Assembly (NCBI GenBank): GCA_030747695.1
Contig: JASLKG010000007.1
Coordinates: 2,261 to 66,260 of the forward strand
From: Candidatus Poseidoniaceae archaeon
GTDB taxonomy: Archaea > Thermoplasmatota > Poseidoniia > Poseidoniales > Poseidoniaceae
DNA length: 64,000 bases
Reading direction: 5' to 3'
In this document: positions 1 to 64,000 of the stretch, in pieces
Position numbering within the stretch: position 1 is the first letter of the stretch
Layout of the letters: each line of letters starts with the position of its first letter
Notes under the pieces: generated by a model
The model's database searches: none
The model's input: only the letters and a program-made list of their open reading frames with translations
What the model was told of the DNA's origin: nothing
Position numbers and translations under genes: made by a program

Positions 1-790
1 GTTCGTATGCAAGAACAGAACCAGTCAGGTCGTTTCGGTTGCCATTCATTGCCGAAAGCCACCACATAGGCTTGAAAGCTACAACTTTCTTCACACGGAT
101 TTGGTCATGAATCGTCCTGCTTAACTGTCCCACATCTTCCAGCCGCCCCTCTTCTAGGAATTCTAATATTTTCCTGTTCCATTCGTCATCTTTTAGTGAA
201 TGAATTCTATCTTCATGAGGTTTGATAGGTTCTGTAAACATTCTATTGGATAAACTCATTACGGATACAGCTACAGCTTTCTTTCCGAGTTTGTTTATGG
301 TATCTAAACATGCTTTAGCAAGTACTGTAGTTTCTGCTCTATTTGAGTATACATTTGTTGAACAGATAACAGCCGGTATCCTATTGCCGGGATTTAACAA
401 CTCTAGTGCGACAACGCTTCCAACATCAATAGGAAAACCATGGTATGCTACTGTCCTTGACTCAAGCCCACGTTCAGCATTTGCCTCATTCCAAGCATGT
501 GCAAACTCAGAGTCAATTTGTAAATCGTAGTGTATTGAACCAATGTCATGAAAATCAGCATCAACCATTACCCATTTTGGATTTGGATCTGCCTGTATTT
601 GATGTCCAATGACACTTGGCCATAGTGTTGAATATATGATTAGTAAGTCTGCATTAGTTTCTTCGATTTCTTTTCTCGCATTATCAAAAGCATCTCGGAC
701 TTTTTGCCACCCTTGGTTTTTCTCTGGACACAATACAGGGTGGGGGTGTGCAGGTACAATTAGTGATTTGACAATCTCTCCTGTCATCAT
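1..790 (-). CDS. LigB-family (class III) extradiol dioxygenase, alpha-like second subunit; its 3' end runs off the window start
   Basis: Not in the ORF track because there is no stop in the window. My translation of the minus strand from ATG at 790 reads MMTGEIVKSLIVPAHPHPVLCPEKNQGWQKVRDAF..ADLLIIYSTLWPSVIGHQ..IHYDLQIDSEFAHAWNEA..VAYHGFPIDVGS.. and stays open to position 1. Its layout is paralogous to the upstream 328-aa ORF. It shares an ATGA stop/start overlap with that ORF at 787-790. Confidence 0.6.
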   Translation of the reverse strand, partial: MMTGEIVKSLIVPAHPHPVLCPEKNQGWQKVRDAFDNARKEIEETNADLLIIYSTLWPSVIGHQIQADPNPKWVMVDADFHDIGSIHYDLQIDSEFAHAWNEANAERGLESRTVAYHGFPIDVGSVVALELLNPGNRIPAVICSTNVYSNRAETTVLAKACLDTINKLGKKAVAVSVMSLSNRMFTEPIKPHEDRIHSLKDDEWNRKILEFLEEGRLEDVGQLSRTIHDQIRVKKVVAFKPMWWLSAMNGNRNDLTGSVLAYE

Positions 791-1773
791 ACATCTCCCC
801 ATTTGTAGCATGGCCATTCCACAATAGCATTACCAGTTCCAATAATTGTCCCATAGCCATGTAATGTCGCTGGTTGTTTAGGCATACCCATGGCTGACAA
901 TATCCAAGTGAAGGCACCCCCGTCGGCTTCTGCAATTGCTTGTTCACAAAATTCTGGCATTTCGTTGACAATTTGTTGAGACTTTCCCTGTTTCATCAAA
1001 TCAATCATTCTCATATCCCATAGGTGCATCGCATGGCTCGTGATGTGTTCTTTACTCATATCTTCAGGAGGATTAGTTTCGGTTACAAAGTGCCTATGTG
1101 AGAGAGAATTTGAAGCTAAAAGCAAACATTTCTTTCCACTTTTCTCAATCGCTTTAGCAGTGGATTTACCAAGTTCTATCATCATTTCTTGCATAACTTC
1201 AACTGAATAATAAGAAAGGCTTCTATTGGATGAAATAGAGACAATTGGTTTGTCCCATTCTGGCCTTACCATGTGGCATGAGACTATCGTGCCGTAATCA
1301 ACTCTAAAGTCGGGGTTTTCCATCATCTTCACGGACATGCCCTTAGATTTTGCTTCATCATGAATTGAACGTGCGAGTTCAACATCAATTTGTAGATCAT
1401 AATTAAATCTAAACAAATTTGGAAATACCGGATCAACACTTTTTGATTTGCAGTGTTCTACTCCAATGAAGTGTGTGCCGACATATGTCTGCCAATGGGG
1501 AGATAAAATTACAATCACATCATAATCAACATCTTTTATTGAATCACGCAGTCTCTCATATCCCCAACGTAGTTGTTCCCATCCACCTTCAGACTTTGGT
1601 TCATTTTGTTCAGGGTTTTCTGCATATACTAAGTGAGGAGGGTGAGGAGCGAGGCATCCTGCAACAATACTACCTTTCCCCATGGTTATGCCAAAAGGTT
1701 CCGCACCTTCTATCATTCGGCTCCATCTGGGGGTGTTATGGGCGAAGAAGTACATGACCCCCAATTCCGCCAT
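787..1773 (-). CDS. LigB-family (class III) extradiol ring-cleavage dioxygenase, catalytic beta-like subunit (AmnB/LigB-like)
   Basis: Motifs GCLAPHPPHLVYAENPEQNEP, SPHWQT, RVDYGT and ASNSLSH are typical of the LigB/AmnB family. The family N-terminus suggests the real start is M31 (MGKGSIVAG, position 1683) rather than 1773. Confidence 0.7.
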   Translation of the reverse strand: MAELGVMYFFAHNTPRWSRMIEGAEPFGITMGKGSIVAGCLAPHPPHLVYAENPEQNEPKSEGGWEQLRWGYERLRDSIKDVDYDVIVILSPHWQTYVGTHFIGVEHCKSKSVDPVFPNLFRFNYDLQIDVELARSIHDEAKSKGMSVKMMENPDFRVDYGTIVSCHMVRPEWDKPIVSISSNRSLSYYSVEVMQEMMIELGKSTAKAIEKSGKKCLLLASNSLSHRHFVTETNPPEDMSKEHITSHAMHLWDMRMIDLMKQGKSQQIVNEMPEFCEQAIAEADGGAFTWILSAMGMPKQPATLHGYGTIIGTGNAIVEWPCYKWGDV

Positions 1774-2151
1774 GTTTTGATTCCATGTATTGCTGGAATA
1801 ATTCTTGTAATGGTTAGTGCTTCATTGTTTAGAGAGGAATATCCTCCAATGGTTGTTTCTATGGTTCTTGGAATATTTGTTTCACCAATATTGGCGATGA
1901 TAACTAAGCCTGGAACTATTTGGGAATATTCTTTAGGTGTAACAGTTGTTTGTTTGCCTGTTGGAGGGCTTTGGATGCTTGGTTCAAGTTATTGGAATGT
2001 TGCTCTAACATTTATTTTGTGGGCTTGGGCAAGTGCAAAATGGCAAAGCACAACTAACCCTCCATTTAAGGTTGGGATTTGGCATGGCTTTGGCATGTCA
2101 TTTTCAATAGTACCTGGAGCAATATTATTCGGCATCATTTTCGGTTCTTAG
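1738..2151 (+). CDS. Small polytopic membrane protein (4-5 predicted TM helices), unknown function
   Basis: The ORF-track frame is 1633..2151. Its hydrophobic segments are VLIPCIAGIILVMVSASLF, MVVSMVLGIFVSPILAMI, LGVTVVCLPVGGLWMLG, VALTFILWAWA and GMSFSIVPGAILFGIIFG. The start is uncertain: ATG 1738, TTG 1777 or ATG 1810. The first 100-140 nt of the tracked ORF overlap the dioxygenase gene. Confidence 0.45.
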   Translation: MGEEVHDPQFRHVLIPCIAGIILVMVSASLFREEYPPMVVSMVLGIFVSPILAMITKPGTIWEYSLGVTVVCLPVGGLWMLGSSYWNVALTFILWAWASAKWQSTTNPPFKVGIWHGFGMSFSIVPGAILFGIIFGS

Positions 2152-2181
2152 AGGATTTTTTTCCTCAACAAACTATGTATG

Positions 2182-2201
2182 CTTCGCGCTCGTGCGCGAG
2201 G
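2182..2201 (+). promoter_or_regulatory. GC-rich hairpin ending 2 nt upstream of the ATG of the giant gene
   Basis: CTTCGCGC-TCGT-GCGCGAGG forms an 8-bp stem with one G:U. The 3' arm contains GAGG (SD-like), and the ATG is at 2204. Confidence 0.4.
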
Positions 2202-2203
2202 GT

Positions 2204-5200
2204 ATGCGCCTAGTTTCCTGTAAGAATACTGCCCTTTTATTGACATTAATTATGGTCCTAATGCCCATGACTCCATTTGCTGATCAAGACTTCAATCAAG
2301 CAGATCGCAATGAAAAACTCAATGAAGAAATCGTCATGAGTACCGGTAATACCGGAAATGCTGATTCGATTGCATTCGGATTACAGTCCGGATGTGCTAT
2401 TGGCGCATCTGGCAACATCAAGTGCTGGGGTGACGGTAGTGAAGGTCAACTCGGCCTAGGTAATACTCAGAACATTGGAGACAGTACTGACGAAACTGGT
2501 ACAGATCTCCCGTTCGTAAACCTCGGAACTAATGCATCGGTGGACAAGATTGTCATGGGCGAAGACCACTCTTGTGCACTATTCACCAATGGCTCAGTCA
2601 AGTGCTGGGGAGAGTCATCTGTGCTGGGACTAGGTTATTCTTCAAGCAATGGCGGCTTCGGTGACGGATATCTCGAAACTGGCGACACATTGCCGTTCTT
2701 GCAATTACCCACTAACCGACATGCTACAATGATTGAAGCTGGAAAGAGCCACACCTGCGCTGTTATGGACAACAACGATCTAATCTGTTGGGGAAACAAC
2801 TCCAAGGGACAAATTGGTATTGGAGCAGTTAGTTCAAGCGAGTCAGAAATATTTGGAGATGCATCTAATGAAATCGGAGACAACTTCTACGTAACAAGCG
2901 TGCCTACTGGACGCACTATCGACAGCATGGCATTGGGTTGGGATCACACCTGTGTAGTCTGGGATAACTACAGCGTATCCTGCTGGGGTGGCAACGACCA
3001 CGGACAACTCGGATTGGATTCAACAACCGACATCGGAGACGGTGCAGGAGAGATGGGAGACAATCTGGATTTCATAGATCTTCCAGGAACCGCTAGCGCA
3101 ATCACTGCAGGTGATGGATTCACTTGTGCTATCGTTGACGACAGTGGAACTGACAAAGCATTCTGCTGGGGATTGAATGACTTTGGACAACTTGGAATCG
3201 AATCTACAACAAATGTTGGAGATGGCTCTGGCGGTTCTATGTCTTCTATCAGTAATGCTGATTTGTCTGAAGAAGTTCAAGCAATTGATGCTGGTGAAGA
3301 CCACGTTTGCGCCATTGTTCTAAAGGGTTCTTCTTACAGACCGGTTCAATGCTGGGGTAACGGAGCAGATGGAAGGCTAGGATACGGTAGCCAAGACAGT
3401 CGAGGAACTGGCCCTGGTTCCGCTAGCGGAATGGGTAGTAACCTGCCTTATGTTCGATTGAATTCAGGAAACACACACTACGCATATACAGCGACTGATA
3501 TCGAAGTTGGCGCTGGAACAAGTTGCGTCATAAAGTATCAAGGTAACAATGACATCATTTGTTGGGGAGACAACGGAATCGGACAACTGGGTTACGGAGA
3601 TACTGAAGACCGTGGAGATGGTCAAACCGATCTACCATTTGTAACTGAATTAAGCCTAAAACTTGATGAAGAAGGCATGGAGAATTCATGTGAAATCCTC
3701 GGAGTTCCAGAGCATCGAACTGGACTTGACAAGAGATTAGATACTGATTCTAGCGACACTGGCGACTTGATTTCGATGTTTGAAATCCCAACCACTGGAT
3801 GCCCTGCAATTGCATACTATGATTCTGGCAGTGACAACCTCAAATTCGCGGCATACGATAATGGAATGTGGTCTGTAGAAACCCTAGGTAGTTACACACG
3901 AATCACAGATATTGACCTTGTAGTTGATTCCAACGGCATACCCCACATTATGCACCTGAATGCAACTTATAATATGGGCGATAATGGTGAACCGGTTTAC
4001 ACAACTAAGACAAATGGAATTTGGACTGAGAGCACTTTGCAAGGAGGCACTATCACCACAAACCTATCTCTATCAATTGACTCTAGTGATTCGATTACTC
4101 TCACAAGGTATTATGAGACCGCCATTCCGTCATACACATTTGCGAGAGACTCATGCTCAACAGATTGTGGAACTTGGTCGAACTGGAACCAAGATAGCAA
4201 TATAAATCAAGATACGGCTTACTTCGAGACTGCTAATGGCCATGAGGTTTTCATCGACAATAGCCAAAATGGATTATACTACCGCCCTGGATCTGGCACA
4301 TCACCATATCTTGTATCTCGTGAAGTATCCCAATCTGACACCTACATGGTGGCAAGCATCGATGCTGCTCCTGATGGAACAGTCGGGATCGCTCACACAA
4401 ACGATACAACATACAAGACCTATTTCTCATACTGTTCAAGCACATGTTCAACACTATCCTCTTGGACAACTGAACTTGTATCTACTGACACTTCTAGCGA
4501 GGTAGTATTGCAATATGATGCCGATGGAACACCTTGGATTCTACTTACCCACAACACAACAGGTGCAACCTTGTTCAAATCGGATAATGGCCAATGGGAT
4601 GGACAAGCAATATCTACATGGCCAGGTGCAGCTGATTCGTTTGGAATGATCATTAACTCTGCAGGATATATATTCACTTCTCTTCACTTGGTCAATCCAG
4701 GAGAATTGTGGGCAGTAACTAATCCTGCAATTGCAGGCGCAGGTTTGTATATAGATGCTGATGGAGATGGTTGGACAGGATTGGAGGAACTTTCCTGTGG
4801 AACAGATCGTATGGTTTCTTCATCCATTCCAGGTGATTTCGATGAAGATGGCCGTTGTGATCGCATGGATACTGTCAACAGCCTACCTTCAGTAGGAGAT
4901 TCCAGTGTTCTTACTCAAGGAATGGATTTCGCTTGTGCAATACTTGATGATGGAGAAATCTACTGTTGGGGTGACAACACATACGGAAAATTAGGTGGCT
5001 CGGGCAGCAGTGCTTCATGGCCTACTGGATTTGAAGCAGTAGATGTTGATGCTGGAGAAAGCCATGCATGTGCACTTTCTTCAGCAGGTGAGATTCTGTG
5101 CTGGGGAAGAAATAACAAGGGACAAATTGGCATTGGTTCGACTTCTTCTTCCGAAAATCCAACTCTTCTAACTCTACCTAATAATCACGTTGCAGCCAAT

Positions 5201-8200
5201 CTTGCAGTAGGTGCAAATCACAATTGTATAACTACAACCACTAGCCAGATTTACTGTTGGGGAGATGGAGAAGATTCTCAAACTGGAGAATATTATGTTC
5301 CAGATACATCTGCTGGATATAATGATGATTTTGAAGCATCAACTGCTGCTTCTTTCTGGACTTTGGAAGGTTCTACTGGCACATTTGGCGATCAGTGGGC
5401 GCTGGACTCTACCGATTCTTCTTCAGGGTCTAATTCATTCAAATCAAGTGGGCATGTCTCAGGTTCCGATGTAGGTTTTTCAATAACTAAAATGTTCATG
5501 AATGGTACTGTTTCCTTCGACTACAAGACGGCTACCTGTCCCAATCTAAACAATTGTAATGACAAATTGTTATTCACTATCGATGGAGATGAAATCAATT
5601 CCACGAAGGGACAAATGAGCAATTGGGCATCATTCAACACCAGTATTGACTCAGGTATGCATACGCTTCGATGGTCTTTTGTTAAAGATGGACAATCTAA
5701 CAATGATGGAGGAGTGGGTAGCGATTATGTCGCAGTTGATAATATTCAAATCCGCACAGGATTCAGAGTTGAAAGTGGCGGTATTGTAGATTCGCCAGAA
5801 GTGATGAGCTTGAATCTTGGTGGCCTTCCTGAAGAGATTGTTGCTGGAGAAAGACATACTTGTTTAACTAACCACTTAGGTGAAATTTGGTGTATGGGTT
5901 ACAACGGTGGAAGCAACAGAATGGTACTTGGAAATTCAAGTACAACTGGGGCGAATTCTTCATCACTTGTGCAGGTAGACATTGGTTTCGGCACCAACTC
6001 TGTAGGAACTGTAACTGCAGGATATGACACTTCTTGCGCTATTTTGGATAACAGCACTCAAGCAGTATGTTGGGGTCAAAGAGACGATTGGAGCGATACA
6101 GGAGGTAGCACCCGATCTGGTGAATTACTCCTAGGTTCATCTTCTCCATCTAATAGTGGAACTGTAGCTGACTTAGGTTTTTCATACGATGATGATTTTG
6201 AAGCAGCAACAATTTCTTCCGAATGGACTTTGGAAGGTTCAAGTGGACAATGGGCACTAGACACGACCGATGCTTCTTCCGGTACTAATTCATTCAAGTC
6301 GAACAACCATGCCACAGATTCAAACATGGGATTTTCAATAACTAGGACGTTTACAAGTGGTTCTGTTTCCTTTGATTACAAAACAGACACATGTCCTAAC
6401 CTAAACCAATGCACGGACAGATTGGTATTCACTATCGATGGAGTTGAAATCAATTCCTCAAAGGGACAAATGATCAATTGGGCATCATTCAGCACCAATA
6501 TTACCGAAGGCGAACATACACTTAGGTGGAGCTACCTCAAAGATGGACTTGCTGCAAATGATGCATCGGGTGACGATGTCGCAGTAGATAATATACAAAT
6601 TCGAACAGGAAATAATGACCGAATTTATTCAATTGCTATGGGTGAATCTCATGCATGTGCTATTGTTGAAAATACTATCCAGTGCTGGGGTGTAGAAGAA
6701 TCCGGTTCTTTTGGACAAGGCTCTAGCACGACTGCAGCATATAGTACGCCACAGACAATTTCTGTACCTTCTGGATGGACTGCAAAGCAGGTTGTAATCG
6801 AGCATTCAACAGATTCAACATGTGGTATCTTCGAAAATTCCGTTGGTAGCTCATCAGTAATGTGCTGGGGTGACGAAACTGCAGTTGGATATTCTACTTC
6901 CAATCCAGTTACCGCCATAACTTATATGATACCAGTTGAAGATAGTAATGGTGACGATATCATTCCTTCAGATGATTCAATCTCCCCTTATGATATCGTA
7001 GACTTACAATCTGGTTCCTCCCACACATGTGCATTATCCCGTCAAGGATTGATTAAGTGCTGGGGATCAAATCAACAAGGGCAATTGGGCATAGCTGGGC
7101 CTGGGTGGAATACGATACGACTTGGAGATAATGCCAATGAAATGGGCATCAATTTGCCATATATCGATTTAGGAGCAAATGTAACTGCAACACAAATTAG
7201 TGTAGGAATGAATCACAACTGTGCGATTGTGCAATCTACTACAGATAGTAGCATGAATGGAAAGGTCATGTGCTGGGGCCACAATAATAAGAGACAAACT
7301 CTCCTCACAGGTTCCGCTGCCGATCATGAACCTAATCCTAGGTTAGTCAACGCATTTGGTAACGATGTTGTTAAGATTGCAGCGGCAAACGAAGTGACTT
7401 GTGCATTAAAGATAGATGGAGAAATACATTGTATGGGCCGTGACTCAGAACGAGCAATTGGCACGACAAGTAGCTATTACGGCCAAGGACCTGCGACTAC
7501 GTTAGAATTCTCTTCTTCTGGTAAATTCATAGATTTGTATGCTTCATCTCATAGCGCTGGTGCAATGTGTGCAACTTCAGTTAGTGGAGCAATCAAGTGT
7601 TGGGGTCAAGGCTCTTACATCAGTCAGACTAGTGTAAATCCAGTTGTATTTTATGACGTCAATGGAATCATAAGCTCAGATTTATCTTTTGGCGAGCAAC
7701 ATGCTTGTATGGTTGTAGGTACAACAACTCAACTGCATGAAACTACTTCTCCATTGACAAATGCAGGTGACATTGTATGTTGGGGAGACAACGCATACGG
7801 AAAATTAGGCATTGGTTCAACAACGGATTTGGGAACTCATAACAATATACTGACGGCTAGACCAATTGATTTCAATGGAACAAAAATGACTTATGTAGAA
7901 TCAAGCATACATCACAATTGTGCAATCTCTGTTTCAGGAGAGGTATATTGCTGGGGAAGCGGTAGTGATGGCAAAATTGGTTATGAAAATACAAACGCTA
8001 TTGGTGACGACACTAATGAATTACCATTCCTAAACGCTGTCGTTTTAGAAGGTAGTGCGAAGTTACTAGCTTTAACCTCTACATCGACTTGTGCTGTGAT
8101 GACTGACAACGAAGTCTACTGTTGGGGTGATGGGAGTTCCGGAAGAACTGGTCATGAAAACTCAGTCGACATAGGAGGGTCCTCGAATCAGATGGGGGTT

Positions 8201-11200
8201 TATCTTGCCCCAACAGATTTGCATATGCGTCCAACCGATTTCGATTTAGATGGCACAATAGACACCTGGGATACTGATGACGATAATGATGGCGCCCTAG
8301 ATGTGGATGATGATTTTAGATTAGACCCATGTGCTGTATTGGATACTGATTCGGATGGAATGCCTGATTTGATTTATCCAAATTGCACAACTACTTTAGT
8401 TGAAGATTTGGATGATGATAATGACAATTGGAACGATACTGTCGAAGAAGCGTGTATCACAAATTCAAAGGATTGGGCAAGTATACCTCGTGATTTAGAT
8501 GCCGATGGCACCTGTGATACTATCGACACTGATGATGATGGTGATGGTTGGAGTGATGTTGATGAACAAGCTTGTGAACGTAAGGAATGGGGTGAGAGAT
8601 ATCTTACAGCACAAAGCAATAATTGGGGATACGGATTCATGTCAGGCTACGGTACAGGAGTTGTATTCTTACCAAATGATCATGGCCATTTATATCAAAC
8701 ACTTGGATTAGACAATAATGCAAGGCAGTTGTGGATCTACGGATTCAAGGAATCTGAAAGCTACGTGTTACGAGATGACATCTACAATACCGGTGGTTCC
8801 CAACAAGGATTTGATTACGAAAGTTATGGCCAGGGTGTTTATGTTGTCAATGATGAAGAATTATTATACCTAAATTATAATTCAAATGTTAATCACGTTT
8901 CGAACTCGCCAAGTGAGATTTATACATTCGATATCACTCATGTTGACCAACATCATGACCTATCAATCTCATCTGATGGCACAGTATACATGACTACTCA
9001 TGACATGATCGTAAGAATTTCTTCAAGTGGCGAAACTGAAATAGCGTACCCTTCTGGCGTGAGTAATTCTACATCGGATGCATCTTACAAACAAATAGCA
9101 GTTGATTCAAACGGCGATGTTCATTTGCTAGCCTACCACGAGGTCGCGTCTCGAATTTATACTTGGATATATGACACTAGTTCAGAGTCTTGGAATTCAG
9201 GCATAGATTCAGGCTCAGGTTCGGTGAGTGATGTCGGACCGGGACGCTCATCATTTGCTGTTGATTCAAGTAACCAACCACATCTTGCACTCATGAAAGG
9301 GTCCTCAGCTACAGATTCTAACTCTTATTTAACTTACCAATTCTATGACAATTCAGGTTCGAATTGGGTTTCAAGGTTTACAGATCAAACACCAAGTGGT
9401 TATAATGGAATCAGTTTAGAATTAGATTCTAACAACGATATACATTTAGCATGGGTTGACAATGGCAACAAATCACTATACTACACCAAGTTGTCATCTA
9501 CATCAAATGCTCAAAGTACAACACTAGTCCAGACTGCCAGCGGCAGCAATAGTTACTGGGATACCAGCCACAAAAGTCTGGAACTGACAATTGGGGCTGG
9601 AGACGATCCATGGATCTCTTGGTCACCTTGGCTGAGAAGTTACAACCAATACAACAAGTTACTTCACTTTGGGACAGTCACTGACAGTTCCTTGGACAGT
9701 ACAGTTTATCCTGGCGATCATGATGGCGATGGAATATGTAACATGCTTGAAGTTGCTACCTTAGATTATGGTTCTGATAGTCTAATCTTTGAGATGGAAA
9801 TGAGTGTTTCATATGCACCTGAATATCCGGCAATGATGCCAACAGGTGTTGCAATAAGTCCGTCACTACCAGCTGGTTTGACACTTAATACGACAACTGG
9901 AGAAATTAGTGGCCGTGTAACAAGCACAGATTTCATTGGCTCTACTTACACTATTTCAACCACTTCTGACGTTGAGGCATGGAATGATAGTATTACAATC
10001 AAATCTACTATGGAAAATCCATTATACACCGGTTACCAGACACTGTTCACTAATAGTTATAGTGACCAAACATCTGCTAAAACAGCCTTCGCAGGTAATG
10101 GTGAGATCGTTACTTTGGAGAGGTATACCTCAACCAGTAGTATCCAGGTAGATGGCGTTGATGCAGGAGGAAATCATGACAATAATGATATTGTTTTGAG
10201 CATGAGAGATCCCACTGGAGATTACATTTGGGCCAAGAGCATTAGAGGAAATACATTCTACATTGAAGATGTTGATGTCGACGACAATGGTAACATTTAC
10301 GCATTATTCCAAGCCACTGCTCATAGTAGCGACCCTGTTGTATTCAATTTCGATGGAGTGACGATTGACAATAACGGAAAAGAAACTGTTATTCTTGCAA
10401 AATGGGATTACTATGGAAATTTACAGTGGGCAATCAATACTGAATCTACAGGTACTTCAACAGATGGCGATTTAGCATCAATATCTAGGAGTAGTGACGA
10501 TGAATCTTCAGAAATGGACTTAGATAAGTCAACTGGCGATGTTGCAATTATCGCTAAAGGAAGGGCTGTCAATGATGATTTGAAGTTCGGGGGCATGCAA
10601 ATTGGACCATTTGGAACTTGTCTATCTACTATCCAACCTTGGGTTGCGAAAGTCAACACAAATGGACAAGTCCAATGGACTTCAGTAGGTAAATCCGACC
10701 CAACTAATTGCAGGGCTACTGATGAGCATCAAGTTGTTTTGCATCATGATGGTTCTGTAACAACTGCGGGACATGTTAATCCATCCAGTAATGGCCAATG
10801 GGATTATGACTTTGGGTCTTCTTCAGCCGCCTACTCAGGCGGAAACTATGCTGCGCGCGCTTCATCTTGGATTGCACATGCAGACTCCTCCGGAAATTGG
10901 TTATGGGCAGAAAATGTGACAACAGAGAGTTCCCATTCATCAGAAAGTTACGAACATTACTTTACAATGGACAAGTATAGCGATGATACTCTATTCTTCG
11001 CATATGTAAGTTCCCGTCAATATTGCACGGATCTTGAATTCGCTGGAAGCTCGACCGGTTCGATGCCAACACAGATCAACAGATTTTGCTTACATGTAGC
11101 AACTATGAACCACACCACCAGTGATGTTATTTCACTTGAAACTCGAATTGGGTATCATTACACTTCAAATACCTTCAGAAGTAATTCGATTTATTCGGCA

Positions 11201-14200
11201 GTTGATTCTGACGATATTGCACATGTTTTGATGGACATGTCTGAGGGTCACGACTTGAGAACTACTGGATTTGACAAAGACCTAAACATGGCATATGATG
11301 TTGCTTCTTCGCAGTGGTCTTCTAACCACTATACTACCGACTTTGGACTCGATAATTCGGGTTCAATTTACATTACAGGTTACCATGGTGCATATCACAT
11401 GTTCAGAACCGCATCATTGCTGAATGAATGTGATAGCGATAATATAGATTGTAGTGGCGTTAGGTCTTGGAGTTCAGGTCAATCATCTATGTATGCTTCA
11501 CAACATTATCTCAACAGATTCTGGGGCGATTTTGACCACGAGATAAACTATAACAGTCCGTCAGAAGGTGCATCTTCTTCTTTTGGTACGATCGGGTATC
11601 ATAACGTTCAAGTTGCTAGTTATACGTTAAATGATAGTGCAGGGAATTATAACACTGCAGCCCTTCCTTGTGGACTGTCGTTTACTGCTTCTAGTGGCAG
11701 AATATCTGGAACTCCAAGTAATGGTTGTACTGACACTGCAAATGAAACGTATACTATTTCGGCGTGGTATGGTTCATCATATTCTCAACCGTGGAATAGA
11801 CTCCAATCTTTCGAGGTTACATTTGGAATCGGGCCTACTGTACCAGTGGTATCATACAACTCAGCAGACACTACTCAAACATACACAAGAGGAGTCGCAA
11901 TCACACCGATTGCACCAACAGGTATTACGAATAGTGCAAATCTGGACCATTTCACAACATATCCTCCTTTGCCGGCTGGATTGTCAGTGAACAGTACAGG
12001 ACACATTACCGGTACACCAACTGCTAACCAAAGCACTGCGATATTCAAGGTCAAATCTTGTAATAGTTGGAACATCTGTAGTGAAGGTGTTCCGTTTACA
12101 ATCACTATTAACGAACCTACTCCGGTAATTTCCTACCCGGATTCTGAATATGAATTCTTCAAGGATGTACCAATTGCTCCTGTAGTTCCTACGAATACTG
12201 GCGGAGTGCCTTCTTCTTGGGAGGTTTCACCCGATTTACCCACAGGTATGAGCCTTAGAGGAGACGGAGCAATCGTCGGAATACCATTCGTGGACTCGCT
12301 TGCTACAGACTACACGATATACGCAAACAATAGCGGTGGAACTGGAACCACAGTGATTGAGATTACAATTAATGGAACTGGCGTATTCATCAATTACCCA
12401 TACAATACCGCAGAATTAGCACAATATTCACCAATGATGGCATTGTATCCATCTACCTCTGGTGCAGCAGTTGTCTCTTGGAGTATTGACCCTACATTGC
12501 CTACCGGTCTCTTCTTTGGAACCAACAATGGCACCATATGGGGAACTCCAAATACCTTGGCTGAAAGCGCAGTGCATACAATTAACGCTTCTGGAGTCGA
12601 TGATTTTGGTATTGCCACAGTTACCATTTCTGTATTGTTAGACACAGATTTAGACAGCATACCTGACATCAATGATGATGATATCGATGGTGACGGTTGG
12701 ACAAACATTGATGAAACAAATTGTCAAACTGATGAGATGGATGTTAATGACTATCCAAGCGATATCGACCAAGATAGAATTTGTGACTTGTTAGATACTA
12801 ATGATGATAGAGCAATTATCGTAGTCTATCTTGCAAATGATTTGGAATTAGTAAACGACACCATTATGTCGCCACTAGTACCAATTACAGCTGGTGGAGA
12901 TATTGATACTTGGGAAATAACACCTGCTCTGCCTCTCGGTTTAGACTTTAATGGTACGATGCCAGGTAGATCAAGTTCATTCACGGGAATTATATCAGGT
13001 ACCCCTACTGAAATAAGTTCAACAACAGTCTATACGATTTGGGCGAACAATACAAATTCTGAACAGAGCGGTATGTTCCAAATAACGATTAGTGTATTGG
13101 TGGATACAGATGGTGATGGAATTCCTGATGTTGAAGATGGAGATATAGATGGGGACTCTTGGTCTAATGAGATGGAGGTTTTGTGTGCACGTGATCCACT
13201 AGATGAAAATAGCACTCCAATTGATACAGATGGTGATCAAAAGTGCAATTATGTTGATGATGATGATGATGATGATACATATATCGATACAGATGAGATA
13301 TTGTGTAATTCAGACCCAACAGATGCAACTGATGTTCCAATAGATCTTGATAATGATGGCATATGCGATGCACTCCAATCAGATATTGATCTCGATGGAT
13401 GGGCTGATGGAACTGAAGAGGCCTGTGGTTCAGATCCAAACAACGCATCTAGTATCCCTGTTGATTCAGATGGCGATGGAATTTGTGATGATTGGGACGA
13501 TGATAGAGATGGAGACAATGTTGGCAATACTGTAGATGACTTCCCTGATGATCCATCAGCATCCAGAGATACAGATGGAGATGGGAAACCGGATTCAATC
13601 TTAGGAACTTCTGAATTTGGACTTGAAGAAGACTTTGACGATGATAATGATAATTGGACAGATTACCAAGAATCTTTGTGTGGCACAAACTCGTTAGATG
13701 AATCCGAATTCCCTACCGATTCAGATGGTGATGGACTTTGTGATGCTCTAGAAGAAGATAGAGATGGAGACGATGTAGTTGATGGTGAGGATGCATTCCC
13801 TGACGATCCTAATGAATGGAGAGATACAGATGGTGATGGAATTGGCGATAATGCAGACACAGATGACGATGGAGACAATTGGCTAGATTCAGATGAGAAT
13901 GATTGTGGCACAGATCCATTAGATGCTGAAAGTATGCCTGTTGATGAAGATCAAGATGGTGTTTGTGAACAATCTGATGTCAATAACCAGGAGCCTAATG
14001 ATAATGATGATACATCTACAATGCTTTGGATTTTGGTCTGTTGTCCATTCTTGTTATTACTGTTGTTGATACCTCTGATATATAGGGCGAGAGATAGAGG
14101 TGAGTCCTTGCTTGTACTTATGGGAATGAGAAATGGCCCTGAACCAGAGAATACTACCGCAGAACCAGAATTCATTAGTGGTTCTGGGACTAAGAATGAC

Positions 14201-15100
14201 CCCTATGTCTTACGTCCAGCACATGTGGAAAACTTTGGCGATGATGCAACGAGTGAAGAAACGGTTACAATTACTAATCTAGACCCTGACACTTTAGTCT
14301 CTATTACAGATATGGCATCAAACACAAATAGGGGTCGTTTCAATATGGATCCAATCCTTGTAGAAGGAGCCCGGGAAGAGAAAGGCTCAGGCGCAATTGT
14401 GTTCCAGTTAAACTTTGATGACAATGTTACAGAAGACCAAATAAATGGAAAATATGAAGGGCAGATTAGAGTTGGTAGTTCTTCAGTATATATTCTATGG
14501 CAAGTAACTGTTGGCGATCCAGAACTCGAGGCCGCGGCCCAAGCCAAAGAAGCTGAAGAAAAGGCCGCAAAAGAAGCTGAGAAAGAAGAGTCTGAGAGAA
14601 AACTAAGAGAAGCAGAATCCAAAGCAGCAGAGGCTGAAGCCAAAGCAATAATTGCTGAAGAAAAGGCTGCTAAAGAAAAGAAGGCGAGAGAGAATGCGGA
14701 AGATGCTGCGCGCTTGGCAGCAGAAGAAGCAGCCAAAGAACGCCTTGCACAGATGGAAAAGGAAATGGATGAACGGCGAGCAAAACTTGCAGAGATGGAT
14801 GAAACTACTCGCAAAAAAGAAGAAGAGTTACTAAGGATTTCTGAAAAGGCAAAAACAATCGATTTTGCTACAATCGGAGTTGCAGATAAATCCCAAAAAG
14901 ATGATTTGAAAAAAATCAAGGGAGTGGGTCCATTTATTGAAGACAAATTGAATGCTTTAGGAATCTATACTTTTTCTCAAGTAGGCAATATGACTGCTGA
15001 AATAGAAGAACAAGTCAATGTTGCAATAGAGTTCTTCCCTGGCAGAATCCGAAGAGATGAGTGGGCTAAACAGGCACGCAAGTTTGATAGCCAAAAGTGA
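2204..15100 (+). CDS. Giant (about 4300 aa) type-I membrane-anchored surface protein. Contains RCC1-like repeats, beta-propeller-like repeats, duplicated MAM-like jelly-roll, He_PIG/cadherin-like Ig repeats and TSP3-like Ca-binding repeats, then one TM and a cytoplasmic coiled-coil plus HhH tail
   Basis: A single uninterrupted ORF (track start GTG 2192, ATG at 2204). The signal-like N-terminus is MRLVSCKNTALLLTLIMVLMPMTPFA. There are more than 25 RCC1-type units (CWGDGSEGQLGLG, HSCAL..GSVKCWG, CWGNNSKGQIGIG). DxDxDGxxDxxD arrays are present (DTDGDGIPDVEDGDIDGDSW). LPAGLSVNSTGHITGTP-type Ig repeats are present. The TM is MLWILVCCPFLLLLLLIPLIY followed by RARDRG. Confidence 0.9.
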   Translation: MRLVSCKNTALLLTLIMVLMPMTPFADQDFNQADRNEKLNEEIVMSTGNTGNADSIAFGLQSGCAIGASGNIKCWGDGSEGQLGLGNTQNIGDSTDETGTDLPFVNLGTNASVDKIVMGEDHSCALFTNGSVKCWGESSVLGLGYSSSNGGFGDGYLETGDTLPFLQLPTNRHATMIEAGKSHTCAVMDNNDLICWGNNSKGQIGIGAVSSSESEIFGDASNEIGDNFYVTSVPTGRTIDSMALGWDHTCVVWDNYSVSCWGGNDHGQLGLDSTTDIGDGAGEMGDNLDFIDLPGTASAITAGDGFTCAIVDDSGTDKAFCWGLNDFGQLGIESTTNVGDGSGGSMSSISNADLSEEVQAIDAGEDHVCAIVLKGSSYRPVQCWGNGADGRLGYGSQDSRGTGPGSASGMGSNLPYVRLNSGNTHYAYTATDIEVGAGTSCVIKYQGNNDIICWGDNGIGQLGYGDTEDRGDGQTDLPFVTELSLKLDEEGMENSCEILGVPEHRTGLDKRLDTDSSDTGDLISMFEIPTTGCPAIAYYDSGSDNLKFAAYDNGMWSVETLGSYTRITDIDLVVDSNGIPHIMHLNATYNMGDNGEPVYTTKTNGIWTESTLQGGTITTNLSLSIDSSDSITLTRYYETAIPSYTFARDSCSTDCGTWSNWNQDSNINQDTAYFETANGHEVFIDNSQNGLYYRPGSGTSPYLVSREVSQSDTYMVASIDAAPDGTVGIAHTNDTTYKTYFSYCSSTCSTLSSWTTELVSTDTSSEVVLQYDADGTPWILLTHNTTGATLFKSDNGQWDGQAISTWPGAADSFGMIINSAGYIFTSLHLVNPGELWAVTNPAIAGAGLYIDADGDGWTGLEELSCGTDRMVSSSIPGDFDEDGRCDRMDTVNSLPSVGDSSVLTQGMDFACAILDDGEIYCWGDNTYGKLGGSGSSASWPTGFEAVDVDAGESHACALSSAGEILCWGRNNKGQIGIGSTSSSENPTLLTLPNNHVAANLAVGANHNCITTTTSQIYCWGDGEDSQTGEYYVPDTSAGYNDDFEASTAASFWTLEGSTGTFGDQWALDSTDSSSGSNSFKSSGHVSGSDVGFSITKMFMNGTVSFDYKTATCPNLNNCNDKLLFTIDGDEINSTKGQMSNWASFNTSIDSGMHTLRWSFVKDGQSNNDGGVGSDYVAVDNIQIRTGFRVESGGIVDSPEVMSLNLGGLPEEIVAGERHTCLTNHLGEIWCMGYNGGSNRMVLGNSSTTGANSSSLVQVDIGFGTNSVGTVTAGYDTSCAILDNSTQAVCWGQRDDWSDTGGSTRSGELLLGSSSPSNSGTVADLGFSYDDDFEAATISSEWTLEGSSGQWALDTTDASSGTNSFKSNNHATDSNMGFSITRTFTSGSVSFDYKTDTCPNLNQCTDRLVFTIDGVEINSSKGQMINWASFSTNITEGEHTLRWSYLKDGLAANDASGDDVAVDNIQIRTGNNDRIYSIAMGESHACAIVENTIQCWGVEESGSFGQGSSTTAAYSTPQTISVPSGWTAKQVVIEHSTDSTCGIFENSVGSSSVMCWGDETAVGYSTSNPVTAITYMIPVEDSNGDDIIPSDDSISPYDIVDLQSGSSHTCALSRQGLIKCWGSNQQGQLGIAGPGWNTIRLGDNANEMGINLPYIDLGANVTATQISVGMNHNCAIVQSTTDSSMNGKVMCWGHNNKRQTLLTGSAADHEPNPRLVNAFGNDVVKIAAANEVTCALKIDGEIHCMGRDSERAIGTTSSYYGQGPATTLEFSSSGKFIDLYASSHSAGAMCATSVSGAIKCWGQGSYISQTSVNPVVFYDVNGIISSDLSFGEQHACMVVGTTTQLHETTSPLTNAGDIVCWGDNAYGKLGIGSTTDLGTHNNILTARPIDFNGTKMTYVESSIHHNCAISVSGEVYCWGSGSDGKIGYENTNAIGDDTNELPFLNAVVLEGSAKLLALTSTSTCAVMTDNEVYCWGDGSSGRTGHENSVDIGGSSNQMGVYLAPTDLHMRPTDFDLDGTIDTWDTDDDNDGALDVDDDFRLDPCAVLDTDSDGMPDLIYPNCTTTLVEDLDDDNDNWNDTVEEACITNSKDWASIPRDLDADGTCDTIDTDDDGDGWSDVDEQACERKEWGERYLTAQSNNWGYGFMSGYGTGVVFLPNDHGHLYQTLGLDNNARQLWIYGFKESESYVLRDDIYNTGGSQQGFDYESYGQGVYVVNDEELLYLNYNSNVNHVSNSPSEIYTFDITHVDQHHDLSISSDGTVYMTTHDMIVRISSSGETEIAYPSGVSNSTSDASYKQIAVDSNGDVHLLAYHEVASRIYTWIYDTSSESWNSGIDSGSGSVSDVGPGRSSFAVDSSNQPHLALMKGSSATDSNSYLTYQFYDNSGSNWVSRFTDQTPSGYNGISLELDSNNDIHLAWVDNGNKSLYYTKLSSTSNAQSTTLVQTASGSNSYWDTSHKSLELTIGAGDDPWISWSPWLRSYNQYNKLLHFGTVTDSSLDSTVYPGDHDGDGICNMLEVATLDYGSDSLIFEMEMSVSYAPEYPAMMPTGVAISPSLPAGLTLNTTTGEISGRVTSTDFIGSTYTISTTSDVEAWNDSITIKSTMENPLYTGYQTLFTNSYSDQTSAKTAFAGNGEIVTLERYTSTSSIQVDGVDAGGNHDNNDIVLSMRDPTGDYIWAKSIRGNTFYIEDVDVDDNGNIYALFQATAHSSDPVVFNFDGVTIDNNGKETVILAKWDYYGNLQWAINTESTGTSTDGDLASISRSSDDESSEMDLDKSTGDVAIIAKGRAVNDDLKFGGMQIGPFGTCLSTIQPWVAKVNTNGQVQWTSVGKSDPTNCRATDEHQVVLHHDGSVTTAGHVNPSSNGQWDYDFGSSSAAYSGGNYAARASSWIAHADSSGNWLWAENVTTESSHSSESYEHYFTMDKYSDDTLFFAYVSSRQYCTDLEFAGSSTGSMPTQINRFCLHVATMNHTTSDVISLETRIGYHYTSNTFRSNSIYSAVDSDDIAHVLMDMSEGHDLRTTGFDKDLNMAYDVASSQWSSNHYTTDFGLDNSGSIYITGYHGAYHMFRTASLLNECDSDNIDCSGVRSWSSGQSSMYASQHYLNRFWGDFDHEINYNSPSEGASSSFGTIGYHNVQVASYTLNDSAGNYNTAALPCGLSFTASSGRISGTPSNGCTDTANETYTISAWYGSSYSQPWNRLQSFEVTFGIGPTVPVVSYNSADTTQTYTRGVAITPIAPTGITNSANLDHFTTYPPLPAGLSVNSTGHITGTPTANQSTAIFKVKSCNSWNICSEGVPFTITINEPTPVISYPDSEYEFFKDVPIAPVVPTNTGGVPSSWEVSPDLPTGMSLRGDGAIVGIPFVDSLATDYTIYANNSGGTGTTVIEITINGTGVFINYPYNTAELAQYSPMMALYPSTSGAAVVSWSIDPTLPTGLFFGTNNGTIWGTPNTLAESAVHTINASGVDDFGIATVTISVLLDTDLDSIPDINDDDIDGDGWTNIDETNCQTDEMDVNDYPSDIDQDRICDLLDTNDDRAIIVVYLANDLELVNDTIMSPLVPITAGGDIDTWEITPALPLGLDFNGTMPGRSSSFTGIISGTPTEISSTTVYTIWANNTNSEQSGMFQITISVLVDTDGDGIPDVEDGDIDGDSWSNEMEVLCARDPLDENSTPIDTDGDQKCNYVDDDDDDDTYIDTDEILCNSDPTDATDVPIDLDNDGICDALQSDIDLDGWADGTEEACGSDPNNASSIPVDSDGDGICDDWDDDRDGDNVGNTVDDFPDDPSASRDTDGDGKPDSILGTSEFGLEEDFDDDNDNWTDYQESLCGTNSLDESEFPTDSDGDGLCDALEEDRDGDDVVDGEDAFPDDPNEWRDTDGDGIGDNADTDDDGDNWLDSDENDCGTDPLDAESMPVDEDQDGVCEQSDVNNQEPNDNDDTSTMLWILVCCPFLLLLLLIPLIYRARDRGESLLVLMGMRNGPEPENTTAEPEFISGSGTKNDPYVLRPAHVENFGDDATSEETVTITNLDPDTLVSITDMASNTNRGRFNMDPILVEGAREEKGSGAIVFQLNFDDNVTEDQINGKYEGQIRVGSSSVYILWQVTVGDPELEAAAQAKEAEEKAAKEAEKEESERKLREAESKAAEAEAKAIIAEEKAAKEKKARENAEDAARLAAEEAAKERLAQMEKEMDERRAKLAEMDETTRKKEEELLRISEKAKTIDFATIGVADKSQKDDLKKIKGVGPFIEDKLNALGIYTFSQVGNMTAEIEEQVNVAIEFFPGRIRRDEWAKQARKFDSQK
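5324..5761 (+). repeat. Intragenic duplicated module, copy 1 (MAM/ephrin-LBD-like jelly-roll lectin-type domain)
   Basis: DDFEASTAASFWTLEGS..FKSSGH..VSFDYKTATCPNLNNCNDKLLFTIDGDEINSTKGQMSNWASF..HTLRWSFVKDG..VAVDNIQIRTG. It is collinear with copy 2. Confidence 0.85.
6191..6610 (+). repeat. Intragenic duplicated module, copy 2
   Basis: DDFEAATISSEWTLEGS..FKSNNH..VSFDYKTDTCPNLNQCTDRLVFTIDGVEINSSKGQMINWASF..HTLRWSYLKDG..VAVDNIQIRTG. The 68-nt core at 6428-6495 differs from 5573-5640 at 5 positions by my count. Confidence 0.85.
14021..14083 (+). other. Single transmembrane anchor of the giant protein
   Basis: MLWILVCCPFLLLLLLIPLIY is followed by the positive cluster RARDRG. The positive-inside rule puts the remaining approximately 330 aa in the cytoplasm. 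Confidence 0.8.
14900..15097 (+). other. C-terminal helix-hairpin-helix-like module in the cytoplasmic tail of the giant protein
   Basis: DDLKKIKGVGPFIEDKLNALGIYTFSQVGNMT..FFPGRIRRDEWAKQARKF. From memory this resembles the C-terminal extension of alphaproteobacterial NuoE and related HhH proteins (IKGIGPKLE..LN.LGI..F.QIA..F.GRI.RD.W..QA). It follows a KEAEEKAAKEAEKEE-type coiled coil at 14519-14860. Confidence 0.55.
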
Positions 15101-15122
15101 AGCGGCAAGGGATGTGGGCACC

Positions 15123-16415
15123 ATGTCTTGGTTTTCAGATTTCCTTGCAGATGTAGACTCATTGCCTGATTATGCTAAATTAGCTATTTGTGCAGGGTCA
15201 ATTGTTGTTGGATTAGTTGTAACAAAACATGCCATAACAAAACCTTGGTTGAAGATTGTCAAGGCTAGTGCTGTCGAATGGGATGACTATCTACACAGGC
15301 CATTATCAAATAGATTGAATCTTTTCGTTGTTGTTGGTGGTATTCAAATATCAATGTCATGGATCACATCATCTAGTGGATTTTACAATGATTTACAACC
15401 CTTTTTCTCAGCAATATACATTCTTCTTGCTACATCTATCTGTAGTGTTTCTGTAAAGCATTTAGTTCCAGTAATAATGGAACAATTCCAAGAGAAGGGG
15501 AGTGTCACTGTTTCGGGCAGTAATTCATTAGTTACCTTTTTCTTGAGGTTTGTACTTTATTTTGCAGGTCTATACTTTGCACTAAACGAACTTGGTATTG
15601 AATTGTTTGGAATACTTGCATCCTTAGCAGTATTCTCATTAATCATCGGATTAGCAATTCAGCAGACCTTAGGTAGTATAGTTAATTCATTCTTGCTATC
15701 GATTGATCGCCCATTTGAAGTAGGGGATAGGATTGAAATCGATGGAACAATAGGTACAGTGGTTTCAGTTGGTATTCTTTCAACAAAAATCTTAGATAGA
15801 GATGAAAGGTTAGTTGTAATTCCAAATAATGCAGTAGTTTCTTCTACATTAGTAAATCATGCGAGAGGAGGTGGAGATGGAATTGCTCGACGTATATCTG
15901 TAGTTATTGATATTGGAGTGGATTATAGGGAAGATAATGACCATGTGAAATATAATCTACTCGAGATAGGCAGAAAGTGTCCTTACACTCTTCCATCGCC
16001 AGAACCACGTGTTTTACTTAATGAACTAAGTGACTTTTCAAAGGTCTTTAGGTTGTATACTTGGGTCGAAGATTATAGTGAAGAGTGGGTTGCTAGAGAT
16101 TGGTTGTTAAAAACAATTGATATTGAATTTGCTAACGAGGATATCAATATTCCATATCCTACAACTGTTGAACTTTCAGGTGAAAGCGACAGTACAAGTG
16201 CTAAGAAATTAAAGAGCCAAAAAGTAGCAAAGAAAAAGATGACAATGGAAGATCAGCGCTTAAAGGTTGAAAGAGAAAAGACTCGTGCTGAAATCACAAA
16301 AATAACAGAGAAACTCAAGGATGCTGAGTTGTCTAAGAAACAGATTACAGATTTGGAATTCGAAGCTCGAAAATTAGAGAATCAGTTGAATATGTTTGAC
16401 ACAGATGATGATTGA
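15123..16415 (+). CDS. mscS: Small-conductance mechanosensitive channel (MscS family) with a charged coiled-coil C-terminus
   Basis: The core is LASLAVFSLIIGLAIQQTLGSIVNSFLLSIDRPFEVGDRIEIDGTIGTVVSVGILSTKILDRDERLVVIPNNAVVSS. The track ORF starts at 15057 inside the giant gene, and ATG 15123 (MSWFSDF) avoids that overlap. Confidence 0.8.
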   Translation: MSWFSDFLADVDSLPDYAKLAICAGSIVVGLVVTKHAITKPWLKIVKASAVEWDDYLHRPLSNRLNLFVVVGGIQISMSWITSSSGFYNDLQPFFSAIYILLATSICSVSVKHLVPVIMEQFQEKGSVTVSGSNSLVTFFLRFVLYFAGLYFALNELGIELFGILASLAVFSLIIGLAIQQTLGSIVNSFLLSIDRPFEVGDRIEIDGTIGTVVSVGILSTKILDRDERLVVIPNNAVVSSTLVNHARGGGDGIARRISVVIDIGVDYREDNDHVKYNLLEIGRKCPYTLPSPEPRVLLNELSDFSKVFRLYTWVEDYSEEWVARDWLLKTIDIEFANEDINIPYPTTVELSGESDSTSAKKLKSQKVAKKKMTMEDQRLKVEREKTRAEITKITEKLKDAELSKKQITDLEFEARKLENQLNMFDTDDD

Positions 16416-16449
16416 AAATGATTACCAGATACAATCTATTCTGTAGAAT

Positions 16450-17265
16450 TTAGTATGATTCATCACTGTTTGGGAAATCACCACTGCGTACATCCTCACA
16501 GTATGATTTGACAGCATCAGAGATTTGGTTTTCCAAATCTAAATATCTTCTTAAAAACCGAGGCGAAAAATCAGTTGTAATTCCGAGTAAATCATGCAAA
16601 ACAAGCACTTGTCCATCGCAATCTGGGCCAGCACCAATTCCAATTGTTGGAATAGACAGAGCTTCACTAACTTGCTTTGCTAGATGTGCAGGTATTTTTT
16701 CAAGTACAATTGCAAAGCATCCAGCATCCTCAAGCACCTTTGCATCTGCGATTAATTTTACAGCTTCTTTTTCTTCCTTAGCACGTACTGAATAGGTGCC
16801 AAATTTGTAAATTGATTGTGGGGTCAATCCTAAATGTCCCATTACTGGTATACCTGCAGTGAGAATGCGTTCGATTGATTCTACAATCTCAGACCCTCCT
16901 TCTAGTTTTACAGCATGCCCATTTGCTTCTTTCATGATTCTTATTGCGCTATCGAGTGCATTTCTTGAATTACCTTGGTAGGTGCCAAATGGCATATCTA
17001 CTACAATAAGTGCTCTGTCAACAGCCCTTTCAACGCATTGTGCATGGTAAATCATGTGATCTAAACTCATAGGAACTGTAGTATCTCTGCCAGCCATTAC
17101 ATTAGATGCAGAATCTCCAACAAGGATTACATCGACACCTCCACGATCAACCAACTTTGCAAGACTGTAGTCATATGCAGTAAGCATAGTGATTTTTTCA
17201 CCTTCATGCTTCATTTCTTGAAGCGTATTTGTAGTGACTTTTCGGGCTTTACCATGTATCGACAT
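16450..17265 (-). CDS. panB: 3-methyl-2-oxobutanoate hydroxymethyltransferase (ketopantoate hydroxymethyltransferase)
   Basis: [79 protein letters not shown]. Confidence 0.9.
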
Positions 17266-17302
17266 GCTCTCTGCTCCAAATTGCCTGATGTGGTTTAGGA
17301 TT

Positions 17303-18682
17303 TCAATGCTCCTTAACGCAGATATTTACTACTTCTGAGAAGAAATTGACTGACCACATGCCACCTTCTCGCCCTACACCGCTATTTTTTACTCCACCAA
17401 AGGGTACACGTAAATCACGATGCAACCACGTATTGACCCAAACCATTCCAGAATCGATTCGTTCTGCGATTTCAAATCCCCTTTCTTTTGACCATACTGA
17501 ACCTGCAAGCCCATATTCTGTACAATTAGCTATCTCAATTGCTTCATCATCAGTATCAAAAGTGTGTATTGTCACCACGGGCCCGAATATTTCTTCTGTT
17601 GCAGTTCTAGAATTGTGCGATATTCCTCCAATTACAGTTGGTTCAATCCACGAACCTGCTTTATCTGGAATATTTCCTCCAGCAATTATCGCCCCCCCTT
17701 CATCCTTAGCTAACTGGATGTACGAGAGAATTTTATTTCTATGTTCTTCACTTATTACGGGCCCAATTTCAAAATCTTTTAATTCAGACAAATAACGCGT
17801 AAGGAATTCTTCTGCAATAGAAGAATGTACTAATATTCGTGATCCACATAAACAAATTTGTCCACTATTTAGGAAAGATGCGCGTAATACACCAGGCACA
17901 GTTATGTCGAGATCAGCATCATCAAGAATAATACTCGCATTTTTACCCCCTAGTTCCAAACTTAATTTTTTGAATAAGGGAGCGGCGGTTGCAGCAACAA
18001 TTCTTCCTGTTGAGGTTCCTCCTGTGAAGGAAATGGCCTTGATATCTGGATGTGAAACAATCTCCTGTCCTACTTCTGAACCATAGCCGTGTAGTATGTT
18101 GATAACCCCTTTTGGTAATCCTATGTCTGTACAAATTTGCCCGAATAGGTGCGCTGTTAGAGGAGTAATTTCACTTGGTTTGGCAATAATTGTGTTTCCC
18201 ATTAGTAGTGCAGGTGCAATTTTCCATGTAAGGAGATATAGAGGCAGATTCCATGGTGAAATAAGACCTACTACTCCTATTGGTTTCCTTATTATATGAT
18301 TAATAGCGTCTTCCATAACAAACTCATCATCTCTAATTTCTCTACCAAATTTTGCAAAAAACCTGAAATTATTGATACTTCTTTCAGCATCAACATTCCT
18401 AGCAATATCGTATGGCTTTCCAGTATCTAAGGATTCTAGTTCTGCGATTTCTTCTATCTTGTCTTCTAGTGCATTTGCAATATTATCCAACCAATAACAT
18501 CTCTCAATAATACTAAGGCTGCCCCATTGTAATTGCGCTTCTGTTGCTGCCATTACTGCCTCATCGATTTTTTTTGTACGTGGAACTTTGGCGATAATTG
18601 TAGAATCAAGGGGGGAGATGTCATCAAATGACTCTTCAAGAAAAATGTGTTGTCCATTGACCAGGTTTTCAACTTGAATCAT
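17303..18682 (-). CDS. NAD(P)-dependent aldehyde dehydrogenase (semialdehyde dehydrogenase-like)
   Basis: ALDH hallmarks are present: [24 protein letters not shown] (catalytic Glu region), [15 protein letters not shown] (catalytic Cys) and EEIFGPV. It shares an ATGA overlap with the upstream gene at 18679-18682. Confidence 0.85.
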
Positions 18683-19803
18683 ATTTCCACCTCATAGTGC
18701 CAACGGTCTCTATCGGGATCCCATTCATCCCATGTGGGAATGTTCTCTAACCTCTCATTCATATTTTCAGGAACAATTCCAGGAACAATGAAGGCTTTTT
18801 GACGATTTAATGGATATGGATTGCGCAGTTCAATACCTAGACAACCAAGAATCGATCTTGCAATATACCATGTTGCCTGAGAATTCCAACCATGTGCGAC
18901 CTTTACAACAATTCCCAAACCTTTGGGGTAATCCGAATGCTCAATGGCCATACCTAGTAATCCATCTGCCCCTTCCTTCGCGATAACTTTCCCTTCTCCT
19001 GCCTTGATAATTGTAGAATCGAGTCTATTGAAGCCACCCACAAGGTCGGGATGGAGGCACATTGCTTTCCAAATCCAATCCGAATCCTTGTCACGCACTA
19101 ATCCCGCGTAAATCTGCGCTAATTCCGAAACCGTGTTAGATACAGTTGGCAAACCACAACCATCCTTAGCAATTCGTAAAGGCTTCCATTTTCGTCCAAG
19201 AAATCTTTTTATTTGCCCTAAATATGATTCGAATACTTTGTGTGTGGGTAGTGTATAACCGGCTCTATTCCATCCCTTCTTTTTGCATCCATGTAGTATT
19301 GCGGCATGTTCTCCGCTACATGTGTGATACCAGCGTCTAGGCCTTCTTACTTGGCGCCCAAATTGAACGAGAGGTACATCGAGTGGAGTCAACATTAGTG
19401 GCCACTCTGCTTCAGATAATAGGGACTGAGCAGTCGTAACATGCTCAGTGTCACCATTATGTGATGCTACAGAAATTGCCTTTTGTTCCCAAGTACATGT
19501 CTCAAGTTCTTCAGTGAATGCTTTTAGCATAAATGGTTTCATCATGGATCTTCCATAGCAGAGCACATTGCCACCGAATGAATGTATCACTTCATCCCCG
19601 TGTGCCCAAGCGACTGCACCATGGATGGTTGTTTCACTGACTCCGTTTCTTCGATAATCTACTAGAGGCTCCCATTCTACATCTCTTCCAGTGGGAATTC
19701 CATCAACATCTTCTCCCAGTGGAGATTCAGGATAAACACCTGAACCCGGTTTACCTGGTGAAACAGCAGAGTTGGCATCATGGCGTAAAGACATACTAAT
19801 CAC
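18679..19803 (-). CDS. Asparaginase_II (PF06089-like) family protein
   Basis: Motifs RSMMKPFMLKAF, VASHNGDTEHV, HTCSGEHAAIL and DGCGLPT match my recollection of the L-asparaginase II (Rhizobium-type) family. The start is GTG 19803 or ATG 19794; the latter lies 1 nt after the upstream stop. Confidence 0.6.
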   Translation of the reverse strand: MISMSLRHDANSAVSPGKPGSGVYPESPLGEDVDGIPTGRDVEWEPLVDYRRNGVSETTIHGAVAWAHGDEVIHSFGGNVLCYGRSMMKPFMLKAFTEELETCTWEQKAISVASHNGDTEHVTTAQSLLSEAEWPLMLTPLDVPLVQFGRQVRRPRRWYHTCSGEHAAILHGCKKKGWNRAGYTLPTHKVFESYLGQIKRFLGRKWKPLRIAKDGCGLPTVSNTVSELAQIYAGLVRDKDSDWIWKAMCLHPDLVGGFNRLDSTIIKAGEGKVIAKEGADGLLGMAIEHSDYPKGLGIVVKVAHGWNSQATWYIARSILGCLGIELRNPYPLNRQKAFIVPGIVPENMNERLENIPTWDEWDPDRDRWHYEVEI

Positions 19804-21010
19804 TCACTAAAGGGACCACATGCTTCCACCAAGCTTCCATATTTCTAATTACACGTTCTGAATCATGGTTGAAAAAATCGAACCAACACATTAGGCGGTC
19901 ATCTGGATGAAAGCGTTCTTTTACTTGATATGCAATTTCTTCTGGGTTACCAATCAAAGCATTTTTTGCAGCCCGTTCAACTTTGGAGGGGTCAATTGTG
20001 CCTTCAAGAGCATTCCAATATTCGCCTAATGCCAAATTCGCTTCATTTTTAGCTGCTTTAGATTGTTCTTCAGGAGTTAAACCCTCCTCTGCATTTAGAA
20101 AAACAAAAGTTGTCCTAGGCATGTCTCTTCGCTTCCAATCTCCTCCATTAGGATGATATGCTTCTTGCATTCTCTGATGAGTCGCATTAATAATTTCAGG
20201 TGAGGTTATAGACAAGTTAAACACTTTGACTGGCATAAATTGGTTCACAAATTTCTGCGCATTAGGATCATGAGTGCCAGCGATTAATTCTAAACGGTCA
20301 CGGTTCCACTTTTTTGGTACAATAGAGATTTCTTCGAAATTATATCTATTTGGTATTGTTATGCTTTCTACTTCGCTACCTTGAACCTTCAATACATTCT
20401 TCCAGTCTTCATCAGAACGGAAAATCTCACGTGTCAGCACCGTTTTCTTGATGTCATTTGTACAAATTGTATCTCCTCTTAGTAATCGCAAGAAAATTTC
20501 ACTTGCTTCCATGAAAATTTGTCCACGTAATGCAGGCCATGCCACTTCTTCGACTTCATTCCTAGGAGTAATTGAATAAGGCCGTGCCATGAATTCAAAC
20601 CTTCCTGCACTAAACCCTACGTGCAATTTTCTAACAGGATCAATAAATGACAAAAATTGAACAGTATTTGCGATTCGTTCTGCTTGTGCGATTGGACCTC
20701 CACTGGCTAGGATGCTCACAACAGCAGATCCGATTTCGATGTTTTCTGTTCTTCTAAAACTCTCTAAAGCTAACTGGGGGAAATCTGTACACAATCCGAC
20801 TTCTCCTTTCCAATGTGGAACTACAGGTTTTGAATTCGATTGTTGTGTTACAGTTGAAAGGTGAGCTTGAGCTAACCATGCAACACCAAAACCCAACTGG
20901 TCTGCAGATTCTAATTGAGAGAAATAATTGGAGAACATCTCCTCTTCAGTTGGTGTAAAACCATTGTGGTCAGGAGTCTGACTTATCGAGAAGAATATGT
21001 CGTATTCCAT
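19796..21010 (-). CDS. Luciferase-like monooxygenase (LLM) family flavin-dependent oxidoreductase
   Basis: ADQLGFGVAWLAQAHL, IEIGSAVVSILASGGPIAQAERIANTVQFLS, LHVGFSAGRFEF, LIGNPEEIAYQVKERF and a C-terminal ..HVVPLV fit the LLM TIM-barrel pattern. Confidence 0.6.
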   Translation of the reverse strand: MEYDIFFSISQTPDHNGFTPTEEEMFSNYFSQLESADQLGFGVAWLAQAHLSTVTQQSNSKPVVPHWKGEVGLCTDFPQLALESFRRTENIEIGSAVVSILASGGPIAQAERIANTVQFLSFIDPVRKLHVGFSAGRFEFMARPYSITPRNEVEEVAWPALRGQIFMEASEIFLRLLRGDTICTNDIKKTVLTREIFRSDEDWKNVLKVQGSEVESITIPNRYNFEEISIVPKKWNRDRLELIAGTHDPNAQKFVNQFMPVKVFNLSITSPEIINATHQRMQEAYHPNGGDWKRRDMPRTTFVFLNAEEGLTPEEQSKAAKNEANLALGEYWNALEGTIDPSKVERAAKNALIGNPEEIAYQVKERFHPDDRLMCWFDFFNHDSERVIRNMEAWWKHVVPLVSD

Positions 21011-21013
21011 GTC

Positions 21014-21034
21014 CCCTCTCCCATAGGGAGAGGG
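21014..21034 (-). promoter_or_regulatory. Perfect 9-bp GC-rich hairpin 3 nt upstream of the LLM gene start
   Basis: CCCTCTCCC-ATA-GGGAGAGGG. On the coding strand the 3' arm GGGAGAGGG is SD-like and ends 3 nt before ATG 21010. Confidence 0.45.
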
Positions 21035-21056
21035 TTTAGGGTCATGAACATCACTA

Positions 21057-21851
21057 CTAATCAGTTAATTTTGAAATACGCTCTCTAACTGCAACCGGTA
21101 CCATAGCACCTTCATCCATAAACGCAGTCATCACTTCACTCAATTGTACCATCGCTTCATCTGGCTGTTCACTAATTTCAGCCAGATCTGCAAGACCCCA
21201 ACGTGCTACCAATATTCCTGAAAGCTCTTTCAACTGAATAGCAATTTCTAATGATTCAATGAGAAGGGCTTGTGATTGTTCCAATTCACCAACAGTTGTA
21301 TGACAATGCGCAAGGTCGGCCAAAGCCTCCATTCTTTCAAATAATTCAGTTTCAGGTATAATTTCCAACCTTTTACGTAAATGCATTTGAGCAACATCAT
21401 ATTCGTGATTTTCTTTTGCAATATGAGCAATCAATGCATGCCCGTAAATCATTCCTTCAAGGTCATTTGCTTCTTCACGGAGCCTCATTGATCTATTAGC
21501 AAAAATTTCAGCATCATCTGAGCCAAGTGAGGTCAGAGAAATGTGGTGAAAAATCCCAGCAGCCAATCCCTGCAATCCGTCTTTCTCTGCCGCAACTCCT
21601 AGTCCAATCATTTCATCTTTAGTTGAGCCATTGTGCTTCATTAATTCAAACTGACACCAACCTTGATCCTCTTCCGTATTTGCAACTTTTGCAGCGTGGT
21701 CAAGTAGTCTTATGACTAGAGCATCACGCCCTAATTCTTTAGCAAGCACGACTAAATGTAGTGCAAGACTTGTATTGATTTTCTCTAAATCTTCACCTTC
21801 AGCAAACATTTCGAGAAATTCTTCGGCTTGTTGCAGATTCATTTCGGCCAA
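21057..21851 (-). CDS. Hypothetical all-helical (TPR-like) protein
   Basis: An ORF with helical-repeat-like composition and no catalytic motif that I recognise. It has a TTG start with GAGGTG 8 nt upstream; an alternative ATG lies at 21842. Confidence 0.45.
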   Translation of the reverse strand: MAEMNLQQAEEFLEMFAEGEDLEKINTSLALHLVVLAKELGRDALVIRLLDHAAKVANTEEDQGWCQFELMKHNGSTKDEMIGLGVAAEKDGLQGLAAGIFHHISLTSLGSDDAEIFANRSMRLREEANDLEGMIYGHALIAHIAKENHEYDVAQMHLRKRLEIIPETELFERMEALADLAHCHTTVGELEQSQALLIESLEIAIQLKELSGILVARWGLADLAEISEQPDEAMVQLSEVMTAFMDEGAMVPVAVRERISKLTD

Positions 21852-21860
21852 AAGAACACC

Positions 21861-22646
21861 TCACACGGAACGCAATCTGCCGCCGTCAACTGCCAAGGAT
21901 ACTCCTCTGATGCTCCCTGAAATTGGAAGGCAAAGATATGTGATTGCAGCCCCTGTTTCCAACGGATCAATCAGTCTACCAATTGGCACTTGTGAGAGCC
22001 AGTTAGAATGTATGTCATTGATGCCTTTTCCAGTTCTCTCGCTAATGGAATTTGCAAGTGATTCTAGCCTGTCTGTATCTGTGAATCCTGGTAATACATT
22101 GTTAATTGTAATACAGGAAGGTAATTCATTTGACAAAGACTTTGACCAAGACGCCATGGCTCCCCTTATTGTGTTAGAGAGACCAATATTTGGAATAGGT
22201 TCCTTCACAGAAGTAGAAATGATATTGATTATTCTTCCATACCCTTCCTTTTCCATTAACGGAACTAGTGCTTTCACTAAACTATGTGAGGCATGCAAAT
22301 GTCTTTTGAAGGGCCCTTCAAAATCATCCATGGTATTTTCCAGTAAAGGACCTCCAGGAGGGCCTCCCGAATTGTTAACAAGTATGTGACATTTTTCAAT
22401 TGAAGAAATGAAATTGTCAATTGCTTTCTGATCTTCAAGATTTACGCTAAATGCTTGGTGGCCACTGCCATGCAATGTGGGAATAATGGCCTCAGGATTC
22501 CTACTTACAGCAGTTATTTTTGCACCAGCAAGTGCCAACATTTGGCATGTCGCAGCGCCGATTCCTTTTGAGGCACCACATACAATTGCATGTTTGCCAG
22601 TAAGTGAATTCGGAGAAAAAGGATAGTCTACTCCTAACCAGTCCAT
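21861..22646 (-). CDS. Short-chain dehydrogenase/reductase (classical SDR, FabG-like)
   Basis: GKHAIVCGASKGIGAAT (TGxxxGIG-type Rossmann motif), NNSGGPPGG (NNAG-like), and RIINIISTS followed by a downstream active-site region. Confidence 0.8.
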   Translation of the reverse strand: MDWLGVDYPFSPNSLTGKHAIVCGASKGIGAATCQMLALAGAKITAVSRNPEAIIPTLHGSGHQAFSVNLEDQKAIDNFISSIEKCHILVNNSGGPPGGPLLENTMDDFEGPFKRHLHASHSLVKALVPLMEKEGYGRIINIISTSVKEPIPNIGLSNTIRGAMASWSKSLSNELPSCITINNVLPGFTDTDRLESLANSISERTGKGINDIHSNWLSQVPIGRLIDPLETGAAITYLCLPISGSIRGVSLAVDGGRLRSV

Positions 22647-22684
22647 GTATAGGCGAGGGGTTAGCCCCCTTCAACCTTCACTCC

Positions 22685-23422
22685 TCAATCAACATAATGC
22701 GCATATGTTTGTTCTAATAATTTTTGATAAACGACTTGCAATATTTCTTCAGGTGCATTACGGAAAGTGGGATGTTCACTTTCACCCTGTGGTCTACGCA
22801 TAGAATCCCATTCGTCATTTTCATATGCCATTAGAGCTTCTTTCATTAGAACTCCTGCTAATACCAGTGTTTCATAGCATAGATCTTCATATGTCATGCC
22901 ACGTTTAACAGGAACTTCTCTTCTTAGTAGCAACATACCGGTGTCTATTCCATTGTCACAGAAGTGAGTTGAAGATCCAATTGGTATGTCATGATAGACA
23001 CTCCATGCAGGTGATGCAGAACCTCGGCATTCAGGCAATAAACCAGGGTGGCTATTTATGACACCATCTTTTGGATAATCTAAAATCTCTCCCCGGATTA
23101 TTCTAGTTCCGCCAAATACTACTAAGTCTAACTTTAATTCAGCAAGGTAGGGCATTACTTCAGTTGAATTGTGAATCTCCACTTCAACATGTGGAACCTT
23201 TATCCCCTTTTCATTTAATGAATGCAATTGGTCTTCAATGCTAGGGGCAACATCCTTCCCCTCAATTCGTTTAAGGAATTTTTCACGTTCTTCATCAGCA
23301 ATACCCGAATCTTCTGAAACTATGATGCTAGGTACGAATTCTTCTGACAACATTTGTCTAAGCATTTCACGGCCATAGGGATGTTCCTTTAGTAGTAAAA
23401 ATGCAAATTTTGGTTTAGGCAT
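22685..23422 (-). CDS. Formyltransferase-family protein (Fmt/PurN/sugar N-formyltransferase fold)
   Basis: DLVVFGGTRIIRGEILDYPKDGVINSHPGLLPECRGSASPAWSV..IDTGMLL corresponds to the N-H-D catalytic triad region and the SLLPxxRG motif of formyl-THF-dependent transferases. Confidence 0.65.
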   Translation of the reverse strand: MPKPKFAFLLLKEHPYGREMLRQMLSEEFVPSIIVSEDSGIADEEREKFLKRIEGKDVAPSIEDQLHSLNEKGIKVPHVEVEIHNSTEVMPYLAELKLDLVVFGGTRIIRGEILDYPKDGVINSHPGLLPECRGSASPAWSVYHDIPIGSSTHFCDNGIDTGMLLLRREVPVKRGMTYEDLCYETLVLAGVLMKEALMAYENDEWDSMRRPQGESEHPTFRNAPEEILQVVYQKLLEQTYAHYVD

Positions 23423-23432
23423 TAAACCACCA

Positions 23433-24917
23433 TCATGGAGTCACTCTTTGGCGATCACGGGGGAAGAGTACAGTTTCTCTTACATTTCTAGAACCTGTCA
23501 AAACCATCAACAACCGAGCAACTCCGAGACCCCAGCCGGCATGAGGGGGTGCTCCATAACGAAAACCATCTGTATAGAAGCCAAATCCAGATGGATCTAG
23601 TCCCTTATTTCGTAGATTTTGTTCAAGAATTTCAACATCATGCTCACGCTGCCCTCCACTAGTCATTTCATCACGGCCATAGTTCAAATCAAATCCCCTA
23701 CTTAATTGTTCACCAGTTGCACCATTTTCTCCCTCAATATGGTGTATGTAGAATGGTTTCATTTCCATCGGCCATCGCGGAATAAAGTGGAATCCAGGAT
23801 ATTTTTCTGCTATAATGTCACAATGCGATGACTCAATATCAGCACCCCATTCAATACTTTCTCCAGAATCTTGGATCATTTTTATTGCATCACAATATGA
23901 AATACGAGGGAATGGTAAACTAGGCACATCCACAGTAATCGGGTCATCACCCTGGGTTTCACGATATTTGTTCACAATTTCTATTTGGTCCATGTCATTA
24001 TCAGCAACAGATTGCCAAATATGATTAATCATTCTTTCTTGTACACCCATTACGTCATCGTCATTCATCCATGCTGCTTCTATATCGAAGGAAATAAATT
24101 CATTTAGATGCCTGTAAGTGTCATGTTTTTCAGCTCTGAAAGCAGGCCCAATTTCGAATACCCTTTCCATTCCACCTAATACTGTTAATTGCTTGTATAA
24201 TTGTGGACTTTGACTAAGAAATGCTGGAGTGTCAAAATACATCATGGGGAAGAGATTTGTTCCTCCCTCAGACGCCGAAGCAATAATTTTCGGTGAATTG
24301 ATCTCTTTGAATCCTTCAGAAATCAAGTATTCTCTTCCATATTGTAGAACACGCGCACGTAGCGTGAACATGGCCCCAACATGTGCTCTACGTAAGTCGA
24401 GAAATCTGTTGTCTAGGCGTGTATCTAGTCCGATTGAAACAGTATCAGTGACACCAAGAGGCAGTGGAGTTGCGGCTTCTGTAAGAACCGTGAATGATTT
24501 CGCAACCACTTCGTAAGTAGGGGGTGGCACAGGTTCTCCTTCTGCAACTTTTGGAGGGCGTTTTTGTGCAACATCACCCACTACCTGAACAGTAGATTCC
24601 CGTGAAAGATTTTGGGCACATTCCAACTCTGGATCAGATACAAGACCTTCTTTGAGGAAGACTTGTAAGCGACCAGTGCCATCTCTCAAGTCCATGAAAC
24701 AGATTTTCCCCTTTCCACGGTTAGCTTCCATGAAACCACAAATTGTAACTTGACTCCCAACTAGGTCTGAGCCACCGTCTTGTATTTGCCCCAATGTATG
24801 ACTTCTGAATGAGGTGGGGTGCCATACTGTCTCCTTCGCCATGTTTGGGGGGAGTACTCTTTGAACATCAAGGCATCGCATGTTGTAAACATAGTCTTGA
24901 TAGAATACCTGTGACAC
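23433..24917 (-). CDS. aspS: Aspartyl-tRNA synthetase, archaeal/eukaryotic type
   Basis: Class II motifs are present: FRAEKHDTYRHLNEFISFDIE, SGGQREHD and GAPPHAGWGLGVARLLM..FPRDRQRVTP. The track start is GTG 24917. By comparison with archaeal AspRS N-termini, ATG 24842 (MAKETVWHPTSFRSHTLGQI) is more likely. Confidence 0.9.
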   Translation of the reverse strand: MSQVFYQDYVYNMRCLDVQRVLPPNMAKETVWHPTSFRSHTLGQIQDGGSDLVGSQVTICGFMEANRGKGKICFMDLRDGTGRLQVFLKEGLVSDPELECAQNLSRESTVQVVGDVAQKRPPKVAEGEPVPPPTYEVVAKSFTVLTEAATPLPLGVTDTVSIGLDTRLDNRFLDLRRAHVGAMFTLRARVLQYGREYLISEGFKEINSPKIIASASEGGTNLFPMMYFDTPAFLSQSPQLYKQLTVLGGMERVFEIGPAFRAEKHDTYRHLNEFISFDIEAAWMNDDDVMGVQERMINHIWQSVADNDMDQIEIVNKYRETQGDDPITVDVPSLPFPRISYCDAIKMIQDSGESIEWGADIESSHCDIIAEKYPGFHFIPRWPMEMKPFYIHHIEGENGATGEQLSRGFDLNYGRDEMTSGGQREHDVEILEQNLRNKGLDPSGFGFYTDGFRYGAPPHAGWGLGVARLLMVLTGSRNVRETVLFPRDRQRVTP

Positions 24918-24926
24918 GAACCCACT

Positions 24927-26156
24927 ATGCCAAGGGACTTATTCACGTCTGAAAGTGTCTCTTCGGGCCATCCTGACAAACTATGTGATGCTATTAGCGA
25001 TGCGATTGTTGATGCTTGTTTAGCAATCGACAAAAACGCCCGTGTCGCAGTCGAAACTAGTGTAAAAGGAGGAGACAAAAAGGGACTAATTTTGTTAGCA
25101 GGAGAGGTGACTCTTTCTGGAAAACAACCGGATTACGAATCTATCGCAAGAGATACAGGGGCTGCAATTGGGTATGATTCACATGCTATAGGTTTGGATA
25201 CAACCTCTCCTGAACGTTGTGATGTTGTGATGAAAATTACATCTCAATCATCAAATATTTCTCAAGGAATAAATCACCCGGAACAGGGAGCAGGAGATCA
25301 AGGTTTGATGTTTGGATATGCTTGTTTGGAAACGGAATATTTTGAAACTCTCAAAGGGCGGTATTTCCCATTGGCAGCATCATTGAGTCAACGTTTAACG
25401 AGAAGAATGGCTGCATGTAGGGAAAATGGAATATTACCATGGTCTCGGCCAGATTCTAAGAGCCAAGTCACAGTAGAATATGATTCAGATGGAAAACCCT
25501 CACGAGTCGATACTATCGTTATTGCAATTCAACACGATGATGATTTGAAGAATCAATTTGAAAGTGAAGAAGACGAAAGAGAATATGTTACTTCTCAAGT
25601 TAGAGAACATGTAGTGGAGGACGCAATACCTTCAGAGTTATTGTCTTCTGGATATAGATTAATAGTAAATGGGACAGGTAGATTTGCCGATCCAGGTGGA
25701 CCATATGCTGATGCAGGCCTTACTGGGAGAAAAATCATTGTAGATACTTATGGGGGCATGGGCCGTCATGGTGGAGGTGCCTTTTCAGGTAAAGACCCAT
25801 CCAAGGTAGATCGTTCTGCAGCTTATGCTGCAAGATGGGCTGCAAAACACGTAGTAGCAGCAGGTTTGGCAGAAAAATGTGAAATACAGCTGGCTTACGT
25901 AATTGGTGTTGCAGAACCAGTTAGCATTAGAGTAGACACATATGGTACAAACACTCTCCAAAATAGCGAAATTACCGAGCGAGTAAATTCTCAATTTGAT
26001 TTCAGGCCAAAATCCATTGCAAAAAGTTTGGATTTATTGCGTCCAATATATTATTCTACATCATCCGGTGGCCATTTTGGAAGAACTCCAGGAGTAGATG
26101 GTGAATTCCCTTGGGAAGTTATAGATGAAGAAATAATCTCAGCATTAAAGAAGTAA
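24927..26156 (+). CDS. metK: S-adenosylmethionine synthetase, bacterial/eukaryal MetK type
   Basis: FTSESVSSGHPDKLCDAISDAIVDA, GAGDQGLMFGYA, GRFADPGGPYADAGLTGRKIIVDTYGG, GGGAFSGKDPSKVDRSAAYAARW. Confidence 0.92.
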   Translation: MPRDLFTSESVSSGHPDKLCDAISDAIVDACLAIDKNARVAVETSVKGGDKKGLILLAGEVTLSGKQPDYESIARDTGAAIGYDSHAIGLDTTSPERCDVVMKITSQSSNISQGINHPEQGAGDQGLMFGYACLETEYFETLKGRYFPLAASLSQRLTRRMAACRENGILPWSRPDSKSQVTVEYDSDGKPSRVDTIVIAIQHDDDLKNQFESEEDEREYVTSQVREHVVEDAIPSELLSSGYRLIVNGTGRFADPGGPYADAGLTGRKIIVDTYGGMGRHGGGAFSGKDPSKVDRSAAYAARWAAKHVVAAGLAEKCEIQLAYVIGVAEPVSIRVDTYGTNTLQNSEITERVNSQFDFRPKSIAKSLDLLRPIYYSTSSGGHFGRTPGVDGEFPWEVIDEEIISALKK

Positions 26157-26160
26157 TTCC

Positions 26161-26179
26161 ATCGGCCCCTAGGGCCGAT
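26161..26179 (+). promoter_or_regulatory. Perfect 8-bp GC-rich hairpin between the metK stop and the next gene start
   Basis: ATCGGCCC-CTA-GGGCCGAT. It lies 4 nt after the metK stop and 27 nt before ATG 26207. Confidence 0.45.
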
Positions 26180-26206
26180 TGGCTGAAATGGTGTAATATA
26201 CTCCGA

Positions 26207-29200
26207 ATGTACATGCAGAGGCGACTCTCACCATTTTTGGTTGTCTTGTTGATGTCCATATCCCCATTGGTTCCTATGGCTGCTGCAAATCCTGCTATAG
26301 GTCTTTCAGTAGATGCTTCACATGTAATTTTAAACCCTGGTGAGGCAACTAATATAACGCTCACAATTCACAACAATGGCTCTTCGATTGAGACTTACAG
26401 CATTAACGTTTCAGGTTTTGATTCACATTGGGAAGTTGTTCCATCTGAAAGTAACGTTTCAGGGGTGATTCCGACTTTTTCAGAAGATACCATCATAGCT
26501 GTCAGGCTGAGTACAAACGCGACACCGATTCATTCCACATCCCTTTCGATTGATGTTTCTGAGTCAGATTCCAATATAACTACATCAATCATAGTTTTAC
26601 TTTCTGTAAATCCAAGATATTTACCAGCAATTGATGGCTCTTCTGCAGGCGACAATGGTCTCGTAGTAATGACTCCAGGAGATACTACAAACGTTTCTGT
26701 AGTTGTACGTAATGATGCTAATGTTGAAGATACTTTGTTATTGTCGATTGATCAATCTCCTGATCTAGCATCATTTTGGTCAAATTGGACAAGTGGTCAG
26801 AATTCAAATCAAACAGGAAACAACACAGGTGGAAACAACACAGGTGGGAACAACACAGGTGGAAACAACACAGGTGGGAACAACACAGGTGGGAACAACA
26901 CAGGTGGAAACAACACAGGTGGGAACAACACAGGTGGGAACAACTCCGGTGGAAACAACACAGGTGGAAACAACACAGGTGGGAACAACACAGGTGGAAA
27001 CAACACAGGTGGGAACAACACAGGTGGGAACAACTCCGGTGGAAACAACACAGGTGGGAACAACACAGGTGGGAACAACACGGGCGGAAACACTTCCAAC
27101 ATGATTTCAATGATATCAAGTCCTCAAGGTTGGGACGTGAGATTTATCGATGACGTGATGGATAATATGTCAGTAGGAGAAGTGCGTAATTCGATATTAC
27201 ATCTATCGGTACCTACAAATGAAGCCCCTGGATACTATGGCTTTGATTTGTATGCGGCAAGTGCACTTGGAAACTTTTCAGTTCACACAACTATAGTCGT
27301 TGAGATCACGGCAGTGCATAATCTAAGTCTCTCACACAGCTTAGGAGAGGCATTGTTACCAGGTGACAATACGACTTCAACTATTGAAATTACAAGTTTA
27401 TCCTCAGCACAAGGAAATTGGACATGGAGTAGTACATTAGATTCGGGGCCCTGTGACCTTATGTTACCGATTCTTAAAAATTCAATCAGCGTAGATGAAG
27501 TAACTTCACTTGAAGTAATAATAACAGCATCATCAAATTCTCATGTAGGGGATGAATGCGCATTTACTGTATTAGGCGTTTTAGATTCAGATACATCAAT
27601 TACTGAGTCTATTAGTACAATGGTGATAGTTGGTGAGATTTGGGCTTTGTCCATGGTTATTCCATCAGCAATAAAACTTGATGTTGGAATTCCAGAATCA
27701 TTCACAGTAGCTATTTCTAATGATGGGACTGAAAATGACACATTACAATTGATTGGGATAGATCAACCTGGTGTTACATTTAGTAACCCATCACCAGTAG
27801 AACTTGAGCGCGATGCTTCTCAATATGTTTCTCTTTCTGTAACCATTGATGAAGGGATTTCAGGCAATGTAACTCTTCACTTTTCATTATCATCAATCAA
27901 CAGTGGTAATGATTCTGTGCTAGCACAGGGTATTTTCGAAGTCAAACCATATGCTTCATTCGAAATAGATGGCCCCTCTGAAGGAAGAGTTTCAATAGCT
28001 CCTGGTGAAAATAGCACGCTAACTTTGGCGGTATCTAATACGGGGACAAGGAACCTAACTATTGATCAAAGTATCAGCGGTCTACCATCTGGGATTTCAA
28101 TATCGGGATTAGATGATTTTTCAGTAAATGCGAATGAAACAATATTTGATAATATCTCATTCACCGCTGGAACTAGTGTGCAGCCACAAACCACATCAAT
28201 CACTGTCACAATGGATTCTGGTTGGAATAGCCAATCAATAACTTTAGATTTGCAAATAACAGATAGAAAAGGACTCAGCATAGGTAGCACGGCATCTCAT
28301 ATTGTGGCTTCCCCAATAACGGATAGCAATCTTACAGTTATGTTGACCAATCTTGGTTCAAATACTGACACATTTTTGTTAAGTTTAGATACTAGTGCAA
28401 CTAGCAATTGGTTTTCAGTGACTGCAGATTCATTGTCATCATCTATTGGCCCAGGTAATTCAGATTCTATCACTTTGAGTATCAGAGAAACAACAAGCGG
28501 CGCGCCAGTTAGCGGTGTTGATTTGTTGATTACTGTAACTAGTACTAGTGATTCTACGATTTATGAGAATCTTACGATAAGCATCATACCTCAGGTGGCT
28601 TCAGGAACAATAACTGTACTTACGGATTCAGATCAAGCAGAACCCGGACAGAATATTTACGGTAATGTAGTAATTACAAATTCAGGTACTGCAATAGATT
28701 CTATGATGATTACTACTTTGGAATTAGACTGTAACCTTGATGAAATTATCACACTGGATCCAGGTGTTTCTAGTCAACCAATCGCATGGTCGTGTACCAT
28801 ACCAGAAGGAACATCAGCAGGGTTCGAAGTTCTAACATTTAGATTGACCTCTTCATCAAGGACAAATATGATTGTGGAAAATTCTGAAGGCTATACTGTG
28901 AAACCTCTTTGGGCTGATGGAGACATTATTGATTTCCAATATAATCAAAACAATTTGAAATTTGAACGAAATAACGATCAACATACAATACAACTGCGTA
29001 TATGCAATAAAGCCAATACTTTGGTTACAGGAAATCTTGAATTGATTGGAACCAATCAGCCATTGATGGATGGACAATTTTTCCGCTCTGGAGAAATTGG
29101 AATTAACAATACATTTGAAATGGGCAGTCTTGGTTGCCAGGATTTTAATTTGATATTGACGCCACTTAATTTGGAAGGATTTAATGCACAACTTACTATT

Positions 29201-29584
29201 GTAGCAGTAACTCAAGTAAACGGGCAAACTGTAATTGATTCCTCTAGCGAATTATCTGTAACTGTTTCAGGACCACATGTTCCTCCAAGTGGAATTAATT
29301 TAGGCATACTAGAGCTAGACAATCAAAATTCAATTACAATTCTTGCTGTAGGTTGGGTAATGTCCCTATTGTTGCTGGCATATATTCGTTTGAGGAAACC
29401 GATTGAAGTAATCGACGAGGTTGAGGAAGAGGAGCCACTGGGTCCAAACGAAGTTCGTATAGATGAATATAACAAAGTCACTTGTATTTCATGTGAAGCA
29501 CGACTTGGTGTTCCTGAAAATAGTGAACCGCCCTTTAGATTTACATGTCCAAAGTGTTCTGAAAAGATAAGAGTAGTGCCCTGA
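26207..29584 (+). CDS. Large surface protein with CARDB/NEW3-like (COG1470-type) repeats and a (GGNNT)n linker, followed by a C-terminal TM and a cytoplasmic zinc ribbon
   Basis: The signal-like N-terminus is RRLSPFLVVLLMSISPLVPMAAA. Repeated units look like VILNPGEATNITLTIHNNGSSIETYSINVSG and SSPQGWDV. The TM is ITILAVGWVMSLLLLAYIRL followed by RK. The tail is VTCISCEARLGVPENSEPPFRFTCPKCSEKIRVVP (CxxC..CxxC). Confidence 0.85.
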   Translation: MYMQRRLSPFLVVLLMSISPLVPMAAANPAIGLSVDASHVILNPGEATNITLTIHNNGSSIETYSINVSGFDSHWEVVPSESNVSGVIPTFSEDTIIAVRLSTNATPIHSTSLSIDVSESDSNITTSIIVLLSVNPRYLPAIDGSSAGDNGLVVMTPGDTTNVSVVVRNDANVEDTLLLSIDQSPDLASFWSNWTSGQNSNQTGNNTGGNNTGGNNTGGNNTGGNNTGGNNTGGNNTGGNNTGGNNSGGNNTGGNNTGGNNTGGNNTGGNNTGGNNSGGNNTGGNNTGGNNTGGNTSNMISMISSPQGWDVRFIDDVMDNMSVGEVRNSILHLSVPTNEAPGYYGFDLYAASALGNFSVHTTIVVEITAVHNLSLSHSLGEALLPGDNTTSTIEITSLSSAQGNWTWSSTLDSGPCDLMLPILKNSISVDEVTSLEVIITASSNSHVGDECAFTVLGVLDSDTSITESISTMVIVGEIWALSMVIPSAIKLDVGIPESFTVAISNDGTENDTLQLIGIDQPGVTFSNPSPVELERDASQYVSLSVTIDEGISGNVTLHFSLSSINSGNDSVLAQGIFEVKPYASFEIDGPSEGRVSIAPGENSTLTLAVSNTGTRNLTIDQSISGLPSGISISGLDDFSVNANETIFDNISFTAGTSVQPQTTSITVTMDSGWNSQSITLDLQITDRKGLSIGSTASHIVASPITDSNLTVMLTNLGSNTDTFLLSLDTSATSNWFSVTADSLSSSIGPGNSDSITLSIRETTSGAPVSGVDLLITVTSTSDSTIYENLTISIIPQVASGTITVLTDSDQAEPGQNIYGNVVITNSGTAIDSMMITTLELDCNLDEIITLDPGVSSQPIAWSCTIPEGTSAGFEVLTFRLTSSSRTNMIVENSEGYTVKPLWADGDIIDFQYNQNNLKFERNNDQHTIQLRICNKANTLVTGNLELIGTNQPLMDGQFFRSGEIGINNTFEMGSLGCQDFNLILTPLNLEGFNAQLTIVAVTQVNGQTVIDSSSELSVTVSGPHVPPSGINLGILELDNQNSITILAVGWVMSLLLLAYIRLRKPIEVIDEVEEEEPLGPNEVRIDEYNKVTCISCEARLGVPENSEPPFRFTCPKCSEKIRVVP
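26816..27085 (+). repeat. In-frame tandem repeat: 18 copies of a 15-bp unit GG(A/G)AACAACACAGGT encoding GGNNT/S
   Basis: I counted the units directly. They start every 15 nt from 26816 to 27071. Two units (26936, 27026) carry AACTCCGGT (NNS), the last unit is degenerate, and a 19th unit is broken. The A/G variants follow a roughly 45-nt super-period. Confidence 0.95.
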
Positions 29585-30349
29585 TTAACGCCGTTGTGCA
29601 AACAAGAGGAATGCAGTGTGCCCAAATGGTCCATTTACTGGACGCATACCGCCCTTGGCAGTTTTCCCCCATTCTCTTTCCATTAATTCACCAGCCCATT
29701 CTATTGTTAATTCTGCCTCTTCGCATGCATTCCAACACGCCTCAAGTTGGCTAGTTGTAGGGGCATAGCACGCGATACGCCCTCCCAATTTTAATTTCGG
29801 CGCACATTTTTCGATAGCTGGTTTGTGCACAGGCATATCAAGTATCACTGCATCAAATTCTAATTCAGGAACTACATCTTCAATCATTCCTTCAAGGTGA
29901 GTGTGCTGCGGAAAACCTGTGAAACAAGAACTTGCTCGTTCCAAATTTAGTAATCCAATTTCAGCATGCTCCGATCTTGCTTCTGCAGTAATCAAATGCC
30001 CATCCGAACCAATGGCTTTTGCCAAGTGAAGGGTAAGCCCTCCTGAACCAAGTCCTGCTTCTAAGACAATATCGCCTTCTCCAATGCCTAATCTGGCGAT
30101 TATTACACCAGCATCTTTTGAGGAAATAGTTTGTGCTCTTCGTGCCATTCCTGAGATTAATTCTGGTAATCTAGGTGGCATTAATGTCAGATATTTTTGT
30201 CCTATTAATACTTCCTCGCCAAAAGATAAATCGCTTAGCAGCGTTGCGGTATTGAATACACCTAACCCCTTGTATTTTCGTACATCATCTACAATTTCAA
30301 TAACATGGGTTTTACCGTTATCTTCGATCAGTACTGCCCACTCGCCCAT
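29585..30349 (-). CDS. trmI: tRNA (adenine-N1)-methyltransferase, TrmI/Gcd14 family
   Basis: The N-terminal beta domain is followed by the SAM-binding motif VLEAGLGSGGLTLHLAKAIG. GCD14-like context includes RAQTISSKDAGVIIARLGIGEGD and DAVILDMP. Confidence 0.75.
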   Translation of the reverse strand: MGEWAVLIEDNGKTHVIEIVDDVRKYKGLGVFNTATLLSDLSFGEEVLIGQKYLTLMPPRLPELISGMARRAQTISSKDAGVIIARLGIGEGDIVLEAGLGSGGLTLHLAKAIGSDGHLITAEARSEHAEIGLLNLERASSCFTGFPQHTHLEGMIEDVVPELEFDAVILDMPVHKPAIEKCAPKLKLGGRIACYAPTTSQLEACWNACEEAELTIEWAGELMEREWGKTAKGGMRPVNGPFGHTAFLLFAQRR

Positions 30350-30413
30350 GTCATTGCGAACATCTATTTGACAAGAATGATTCCCTCATTTAACGATAAT
30401 AATTTGTATAAAT

Positions 30414-30430
30414 TCCCCCCGTAGGGGGGA
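30414..30430 (+). promoter_or_regulatory. Perfect 7-bp C/G-run hairpin in the divergent trmI / surface-protein intergenic region
   Basis: TCCCCCC-GTA-GGGGGGA. It lies just downstream of GTATAAAT (30404-30411) and 16 nt before ATG 30447. Confidence 0.45.
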
Positions 30431-30446
30431 GAGGCATATTCAGAGC

Positions 30447-33400
30447 ATGTTCTTATACCATGTCGATAGAGCGGTAGGCATGAAGTCTATACGTTCGACC
30501 GCAATTTCTATGTCTATGCTAATGTTATTGAGCATATTAGCGTCGCTTGGAGGATTAATTACTGAAGAAGTAGATGGCACTGTGGAATTGGTTGATGAAC
30601 CTATTGTTATGGAGGTTTCAAGCCCTGGACATCCTGTATTTTCACAATATATTACGTCAGATAATTGTGGTTTTTGCTATCAATATGGATCTCCTGCACA
30701 TCACAGCATAAAGCAACAACATACGGATGACTATGTTTACATTTCTTACCAATCTGTTTCATATGGTGACACAGATACTGCACGTGCTGGTGCTACAACA
30801 GGGTACAATTGGCCTTGGACTACTGGTGGCGCACCAGATTCTTATTGGGGCGACAGATTAGATAAGAGAGTCAGCGGTTGTGGTTCTAATACCTGTTATG
30901 ATTCGATGTTTGCTAGCGGTGGAGGTATGACTGCTGCAACAACAAGTCAGTATTCACTTTCAGCAGTTGTAAGTGACGGTGGGTCCAATTTGGATGTCTC
31001 AATCGATGTACAATACGTTGGTTCAGGAACCGCTCCTTCCAACATTTATCTTTACGCAGCGATGACTGAAGAAACTTGTAATTCCTACGTTTATGCAGAT
31101 GGTAGCAAAGGCCACAACTGTTGGAAGTCATGGTTAATGAGCGGAAGCACATACCGCTCTCAAAGTGGCGGTAGTGGCAGTAGTTTCCAGAGTGTAACAC
31201 TTTCAAACAATGCAGCTTCATACAGTTGGTCAGTTCCTAAGAGTTTAGTAAATGGTGGTGCAAATAATGCATTGGTGGTAGCAGCATTGATGACAGGTGC
31301 GCCAAGCACTGGTGCAAGTTCCGAACATGTCCTTACAGCGACAGATAGCAATATGGCGCCGTTGATTGATGTTGGCGTGAAGACTTTCACTACTAACAAT
31401 CCTAATGCGCCTGGCGGCGGCTATGTCAATGGAGACATTGTAGACTTACAAGCAACTATTGTGAATAATGGAGTCGAAGCATATAGCGACGGCGGTGATG
31501 TTCGTTTCTATTACAAGACAGGTACAAACAAGCAGTATGTTGGAACGACACACACCTTGTCGAACTTTGCATCTTCTGGAGATACACAATCGTTCACAGG
31601 ACAAGTTGATACTTCTAGTATTCCTTCCAATACCTATCAAGCTACATTTGGAGTAGAAGTATCTAATCTTGTAGCCGACAAGTCTAGCAATAACAACGAT
31701 GGAACAGAAATTATTCCTCATGACCTTGTTCCTGTAGTTCGTAAGGCTCAAGTTATCGGAAGCAATCAAATAGAACGCGGGGATAATTTCCTTGTTGAGG
31801 CCAAAGTAACAATCAATGATGGAGTAGATATTAACACATCATTCTTCACATTTGACGTGGAAGTTTCACCAACCGGTGCAGATCAATGGGTTGGAGGCGG
31901 AGACCTGATTGTAGGTGGAGATCAAATATTCCAAGAAGGCACTAGCAATGAGCACCGCCAATATCTAGTAAAACCAACTATGAATATGGGTGCAGGCAAT
32001 TACGACATAAGAATACGCGCAACAGATTCTAGAATGCAAGTCAGTGACTGGGATATTAATACAGAAGCATTCACATTGAAGAATGCTTTACCAACTATCA
32101 CTTCAGAACCTGTTCCTACAGTTAAGGTACAATCATCAACCAAAGTTTCAGTAATTGGAAACATAATGGATGCTGAGACAGATTTGAGAGATCTTGCAAT
32201 TACTAGTAGCAGCCCTAATTTTGTAGCTTGGCATTCATCCACTGAAGAGGTTGAAGTTTATTTCGAGAATATAAGATATGTAAACGGCAATCCTACAGCA
32301 TCAGGAATTGAAGTTGCTGTTAGCGATGGCACTGATACCGCATATGGGACTTTATTGTTTAACGTAATTGAAAATGGACAACCACGCTGGGCAGGAGTTG
32401 AAAAGCAATATATTGACGAAGGCTCAACAGCATCACTAGCTCTACTAAACTATCTCTCAGATACAGATGAGAATGGCAATTATGCTAGCCCTGAAGATTT
32501 AGTATTGGCAGTTATTGACAACACAAACCCCGAATTATTTGATATGCAAATGGATGAATTTACATTGAATTATGCAACAAAGGATTCCGATGTCAATGGT
32601 GAGACTACCATTACTGTTAGGGCAAGTGATGGCCAACAATACTCAGACCAGTTAATTACAATTGCAATCAGTCCAATAAATGACGCTCCACGTTTGGATC
32701 TATCTGAGTTTGAAGGCCTACGTTTGAAGGCTGGCGAACAAAAGGTCATCTTCTTGAATGAAATTGTAACTGATGTAGATAGCGATTTAAGCGAAACAAT
32801 TTTCACTGCTTCAAACCCTGTGCCTGGTGCTGCCCGCGTAAGAATGATGGACAACACATTGACATTAATCTGGGAAGAAACAGGATGGCAAACTGTAACA
32901 ATACAAGCTGCAGACCGTTATCACTCCAACACCTACACTTTGGTCGTAGAAGTTTATGACAGCATTCCTCTAATGGTAGGTGCTGGCGCTGATGCAGATG
33001 TACGAGTTGATGTTCAGAATGTATATCTTGATGAGCAACCAGAAGCAACGATGTTCCTCAACATGGATGGAATAACAATAACTTCTTTGTCCACAACATG
33101 GCAATACTGCAATGAGTTAACAGGAATATGCCTATTCCAGAATACGATTGATCATGATATAACCATGAAAAATTCAGGTTGGACATACAATCCATATGGC
33201 GATCAACTTCCATATGGTCTACAGTACAAGGATCAAGTCAAGTTAGTAAAGGTTGTAGCAATTGAATCAAATGGTGAGAAGTACGAATTTTCAACGCCAC
33301 TTTATTGGACTGCAATTGAAGACGCACCTGGCCCTGAAACTATGTCCGATGAGGAGTTAGTCGAATATATCGAACAATTAGAGTCTGAGATAGAAACTAT

Positions 33401-33893
33401 GAAAGCTGAATTAGACAATCTGGAAGAAGGTTCAGACGAGTACACCGAAGTCAATACAGAATTAGAAGTCCTTAAACAAGATTTGGAAGAAGCTTGTGAA
33501 TTTGGCGAGTGTACCGCTAATCAACAATCAGGTAGTTCAGAAGAACCTACTAATTCCGAAGGAATGACTCTTACAGTTATATTGATAATTGTCGGAGTAG
33601 TAATTGCTGCATTAATCGCAGGACTAATGTTCATGAGAGGAGGAAATTCTGGTGAAACAGTAGGAATGGTAGATTGGGCAAATCAACTCCCTGCAAATGA
33701 CGTTATTGCAAATTCAATGTATGGTGGGGCGCAAGAGATTTTCCAACAATCAATCCCAGTTTCAACTCCAGCTGCGGCAGTACCGCAAGTTCCACCGGGG
33801 GCGCCACCTCTGCCTGAAGGCGGCCTTCCAGCAGGATGGACAATGGAACAATGGGCATATTATGGACACCAATATTTGCAAGATCAGCAATGA
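30447..33893 (+). CDS. Large surface protein with a CARDB-like domain and cadherin-like domains, followed by coiled coil, a C-terminal TM and a Pro-rich/aromatic cytoplasmic tail
   Basis: The likely signal starts at M12 (MKSIRSTAISMSMLMLLSILASLGG, position 30480). Domain cues are the CxxC motif SDNCGFCYQYG, CARDB-like GDIVDLQATIVNNGVEAYSDGGDVRFYY, and cadherin-like ISPINDAPRL. A coiled coil EELVEYIEQLESEIETMKAELDNLEE precedes the TM LTVILIIVGVVIAALIAGLMFM. The tail is ..PPGAPPLPEGGLPAGWTMEQWAYYGHQYLQDQQ. Confidence 0.85.
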   Translation: MFLYHVDRAVGMKSIRSTAISMSMLMLLSILASLGGLITEEVDGTVELVDEPIVMEVSSPGHPVFSQYITSDNCGFCYQYGSPAHHSIKQQHTDDYVYISYQSVSYGDTDTARAGATTGYNWPWTTGGAPDSYWGDRLDKRVSGCGSNTCYDSMFASGGGMTAATTSQYSLSAVVSDGGSNLDVSIDVQYVGSGTAPSNIYLYAAMTEETCNSYVYADGSKGHNCWKSWLMSGSTYRSQSGGSGSSFQSVTLSNNAASYSWSVPKSLVNGGANNALVVAALMTGAPSTGASSEHVLTATDSNMAPLIDVGVKTFTTNNPNAPGGGYVNGDIVDLQATIVNNGVEAYSDGGDVRFYYKTGTNKQYVGTTHTLSNFASSGDTQSFTGQVDTSSIPSNTYQATFGVEVSNLVADKSSNNNDGTEIIPHDLVPVVRKAQVIGSNQIERGDNFLVEAKVTINDGVDINTSFFTFDVEVSPTGADQWVGGGDLIVGGDQIFQEGTSNEHRQYLVKPTMNMGAGNYDIRIRATDSRMQVSDWDINTEAFTLKNALPTITSEPVPTVKVQSSTKVSVIGNIMDAETDLRDLAITSSSPNFVAWHSSTEEVEVYFENIRYVNGNPTASGIEVAVSDGTDTAYGTLLFNVIENGQPRWAGVEKQYIDEGSTASLALLNYLSDTDENGNYASPEDLVLAVIDNTNPELFDMQMDEFTLNYATKDSDVNGETTITVRASDGQQYSDQLITIAISPINDAPRLDLSEFEGLRLKAGEQKVIFLNEIVTDVDSDLSETIFTASNPVPGAARVRMMDNTLTLIWEETGWQTVTIQAADRYHSNTYTLVVEVYDSIPLMVGAGADADVRVDVQNVYLDEQPEATMFLNMDGITITSLSTTWQYCNELTGICLFQNTIDHDITMKNSGWTYNPYGDQLPYGLQYKDQVKLVKVVAIESNGEKYEFSTPLYWTAIEDAPGPETMSDEELVEYIEQLESEIETMKAELDNLEEGSDEYTEVNTELEVLKQDLEEACEFGECTANQQSGSSEEPTNSEGMTLTVILIIVGVVIAALIAGLMFMRGGNSGETVGMVDWANQLPANDVIANSMYGGAQEIFQQSIPVSTPAAAVPQVPPGAPPLPEGGLPAGWTMEQWAYYGHQYLQDQQ

Positions 33894-33967
33894 TTTAGCA
33901 TAATTATTGGCGTTTATGGGAGTTTGCAGTCCAAACGGATAAAATGGACCGGTGTTGAGGGGTATTT

Positions 33968-35992
33968 GTGACAGAAGATGAAACCCCTCTTGAAACTCCC
34001 CTCGAAGAGGAGATGGTTACCATTTGGTCTCCAGAGTCATCGGACAACATTGAGATTGTAGATGTCCCCATAGATGAATGGATTAGAGAAGTTGATTTTT
34101 CTTCAACTGACGAGGTTCCAGTTCCTGAAAGGTTAGTCGATCAAGTAATTGGTCAAGAAGCAGGTTCAATTGTGATAAAAAAGGCAGCAGAGCAGCGTCG
34201 ACACATGTTGATGATTGGAGATCCAGGAACTGGTAAATCTATGCTTGCTCGTTCAATGACAGAATTATTGCCTCAAGACAAGCTTGAGGATATTTTGTGT
34301 TATCCAAATGAAGATGATGAAAACGAACCAAGAGTACGAACAGTTCCTGCAGGACGCGGTGATAGAATAGTAAAGAGTCAGCGCGAAACAATACGGATTC
34401 AGAAAGAAAAGAGTCAGAAGATGCTCATGATTGGATTCGTTGCAATAGCCTTTTTGTTAGCAGTTTTAGCATTACAGAGTGGTGATATATTGACTCTTTT
34501 GTTTGGAATGTTATTGCTTATGTTTGGCTATATGTTCCTAAGATCACGTATGGGTGGAGCAGAAGAAGGTAGGATTCCAAAGGTTCTAGTTAAGCACAGT
34601 TCAAGTGATTCACCGCCCTTTGTTGATGCGACTGGCACCTTGTCTGGAAGTTTACTTGGCGATGTGAGACATGATCCCTTTCAGAGTGGAGGAATGGAAA
34701 CACCTGCACACGACCGCGTCGAACCCGGAGCAATCCACCGATCCCATGGGGGAGTTCTCTATATTGATGAGATAAATTTGCTTAGATTGGAAGAGCAACA
34801 GGCATTACTTACTGCTATGCAGGAGCGCGCCTTTCCTATCTCTGGGCGCTCTGAGCGCTCTAGTGGCGCCTTAACAAAAACAGAAGCAGTTCCCTGTGAT
34901 TTTATTTTGATTGCAGCAGGTAATTTAGATGCAATACAAGGAATGCATCCAGCACTTCGTTCAAGAATACGCGGTTATGGATACGAGGTTTATGTTAACT
35001 CACATATGCCCGATACTGCAGCAAATAGACGTAGATTGATTAGATTCATTGCTCAAGAAGTCCTTCGGGACATCGGAACAGTACGTGAGATACCTCACTT
35101 TGATAGGTCGGGAGTAAGTGTGATACTACGTGAAGCACAGCGTCGTGCTGGAAGGAGAGGAAAACTATCTCTTCGTTTGCGAGAATTAGGAGGTTTAGTT
35201 AGAATTGCAGGTGACCTTGCATGTGAAGAGGGCTCTGAATTTACTACCTCAAGACATGTATTGGCTGCGAGAAATATAGCGAAGCCATTGGAGCAACAAG
35301 TTGCAGACCGTATGATTGAACGCAGACAAGAATATTCGTTGATAGTCAATTCCGGTAACCGTATTGGACGCGTTAATGGGCTTGCAGTATTAGGTGCAGA
35401 CTCGGGGTTGTCGGATTTCAGTGGAATCATGTTGCCAGTAGAGGCTTTGGTGACTCCTTCCCTTTCAAGTGGAGGCAAGGTCTATGCTACAGGAGGCCTT
35501 TCAGATTTAGCTAAAGAAAGCGTGACCAATGTTAGTGCAGTCATCAAGAAATTAACTGGAAAAGATGTTTCAGATTATGACATACATATTCAGTTTGTAG
35601 ATACACATGGGGTTGATGGAGATTCAGCATCAATAACTATAGCAACTGCAGTAATTTCTGCTCTAGAGAATATTCCCATTAGACAGGATTTAGCAATGAC
35701 TGGTTCTCTTTCTGTTCGCGGAGAAGTGTTGCCTATCGGAGGAGTAACAGCAAAAATTGAGGCAGCTGCCCGCTCGGGTATCAAGACTGTCGTAATACCA
35801 AGAGCAAATTTACAGGATGTGCTTATAGATCAGCAATTTGAGCATATCGAAGTAGTTGCTGTTGATACACTAGATGAGGTAATGGAGCAAGCATTAATTG
35901 TTGGCGCCCCAAGGACTAGCCTTGTAGAGAGATTGTCTTCAGTTATCGACAGACTAACTCCAGAAGCTTCACCAAATAGTCAACTTTCCTAA
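33968..35992 (+). CDS. lonB: Archaeal membrane-bound ATP-dependent Lon protease (LonB)
   Basis: Walker A is [17 protein letters not shown] hairpin ([40 protein letters not shown]) is inserted in the AAA+ domain. Also present are [11 protein letters not shown] and the C-terminal Lon protease domain ([30 protein letters not shown]). Confidence 0.9.
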
Positions 35993-36007
35993 TAATTAGG
36001 TGAGGAA

Positions 36008-37327
36008 ATGACTGGGACAAAAACTAGTACTGGTGCTTTAGGAGTATTATTTCTAGTTGTTATGATTGATATGATTGGATTTGGAATAATAATTCCATTC
36101 CTTACTTATTTCATTGAAGACCTTGCGACTGCTGAAGGTTTGCTTGAATTTGGTTTGTGGGTAGGATTGATGATGTCTGCGTATTCAGCCGCACAATTTT
36201 TGTTTTCTCCATTTTGGGGTTCATTATCGGATAGAATGGGCCGTAAACCAATAATTATCGCAGGTTTAGTAGGAAATAGCGTATTTTTCACAATTTTCGG
36301 AATGTCTACTAGTCTTATTATGGCCTTAATTGCAAGGTTTATGGCTGGTGCATTTAATGCCAATATAGCTGTTGCAAAAGCATACATTGGAGATGTATCA
36401 GATCACTTGAACTTAGCAAAGCGGATGGGGTTAATCGGTGCAGCATTTGGAGTGGGATTTACAATCGGCCCATTTATTGGTGGCGAATTTTCTAATCCAG
36501 CAAGCAAATGGAATTTATTTACAGATACAATTTTTGCAACTTATCCATATTTACTCCCATGTGTAATAGCATCCGTCCTTTCAATAATTTCTTTATTTCT
36601 TGCAATAAAATGGCTGCCTGAAAGTAAATTTACCGATAACGATGCATCCAAAACATCATTGAATCCTGTAAAGCAACTCAGTAGCATAGTTTTTGATCTA
36701 AAGCGCGTAATGGCAATGCCACAACTTGGCAATTTACTAATGGTCAGCGTATTATTTATGTATGGATTTACAATCATGCATGCTAGTTTTGTATTATTTA
36801 CTGAATGGGGATTAGGTTTCGATGAGGCTGAAAACGGGAGGGTGTTTTTGTTGATTGGCTTGAATGGATTGTTAATCCAAGGTGTATTAATTGGGAAATT
36901 AACTAATAAATTTGGTTCAATGAAATTAATGCGCTGGGGCACTCTAATTTGTGGAATTGGTTTGACACTAATACCTCATGTTTCAACAGAATTTGTTTGG
37001 CTGACTATGTCAATTGTCGTACTAATGATTTCAACAGGAAATAGCCTATTCCAACCCTCTTATATGGCAATATTAGCACAAGAAACTAAACATCAAGGAT
37101 ACGAAATGGGATTGGTTATGGGTACTCAAGAATCGGCTTCGGCTTTTGCACGAATCTTTGGTCCACTGACCGGAGGAATTGTATGGGATTTATCTGTGAA
37201 CAAAACCGGATTAGTTTCTGATGCCACAACGTTTCATCTTTGTGGGTTAATGTTGTTAGCGGCATTTTTATTGCAATTTAGAATTAAGGCCTCCAATGAA
37301 ATGATTAGTGAAAACTTCCAAGAGTAG
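36008..37327 (+). CDS. MFS transporter (drug:H+ antiporter-like)
   Basis: About 12 hydrophobic segments and MFS motif A GSLSDRMGRKPIIIAGL. A strong SD (AGGTGAGG) sits 4 nt upstream of the ATG. Confidence 0.85.
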   Translation: MTGTKTSTGALGVLFLVVMIDMIGFGIIIPFLTYFIEDLATAEGLLEFGLWVGLMMSAYSAAQFLFSPFWGSLSDRMGRKPIIIAGLVGNSVFFTIFGMSTSLIMALIARFMAGAFNANIAVAKAYIGDVSDHLNLAKRMGLIGAAFGVGFTIGPFIGGEFSNPASKWNLFTDTIFATYPYLLPCVIASVLSIISLFLAIKWLPESKFTDNDASKTSLNPVKQLSSIVFDLKRVMAMPQLGNLLMVSVLFMYGFTIMHASFVLFTEWGLGFDEAENGRVFLLIGLNGLLIQGVLIGKLTNKFGSMKLMRWGTLICGIGLTLIPHVSTEFVWLTMSIVVLMISTGNSLFQPSYMAILAQETKHQGYEMGLVMGTQESASAFARIFGPLTGGIVWDLSVNKTGLVSDATTFHLCGLMLLAAFLLQFRIKASNEMISENFQE

Positions 37328-37336
37328 GGATGAGTT

Positions 37337-38767
37337 GTGGGTGTCATGGGCGATAATCAAAGTAGCAGAAGTCATCCAGTTTTTCATCAGAGGATTGCAA
37401 CGCTGTCGCATTCCGCAATACTACTTTCAATATTTGTTATCGGAATGATCTCCTTGGAAGTTGTTTTGAAACCTTTTTTCATTGCATTAGGAATTTATTT
37501 TGTGTTAAAACCAGGAGGAGATATCCTATCTAAGAATGGTTTCCCAGTTTTCCTTTCTTACCTAACTATGCTGCTATTATTTGTATTAATCTTAACTTCA
37601 ACAGCATTCTTTGCGTGGTCACAGGCTCAAGATTTAGCAGATGATACATCACGCCAGGCTGAATACAATGAAAAGTTAGATGAGCGGTGGAACAAATTGA
37701 AAAATTTGCCAATTATCGGTCCAGCAATCAAAGAAGCAGTCAAGGATGGGACCGGAACTTTGGGAGGAGATCTTGAAGATTTGGGGGTCGGTTCTGGAGG
37801 GCAAGTAACCGATATTGTTGTCTCTATGGTTAGTGGAGTAGGTAGTTTATTGACAACAGGAGTAACAGTGTTGTTTTTCTTAATTTTTATCATCTTCGAG
37901 GCGCATTTGTTGCCCGATCGAATAGAGAGAGCATGGCCAGGAGGAGCCTCTGAACGAGTAGAAATTGTACGCCAACAAATACAAGAAAGTGTCAATACAT
38001 ATGTTGTAGTGAAAACCGGTTGTGGTTTGGGTTCAGCATTTATTGCTGGAGCAATTATGTGGGCCTTTGGAATTGATTTGTGGTTTGTATGGGCCGTAAT
38101 GACATTTGTAATGAATTATGTCCCATATATTGGATCACTAATTGCTACGATACCTCCTTTGATTTTGGGCCTCATTCTGCTAAAACCATTAGGCCTAGTA
38201 GTTATGGCATTGATGCTGTTAGCAAATCAACAGATTTGGGGCAATTATATCGAGACTAAATGGGCAGGAAGAGCTTTGGATTTATCTCCCGTGATTTTGT
38301 TGTTAGTAACTGCATTTTCATTCTGGTTATGGGGAATCACAGGGATGATCTTAGCAGTTCCGTTAATCGTTATTGTAAAAATTGTACTTGAAAACATCGA
38401 GGAAACCCGCCCAATTGCCATTTTGTTATCTGAAAGGGCACCAACTTTGGATGAGGCATGGAGGGATGCATTACGAGATGGCATCGTGTCTGCAGGCGAA
38501 TCACATAAACTCGATGAGTTGAGGAAAATGTTGGGAGTTTCAGAATCAGAAGTTGTCACTATTGCTGGAAGATCAGCTGTGCACACTGCTCTGAAAAGGA
38601 ATAGAATACTACGTGGAGAAATCGATTTCATCGTAGAGGCTGCACGTGGCACACATCTTGAGAACCAAATAACAATGAAACTAAAGGTAGGACGCCTCGT
38701 CAAAGAAATGCGTCCCTTATTGATTGACTTAGTAGAAGAATTAGATTCACCTTCAGAAGAAGAATAA
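37337..38767 (+). CDS. AI-2E/PerM (UPF0118) family transporter with an extra cytoplasmic C-terminal domain
   Basis: The family core is FVMNYVPYIGSLIATIPPLILGL ... LWGITGMILAVPLIVIVKIVLEN. The start is GTG 37337 or ATG 37346. Confidence 0.7.
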   Translation: MGVMGDNQSSRSHPVFHQRIATLSHSAILLSIFVIGMISLEVVLKPFFIALGIYFVLKPGGDILSKNGFPVFLSYLTMLLLFVLILTSTAFFAWSQAQDLADDTSRQAEYNEKLDERWNKLKNLPIIGPAIKEAVKDGTGTLGGDLEDLGVGSGGQVTDIVVSMVSGVGSLLTTGVTVLFFLIFIIFEAHLLPDRIERAWPGGASERVEIVRQQIQESVNTYVVVKTGCGLGSAFIAGAIMWAFGIDLWFVWAVMTFVMNYVPYIGSLIATIPPLILGLILLKPLGLVVMALMLLANQQIWGNYIETKWAGRALDLSPVILLLVTAFSFWLWGITGMILAVPLIVIVKIVLENIEETRPIAILLSERAPTLDEAWRDALRDGIVSAGESHKLDELRKMLGVSESEVVTIAGRSAVHTALKRNRILRGEIDFIVEAARGTHLENQITMKLKVGRLVKEMRPLLIDLVEELDSPSEEE

Positions 38768-39046
38768 TCACAAAGTTTCTCTTAGGATTTTTTCTAATTC
38801 AGTATTTATCATAAGGATTAATGTGCCAAATTCCGGTGGCATATTAGGGTCTTCGTAAAGTTCCTCTAACTTGTTCTGTGTGATTGCGATTCTTACATCC
38901 ATTTGTTTGGATTTGTTTAGTAACCACTGGTCACATGCATCCTTGGCACCTTTTCTGATATTTCTTGGAACTTTAGGATCATCAATTTGATTAATCACTG
39001 AGGCGATTTGTCCCAATCTTGTTTCGATATCGGAAATTAAAATCAC
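38768..39046 (-). CDS. UPF0147-family small archaeal protein
   Basis: PKVPRNIRKGAKDA..L and EDPNMPPEFGTLILMI match my recollection of the UPF0147 signature (VPRNIRR.A ... DPNMP...RT.IW). The protein is 92 aa. Confidence 0.6.
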   Translation of the reverse strand: MILISDIETRLGQIASVINQIDDPKVPRNIRKGAKDACDQWLLNKSKQMDVRIAITQNKLEELYEDPNMPPEFGTLILMINTELEKILRETL

Positions 39047-39116
39047 CTACGCGAAGCCCCGCGCAAACCGTGGTCGAGTGTAGCGGATTTAAGGTGATTG
39101 CCGCCATCCGTCACAC

Positions 39117-40085
39117 ATGGACCCGGGCCAAGTCATTTCATGGACGAGGGTCCTGGTGCTTTTCTTTGCATTAGGAATCGCTGCATGGCTTGACAATAAA
39201 GAAAGAAGAGTGCCAAACAATTTTTGGATTACATGGTCCAAACCAGCAATTTTCCTATGGACTCTTGATCTGATGATAAATAATGCACCATGGTATGTTT
39301 ATGCATCAGCAGCTGGAATGGTTGCATACGCCTCAATTGCAGTAATTGGAAGGCCTACATCAAGTGATATTCTTGATGGAAACCGATTGGACATTGTGGT
39401 ATCTTTATGGTATGTCATTGGAATAGTTGGAATAATTCAGGGTATCACATTACATGGTTCGCTTGGAATTGATGTAATTAATGGCGTTGCAGATAACGAG
39501 GCTATGTTATGGTGGTCGACCATTGCAGTTGCCTTGCCGATTTTCCTTGTAGATTTTGCATGGAGGATGCGATTGATACATGGCGGTGCAGATTCTAAAT
39601 GTTTGATGTGGGTTGCTATATTGATTCCAAATTGGGAATCAGTACCAATCTTGTATCCAAGCGAACCGCTGCTCTCATTGCCTCCTGCAATTGCTTTGTT
39701 AATGTGGGGTGGCGCAGTATTTATCATTCTACCATTTATTTTCATAATAGTAAATCTGCTGCGAGGAGGAGGGCCTATTAAGTTGATATGGCATGCGTAT
39801 CAACTTGATTTAGAGGAGGCTCAAAATAGGCATGTCTGGATCTTGACATCAATTGTTGAAATGCCCAATGAGGGTAGAAAAATAATGCATAAAACACGAG
39901 CCCCTAGTAGAACACCTAGCAACAATGAGATTCAGAAATTAATCGAGGAGTTGAAGGAGAATGATGTTGATACTGTGTGGGTAACACCAAAATTACCTTT
40001 GCTAGCATTTTTGTGGCCTAGTGTTTTGCCACTAGTACTAATAGGCGGGCCAATGGCATATATTATGCCATTATTAGGACTTTGA
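39117..40085 (+). CDS. Polytopic membrane protein, probable A24-family prepilin/preflagellin-type aspartic peptidase
   Basis: AAWLDNKERRVPNNFWI resembles the first Asp motif (D..R.IPN). LIHGGADSKCLMWVAIL resembles the G.GD.K second Asp motif. The spacing between the two Asp is longer than in FlaK/PibD, so the call is tentative. Confidence 0.45.
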   Translation: MDPGQVISWTRVLVLFFALGIAAWLDNKERRVPNNFWITWSKPAIFLWTLDLMINNAPWYVYASAAGMVAYASIAVIGRPTSSDILDGNRLDIVVSLWYVIGIVGIIQGITLHGSLGIDVINGVADNEAMLWWSTIAVALPIFLVDFAWRMRLIHGGADSKCLMWVAILIPNWESVPILYPSEPLLSLPPAIALLMWGGAVFIILPFIFIIVNLLRGGGPIKLIWHAYQLDLEEAQNRHVWILTSIVEMPNEGRKIMHKTRAPSRTPSNNEIQKLIEELKENDVDTVWVTPKLPLLAFLWPSVLPLVLIGGPMAYIMPLLGL

Positions 40086-40087
40086 GA

Positions 40088-40237
40088 TCAAACACCTTTG
40101 CGTTCAACATTCTTTGGGCGTAGACCCTTATATCCACATTTCCGGCATGCTGCAGCACGGAATGCATTACGCGCATTGCACTTCATACAAATCTTACGAT
40201 GTAGGAGTCGTGCTTCTGCCTCAGGGAATCTAGCCAT
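40088..40237 (-). CDS. rpl40e: 50S ribosomal protein L40e (eL40)
   Basis: Below the ORF-track length cutoff. My translation is [49 protein letters not shown] (49 aa). It has the CxxC..CxxC zinc ribbon and the [11 protein letters not shown]-terminus typical of archaeal L40e. The opposite-strand track ORF 40098..40358 is therefore spurious. Confidence 0.85.
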
Positions 40238-40259
40238 ATTTGCGCCGACCGACTCCCTC

Positions 40260-40266
40260 TATTTAA
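40260..40266 (-). promoter_or_regulatory. Candidate TATA box (TTAAATA on minus strand) for rpl40e
   Basis: It lies 23-29 nt upstream of the rpl40e ATG (40237), which fits a leaderless or near-leaderless archaeal transcript. The same AT element could also serve the divergent 40312 gene. Confidence 0.35.
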
Positions 40267-40311
40267 CCTTGAAGAGGTTAGTTAGTGGTGTGATTGAAGG
40301 AGTAAAACCTC

Positions 40312-41085
40312 TTGGGAGTGACTGTGCGAATAGTTCGGCTACCGGGGATTCATCATGATTCCAACGCAGTTTTACTAATTGGTTCCGAATCATCATTACT
40401 GGTCGATACAGGAACTACTTGGTATCAAATGCTGCAGGTAGAACGTATATTGGGCCATATTTCTAAAGACGGGCTTCAAAGAATCTTGTTGACATCCAGG
40501 CGTTATCCATTTGCAGGAGCAGCTAAGCACATAAGTCAAGAAATGGGCAATATTCCAATACATATACACCAGAGTGCTATTTCAGTCATGCAGACTGGTG
40601 ATTTCTTTTCGACATGGGCTAATCGTTATGATTCTGATATGCCCTCAACAGAATGTATGCCGGTAAATCAAGGTGACAAATTCAGTGTCGGCGATGGATC
40701 CCTAACAGCAATTTCACTTCCAGGGCATTGCCCTGATGGGACTGGTTATTTTGAATCTCAAAGAGGCGTATTAATCGCAGGCGCCGTATTACCGCGCGCA
40801 GACAATCCTTCACGTTGGGATATGCCGGGGGGAGATCTCACAGAATTGATTTCTTCCTTGAAATTGATTCATGAATTGGCACCATCAAATATTGTTCCGG
40901 CAAGGGGCCCATCGATTAAGGGAGAGAACCATATTGATGAAGTGTTGAATCGACATTTGGTGTTTTTAGAGAATTGTGCAGATGGCGAAGGCAAACCTCC
41001 TAAGAGTTGGCCTAGACCAGCAAATACTGCTTATTTTTTGGTACCAGACTCGCCATGGCCTCTGTTGGAAAAGGAATCAAGCTGA
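40312..41085 (+). CDS. Metallo-beta-lactamase-fold protein with a degenerate HxHxDH motif
   Basis: MBL-like order is present: NAVLLIGSESSLLVDTGT, then LLTSRRYPFAGAA where THxHxDHxGG is expected, and later SLPGHCPDG (PGHTPG-like). TTG start; alternative GTG starts at 40318 and 40324. Confidence 0.55.
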   Translation: MGVTVRIVRLPGIHHDSNAVLLIGSESSLLVDTGTTWYQMLQVERILGHISKDGLQRILLTSRRYPFAGAAKHISQEMGNIPIHIHQSAISVMQTGDFFSTWANRYDSDMPSTECMPVNQGDKFSVGDGSLTAISLPGHCPDGTGYFESQRGVLIAGAVLPRADNPSRWDMPGGDLTELISSLKLIHELAPSNIVPARGPSIKGENHIDEVLNRHLVFLENCADGEGKPPKSWPRPANTAYFLVPDSPWPLLEKESS

Positions 41086-41586
41086 AACAAGAATTTTGGA
41101 GTTATCATAAAGAGTATGATTCCATTCAATTTCTTTGGTTTCCCATCCCTGACTTATTCTCAAAATTCTACCTGCCATTATCACTCCTGAGACTGGATGC
41201 TCTAATTCAAGGATTCTCCTTACCCCTCCAGGTATGTCTTTACCAACAAGGTATACCGTTCCATCATCACAACCTGCAATCAAACTATTATTATGTAAAT
41301 TAGATACACAAATAGATCTTATGGGTGAACTTGTTGTGAACGAACAAATAGTTTCCATTGTACCTATGTCAATCAGATTCACTCTTCCGGAATTATCTCC
41401 TACAACTACAGTTTTTATGTCCCCGTCAGGATCAAATAATCCGAGTAATGCTGTTGCTAAGGCATTGATTTTGGTTTTTTGTTTCTGACCACATCTAGGG
41501 TTCCAAATTATGTATCCATCGTCCATGGCAACAATGTAACCACTAGGTACAATCATCGATCTCACTATGCTTCTAATATGTCTCAT
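41077..41586 (-). CDS. Hypothetical protein with WD40/beta-propeller-like repeats
   Basis: Repeated strand patterns are present: GYIVAMDDGYIIWN, VVVGDNSGRVNLIDIGT, SLIAGCDDGTVYLVG. At 169 aa it is too short for a full propeller. Confidence 0.4.
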   Translation of the reverse strand: MRHIRSIVRSMIVPSGYIVAMDDGYIIWNPRCGQKQKTKINALATALLGLFDPDGDIKTVVVGDNSGRVNLIDIGTMETICSFTTSSPIRSICVSNLHNNSLIAGCDDGTVYLVGKDIPGGVRRILELEHPVSGVIMAGRILRISQGWETKEIEWNHTLYDNSKILVSA

Positions 41587-41654
41587 GACAAATGAAATAT
41601 GGAACTATGGTCTACATTCATTTCGTAGACCCTTAAGGTGAAAGTGAAAGTGAA

Positions 41655-41942
41655 TCAGTAGTGTCCAATATCGTCTTTGTTATCCTTTTTCCAAACTTTA
41701 TAGCAAGACTTACACACTCTCACGCGATTTTTCCTTACCGCAAATGTGCCTTCGCCCCATGTATCAATTGCATTTTCTTGTGATAATGACCTACCACCCA
41801 TGTGTTTATCCGAAAAACCATCACAGGAATTAATCCCGCAAGACATTTCACCACTCTTTGCAGCAACTTTCTTCTTATCCTTTTTCCGACTAGCAGATGG
41901 AATCCTCACCTTGCGCTGAGTTTGATTGGTACGGCGGCCCAT
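41655..41942 (-). CDS. Small basic Cys-containing protein (about 95 aa), unknown function
   Basis: Track ORF 41655..42023 overlaps the tfb 3' end. Internal ATG 41942 gives MGRRTNQTQRKVRIPSASRKKDKKKV..CGINSCDG..H..CKSCYKVWKK, which is Lys/Arg-rich with a possible Zn site. Confidence 0.4.
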   Translation of the reverse strand: MGRRTNQTQRKVRIPSASRKKDKKKVAAKSGEMSCGINSCDGFSDKHMGGRSLSQENAIDTWGEGTFAVRKNRVRVCKSCYKVWKKDNKDDIGHY

Positions 41943-41979
41943 GCATGTTCCCGTGTGAATAGAACAAATGAATATTACC

Positions 41980-43011
41980 TCAATTAACCCTTTGAATTCC
42001 CAAGCGATTAAGCAGACCATCAATCAGTTTGATCAATCCGCGCATCGTTACTTCTGATACGCCCGCAATTTTACAAATTTCAGCTTGAGTGCGAGGGCTC
42101 CCAACTTCTTTTGCCGCCATATAGATTAGAGTAGCAGCAACACCCATCGGCTTTTTGCCTTGCCACACTTCTTCATGGGGTTTGATAGCACCCCATAAAA
42201 AGTCAAGATTTGATAGTGTCTTTGGAGGTAATTCTAAATCGGAAACGAATTTATGAAAATATTCCGAAGGCTTTGTAATTTTGTGCATATTTAATTTACG
42301 ACTAATTTGTCTAATTAACCTCGACAACTCTTTTTCATCAACTTGAAAATTATTTGCAATTTCAGGGATTCTCCGAGGTAAATTTTCTTCTCTTGCAACA
42401 AGATAAGTGCAAGCGGCAGTAACTCCTGCAATCGATCTACCAGTGACATAACCCTCATGTGAAAGCCGTCTGTACAATCGGGCCGTCTCTTCTTGTAATG
42501 GCTTAGGTAGTTCCGATTTATCGCGGATGAATTGGTTTGCTTTTACTAGGTTTCTAGCTCTACTTTGTCGTGTTTTGGAGCGTTCATCTATTACGCGTCG
42601 CCTTCTCCAATCCCTGCGGCCACGGGCATTCATCCCGTTTCGAGATGCTCCACTGGAGGTTAAATCCGAAGCTGAGATACTGGTATTAAGTCCTCTATCT
42701 GCCAGGGTGTATGTTGTAGGTGAACCTACTCGTGACCGATCATTATTTGAATCATAATTAGTCCATTCAGCACCAGGGTCTACAACATTTTCTTCAACGA
42801 CTAATCCACAAGAATTACAAATTACTTCGCCTCGATTTATGTCATCAGTCCAGTCAGTTTGTCCACATTCATCACAGGGTCTATTTTGTCCAGCTGTGAT
42901 TCTACGACTTGGTCTTGAATTTCCTATACTTGGTCGTTGAAAATTATCTCGTTGGTTAATGTCCTGCGTCTTTTTTGCATCTTTGGGTTCCGTATTGGTC
43001 ATTCTTTTCAA
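41980..43011 (-). CDS. tfb: Transcription initiation factor IIB (TFB)
   Basis: The zinc ribbon is CDECGQTDWTDDINRGEVICNSCGLVVEEN. Two cyclin-like repeats follow (ARNLVKANQFI.., GRSIAGVTAACTYLVAREE, KPMGVAATLIYMAAKE, QAEICKIAGVSEVTMR). The start is TTG 43011 or ATG 43002. Confidence 0.92.
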   Translation of the reverse strand: MKRMTNTEPKDAKKTQDINQRDNFQRPSIGNSRPSRRITAGQNRPCDECGQTDWTDDINRGEVICNSCGLVVEENVVDPGAEWTNYDSNNDRSRVGSPTTYTLADRGLNTSISASDLTSSGASRNGMNARGRRDWRRRRVIDERSKTRQSRARNLVKANQFIRDKSELPKPLQEETARLYRRLSHEGYVTGRSIAGVTAACTYLVAREENLPRRIPEIANNFQVDEKELSRLIRQISRKLNMHKITKPSEYFHKFVSDLELPPKTLSNLDFLWGAIKPHEEVWQGKKPMGVAATLIYMAAKEVGSPRTQAEICKIAGVSEVTMRGLIKLIDGLLNRLGIQRVN

Positions 43012-43038
43012 CTCCGAGTTGTATAGTGGTGCCAGAGG

Positions 43039-43046
43039 TATTTAAA
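43039..43046 (-). promoter_or_regulatory. Candidate TATA box (TTTAAATA on minus strand) for tfb
   Basis: It lies 28 nt upstream of the TTG and 37 nt upstream of the ATG of tfb, within a 205-bp AT-rich divergent intergenic region. Confidence 0.4.
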
Positions 43047-43288
43047 CACTTCGTTATATTATGTCTAGATTAATGCCTAACTGCTCAGATGTAAATATTT
43101 ATTATCGTAGAAATATAACCGGGCCGTTTAACTTTTAATCAGTCATCATTGTTCTCTTATTTATCTATATGATTTTAACTTGAAAATTTTAGTTTTGAAT
43201 CCCAATCGTTAGAGATTTGAATCAATTTGTAATTGATTGCTTAGCACATAGTTCATGGAGTGAACACTACCAGCAACACCTGAGAAGC

Positions 43289-44575
43289 ATGCCAGCGAGT
43301 GTTGTGTTAGGCGCCCAGTGGGGCGATGAAGGTAAGGGAAAACTTGTCGATAGGTTGGCAGAAAGTGCAACATGGGTTGCCCGATTCCAGGGAGGTAACA
43401 ATGCCGGACATACTGTGGTAATAGGAGACCGTGTTCTGAAGTTTCATTTACTACCCTCGGGTATTACTAGGGAAGAATGTGGATTAGTTCTTGGTGATGG
43501 CATGGTCATTGACCCGTGGGTCCTTGATAGAGAATTATCCGATTGGGTTGAAGGAGGTGGAACCGATCCTACTGGTTCTAGATTGTTTATTTCCAATCGG
43601 GCGCACATTATACTTCCATTCCATACTTATGTCGATGGACTTGATAAGAAGATTGGAACTACTGGCAGAGGAATTGGGCCTACGTATGCCGATAAAATCA
43701 ATCGTATTGGTTTGAGATTTGCTGATTTGAATTATTGTAATACTGATGAAATGGCAGCAAGACAGAACACAGTTTTGGAAAGTGTGGGTTGTACGCAAAG
43801 AGTTTCTTCAGATGAATTACGGGAACAAATTGATTGGGTAATCAATAGATTTTCTTCAGCGATAACAGATACTGGTATTCTACTAGATAATGCATTGAAG
43901 TTGGGAGAACATATTATTTTGGAAGGGGCACAAGGCTGCCTGTTAGACATTGATCAAGGAACATTCCCCTATGTTACTTCTTCAGTAACTAGTCGCGCTA
44001 ATTCGACACACGGCGCAGGTTTGCATCCTGGTCATGTAGAGAATGTTATTGGAATTACTAAGGCTTACATTACTCGAGTTGGACATGGATATATGCCTAC
44101 TGAATTATTTGATGAAGTAGGTGATCATTTGGGAACAGTAGGGCATGAATTTGGTACAACTACTGGAAGGAAAAGGCGCTGTGGGTGGTTTGATGCAGTA
44201 GTTATGAGGCATGCGAATCGGATTAATGGATTTACAGAAATAGCACTCACAAAGCTTGATGTATTGGGCGGACTTGATGAGATAAAAATATGTGTAGGAT
44301 ACAGGATGAATGGGCATGAAATCAATGAAATGCCAGCATCAGCAATAGCATTGGAAGATTGCGAGCCAATTTATGTTACCATGCCGGGTTTCCCTCTTTT
44401 ATCTGTCGAAGAATGGCTTGGCATCGCAAAGAAATGTAACACAGAAGGAATTGGATTCCAAGGCCTACCTTTTGCCGCTCAGAATTATATCAATAAATTA
44501 GAAGCATTATTGGGGGTCCCAATTACTTCAGTTGGAGTTGGACCAGATCGAGATGCAACAATCGATCGTGTGTGA
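43289..44575 (+). CDS. purA: Adenylosuccinate synthetase
   Basis: MPASVVLGAQWGDEGKGKLVD, GGNNAGHTV, GTTGRGIGPTYADK, TTTGRKRRCGWFD. The track start TTG 43217 adds 24 non-conserved residues, so ATG 43289 is preferred. Confidence 0.92.
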   Translation: MPASVVLGAQWGDEGKGKLVDRLAESATWVARFQGGNNAGHTVVIGDRVLKFHLLPSGITREECGLVLGDGMVIDPWVLDRELSDWVEGGGTDPTGSRLFISNRAHIILPFHTYVDGLDKKIGTTGRGIGPTYADKINRIGLRFADLNYCNTDEMAARQNTVLESVGCTQRVSSDELREQIDWVINRFSSAITDTGILLDNALKLGEHIILEGAQGCLLDIDQGTFPYVTSSVTSRANSTHGAGLHPGHVENVIGITKAYITRVGHGYMPTELFDEVGDHLGTVGHEFGTTTGRKRRCGWFDAVVMRHANRINGFTEIALTKLDVLGGLDEIKICVGYRMNGHEINEMPASAIALEDCEPIYVTMPGFPLLSVEEWLGIAKKCNTEGIGFQGLPFAAQNYINKLEALLGVPITSVGVGPDRDATIDRV

Positions 44576-44613
44576 AAGCCTCAAGAAGTAGTGGCTCACC
44601 CGCACGGTTACAA

Positions 44614-44689
44614 GGGCGCTTAACTCAGTTGGAAGAGTGCTTGGTTTGCAACCAAGATGCCGGGGGTTCAAATCCCCCAGTGTCCACCA
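44614..44689 (+). tRNA. tRNA-Ala (anticodon UGC), CCA encoded
   Basis: Hand-folded cloverleaf. Acceptor GGGCGCT/AGTGTCC includes the G3:U70 alanine identity pair. D arm ACTC-AGTTGGAA-GAGT. Anticodon arm CTTGG-TTTGCAA-CCAAG. T arm GGGGG-TTCAAAT-CCCCC. Discriminator A followed by CCA. Confidence 0.9.
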
Positions 44690-44741
44690 TAACATTCTGT
44701 TGTTCAGATAGGTCCATGAACAAATTCGTAATCGGAAGATT

Positions 44742-45797
44742 GTGGACAGACAAAATAGTGGGCTATTCAATTTGGCCGAAATTGTTGTTTTGACAATTGT
44801 AATTTTGGCAACACTTTCTATTGGTTATGACCCTAATATGGCTCCTGAAGAGGAATTACAATTGTCTGAAATTGATGGAACTTTGAGCCTCGTAACACGT
44901 TCTTCTATGGATTCTTTAGGGCTAGAGGATTTCAGGACAGGTGCGATTGCAACAGTTGATTTAGAATCATATCCCGTAATTTCAGGAAATTGTACTCAAT
45001 TTTGTGAATCTACTCCTTCTGGGATACAAATTACTGGTAATGTAAATGTGACAAAACTGCGCCCCCTTGAATCAGATGCAACATTTCGTATCGAAGGGAA
45101 ATTAAACGTAACACATCTGTGGGAATATAGTTCAGACAGTATGATTGTAAGAGAATGGTTAGTGATCGACTGGGATCTTGCTGAATTTTCATCACAATGG
45201 GACGTATATATTCATCACAATCCTCCAAAATGGGTGCCAAGTGATAGGTATCATTCTTCCTTTATTTCTTCTGAACAGGGAAAGATTAGTAGAGCAGGCC
45301 CTGCAATTTTCGTAGAAGAGTTATTTGATGACATCTTGAATGTGAGAGGATGTCTTCCTAATACAGCTAATTGTGATGGCGTAAATAGAGAAGAAATGAA
45401 TTTGACTTCAAAATATGTCAAACCTTCAGAACCAGTTGAAATACAGGGACCAAACATTTGGCATCAAGTTAATGCTAATTCTAGTGTGAATCATAATGTT
45501 TCAAATATTGGAGAATTAAGAAATATGTTTAATCTAGAATCTGCAAATACAAGTATTGATACTTGGTGTATTTCAGAACTTGATGTGATTGATGCAGCAA
45601 ATTCATGGAACGTATTAGGAAATACTGGTACAACGATTGCCCCGATGAATATTTGGCTACAATCAATAGGAATACAGGGAGGGTCATTTACAGCAACTGA
45701 TGGTGTTTGGTCTGAGGCTGACTATGGTGATGAAAATGCGTGTGGGTCATTTGTTAACTCCGAAGGTGTTTTGGTATTAGGTATATCAAAAATGTAA
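44742..45797 (+). CDS. Hypothetical N-terminally anchored or secreted protein
   Basis: GTG start. The N-terminal hydrophobic helix is LFNLAEIVVLTIVILATLSIG. There are many N-x-S/T sequons and no recognisable domain. It lies immediately upstream of the 1695-aa surface protein gene on the same strand. Confidence 0.55.
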   Translation: MDRQNSGLFNLAEIVVLTIVILATLSIGYDPNMAPEEELQLSEIDGTLSLVTRSSMDSLGLEDFRTGAIATVDLESYPVISGNCTQFCESTPSGIQITGNVNVTKLRPLESDATFRIEGKLNVTHLWEYSSDSMIVREWLVIDWDLAEFSSQWDVYIHHNPPKWVPSDRYHSSFISSEQGKISRAGPAIFVEELFDDILNVRGCLPNTANCDGVNREEMNLTSKYVKPSEPVEIQGPNIWHQVNANSSVNHNVSNIGELRNMFNLESANTSIDTWCISELDVIDAANSWNVLGNTGTTIAPMNIWLQSIGIQGGSFTATDGVWSEADYGDENACGSFVNSEGVLVLGISKM

Positions 45798-45886
45798 TGC
45801 AGTAACTTGTTTTCACATCGTTCCGGGAATATAAATTAATTTTTTATGACCGAAAGATAATAGCAGGAGTGCATGAAAGGGATACC

Positions 45887-48800
45887 ATGAAGCGAATAGC
45901 CGTAGTGATAGTTCTATTGTTTGCATGTCTTTCTTTACAGCCAGTGGCAAGCCAAATAGCTGCACCAAATGATACAGCAAATGACACAGCAAATTCTCTA
46001 ACTTATTTGAGCGTTGATGGATTTGTTACAACCAAATTTGCTAGTGTTGGTTCAGAAGTAGATATTCAAGCATTTACACTGGGCCATAATAGTAATACAT
46101 ATGTCAGTGCTGACATTGTAAAGTATGATATTGATCCACTAGAATCTATGATTGATACTGCATTCCCCGGTAATGGTCAATTTGTAGATAGAGTTGTACT
46201 CGTCCAGAGTGGTGTTCACGAAGAAGATTCGGACATTATGACTTGGCAAGGAACATATACAATACCAGTATCTTCTATGGGAGGAGCCTATGGTGCAAGA
46301 ATTATTGCAGAGGATGGAAATTTAGTAGCTATTGATGATCCTACCCAAATCAGGGAAGTCTTCCGTGGCCAATTCGAAACAGTTCTTTCTTCAATTGATT
46401 TTGCTTGGGATTCAGCAAATCCGCTTTCATTAATTGCAGATGAATTCTATGAACTTGAAGAAAAAGGAACATCAAATGGAGGATGGTCTAATTTCGTTGC
46501 AGTAGCTACTGATGGTAGTGGCCCTGGTGGAAGTCAACAATTATGGAATGCAATGCTTGATGCAGGTTACAACCAATACGATATGACAGAAGGCGCAAAT
46601 TTCCTCGATGCATTAATGAATTTCTTGGACTCAGATGATGCAAATGCTAGCATGCTATTTTTGACAGGTCTACTGATGTATGGCCACAATATTCCAATTC
46701 CACAAACACTAGATGGTTTTGAAGAATTAGCCGAATACATACAGTCATATGATCCAATAGAGAATTTCACTAGGTTTGAAGGAACAGATCAATTTGGAGC
46801 AGCGTATGATGCTTTAATCGATAGCGAGCAATGGGATGCAATGAACCAAGCATTGGATAATCTAGCCAACAATGTCAAGCCATTTGAATCCATGCAAACT
46901 GTAATGCACAACATTGCATTGTTAGCAGTTTCAAATCATCCTGAGGATATTGTAGATGGCTTGATGGCATGGGCTGAGCCATTGATGGAAGGAGATTTTG
47001 ATAATATGACCTCTTTCCAGCAATTACTAGTTAGGTTCATTGAAATGGCAGAGAAACTAGATGGTGAAACAGATATTCAAGACCTTGATGGTGACGATGT
47101 CCCTGATAGAATCACTTGGCAATATGAATATCTCCTAGAAACTCAAGAAGGTCAAGCCTGGACAGTAAAGATGGAAAATGACCACCCATGGGTAAACGAT
47201 GCCTTTGACGATTTTAATAATCTTCCAGAAGATATAATCGACATTGTATTTACATCTCTAGAGAACCAAGTATGGGAAGATACTGGATTAGTCTTGGAAG
47301 AATTTAGTAGATGGATGGCAAATGCATCAGGTTCTGGTTTAGAAGCCGAATGGCCGTATTATGATGAAGAAGATGAAGACTCAGAAGAAGATGAAGAACC
47401 AGAAAATTCTGAACCTGATGTTTGCTGTGTGTTTGAACAGTTACACCCAATTACTACTTCAGTCTATGATAATCACAAACTCGAAGTTGGTGTTGAGTTG
47501 CGTATGTGGGGCGGAGAAAGTGAAGAATATCCAGAGACGTTCTACATGTCAATGACTAATGAAAGAGGCTATACTGTCGGAACTGATTTGGTTAAGGATA
47601 CAGAGGATGGGGAAAGATATCTGGGTGTAATGATAGCTCCATCATTTGAGGATACAGAATGGTCATTCTCTCAACCATTAGAAGATTATGGAAGTAGTAG
47701 TGATGCTCAATCAATCGACAGTGCATATATTAGAATCGAAAGGCTCAGACCTTCTTTACTTGAATCAATGGCTATTGAAAACAATGATGAAATTTTCATG
47801 GTGTCCGCACTTGGAGTATTAGTTGATCAGGATGAGACAGGAACTGTTGACCAATCATTTACGGTTACTTCTCAAACTTATGATTCAGCAGGAGAGGTTG
47901 GAAATGTTGAAGTTGATATGGCAATTATTAGGATATCTCCACAACTAGGGGAATCTGCTATTGAATCACTTTCTCCTAATGGTGAATTTGATATTACCAT
48001 AAATTATCCAAATACATTGGAAGGAACTTATTCAGGTGACGACCTTGATGGTGATATAAACATTAAATTAATGCCATTTGGAACATATAATGACGATGAA
48101 GAGAAACAGAAGCATGTGCAATCTTATGGTTTCGATACAATAGAGATTTCGGCAGACGGTTATTCTTGGAATGCTAATAATTATCTTCCTAGCGATAGAG
48201 GTCTCGCGGATCTAGTTATTTCAGGTTCCACTACTGAAGGAATTGAATTCACTGAAATGAAACAAATACCCCTTCCCGGTAGCCTTGGTTGCACTGCAAC
48301 TGAAGGAAGTGGAGATCGTGATACTGCCCATGTAGGATATAATTACCGTACCTTTGAAGCTGACGAAGGTGAACGATTTTGGAAACCTGAGCTCTCGGCT
48401 GTAAGTGTCGATTGGGGTGATGGCACAACTGATGACTATACAGTAAATGAATGGGAAGAGGATCCAAGCGGATGGGAATCACACACATACGAGGAATCTG
48501 GAGAATATTACATTACAGTAGTATACGAAGATGAATTTGGCACAGAGCATTCAGATGAGCTAAGATTTCATACAGACATGGGAGGGTTCTGGCAAGAAGA
48601 ATCTGAATTCGAAGAAGGGGGATATTGGACTTCATGGATCGGTGGAACAAATTGTTGGCTTGAGTCTGAAGAAAGTTCATTGCCAACTCCATCAATAATT
48701 GATAACTTCATTACAGGAGGTCCAGTTGAAGTAGTTACTGAGCAAATAATGACTGCAGATTCTAATGGAGTTGCTAGTTTAACAGTAACTCCTACTCATC

Positions 48801-50956
48801 CTGGTGCGTATGTAACAATTGTACAATCTAAGCACACTTTATCAAACGGAGAAGTAATGACCGGTCTTGGACTAAATTTCATAGCAATAACAGAGGGTAC
48901 TGTGGAAATAGGAGGAAGTACATTGACACCAGTTACAACATTTGCAGGGCTTCCTGTTTACACTGTTGATCCAAGTTCTTCAGGTCTTGAACTATTGGAG
49001 ATTACTCCAAATGGAATAACATCTGATGAGTTTACTGCAACTTTAGGTGTATTCCCGCTCAACATAGATATTGCCTTCCCAGATATCGATTGGGAGGATT
49101 TTTCACAAGAAGAAACTTATGAGATTTTGTTTGAATCTGGTGATGACAAACGTTACCAAGAAGTTAGATTTGACTCTCCGATTTCATTGATTGGGGTTGC
49201 AGTTAACTCTGATGAAGAACAGTTAATGCCTGATGCATTAAGCATTGGGATTGTATTGAATAATCCAGAACAATTAGATGTAATGGGGCAATTAGGTCCA
49301 GGTCAAACATCAAATGTGGCATTAAATGATGGAACAGCGTCTAGAATTTTAGCTGTTGCAGCTCCAAAGGTAGGATTTGATCCTGCAACAGTTGACTTTG
49401 CTTCCTTTACCTCCTTATTGTGGGGTGATGGTTTGAAACCTGATAACGATTGGGTTGAATATGATAAAGTTTCAAATCGCCTATGTGAAGACGTAGGAAT
49501 TGAGTATGCTGACTGGATGGGCGATGATATAAATTATCAAATTAGTTTAAAATTAATTCCAGAGAATGAGTTTATGGTTGGGGACGAACTGATTGATTAT
49601 TCAAATGCTGTAGTGACTGATAGTGAAGGAAACGAAATAACGCCATTTAGTGATTGGGAGGTTACAGATTATGATCCAACAAAAGTTAGAGCATATTTCC
49701 ATTTAGAAGATGAAACTGAATATTACTTGGATACAGGTACTGAACTGGACTCATCGTTGAGTTGGTACTTTGGAGACTCAATATGGGAGACGAATTGCGA
49801 CGATAACCCCTTGACAGATGATGAAGAATTTGAGTTATTTGATGAATTCTTTGGTAATGTGAAATCGATAGCATGGGGTATCGGTTCTAGTGCTGATCTT
49901 TCATTACCACATCTAGCATCTCCAGTTAGCAATTACACTGTATTAGCGATTGTTCAGGCGGGTACAGGGTCTTCTGCAACAATTCATTCTGCAATTGGTT
50001 CACAAGTTGCTGAACCTAATCCAGAACCTCTGATAATGCGTGACTTAGAAATCGATTTGATGCCTGACAACCCCTCTGAAGGAGATGTATTGTTAGTCAC
50101 TGCTTCTGATGCAGAAACTGGAGCACCAGTTGAACAATTGTCAGTGGTAGTTCTGGAAGATGGTCTTACATTGTTTAGCTCATTAAGTGATGAAAATGGT
50201 CAAGCATCTTTCACCTTACCAGAAGGAACTTTGATGGTTAGGGTTTCTGGTGGTATGTATAATGCTGTAGAACTAACACTTACAGTTACTGAAACCGGAA
50301 CGGAAGTCGATGAAGCACCTGACAACGATAACGATGGAATTTCTGATGTTCTAGATAATGATGATGATAATGACGGAATACCAGATGATGAAGATGATAA
50401 TCCAACAGTGCCAGATAATCCAGATATTACTACAGATGCAGATAATGACGGAATATTAGATGGCATGGATCTTTGTCCATCTACAGAATTAGGAGACAGT
50501 GTAAATTCAGTTGGGTGTTCAGAAGCGCAATTGAATGCTGCTGACGATGGCCCTGACGACTCTGGTGATGGTCTTGATGATGATGATAATAAAGAAACAG
50601 AGACAGATGATTCAAATGAAATATTCCTTGGAATGAGTCCTGTTGCACTTGGAGGAATCGGATTTGGAATATTGTTATTATCGACTTTAGGAATTTTATA
50701 TGTGCGTCGAAATAGTTCAGCAGAAAGTGATTGGTTTGAAGAAGAGAATCAACTATTTGAACAACAAATGACAGAATATTCAAAGACAGTACCTGAAGTT
50801 TCAACTCCATCATCTAGTACACCTTCTCCAAGAGGGCCACCGCCAGGCCACCAAGGTCAAATGAGTGACGGATATGAAGTAAGCGAATATCCAAGTGGCA
50901 GTGGCACATGGTGGTGGAAAGATCCAGCTACTGGTAAGTGGAGCGAATGGACTTGA
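45887..50956 (+). CDS. Giant acidic surface protein with PKD domain, carboxypeptidase-regulatory-like domain and TSP3-like repeats, followed by a C-terminal TM and a Pro-rich/Trp-rich cytoplasmic tail
   Basis: Track start is GTG 45869; ATG 45887 gives the Sec-type signal MKRIAVVIVLLFACLSLQPVASQ. The PKD signature is VSVDWGDGTTDDY..HTYEESGEYYITVVYEDEFG. Other cues are DVLLVTASDAETGAPVE..NGQASFTLPEG and DNDNDGISDVLDNDDDNDGIPDDEDDNP. The TM is VALGGIGFGILLLSTLGILYV followed by RR. The tail is ..PSPRGPPPGHQGQMSDGYEVSEYPSGSGTWWWKDPATGKWSEWT. Confidence 0.85.
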   Translation: MKRIAVVIVLLFACLSLQPVASQIAAPNDTANDTANSLTYLSVDGFVTTKFASVGSEVDIQAFTLGHNSNTYVSADIVKYDIDPLESMIDTAFPGNGQFVDRVVLVQSGVHEEDSDIMTWQGTYTIPVSSMGGAYGARIIAEDGNLVAIDDPTQIREVFRGQFETVLSSIDFAWDSANPLSLIADEFYELEEKGTSNGGWSNFVAVATDGSGPGGSQQLWNAMLDAGYNQYDMTEGANFLDALMNFLDSDDANASMLFLTGLLMYGHNIPIPQTLDGFEELAEYIQSYDPIENFTRFEGTDQFGAAYDALIDSEQWDAMNQALDNLANNVKPFESMQTVMHNIALLAVSNHPEDIVDGLMAWAEPLMEGDFDNMTSFQQLLVRFIEMAEKLDGETDIQDLDGDDVPDRITWQYEYLLETQEGQAWTVKMENDHPWVNDAFDDFNNLPEDIIDIVFTSLENQVWEDTGLVLEEFSRWMANASGSGLEAEWPYYDEEDEDSEEDEEPENSEPDVCCVFEQLHPITTSVYDNHKLEVGVELRMWGGESEEYPETFYMSMTNERGYTVGTDLVKDTEDGERYLGVMIAPSFEDTEWSFSQPLEDYGSSSDAQSIDSAYIRIERLRPSLLESMAIENNDEIFMVSALGVLVDQDETGTVDQSFTVTSQTYDSAGEVGNVEVDMAIIRISPQLGESAIESLSPNGEFDITINYPNTLEGTYSGDDLDGDINIKLMPFGTYNDDEEKQKHVQSYGFDTIEISADGYSWNANNYLPSDRGLADLVISGSTTEGIEFTEMKQIPLPGSLGCTATEGSGDRDTAHVGYNYRTFEADEGERFWKPELSAVSVDWGDGTTDDYTVNEWEEDPSGWESHTYEESGEYYITVVYEDEFGTEHSDELRFHTDMGGFWQEESEFEEGGYWTSWIGGTNCWLESEESSLPTPSIIDNFITGGPVEVVTEQIMTADSNGVASLTVTPTHPGAYVTIVQSKHTLSNGEVMTGLGLNFIAITEGTVEIGGSTLTPVTTFAGLPVYTVDPSSSGLELLEITPNGITSDEFTATLGVFPLNIDIAFPDIDWEDFSQEETYEILFESGDDKRYQEVRFDSPISLIGVAVNSDEEQLMPDALSIGIVLNNPEQLDVMGQLGPGQTSNVALNDGTASRILAVAAPKVGFDPATVDFASFTSLLWGDGLKPDNDWVEYDKVSNRLCEDVGIEYADWMGDDINYQISLKLIPENEFMVGDELIDYSNAVVTDSEGNEITPFSDWEVTDYDPTKVRAYFHLEDETEYYLDTGTELDSSLSWYFGDSIWETNCDDNPLTDDEEFELFDEFFGNVKSIAWGIGSSADLSLPHLASPVSNYTVLAIVQAGTGSSATIHSAIGSQVAEPNPEPLIMRDLEIDLMPDNPSEGDVLLVTASDAETGAPVEQLSVVVLEDGLTLFSSLSDENGQASFTLPEGTLMVRVSGGMYNAVELTLTVTETGTEVDEAPDNDNDGISDVLDNDDDNDGIPDDEDDNPTVPDNPDITTDADNDGILDGMDLCPSTELGDSVNSVGCSEAQLNAADDGPDDSGDGLDDDDNKETETDDSNEIFLGMSPVALGGIGFGILLLSTLGILYVRRNSSAESDWFEEENQLFEQQMTEYSKTVPEVSTPSSSTPSPRGPPPGHQGQMSDGYEVSEYPSGSGTWWWKDPATGKWSEWT

Positions 50957-50994
50957 AGTGGAATCGTAGTGTTCAATAATTTCTATTTGATGAG

Positions 50995-53211
50995 ATGGTT
51001 CTCATGAAAACAGAACATCTCCGTATTGTGATTCTTTCCGGACTTGTTCTGTGTTCTACCTTAATTGTGGCATATCCCGTTGAATTAGTTCTTAATACAG
51101 ATGTTATCTTTGAAGATGAAACTATGGCTAGAATAGAATCAGAATCGATATCGGAAGTTGAGCAAGAGGGGCAATTATTGTTGGTCATTAAACATGATAA
51201 TGGTAGCTCTCTGACAGGCGATTTCCAATTTATTGAAAGGCTAATGCAAATTGAACGTGAATTACTAGACGGCTCTAATTCGAGTACATCTTGGGTTTCG
51301 GAAGAAGTTGTTATATCAAAATTAGAAACTCCATTCAACTTTTGGGCTAAAGCCTTTGAATCAAGAAATCGTTCACTTGAAAATGCTAATCAGTGGTCGG
51401 ATGTACTTCAACCCCCACTTGAAGAGGGATGGTGTGGTGACAATTCTACTGAAGCTGAGCAACAAGCATTTGAATCAACCTTACTCCTTTTGCCTAAAGA
51501 TTCTAATTTTGGAGTAGCATGCCCCTCATTTCCTGGCGCAGACGCTGAACAACCTCCAGATCCAGATGAAATGTTATGGCTTGTTTGGTTGAAATCTGAG
51601 GGAGGAGATACAGATTGGAATTCGTTGAATATTTGGGCTGAAAAGGTTAGTGATTCTACTGAATTTGAATTTGAAGCAGTAGGGGTAAACATGCTATTTG
51701 CAAAATCCAAGGTGATAGCAAAAAATGACATTAATAACGTAATGATCCCCTCTATTTTTGCTTTAGCAATTGTTTTGGTAGTGATACTTAGAGATTGGAA
51801 AGTGTCTGTTGCAACATTAGGTGGAGTTGTCTTAGTGATTTGTGCTGAAGCAGGTTTACTTTCAGCCCTTGGTAAATCGATGTCAATTGTGGATGCAATC
51901 GCCTTTCCAATAGTGTTAGCAGTTGCAGTCGATGGTGCATTTTGGTATTGTAAATCCTCTAGGAGTAAAGAGGAAGTCCGTTCAATATTATTGATGGCAA
52001 TGGCAACAACCCTGGCAGCAATATCTCTTGCTATGATTTCACCCCTCAAGGCTCAAAGTTCACTTGCAATGGTAATGGCAATAGGTATTATTTTGAGTTG
52101 GATTGTGACACGTTTTGTTTTGGAAGATTTTTTCCTCAATAGTCGGCGCATTAGTACGAATGAGAATGAACTGAAGGAATCAATATTCACAAATAAATCA
52201 GCAATTTGGAGTTGGCCAATAGCATTATTGTTGCTCGCATCAATTGCAATAATCTCTCCAAATGGAGTTGAAGTATTTGATGTCAATCAATTCTTACCAG
52301 AGGATGATCCAGCATTAGGCGAATTTGATGAATTACAATCTAAATATATTATTGCTTCAAGTACAGTAACTTGGGTTGTCGTAAATACTGAAGGTGACTC
52401 TACAGATGATTTCCAAGCAATAGTAGATTTTCAAAAACAACTGGGAAACCACCCTAGTGTAATCTCATTTGAAACGGGCATAATGAAATCACCATTGGTG
52501 ATGGGTATCACTACTAATTCTCAGGGACTGACTAATTCAACATTCGACCAAGTGTCACAATATAGTTATGGTTCACCCATAATGGATGATCACAGACTTC
52601 AGAGTTCTGGAAAAACAACAGGTATTGCAATAGCACTATTTATTGATGGATCAAATGCTGATGCAGCATTACAATTAATGGAGGATATTGATTATTTATT
52701 GGATTCAAGTAATCTTTCAGGAGAGGTAGGAGGAGATTTGGTAGTAGGATCCTCTTTAGCTAGAGACTTTGAAGATTCTAGAGTCACTCAAATATTAGCT
52801 GCGGGATTTGCAGTATTTTTTGTTTCAGCAATAATTACAGGCAATCCTCAGCGTTCACTTAGAATTGCAATAGGTACGATTGCAATTGGTGCGGCAGTAG
52901 ACGGAATGGCCAGTATGATTGGGGAGAGAGGCGTTAGTACTGCACCAGCAGTTCTACTTGGAATGGGTTTTGCTGCTGATTATCTTTCACATGCTAGTGC
53001 TAATCATGTGACCACTCGCAACGATAATTTCGCAAGATGGGGGGCTGCAATTACATCAGTATCTGTATTCATATTGCTAAGCTTTGCAACATTTCCTCCT
53101 GCTAGAGAAACAGGGCAATTGTTGGGAATGAGTATACTATTTTCAGTAACTTTGGCAACCTGTCTCGCAATCAACCTCAGCAATTTTTCATTAACAGATT
53201 CAGAAGAGTAA
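50995..53211 (+). CDS. RND-superfamily (MMPL/COG1033-type) membrane transporter
   Basis: The topology is 1 TM, a large loop, 5 TM, 1 TM, a large loop, then 5 TM. The first bundle is IPSIFALAIVLVVILRDWKVSVATLGGVVLVICAEAGLLSALGKSMSIVDAIAFPIVLAVAVDGAFWY, which resembles the MMPL/SSD-type core (..lgigvDy.i..). Confidence 0.65.
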   Translation: MVLMKTEHLRIVILSGLVLCSTLIVAYPVELVLNTDVIFEDETMARIESESISEVEQEGQLLLVIKHDNGSSLTGDFQFIERLMQIERELLDGSNSSTSWVSEEVVISKLETPFNFWAKAFESRNRSLENANQWSDVLQPPLEEGWCGDNSTEAEQQAFESTLLLLPKDSNFGVACPSFPGADAEQPPDPDEMLWLVWLKSEGGDTDWNSLNIWAEKVSDSTEFEFEAVGVNMLFAKSKVIAKNDINNVMIPSIFALAIVLVVILRDWKVSVATLGGVVLVICAEAGLLSALGKSMSIVDAIAFPIVLAVAVDGAFWYCKSSRSKEEVRSILLMAMATTLAAISLAMISPLKAQSSLAMVMAIGIILSWIVTRFVLEDFFLNSRRISTNENELKESIFTNKSAIWSWPIALLLLASIAIISPNGVEVFDVNQFLPEDDPALGEFDELQSKYIIASSTVTWVVVNTEGDSTDDFQAIVDFQKQLGNHPSVISFETGIMKSPLVMGITTNSQGLTNSTFDQVSQYSYGSPIMDDHRLQSSGKTTGIAIALFIDGSNADAALQLMEDIDYLLDSSNLSGEVGGDLVVGSSLARDFEDSRVTQILAAGFAVFFVSAIITGNPQRSLRIAIGTIAIGAAVDGMASMIGERGVSTAPAVLLGMGFAADYLSHASANHVTTRNDNFARWGAAITSVSVFILLSFATFPPARETGQLLGMSILFSVTLATCLAINLSNFSLTDSEE

Positions 53212-53258
53212 TCTAATCTTTGAATCACTTCATTTGTCTTTACTATGAAGACATGTAA

Positions 53259-56087
53259 CTAATCTGTTGTTTCATCGTCACTAGTTGCTTCCGTGAGTTC
53301 ATCATCCTTCTCCTCAGATTCTTCCTCCTGCATAGACTCAACTTCTAATGTTTCTTCTTGTGTTAGGTTAACAGATTCTTCCACAAATGCACTTGAGAAC
53401 TCCTCTTCATCAGGCCTAGTGTTTGAGTTTTTGAAGATCATTGCAGAGCCTAATAGAATACAAATTAATCCTAGAGAGTACAATGCAATAGTTAGGTAAT
53501 CTGCCCAGTGATCGAAATTAGTCCAATACGCCATACTATCTTGATTAGTAACGATTTGACTTTTCAGAGAATTGGCGTCACTATCTCCAATTTCAGCACT
53601 CGTTTTAATGACAAACACTTGTTGTAAATCAGAATTGCTTGGGGGTTCTTGCTGTTCCCATGTAGGCCTTGTATCTAACCAGAATGTTGATTCGGATTTA
53701 CCAGCAATAATTGCACCAGAAACAACTTCCCGCTTTACTTCAACATGACTTTCAAAATAGACTGGAAGTGCCCCTGGAGTCGCATCTAAAATATCTCCAT
53801 TGTTAATCAATTTAGCTTGTATAGGGCGGTTCAAAGGATCCATATCTGCATTGCAAACCTCAACTGGTATTCCTTTGAGAATTTCATCCTTTGAGCATGT
53901 AATTGGTACTACTCCATATCCTGAAAGATCAACTAAGTCACCATCTCCTGTAAGGAATCCTCCTGTAGTACCCGTCATGCTTTCAGCAGTAATCAATCCC
54001 CATGTGGCTAGTTCTTTTTGAGGATTCTTCCAAGAGAGGTAAGTGCTGCCATCCTTTGACAAAGTCTCACCTTTGTCGCAGTCATCAGATTCGCCCGTGC
54101 AGATTGTAACTATTGTACCATCTCCTGTTGAAATACCACCAGAACCATAGTATGTTTTATTGGATTCTAAACTTGTCCAACCCACACTCATGTCTTCAGA
54201 ATCTCCAGAGTCTAAATATGCATTAACTGGATCATGCCACCCTAATAGCCAATTGTTAACAGATTGTGTGAGATAAGGGGCTGTACCAAAATTATCGATT
54301 AGGAAATCTGGAACGAAATTCTTGAAAATAACTTCCATGATAAGTAAACGTAAAGCATCAGCAGCATTGGTATCTATACCATATAATTCGGCAATTGTTT
54401 CGTTATTCCATTCTTTGACAGTGTCGGAGCGTAGTCCTGTTTCAAAATCAACAGGAGGTGCTTTCCCTGATAACTCACCATAAAGGAAAATTGCAGAACC
54501 ATTACTTGTAGCAAGCCCATATGGCCCATACAGAATATTTGCGCTCTGCTCTTGAGTAAGTTCGATTCTATCAGCGACAGGGAAACCGTACAGGCCACTG
54601 CCCCACCATCCGTTTGCATTTAGGCTATATTCCATGTATGAGTCATCAATTGGATTAATTGAACCAAATGTTTGATTGACAAATTCTGATGCTGTAATAT
54701 ATCCTTCATGACCAGTTAGAATTAGTGGAAGTTCAGAATTATCTGTGGCCCAAGAATTTGCCCAATCAAAAATAGATTGGTATTGTAATTCACTTAGCCC
54801 ATAAGTCTCCATGGCTTCACTTTTTGACATTTCAAGAAACAAATCAAGACCAAAGGAGGTCCCGCTTTCACTTGTTGCCAGAATGCCTAGAGGTTCGTCA
54901 GTATTGTCTCCCATCATCAGAACATTCATCGCAATTTCATTGTCAATTTGTAATCCCATAAGGTTGCTAAATCGTTTTGAGGCGTTTACAACATCTTCAC
55001 TTGTGTTTGTAGTCCAGTCTTCTTGTAGAGCTCCATAATCTTGCATCAAGGCACCAATGCTTCCATAAATGGTCCAGTCTCTTGACAAGGTAACATTTAG
55101 ATCTTCATCTGTAAATCCCCATAATTCTGCACGTTGTAGAGTTACTGATGAGTCAGGGTTTTCAAGTATTTCATCTAGTGATTCTGGTTCGCCCATTGCT
55201 GCATAGACAAGTGGCCCAAGATAATTGAGAAGAGAAAGATCTTCGCCATTAGGACCTGTAGCTTCACGGAAGGTATAGTTTGCATCATAATCGTCGTCAT
55301 ACCAATCAGGATCAACCCCTCCAGATTCTAGATAGGTAGAGTTGTCATTTTCTAAGAAATTTTCACCAAAGACAGGATCTAATGCTTCGAATCCTCTTAC
55401 TAAGAAATATGCTTTCACATCTTCGCCGATAGGGAAAAAGAATCCAGCTAGTCCTGACATATTTTTCAAAAAGTCTTCAATGTATTTTGAAACTTGATGT
55501 GCCGCAGAACCCTTCTCCAGATATAATTCAAGGACTCCTGATGCGAATCCAACCTTTGTTAATTCCATAATTGCATTAATTGCAGTCCCACTCGCTCCTA
55601 TTATTTGAGGTGTAAAAGCAATATTTAGGTTTGAAATTGTTGAATCGCATGGTATAGCCGTATCTTCCGAGCAAGAATATGATGTAAATTCACGGTACGT
55701 AATCGTTCCAGCCAATTCATCGTGATTGATCATGGTTCTTTCAAGTGTCACATCATAAGTTACAGGTCCTACCATTTCATATTCTGGTTTAACCTGATCT
55801 GGTAATGGTAATCTTGATGTTTCAATTACTTCATCAATGTTCCAGATATTCCATGCATAGAAATCTCTCGAACTTGTTGAACTAAGCCAATCTTCATTCT
55901 GTTCAGTACAATCAGAATTTGCACAAACATCATCCTTTGGTTTTGTAGCAGTAGCGTCAGCGACCGCATCTGGTACAGCGCTTGTAGCCATGGGTCCTAG
56001 GGCTGCAAGATTTAGAGTAATCATCAGTAGGCCAGCAATCACCGTTACCTTGTCTAGGTTGGGCATAGTCCACTGAGTGTAGGTCAA
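53259..56087 (-). CDS. Two-pass (N- and C-terminal TM) glycoprotein-like membrane protein with CD36/LIMP-2-family-like motifs
   Basis: The N-terminal anchor is VTVIAGLLMITLNLAALG and the C-terminal anchor is LTIALYSLGLICILLGSAMIF followed by an acidic tail. Motifs FYAWNIWNIDEVI..KPEYEMVGPVTYDV..GTITYRE, AELWGFTDEDL, NNWLLGWHDPVNAYL, LKGIPVEV, GALPVYFESH and STFWLD occur in the same order as conserved CD36-family blocks, recalled from memory. The CDS call is solid, but the family assignment is tentative. The start is TTG 56087 or ATG 56066. Confidence 0.8.
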   Translation of the reverse strand: MTYTQWTMPNLDKVTVIAGLLMITLNLAALGPMATSAVPDAVADATATKPKDDVCANSDCTEQNEDWLSSTSSRDFYAWNIWNIDEVIETSRLPLPDQVKPEYEMVGPVTYDVTLERTMINHDELAGTITYREFTSYSCSEDTAIPCDSTISNLNIAFTPQIIGASGTAINAIMELTKVGFASGVLELYLEKGSAAHQVSKYIEDFLKNMSGLAGFFFPIGEDVKAYFLVRGFEALDPVFGENFLENDNSTYLESGGVDPDWYDDDYDANYTFREATGPNGEDLSLLNYLGPLVYAAMGEPESLDEILENPDSSVTLQRAELWGFTDEDLNVTLSRDWTIYGSIGALMQDYGALQEDWTTNTSEDVVNASKRFSNLMGLQIDNEIAMNVLMMGDNTDEPLGILATSESGTSFGLDLFLEMSKSEAMETYGLSELQYQSIFDWANSWATDNSELPLILTGHEGYITASEFVNQTFGSINPIDDSYMEYSLNANGWWGSGLYGFPVADRIELTQEQSANILYGPYGLATSNGSAIFLYGELSGKAPPVDFETGLRSDTVKEWNNETIAELYGIDTNAADALRLLIMEVIFKNFVPDFLIDNFGTAPYLTQSVNNWLLGWHDPVNAYLDSGDSEDMSVGWTSLESNKTYYGSGGISTGDGTIVTICTGESDDCDKGETLSKDGSTYLSWKNPQKELATWGLITAESMTGTTGGFLTGDGDLVDLSGYGVVPITCSKDEILKGIPVEVCNADMDPLNRPIQAKLINNGDILDATPGALPVYFESHVEVKREVVSGAIIAGKSESTFWLDTRPTWEQQEPPSNSDLQQVFVIKTSAEIGDSDANSLKSQIVTNQDSMAYWTNFDHWADYLTIALYSLGLICILLGSAMIFKNSNTRPDEEEFSSAFVEESVNLTQEETLEVESMQEEESEEKDDELTEATSDDETTD

Positions 56088-56127
56088 TCTTGTAAAGAGT
56101 TCTACTGTTTAAACAGAAATAACACAT

Positions 56128-57567
56128 TCATTCGGACCCAGTAATTGAACCATCGGGTTCTAAACGGTATAGTCTGACTGTGCTTGTTGCACCTTGCATT
56201 GCCTGAGGCGAACCCGAAATTGCAACAACACGTTCATTTGATTTGATAACTCCTTTTTCTGCAAGCAAGCGTATGGCATTTTGCATCGTTACAGAACCTC
56301 GATTATCTTCCTCAACAATTACAGATGATACGCCGGGAAGTAATTTCATTCTTCTTGCTGCACGCAGTCTGTTAGTTACAGCAGTCACTTCTACATCAGG
56401 ACGATAACCTGCTACTAGGCGAGGTGCATTTCCATGCTGTGTGGCAACAAGAATATGTCCTGCCTGTGAGACCCTAGCCAACTCAACACCTGCATGAGCA
56501 ACAGCTCTAGTTGATTTGAATTTGGACAATGCGCCAGGTTTACCAACTATTGAATCGAGGCCATTTTCTGTTGCTTCAGCAATCAGTGACATAGTTTCTA
56601 CCGTTTTGATTGGGTGATTTCCCATAGCCGTCTCACCTGATAGCATTACGGCAGTTCCACCATGCCTTATTGCTGTAGAAACATCACTTACTTCAGCACG
56701 GGTTGGACGAGAATTTAATGTCATTGATTCAAGCATTTGAGTTGCAACAATTGCAACCATCCCTCGCATCAATGCAGCATCGATAATCCTTTGTTGTGCT
56801 AGGGGGACTTGTTCAAGCGGAATTTCAACTCCTAAGTCACCCCTTGCAACCATTACTCCATCTGCTGCATCCAATATTGGATGGAGATTAGTTAGTGCAG
56901 ATGGGTGTTCTATTTTTGCAATCACAGGTGTGTGAACTCCATAATCGGTAATTTTTGTCTTGGCAGGAGTGAGGTCATTTGGCGTTCTAGCATATGAAAC
57001 AGCAATGTAGTCAGCATCATTTTCCAATGCATGGTTCAATGCAGCATCATCCTTAGGTCCAATTGCAGGTAAATCGATAATTGTGCCGGGGACATTGATT
57101 CCTTTCCTAGAAGTAATTGGCCCACCATCTTCCACAATACAATCGATAAACGAATCATTTTTCTTGTCGGTTTTTGTTACACTTAGGCGTATCAATCCAT
57201 CAGCTAATAGGATGGAATCCCCCTCACTTATTTCTGCAGACAAACCTCCATATTCTACGGGAATTTCTTTTCCAATGGCTTCTTTAACACCACAGACAAG
57301 ACGAACTTCATCACCTGAATTTAACAATCTAGGCCCTTCAAAATTACCTAGTCTTAGCTTTGGGCCAGGTAAGTCAGCAATAATGCAAGTAGTCCGTCCG
57401 TTTCGTTCAAGCGATCGAATCCGTTGATACAATTCAGTTTTTTCTTCTGGCTCCCCATGTGAATAATTTATTCTAAATACATCACATCCAGCATCTAACA
57501 TGGCCTCTAGAGATTCAGAGGACCATGAAGATGGGCCAATAGTTGCGATAACACGAGTTCTTCGCAT
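56128..57567 (-). CDS. pyk: Pyruvate kinase
   Basis: MRRTRVIATIGPSS, FRINYSHG, IIADLPGPKLRLG, IAKIEHPSAL, VMVARGDLGVEIP, ATQMLESM. The track start GTG 57600 adds 11 residues, so ATG 57567 is preferred. Confidence 0.92.
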   Translation of the reverse strand: MRRTRVIATIGPSSWSSESLEAMLDAGCDVFRINYSHGEPEEKTELYQRIRSLERNGRTTCIIADLPGPKLRLGNFEGPRLLNSGDEVRLVCGVKEAIGKEIPVEYGGLSAEISEGDSILLADGLIRLSVTKTDKKNDSFIDCIVEDGGPITSRKGINVPGTIIDLPAIGPKDDAALNHALENDADYIAVSYARTPNDLTPAKTKITDYGVHTPVIAKIEHPSALTNLHPILDAADGVMVARGDLGVEIPLEQVPLAQQRIIDAALMRGMVAIVATQMLESMTLNSRPTRAEVSDVSTAIRHGGTAVMLSGETAMGNHPIKTVETMSLIAEATENGLDSIVGKPGALSKFKSTRAVAHAGVELARVSQAGHILVATQHGNAPRLVAGYRPDVEVTAVTNRLRAARRMKLLPGVSSVIVEEDNRGSVTMQNAIRLLAEKGVIKSNERVVAISGSPQAMQGATSTVRLYRLEPDGSITGSE

Positions 57568-57622
57568 ATTTTCAAACGGGAGCCACCTAGACAAAAGCAC
57601 TCCCTATGTATATTCTATAATT

Positions 57623-59107
57623 TTACAGAATTGGTTGGTTTCTTAACCATTCCAAATCAGAGATGTATAGTTGTCTAATGTCATCTAACTCTAGCACCAA
57701 CATGGCGAGTCTTTCTAAGCCCATTCCCCATGCACATACTGGGTCTTCTATTCCTAATGGTTCAGTGACTTCTGGACGGAAAATACCTGCTCCCCCTAAT
57801 TCTAGCCATTTCCCTCTCCACTTCACTTCAACTTCTAGTGATGGTTCAGTGTATGGGAAATATGCTGGTCTCACTCTAACTTCGGGATAACCCATTTTTT
57901 CATAGAATGTTTTCAGAGTTGTAACAAGCATTCCTAAATTAGCACCAGGTTCCATTATTATTCCTTCAATTTGGTGAAATTCTGGTAAATGAGTTCTGTC
58001 AATACTTTCTTTCCTGAAAACTCTGTCAATAGCAAAAACCCTGCAAGGGTCTTTTGGATTACGCGCTAAATACTGTATCGTATTCACAGTAGTGTGAGTT
58101 CTCAATAGTCCCTTTTGGCTAATCTCCTCACTAAATGTGCCGCCCCATCCTGTAGAAGCCGTATCACCTCCATGCTCATGAATCGCCTTCCATTGGGATA
58201 ATAATTCAGGATCAAGATCTATACTTCGTGGATTGTCAAGGTAGAATGTATCCTGCATTTCACGAGCTGGATGATCTTGTGGGATGAATAGTGCGTCCAT
58301 GTTCCATCCAGCAGTTTGAACATAATCATCAACTAATTCTGAAAAACCCATTTCAAGAAAGACTTGACGAATCCGTTCAATCAGTGCCTGCATTGGATGA
58401 GATCGTCCTGTACGAGGTGTTGATGCTTCTAATGCCACATCATATGGTCTAAATTCAGCGTTTTTCCATTCATCTGACTGTAGTAACTCAGGAGTTATTT
58501 CAGCGATTGTTACAATTTCTGCAAGATCATCAGAGGAAATATCCATCCCAGCATCGGTAATCGACCACCTTCTTGAAATAACTTCAACAGTTTCAATAAG
58601 ATTTTTTCTTCCCTTAAAGTGTTGATAGTATTCAGAATCGAGTGAGGGAGAATTTAGGAATTCGGTTCTTTCTTCAATAGTTTTGGTAATATTTTCAGGA
58701 TCAGAATATGAAAAAGCTCCTCCCTCAATCTTCACACCGAGGCCTTTCAACAATCCGATTCCAGGACCCGATTCATGGCGCTCAAATGAGTCCGAGAGTT
58801 CCTTCATAGTTGGATTATTATTTTTTAGAATCCATGACCAGATTCTTGATTCAAGAAGCCCATCTTTGACAGCCTTCTCTCCCTCAGAACCTAGGATTAC
58901 AGAAGTGTTTGAAGTTTCTTCAATTTTGACAAAACCATTGTTAGACAAACCATGGCCAGCACCAACAGCAACTGCTTGATCATCCCAGTTACAAGCAGAT
59001 AGGACCTCTTCTAGAGTCCATTTCTTCTTTACCCCCTGCATTGCAGACAACATCCGTTTTTCTGGGTTGGTTAGGTCCGCCATGATACGTCGTAAACAGA
59101 AGAGCAC
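57623..59107 (-). CDS. pheS: Phenylalanyl-tRNA synthetase alpha subunit (archaeal/eukaryotic type)
   Basis: Class II core: QDTFYL, LLRTHTT, VFRKESIDRTHLPEFHQIEG, GAGIFRPEV, CAWGMGLERLAM. The start is GTG 59107 or ATG 59083 (MADLTNPEKRML). Confidence 0.9.
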   Translation of the reverse strand: MLFCLRRIMADLTNPEKRMLSAMQGVKKKWTLEEVLSACNWDDQAVAVGAGHGLSNNGFVKIEETSNTSVILGSEGEKAVKDGLLESRIWSWILKNNNPTMKELSDSFERHESGPGIGLLKGLGVKIEGGAFSYSDPENITKTIEERTEFLNSPSLDSEYYQHFKGRKNLIETVEVISRRWSITDAGMDISSDDLAEIVTIAEITPELLQSDEWKNAEFRPYDVALEASTPRTGRSHPMQALIERIRQVFLEMGFSELVDDYVQTAGWNMDALFIPQDHPAREMQDTFYLDNPRSIDLDPELLSQWKAIHEHGGDTASTGWGGTFSEEISQKGLLRTHTTVNTIQYLARNPKDPCRVFAIDRVFRKESIDRTHLPEFHQIEGIIMEPGANLGMLVTTLKTFYEKMGYPEVRVRPAYFPYTEPSLEVEVKWRGKWLELGGAGIFRPEVTEPLGIEDPVCAWGMGLERLAMLVLELDDIRQLYISDLEWLRNQPIL

Positions 59108-59151
59108 TTCAAGAAAGCGGCAGGGTTGCTTTCAGTACTGCATTAATTAGG

Positions 59152-59224
59152 AGCCAACGGAGGGACTCGAACCCCCGACCGTCGGATTACAAATCCGAAG
59201 CACTACCAGCTATGCTACGTTGGC
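59152..59224 (-). tRNA. tRNA-Thr (anticodon UGU)
   Basis: Hand-folded on the minus strand. Acceptor GCCAACG/CGTTGGC. D arm GCAT-AGCTGGTA-GTGC. Anticodon arm TCGGA-TTTGTAA-TCCGA. T arm GGGGG-TTCGAGT-CCCTC. Discriminator U; CCA is not fully encoded. Confidence 0.9.
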
Positions 59225-59256
59225 GTTGACCCATCCGAAACACAAAGGGGTCATGA

Positions 59257-60576
59257 ATGCGTCGGCAGGTCAATAGCGTCGAACCAAATGGCTTCTCCAT
59301 GGCTGAAGAGCATTTCTTGAACCACGCAGCAATTGCAAAACAAGGTTCAGATACAATCTTTAGTTGGTGGGCAAAATATCAGAATGCTAAGAATGCGGGA
59401 GTAGATGCAGTTAATGCTACCATTGGTGCATTATTGGAAGATGATGGGCAACTAGCAATTAACAAAGTGGTAGATAATGCGGTACGAGTTGCGCCTGAAT
59501 CAGAGATCTCTTCATACGCACCATTACCAGGGTTACCACAATTTCTTGATTTGTCTAAAACATTAGCATTAGGTGACGCACGTGGTTATCTTGAGAAAGC
59601 GGGATTCCACATCTCATCTACAGCAACACCAGGAGGTTCTGGAGCCCTTTATCTTGCTGCAAATAATTTTCTTGAAAGAGGTCAGACCACTATGCTAAGG
59701 GATAGACATTGGGAACCATACAAAGGCTTTCTTACTAACAATGGACTAGAGTGTAAAACATGGCCACTTCTCCCGGCTCATGTTAGTGATTCTCATCCTT
59801 ATTTTGCGCGCATAGAATTTGAGGAAACTCTTGCAGGTCTTTGTTCTAAACAGAGCAAGGTTATGGTTTGGCTGAATGACCCAGCACACAATCCGACAGG
59901 CCTTTCTATGACATCAAACGGGAGGTCTACTTTATTGGATTCGTTTGTAAGTTCAGCATTAATGAATGAAAGTGTGGGCCACACATTGCTTATTGATTTG
60001 GCATATTCACTTTATGCCGAAGAACCACATGGCTGGGCAGATACAATATTGGACGCCATTAAATCTGGTATGATGTGGCCCGAAAATCTTTTGATCACAT
60101 TTGCAGTTTCACTTTCAAAGTCTCATACCATTTATGGTCTTAGGACGGGGGCATTAGTCAGCTTGCATCCAGAAAAGGAAATAATAGACAGGCTAGAAAC
60201 AGTGATGAGCGTTACAGGTAGACAAACATGGTCCGCAGCCCCTAGAATTGCACAATATTGTGTCAGCAAAATTCATTCTTCTGCAGATGAAGGCTTGGCA
60301 TGGGAAGATGAAAAGAACCGGTTGAAACAATTGTTAGTGAATCGTAGAAATGCATTGAAAGTTGCTTGTGAAAATTTACAGGTCCCATTGAATCCAACCA
60401 TGGATGGTTTTTTTGCATGGATTGAAGCAGATAACCCTGTAGAAATTGCAGAATCTTGTGCTAGTGAGCACGTATATGTTGTTCCCTTAAAAGGTGGAAT
60501 TAGAATTGGCCTTTGTGCCTTGCCGCTTAATCAAGTAGCGAAAGTCGCACAGGCATTATCAAATGCTTTCAGGTGA
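59257..60576 (+). CDS. Class I (AspC/TyrB-like) aspartate/aromatic aminotransferase
   Basis: LNDPAHNPTG, VSLSKSHTIYGLRTG (PLP-Lys region) and YAPLPGLPQF. The likely true start is ATG 59299 (MAEEHFLNH). Confidence 0.85.
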   Translation: MRRQVNSVEPNGFSMAEEHFLNHAAIAKQGSDTIFSWWAKYQNAKNAGVDAVNATIGALLEDDGQLAINKVVDNAVRVAPESEISSYAPLPGLPQFLDLSKTLALGDARGYLEKAGFHISSTATPGGSGALYLAANNFLERGQTTMLRDRHWEPYKGFLTNNGLECKTWPLLPAHVSDSHPYFARIEFEETLAGLCSKQSKVMVWLNDPAHNPTGLSMTSNGRSTLLDSFVSSALMNESVGHTLLIDLAYSLYAEEPHGWADTILDAIKSGMMWPENLLITFAVSLSKSHTIYGLRTGALVSLHPEKEIIDRLETVMSVTGRQTWSAAPRIAQYCVSKIHSSADEGLAWEDEKNRLKQLLVNRRNALKVACENLQVPLNPTMDGFFAWIEADNPVEIAESCASEHVYVVPLKGGIRIGLCALPLNQVAKVAQALSNAFR

Positions 60577-60582
60577 GATTAT

Positions 60583-60960
60583 ATGAGAAATAAGAGGGAA
60601 AATTTCCTTATCTCTAGTTCTGTATTAATAGTACTTGGAGCAATGTTTTCATTTGGAGCGGATATAATGATGGGTGCAATTATGGGCCTGTCAGGAATAA
60701 TTTGTTTCATTGTAGGAATGAGTATTCCAAGTAGACTTGAAATGAGCCCAGAAGCAATTGCTTCATGGAAGCCAACAATAGAGAGGTTACCTGATGCTGG
60801 CCGATTCATGTACCGCGTAGATGTGACTTTGGATGAACCATATAGTTCTCAAATATTGTGTGGTCCATGTGGTCACCTTGAGGAAGTCAAAGGGCTAAAA
60901 CCTCTGGAGTATACATGCGTTTCATGTGGACGCGAATTGTGGATCTCAGAAGAAGAATGA
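60583..60960 (+). CDS. Small membrane protein (2 TM) with a C-terminal zinc ribbon
   Basis: FLISSSVLIVLGAMFSFGADIMMGAIMGLSGIICFIVGM, then CGPCGHLEEVKGLKPLEYTCVSCGRELW. An AGGTGA SD lies upstream. Confidence 0.5.
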   Translation: MRNKRENFLISSSVLIVLGAMFSFGADIMMGAIMGLSGIICFIVGMSIPSRLEMSPEAIASWKPTIERLPDAGRFMYRVDVTLDEPYSSQILCGPCGHLEEVKGLKPLEYTCVSCGRELWISEEE

Positions 60961-61000
60961 TTCCTGCAAACTTATTGCATCCTTTCTAGTCGCGTTAGAT

Positions 61001-61867
61001 ATGGCAGCCACTCGTTTAGACGGCAAAGCTTGTGCTGCAGACTTAGAAGAAAGACTCAAAACACGTATAAGCAAATGTCATTCACAACCACATTTAGCTG
61101 TGATTATTGTTGGTGATGACCCAGCCTCACATGTCTATGTTAACAACAAAATACGTTCATGTGAACGTCTAGGAATAAAATCAACTCATATTTCATTACC
61201 TGAAGATGTAAATCAAGAGGTCGTTGCAAAACACATTAGGGAAATGAATAGTGATGACGAATTACATGGTATACTTATTCAATCACCATTACCTCAAAAT
61301 TTGGATGAAGAATCACTGACTGAACTTATAGATCCAAAGAAAGATGTTGATGGTTTTCATCCAATTAATTTAGGCAGATTAGTACAAGGAAGAGCAGATG
61401 GTATGGTCCCCTGTACACCTTTAGGTGTAATGGAAATGCTGAGTTGGGCAGGTGTTGATTTGTCTGGGAAAAAGGCAGTAGTCATTGGACGCTCATTCAA
61501 TGTGGGAATGCCTCAGGCTTTACTATTAGCAGCAAAAGGAGCAGATGCTACAGTGACAATTGTACATTCGAGAACAAAAGATGCAAAATCAGAATGTCTG
61601 ACTGCAGATATTGTTGTTGCAGCAGTTGGCCGACCAGAAATGGTAAAATCAAATTGGATCAAACCTGGCGCTATAGTTATTGATGTAGGCATTAATCGTG
61701 TTGATGATTCTAGTAGGGAACGAGGTTGGAGATTGGCAGGTGATGTAGACCCCAAGGTGGAGGATGTTGCTTCATTACTATCGCCAGTACCTGGAGGTGT
61801 AGGCCCGATGACAGTTGCAATGTTGATGGCAAATACAGTAAGAGCAGCAGAGAGCCAACATTCTTGA
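61001..61867 (+). CDS. folD: Bifunctional 5,10-methylene-tetrahydrofolate dehydrogenase/cyclohydrolase
   Basis: MAATRLDGKACAADL..LAVIIVGDDPASHVYVNNKIRSCERLGI, DVDGFHPINLGRL, VVIGRSFNVGMP, PGGVGPMTVAML. The track ORF begins at 60926, and the conserved N-terminus begins at ATG 61001. Confidence 0.9.
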   Translation: MAATRLDGKACAADLEERLKTRISKCHSQPHLAVIIVGDDPASHVYVNNKIRSCERLGIKSTHISLPEDVNQEVVAKHIREMNSDDELHGILIQSPLPQNLDEESLTELIDPKKDVDGFHPINLGRLVQGRADGMVPCTPLGVMEMLSWAGVDLSGKKAVVIGRSFNVGMPQALLLAAKGADATVTIVHSRTKDAKSECLTADIVVAAVGRPEMVKSNWIKPGAIVIDVGINRVDDSSRERGWRLAGDVDPKVEDVASLLSPVPGGVGPMTVAMLMANTVRAAESQHS

Positions 61868-61883
61868 GTACAATGCACGTAAG

Positions 61884-62582
61884 ATGTACATGGACCCGCG
61901 CCACCCACGCATATCTTTAGCGGCGTCAATTTTGGCAATATCAATCTCAGTAATTCTTATTTTGAATTTATTTGCTGGGAAATTTCTAGGACATTCAGGG
62001 GAGAAATTTCAATTTGTTGGTTGGATTTGGGGAGACTCATGGGTTTCAAATTCCTGGAGTTTGCAGGAATGGTTTGCATTAACTATGATAGTTGCATGTA
62101 TAGGGTTGACTTATTGGGCGAGAAGAGAATTTTCAACACCTATCGTCCATGAACATGGATCCTCTAGCGATCAATATGCTGCGCTCGAGGATTTACCCAC
62201 AATGGTAAACTTAGATAATTCAAATGATATAGTTAATCCGAATACTGCAGCTGTAATCGCATCAATTGTAGGAGAAACACAATCCCAGACAAAACAAGTT
62301 GTGTCTAGCGCAATAGATGCTTTATCAACTGGTGAGATAGGCCGTAGTTCAGCCGAAGTAGTATCGCATAATGATGTAAATCATGCTAATGTTAACGTGG
62401 AATTACCCAGTGCAATGAATTTAGAAAACAGAGCAGTTCCTTTGCCAGCAATACCAGATCTCGAATTACCAGAATTGTCAATATTACCTAATATTCCTGA
62501 GATGATTGATTTAGATGACTTATTGTCTGAAGAAGCAGTAGATTTACCTCCATTAGATTTACCCGAACTCCCAGATTTTTGA
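61884..62582 (+). CDS. Hypothetical membrane protein with an acidic Leu/Pro-rich C-terminus
   Basis: Two hydrophobic helices (ISLAASILAISISVILILNLFAG and FALTMIVACIGLTYW). The tail is AIPDLELPELSILPNIPEMIDLDDLLSEEAVDLPPLDLPELPDF. Confidence 0.5.
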   Translation: MYMDPRHPRISLAASILAISISVILILNLFAGKFLGHSGEKFQFVGWIWGDSWVSNSWSLQEWFALTMIVACIGLTYWARREFSTPIVHEHGSSSDQYAALEDLPTMVNLDNSNDIVNPNTAAVIASIVGETQSQTKQVVSSAIDALSTGEIGRSSAEVVSHNDVNHANVNVELPSAMNLENRAVPLPAIPDLELPELSILPNIPEMIDLDDLLSEEAVDLPPLDLPELPDF

Positions 62583-62591
62583 GATGATAAT

Positions 62592-63416
62592 ATGTGGACC
62601 GAAGCGGTCGATTTACATAGCCACTCACATCATAGTGATGGCTTATTTTCTCCAGCGGAAATGGCTAAGCGTGCCTTTCAAAACGGAGTCAAGGTTTGGT
62701 CATTAACAGATCATGATACAATAGCTGGTTGGGATGAAGCAGAAGTTACTTGTAATAAATTAGGCATTAGATTCGTTCCTGGTGTAGAAATAACATGTGA
62801 AGTAGAAATCATTTCTGAGGAAAAAAATCCATCTTCATGGCATTTATTAGCATATTTCCCTGAAGAATGCAATCCTGAATTTGAAAAATGGTTGAACAAC
62901 CAAAAAAATGCACGCATACCACGAATGAAAGCAATGATTGCAGCTCTTAATGAAATGGGAATAAATGTGAAGTTTGATGAAGTAAACCATCATGCTGAAG
63001 GCTCAATAGGTAGGCCACATCTTGCGAGAGTATTGGTTGAGAAAGGAATTGTAACTAGTGTATCTGAAGCATTTGAAACACTGATTGGTGATGAATGTCC
63101 TGCATACCGTTCTAGGCCTTTGCCCAGCATTTCAGAGGCAGCAAAAATCGTACATTCTTGTGGCGGAATAACTTCATTAGCACATCCGAAATATTATGGA
63201 ATATCAATCCAGAAATTAGTTAATTGTTTGATCGAAAATAAGATAGATTGTGTTGAAGCTTTCCACAGTTCACATTCAGAAAAATATCGATATGATTTGA
63301 TTAAGACGGGTCTGCCAGTAACAGTGGGGGGGGACAGTCATGGTACTGAAAACCGCCCCTCGCCGGGAAGAGCTCTGGTGATAATCAAACATCTTCATCC
63401 TCAGTTTCACCCCTAA
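62592..63416 (+). CDS. PHP-domain metal-dependent phosphoesterase (TrpH/YciV-like)
   Basis: VDLHSHSHHSDG, LTDHDT, HLLAYF, SLAHP, VEAFHS and GGDSHG are the PHP His/Asp metal-ligand blocks in canonical order. Confidence 0.8.
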   Translation: MWTEAVDLHSHSHHSDGLFSPAEMAKRAFQNGVKVWSLTDHDTIAGWDEAEVTCNKLGIRFVPGVEITCEVEIISEEKNPSSWHLLAYFPEECNPEFEKWLNNQKNARIPRMKAMIAALNEMGINVKFDEVNHHAEGSIGRPHLARVLVEKGIVTSVSEAFETLIGDECPAYRSRPLPSISEAAKIVHSCGGITSLAHPKYYGISIQKLVNCLIENKIDCVEAFHSSHSEKYRYDLIKTGLPVTVGGDSHGTENRPSPGRALVIIKHLHPQFHP

Positions 63417-64000
63417 TATAATCCCAAATTAATGCCAATTCAAATAGCAATATTATTGGGCAAGCTACCAGGAATAGAGACAAAATATCCGGTGGTGAAA
63501 ATATTGCTGCTAGAACAAATGTAGCAAACCAAATGTGTCTTCGATAAGCGACTATTGTATTTCTTTTCAATATGCCACTACGTATGGCGAGAATAGTTGC
63601 AATAGGTGCTTGAAAACCAATAATACATGCAACACACAAATTGATGATGAAACCGACAAAAGAATTCAATCTCCATTCAGTAGTTAGGCCTGCATCTTGT
63701 GCATCTGTAGCTAAGTAGTCTAATATCATTGGAGTAAGCAATTCCCACGAATACCAAAATCCACCAAATGCTAAAATAATTATGAAAATGAGTGTTATAA
63801 CTGTAGTTTGTCCAGGTCTTGGAATTTTTTGCGAAATGCCACTTTTCCATGCGGCTTCAATCAATAAAGTCAAAATTGCTAAACCAAATCCTAACCAGGC
63901 TCCTGCTCTAAATTGTATCATGATAAATTCAATGGGAGACATGACGATTATGCTGACGTCTTCTGGAAGTAAATCATATCCTAGTAGCCAATCTACGAAT
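63385..64000 (-). CDS. tatC: Sec-independent protein translocase TatC (5' end beyond window end)
   Basis: AIFSPPDILSLFLVACPIILLFELALIW (TatC P-P-D..E motif region) and six hydrophobic segments. The frame stays open upstream of the tracked Met (63942) to position 64000 (..LLPEDVSIIVMSPIEF..), so the gene is truncated by the window. Confidence 0.75.
   Translation of the reverse strand, partial: FVDWLLGYDLLPEDVSIIVMSPIEFIMIQFRAGAWLGFGLAILTLLIEAAWKSGISQKIPRPGQTTVITLIFIIILAFGGFWYSWELLTPMILDYLATDAQDAGLTTEWRLNSFVGFIINLCVACIIGFQAPIATILAIRSGILKRNTIVAYRRHIWFATFVLAAIFSPPDILSLFLVACPIILLFELALIWDYIRGETEDEDV

Follow-up and report, generated by a model that had tools for sequence, protein, structure and literature searches.

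Evidence for an archaeal branch of the CD36/SR-B family in Poseidoniales

The open reading frame at positions 53,259..56,087 (−) of a 64,000-nucleotide stretch of DNA from a Candidatus Poseidoniaceae archaeon (the window) encodes a 942-residue protein, read from a TTG start. Family and fold alike very probably make it a true CD36/SR-B protein, though a highly divergent one. Taken as a whole, the observations are best explained by a divergent two-pass member of this family that moves a hydrophobic ligand inward, a reading to which we assign a probability of about 0.6; the transfer of lipids or other hydrophobic ligands, considered as the putative function by itself, is held with slightly better than even confidence. 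The label was already present in the databases, where the NCBI pipeline names some of the homologues “CD36 family protein”. The sequence-only reading of the window had noted that CD36 is treated as a eukaryotic family, which is a fair statement of the literature, as the 2023 survey of CD36-domain evolution was limited to 165 eukaryotic proteomes and never mentions prokaryotes (PMC10715195). In our literature search, no publication connected CD36 to Poseidoniales or to any other archaeon, and none described the homologues.

Sequence relationship to CD36

Four partly independent and collinear lines agree on membership of the CD36 family: the Pfam matches in all subfamilies, an hmmsearch of PDB sequences, profile alignment with hhalign, and fold comparison of two models with Foldseek. 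The Pfam profile PF01130 matches the window protein with 37.8 bits against a curated gathering cutoff of 26.5 (E=1.1e-9). All nine of the nine divergent family members are individually above this cutoff (29–68 bits), with matches that start at profile position 2 and cover the N-terminal transmembrane region, and PF01130 is precomputed on 116 of the 120 homologues among the matches listed. The spliced Pfam match of the window protein reaches profile position 180, and the isolated C-terminal halves of two homologues, P0125 and P0129, match positions 162–252 with 33.6 and 31.6 bits, both above the cutoff. Significant coverage of the profile extends over positions 2–134 and 162–252. The last 45% or so of the profile, positions ~252–463, is covered by a low-confidence collinear hhalign alignment and by the fold match but is not significant by sequence alone; the C-terminal half, aligned by itself with hhalign, has an E-value of 0.008 and a probability of 5%.

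When PDB sequences were searched with the family profile, CD36 and LIMP-2 were the sole matches. The single sequence gave no match in the PDB with phmmer, so a profile is needed for detection. With a profile of mammalian CD36 and LIMP-2, hhalign gives 95% probability (E=4e-8), and once the insert is removed, 361 aligned columns run collinearly from TM1 to template position 432, shortly before TM2. NCBIfam returns for the window protein just a spurious sub-threshold match to the acidic tail, and the DUF3068/PorA profile (PF11271) has no match in it even at E<=10. The C-terminal half of P0129 has a weak match to PF11271, with 17.7 bits against a cutoff of 29.5 (E=0.0024).

The CD36 interpretation put forward by the sequence-only reading, for which a profile-alignment probability below 50% had been named as the limit, is supported by the 95% found, by the PF01130 score and by a fold that retrieves LIMP-2 and CD36. 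The individual observations behind it stood in part. The open reading frame, the topology and the two strongest motif blocks, whose coordinates were given correctly, hold; three of the seven motif pairings, a duplicated block and an enrichment in sequons do not. The block FYAWNIWNIDEVI...EMVGPVTYDV...GTITYRE (aa 76–131) aligns with FYFFNVTNPEEIL...EEVGPYTYRE of LIMP-2 in Pfam, in the profile search of PDB sequences and in hhalign. The block NNWLLGWHDPVNAYL (aa 611–625) aligns with ELLWGYKDEILSL in the spliced Pfam match, in hhalign and in Pfam matches of the homologues’ isolated C-terminal halves. Both blocks survive profile alignment. The pairing of LKGIPV with VQGLPAF is plausible at low confidence in hhalign, and MTGTTGGF is placed close to NGTDGDSF, again at low confidence, but in a register that differs by 3 residues from the one proposed. 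GALPVYFESH, which had been matched with GAPIIMSFPHF, is paired by hhalign with EGMHPNQEDH instead, and STFWLD does not pair with VMYLNE; both hhalign and the profile search of PDB sequences pair VFVIKTSAEIGDSDANSLKSQIV with PVMYLNESVHIDKETASRLKSMI.

Domain organization and topology

An identical NCBI protein (P0001, from a Candidatus Poseidoniaceae MAG) begins at Met8, nt 56,066, and has 935 residues; this ATG is probably the real start of the gene. The N-terminal transmembrane helix (55,983..56,057 (−), aa ~11–35), seen in hydropathy and as helix 11–35 in both models, falls within the hhalign match to TM1 of CD36 and LIMP-2 and is a probable uncleaved signal anchor. The N-terminal β block of the CD36 domain (55,602..55,910 (−), aa ~60–162, Pfam profile positions 50–134) has long strands at residues 69–81, 103–123 and 128–139 and carries the motifs FYAWNIWN...VGPVTYDV...TITYRE; two invariant cysteine pairs, C55/C60 and C139/C147, are assigned to it. 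The apex insertion (54,288..55,601 (−), aa 163–600) separates it from the C-terminal β region (53,508..54,287 (−), aa 601–860), which starts with NNWLLGWHDPV, an ELLWGY-type block, and contains the invariant cysteines C663/C670 and C731/C745. The C-terminal transmembrane helix (53,427..53,507 (−), aa ~861–887), supported by hydropathy and both models, leads into a cytoplasmic tail of ~55 residues (53,262..53,426 (−), aa 888–942) that is acidic (family median 42% D+E), disordered (pLDDT <50) and poorly conserved.

Hydropathy places the two hydrophobic segments at ~aa 14–34 and 864–886, and the models place the helices at 11–35 and 861–886. The two-transmembrane topology is present in 91 of 92 full-length homologues, so that the CD36-like arrangement recognized by the sequence-only reading, with two membrane helices, a large ectodomain and an acidic C-terminal tail, is upheld. 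The K/R residues that flank the helices, together with eight cysteines conserved in the ectodomain, suggest the orientation, with the ectodomain outside. The ectodomain has a length of ~825 residues, and its position between two transmembrane helices agrees with the operational definition of an SR-B protein (PMC10715195). Its 11 N-x-S/T sequons, against 8.8 expected from composition, are not above chance. Conservation is highest in the C-terminal β region (0.74), followed by the N-terminal β block (0.65), the insert (0.61) and the tail (0.20).

Predicted fold

Two template-free AF2 models were obtained, with pLDDT of 71 and 77. For both models, ranks 1–13 of the Foldseek search against the PDB are all LIMP-2 or CD36 (E 1e-6 to 3e-3, probability 1.0), and these are the only significant fold matches. 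The alignments span 279–318 columns, a length that requires the C-terminal β region; the TM-scores are modest at 0.36–0.42, normalised to the target, with rmsd of 6–11 Å. LIMP-2 and CD36 structures were included in the AlphaFold training set. The next match, and the only one to a non-CD36 fold, is the lipid-binding CD36-like barrel of LmcA/PgfA (7n3v/7shw, E 0.03–0.13, TM 0.24–0.31). As predicted in the models, the ectodomain forms an asymmetric antiparallel β-barrel of the CD36 type, through which a continuous hydrophobic tunnel may run.

The apex insertion

In terms of the Pfam profile, the insert comes after position ~134 and before position ~162; it is carried by all subfamilies and measures ~440 residues, somewhat more than the 300–400 of the sequence-only reading. 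It is mainly α-helical and predicted mostly with pLDDT of 85–95, and even at this level it has no fold match in the PDB; Pfam likewise has no match for it, and hhalign finds no similarity between it and CD36. Neither Pfam nor the PDB fold search revealed an adhesion-type domain in it. AELWGFTDEDL (aa 319–330), once taken for a CD36 block, lies inside this insert, which resembles neither CD36 nor the core of the protein itself. A duplicated ELLWGY block was rejected, as the insert has no similarity to the protein’s own core.

The three-helix apex of the CD36 family is absent, and the helical domain of the insert stands in its place. The insert occupies the site of the apex expansions of eukaryotic SR-B proteins, and such expansions are common in non-metazoan members (PMC10715195), so the three-helix apex is better regarded as metazoan-typical than as family-defining. 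The same applies to the metazoan disulfide pattern: in the low-confidence hhalign alignment, the four cysteine pairs of the archaeal protein do not line up with the LIMP-2 cysteines, and since non-metazoan eukaryotic SR-B members also lack the pattern (PMC10715195), it does not define the family. The closest parallels are found in Dictyostelium LmpA and in the SR-Bs of Phytophthora and Tetrahymena, which have an insertion between motifs M4 and M6 (helices α4/α5), extra length that is α-helical and without homology to known domains, and no metazoan disulfides; the archaeal ectodomain is within their reported range of 413–2,294 residues (PMC10715195). These proteins differ in being eukaryotic and in having expansions that are said to have arisen independently in each lineage, and the inserts are compared here by description.

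Comparison with other CD36-type proteins

Like CD36 (SCARB3), LIMP-2 (SCARB2) and SR-BI (SCARB1), eukaryotic class B scavenger receptors of PF01130, the archaeal protein is a two-pass protein, and its termini are both predicted to be cytoplasmic. It keeps the order of an F-Y-x-F/W-N-[IV]-x-N ... V-G-P-x-T-Y block followed by an ELLWGY-type block (WLLGWHDP in the archaeal protein), and shares a predicted asymmetric β-barrel with a helical element at the membrane-distal apex. It differs from them in its low identity (~13–17% in structural alignment), in an ectodomain of about twice their ~400 residues, in the helical domain that replaces the three-helix apex, in another set of four conserved cysteine pairs, and in the lack of significant sequence signal over profile positions ~252–463. 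Its host, an archaeon, has neither endomembranes nor lipoproteins, and its lipid function is putative.

LmcA and PgfA (MSMEG_0317; PDB 7n3v; PF11271) are also prokaryotic and membrane-anchored, with a large extracytoplasmic CD36-like β-barrel that encloses cavities. PgfA has been shown to bind lipids, and for LmcA the same is deduced from its structure. The two are linked to the archaeal family by the second-best fold match and by the weak PorA match in one homologue. The window protein, however, has no significant PF11271 match, and its Foldseek E-values to them are 0.03–0.13 compared with 1e-6 for LIMP-2. LmcA has no apex bundle, whereas the archaeal protein has a large apex. The DUF3068/PorA family is reported to be exclusive to Actinobacteria, and by sequence the archaeal protein belongs to CD36 proper. 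PgfA co-immunoprecipitates with MmpL3, an MMPL-type RND transporter, has trehalose monomycolate as a ligand and depends on a cytoplasmic tail at its C-terminus (PMC9678360). For the partnership, a possible archaeal parallel lies in the gene neighbourhood.

Distribution and genomic context

The sequence-only reading had looked to Poseidoniales and other Thermoplasmatota for homologues; every one identified is from Poseidoniales, where both families carry them. They fall into at least two paralogue groups, with subfamilies that are 26–60% identical. A HMMER search of 1.84 billion representatives gave 248 matches, and the best 150 of these all belong to the same family or are fragments of it, with no intermediates towards canonical CD36 (~470 residues) among them. 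No copies of the gene were found on viral contigs.

The gene is flanked by those for TFB, PheRS-α, pyruvate kinase and adenylosuccinate synthetase, and its GC and GC3 are those of its neighbours. The order pyruvate kinase to CD36-like gene is repeated in 25 Poseidoniales species genomes, single-cell genomes included, and the synteny with PheRS recurs as well. The archaeal context noted from the sequence is genuine, and on the grounds of these flanking genes, composition and synteny, both contamination with eukaryotic DNA and a recent transfer were rejected. In 15 of the 25 loci, an SPFH/Band-7 membrane-microdomain gene runs in the same direction. Genes for FG-GAP and other giant surface proteins are found nearby, both in the paralogue loci and in the window.

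In 14 orthologous (group-A) loci, an RND gene of the HAE3/MMPL/HpnN type (HAE3 8e-51, MMPL 6e-35, HpnN 5e-25, BstA 7e-15, MmpL3 5e-7) lies convergent and downstream, within 0.5–4.3 kb, and its position is constant with or without an intervening SPFH gene. The equivalent convergent position in the window and in locus L067 is taken by a weakly RND-like (HAE3/HpnN-like) gene. In the window this gene, TM738 (50,995..53,211 (+)), encodes 738 residues with ~11 hydrophobic segments. Over aa 243–721 it matches the NCBIfam models TIGR03480 HpnN (E=4e-6) and TIGR00921 HAE3 (E=5e-5), both far under the curated cutoffs, and has no match in Pfam. Since hhalign between TM738 and the MMPL neighbour of the other loci is not significant, it is not callable as a divergent MMPL orthologue; its weak NCBIfam matches and transmembrane layout make it a candidate RND protein. 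No RND gene is found in the neighbourhood of the second paralogue group. Being convergent, the RND and CD36-like genes are not co-transcribed. Within one archaeal family, the conserved order may reflect plain common descent; it may also point to the RND transporter as a functional partner, by analogy with PgfA.

Possible function

In the favoured mechanism, drawn from CD36, SR-BI and LIMP-2, the distal apex domain would take up a hydrophobic ligand, or dock onto a lipid-bearing particle or surface. The ligand would then travel inside the barrel over the aqueous space from the cell envelope to the membrane, where it would be let go into the outer leaflet beside the two transmembrane helices. 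Long-chain fatty acids or other lipids, derived from algal or particulate organic matter, would be the favoured cargo, and would supply fatty-acid degradation, for which every Poseidoniales genus encodes a pathway (PMC6461757). What the ligand is, which way it travels and whether an RND protein takes part are, like the tunnel, proposed by analogy.

Transport in the outward direction is unlikely, although several observations are consistent with it. The CD36-like protein would then be loaded by the RND exporter, with lipids, isoprenoids or envelope components anchored by lipid, and would bring them to the cell surface or S-layer, much as PgfA works with MmpL3 in mycobacteria. The convergent RND gene of the 14 loci, its HAE3/HpnN-like counterpart in the window and L067, and the recurrent SPFH/Band-7 gene would suit such a role, as would the LmcA/PgfA fold match, the weak PorA/DUF3068 match and the binding properties and essential tail of PgfA. 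On the other hand, the genes are not operonic, the second paralogue group has no RND neighbour, and the protein is much nearer to eukaryotic CD36 than to DUF3068, with Pfam CD36 above its cutoff and PorA absent or below.

A receptor or adhesin, in which the barrel would be a mere scaffold and the apex a binding site for a macromolecule, a particle, the surface of an algal cell or part of the S-layer, or perhaps for a virus, without conducting lipid, is quite improbable. The apexes of eukaryotic CD36-family members do dock proteins and particles (PMC10715195), the archaeal apex is large, well folded and conserved almost like the N-terminal β block, and giant surface proteins are encoded nearby. 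For a passive stalk, however, it is unexpected that the C-terminal barrel region should be the most conserved part; all characterised relatives bind lipids, the bacterial LmcA and PgfA included (for LmcA as judged from structure), and the insert has no detected adhesion-type domain. That the protein is no true archaeal CD36 at all, its resemblance being due to chance, convergence, AlphaFold bias or eukaryotic contamination of the metagenome bin, is effectively refuted: the significant match to only about half of the Pfam profile, the TM-scores below 0.5 and the empty phmmer search are outweighed by the four collinear lines, the archaeal housekeeping neighbours of matching composition and the synteny across 25 species genomes.

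Implications

Searches confined to eukaryotes have traced the CD36 family back to the last eukaryotic common ancestor. For CD36 biology, a deeply diversified archaeal branch would serve as an outgroup or else mark a dated transfer, and a prokaryotic CD36-like protein may be easier to express for work on the tunnel mechanism. A broader and doubtful proposition is that the CD36 barrel, rather than having been invented by eukaryotes, is one branch of a cross-domain lipid-transfer fold, comprising eukaryotic SR-B, the Poseidoniales CD36-like proteins and actinobacterial DUF3068, that was ancestrally coupled to RND-type lipid transporters. If it were true, LIMP-2/SR-B would pair with NPC1/Patched-type proteins, PgfA with MmpL3 and the archaeal protein with HAE3/MMPL; the Poseidoniales proteins would be sister to the eukaryotic SR-Bs as a whole or the product of an ancient transfer, and would provide the missing envelope-crossing step in the uptake or export of lipids by marine Group II archaea. 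The recurrent RND adjacency recalls PgfA–MmpL3 and suggests that lipids may generally be moved over an aqueous envelope space by a two-part system.

The uncultured Poseidoniales (marine Group II) rank with the most abundant archaea of the plankton and are inferred to be lipid consumers. We know of no proposed route for their lipid uptake. The CD36-like protein is a concrete and testable candidate for that route, or for the movement of lipids to or from the membrane.

Sequence homology to CD36

The protein encoded in the window belongs to the CD36 family by its sequence and by its predicted fold. It matches the Pfam CD36 family (PF01130) with 37.8 bits (E=1.1e-9), the curated cutoff being 26.5. 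When separate pieces are run against Pfam, the N-terminal piece covers profile positions 50-133, the insert piece (aa 161-604) and the C-terminal piece alone have no Pfam match, and in a construct from which the insert is deleted the PF01130 match reaches profile position 180, taking in NNWLLGWHDP. When a profile built from 33 homologues is run against every sequence in the PDB, it finds CD36 and LIMP-2 chains only, weakly (E 0.02-0.06) and in the N-terminal block alone. The hhalign comparison, whose template consists exclusively of genuine mammalian CD36 and LIMP-2 database entries, gives 95% probability and E=4e-8, with TM1 among the 152 aligned columns. Once the insert is cut out, 361 columns align collinearly (query 26-411 against template 13-432 of 478, 95.4%), at a score no higher than that of the N-terminal part by itself; the C-terminal half alone gives just E=0.008 and 5% probability.

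Homologues extend the match. All nine divergent full-length members lie above the Pfam cutoff independently (29-68 bits); several of their matches start at profile position 2, and one of the nine represents a cluster that includes a Thalassarchaeaceae protein. Two homologues, P0125 and P0129, also exceed the cutoff with their C-terminal halves in isolation, which match profile positions 162-252. Taken together, the Pfam, PDB-profile, hhalign and family-wide results give significant sequence homology over about 220 of the 463 PF01130 profile positions, and place the insert between positions ~134 and ~162. The C-terminal 343 aa of P0129, which lies outside the window, also have a match, at E=0.0024 and short of that family's own cutoff, to PorA/DUF3068 (PF11271, to which LmcA and PgfA belong); this half may be a sequence-level bridge from eukaryotic CD36 to actinobacterial CD36-fold proteins.

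The CD36-family interpretation put forward in the sequence-only reading is thus supported, but several of its details are wrong. Its FYAWNIWN...VGPVTYDV...TITYRE and NNWLLGWHDPV blocks are confirmed. The pairing of LKGIPV with VQGLPAF is plausible at low confidence; equally low is the confidence in MTGTTGGF against NGTDGDSF, where the neighbourhood agrees but the hhalign register is 3 residues off. AELWGFTDEDL, proposed as a CD36 block, sits within the insert, and the window protein has no internal duplication of the kind suggested. For the pairing of GALPVYFESH with GAPIIMSFPHF the alignment partner is EGMHPNQEDH instead, while STFWLD and VMYLNE are not paired, the pair found being VFVIKTSAEIGDSDANSLKSQIV with PVMYLNESVHIDKETASRLKSMI.

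Gene start and topology

The open reading frame is present as proposed, at window positions 53259-56087 on the minus strand, with 942 aa when translated from a TTG start. An identical deposited protein, called "hypothetical protein" in a Candidatus Poseidoniaceae MAG, has 935 aa. Since this entry begins at Met8, the ATG at nt 56066, the true start is probably seven codons inside the TTG-start version. The 40-nt gap between the pyruvate kinase gene and the open reading frame (window 56088-56127, minus strand) contains, some 47 nt before the Met8 ATG, the sequence TTTAAA, which could be an archaeal TATA box providing the gene with its own promoter.

Hydropathy gives exactly two hydrophobic segments, aa 14-34 and aa 864-886, and the protein (pI 4.05) ends in an acidic tail of 55 aa. 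The two-TM topology with an acidic C-terminus described earlier therefore stands, and it is common to the family: 91 of the 92 homologues of full length share the layout, and an acidic tail is seen throughout. All eight ectodomain cysteines of the window protein are invariant across the homologues (8/8). The description of the ectodomain as rich in N-x-S/T does not hold, with 11 sequons observed against 8.8 expected from composition.

Predicted fold and the apex insert

Two template-free AlphaFold2 models were built, one from 33 sequences (alignment A1; pLDDT 71.1, pTM 0.55) and one from 93 (alignment A4; pLDDT 77.4, pTM 0.64). In both, long β-strands (aa 69-139) are followed by a helical region (aa ~160-600) and further β-strands (aa 607-832), with a TM helix at either terminus. 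In Foldseek comparisons of each model with the PDB, ranks 1-13 are all LIMP-2 (4f7b, 4q4b, 4q4f, 4tw0, 9fjf, 5uph) or CD36 (5lgd), structures that were in AlphaFold training. These matches have E 1e-6 to 3e-3, probability 1.00 and 279-318 aligned columns, with target-normalised TM-scores of only 0.36-0.42. The next match is LmcA of M. smegmatis (7n3v/7shw, E 0.03-0.13), and the remainder is noise.

The apex insert, aa 163-600, is about 440 aa long, mostly helical and modelled with confidence (pLDDT 85-95 in the better of the two models). Its conservation is 0.61, as compared with 0.65 for the N-terminal β block and 0.74 for the C-terminal β region (aa 601-860). The insert is ancestral to the archaeal CD36-like family, because every subfamily falls within 857-942 aa and, apart from P0142, the most divergent one examined, each has the W..GW.DP block at a similar position (about residue 550-615); the length of P0142 is within this range too. 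No relatives of the insert are found by Pfam, hhalign or PDB fold comparison. Its position fits the published pattern of expansion in non-metazoan SR-Bs, whose ectodomains span 413-2,294 aa and whose expansions are always apical, between motifs M4 and M6 (helices α4/α5), helical and without known homology; the metazoan disulfides are missing outside Metazoa (PMC10715195).

Genomic neighbourhood

The CD36-like gene, chromosomal and native, lies after the PheRS-α and pyruvate kinase genes on the same strand, among genes for TFB, adenylosuccinate synthetase, FolD and an aminotransferase, and its GC and GC3 are those of its neighbours. The order pyruvate kinase, CD36-like gene recurs in 25 loci. 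In this orthologous group the usual downstream order is a co-directional SPFH/Band-7 gene (15 of the 25 loci having enough flank), two small genes and a convergent RND transporter (14 loci). Examples from numbered loci of other genomes are L001:5059-5979 for SPFH/Band-7, L059:13911-14726 for the first small gene, L022:14905-15267 for the second and L005:15435-18197 for the HAE3/MMPL RND transporter. The first small gene encodes an acidic 271-aa protein without known family, which has a hydrophobic stretch close to either terminus, and the second a cysteine-rich protein of 120 aa. The convergent RND proteins match HAE3 (8e-51), MMPL (6e-35), the hopanoid transporter HpnN (5e-25), the sterol transporter BstA (7e-15) and MmpL3 (5e-7).

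The SPFH/271-aa/120-aa block is absent from the window. Here, and in L067 only among the fetched loci (63% identity), the usual RND transporter is replaced by a convergent 738-aa protein (TM738; window 50995-53211, plus strand) with ~11 hydrophobic segments arranged roughly 1+5 / 1+4-5. It has no Pfam match and weakly resembles RND families in NCBIfam (HpnN E=4e-6, HAE3 E=5e-5); it could be an RND transporter that is shortened and highly divergent. Co-directional with its gene, and 38 nt upstream, is a 1,695-aa open reading frame (window 45869-50956, plus strand) with orthologues in L067 and L057. Its product, with a hydrophobic segment at the N-terminus and an anchor at the C-terminus (aa 1592-1610), is probably a giant surface protein; it belongs to no Pfam family and its sole match, a weak one, is to the pilus-system RbmA-like protein PamR (E=8e-4). 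Just upstream, a 351-aa open reading frame (window 44742-45797, plus strand) is 44-46% identical to counterparts in L057 and L067, with no Pfam or NCBIfam family. A partnership of the CD36-like protein with an RND transporter is suggestive only, because the genes are convergent and the synteny is within one family.

Distribution and paralogues

Searched exhaustively with HMMER, 1.84 billion representative proteins give 248 matches, and the 150 listed are members of the archaeal CD36-like family or fragments thereof. Judged by the sequences of these 150 of 248, the family appears narrow and isolated. A relative is encoded in 123 stretches of GTDB species genomes, as scanned with two peptide patterns; since these are family-specific, the scan reaches close relatives and distant ones lie outside it. 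The 80 loci kept are all from Poseidoniales, Poseidoniaceae or generically labelled archaeal MAGs. One homologue, P0119 (NCBI MDC3267803.1), is labelled 'CD36 family protein [bacterium]'; this probably reflects an archaeal bin that was given the wrong taxon, because the protein clusters at at least 90% identity with Poseidoniaceae and Euryarchaeota MAG proteins.

Subfamilies are 26-60% identical to one another, and some genomes have two paralogues (for example L004 and L042, L012 and L055, L030 and L063). The second paralogue group (loci L018-L077, e.g. L024:10001-12616) is 42-49% identical to the window protein and has its own conserved neighbourhood, with TRM1 divergent upstream and a PurM-like AIRS gene, a PF00756 esterase and MCM downstream. 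A 1,426-aa FG-GAP protein is also encoded upstream, and there is no RND gene in this neighbourhood.

Biological implications

The archaeal match to CD36 is already latent in databases, because the NCBI pipeline has named several homologues "CD36 family protein [Candidatus Poseidoniaceae archaeon]" and PF01130 matches are precomputed in the protein collection. No published link of CD36 to Poseidoniales, MGII or any archaeon was found in the literature. The dedicated study of CD36 evolution confined its search to eukaryotes and inferred that the family arose in their last common ancestor (PMC10715195). In taxonomic terms the archaeal CD36-like protein is unexpected, and it is unpublished; in architecture it stays within the known range of the family. 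Existing database labels lessen the novelty, and function can be proposed by analogy: after CD36, SR-BI and LIMP-2, hydrophobic molecules would pass through the barrel, which would link a distal capture domain with the outer leaflet of the membrane. For those who study SR-B evolution or marine archaea this is a genuine surprise, and the hypothesis is testable.
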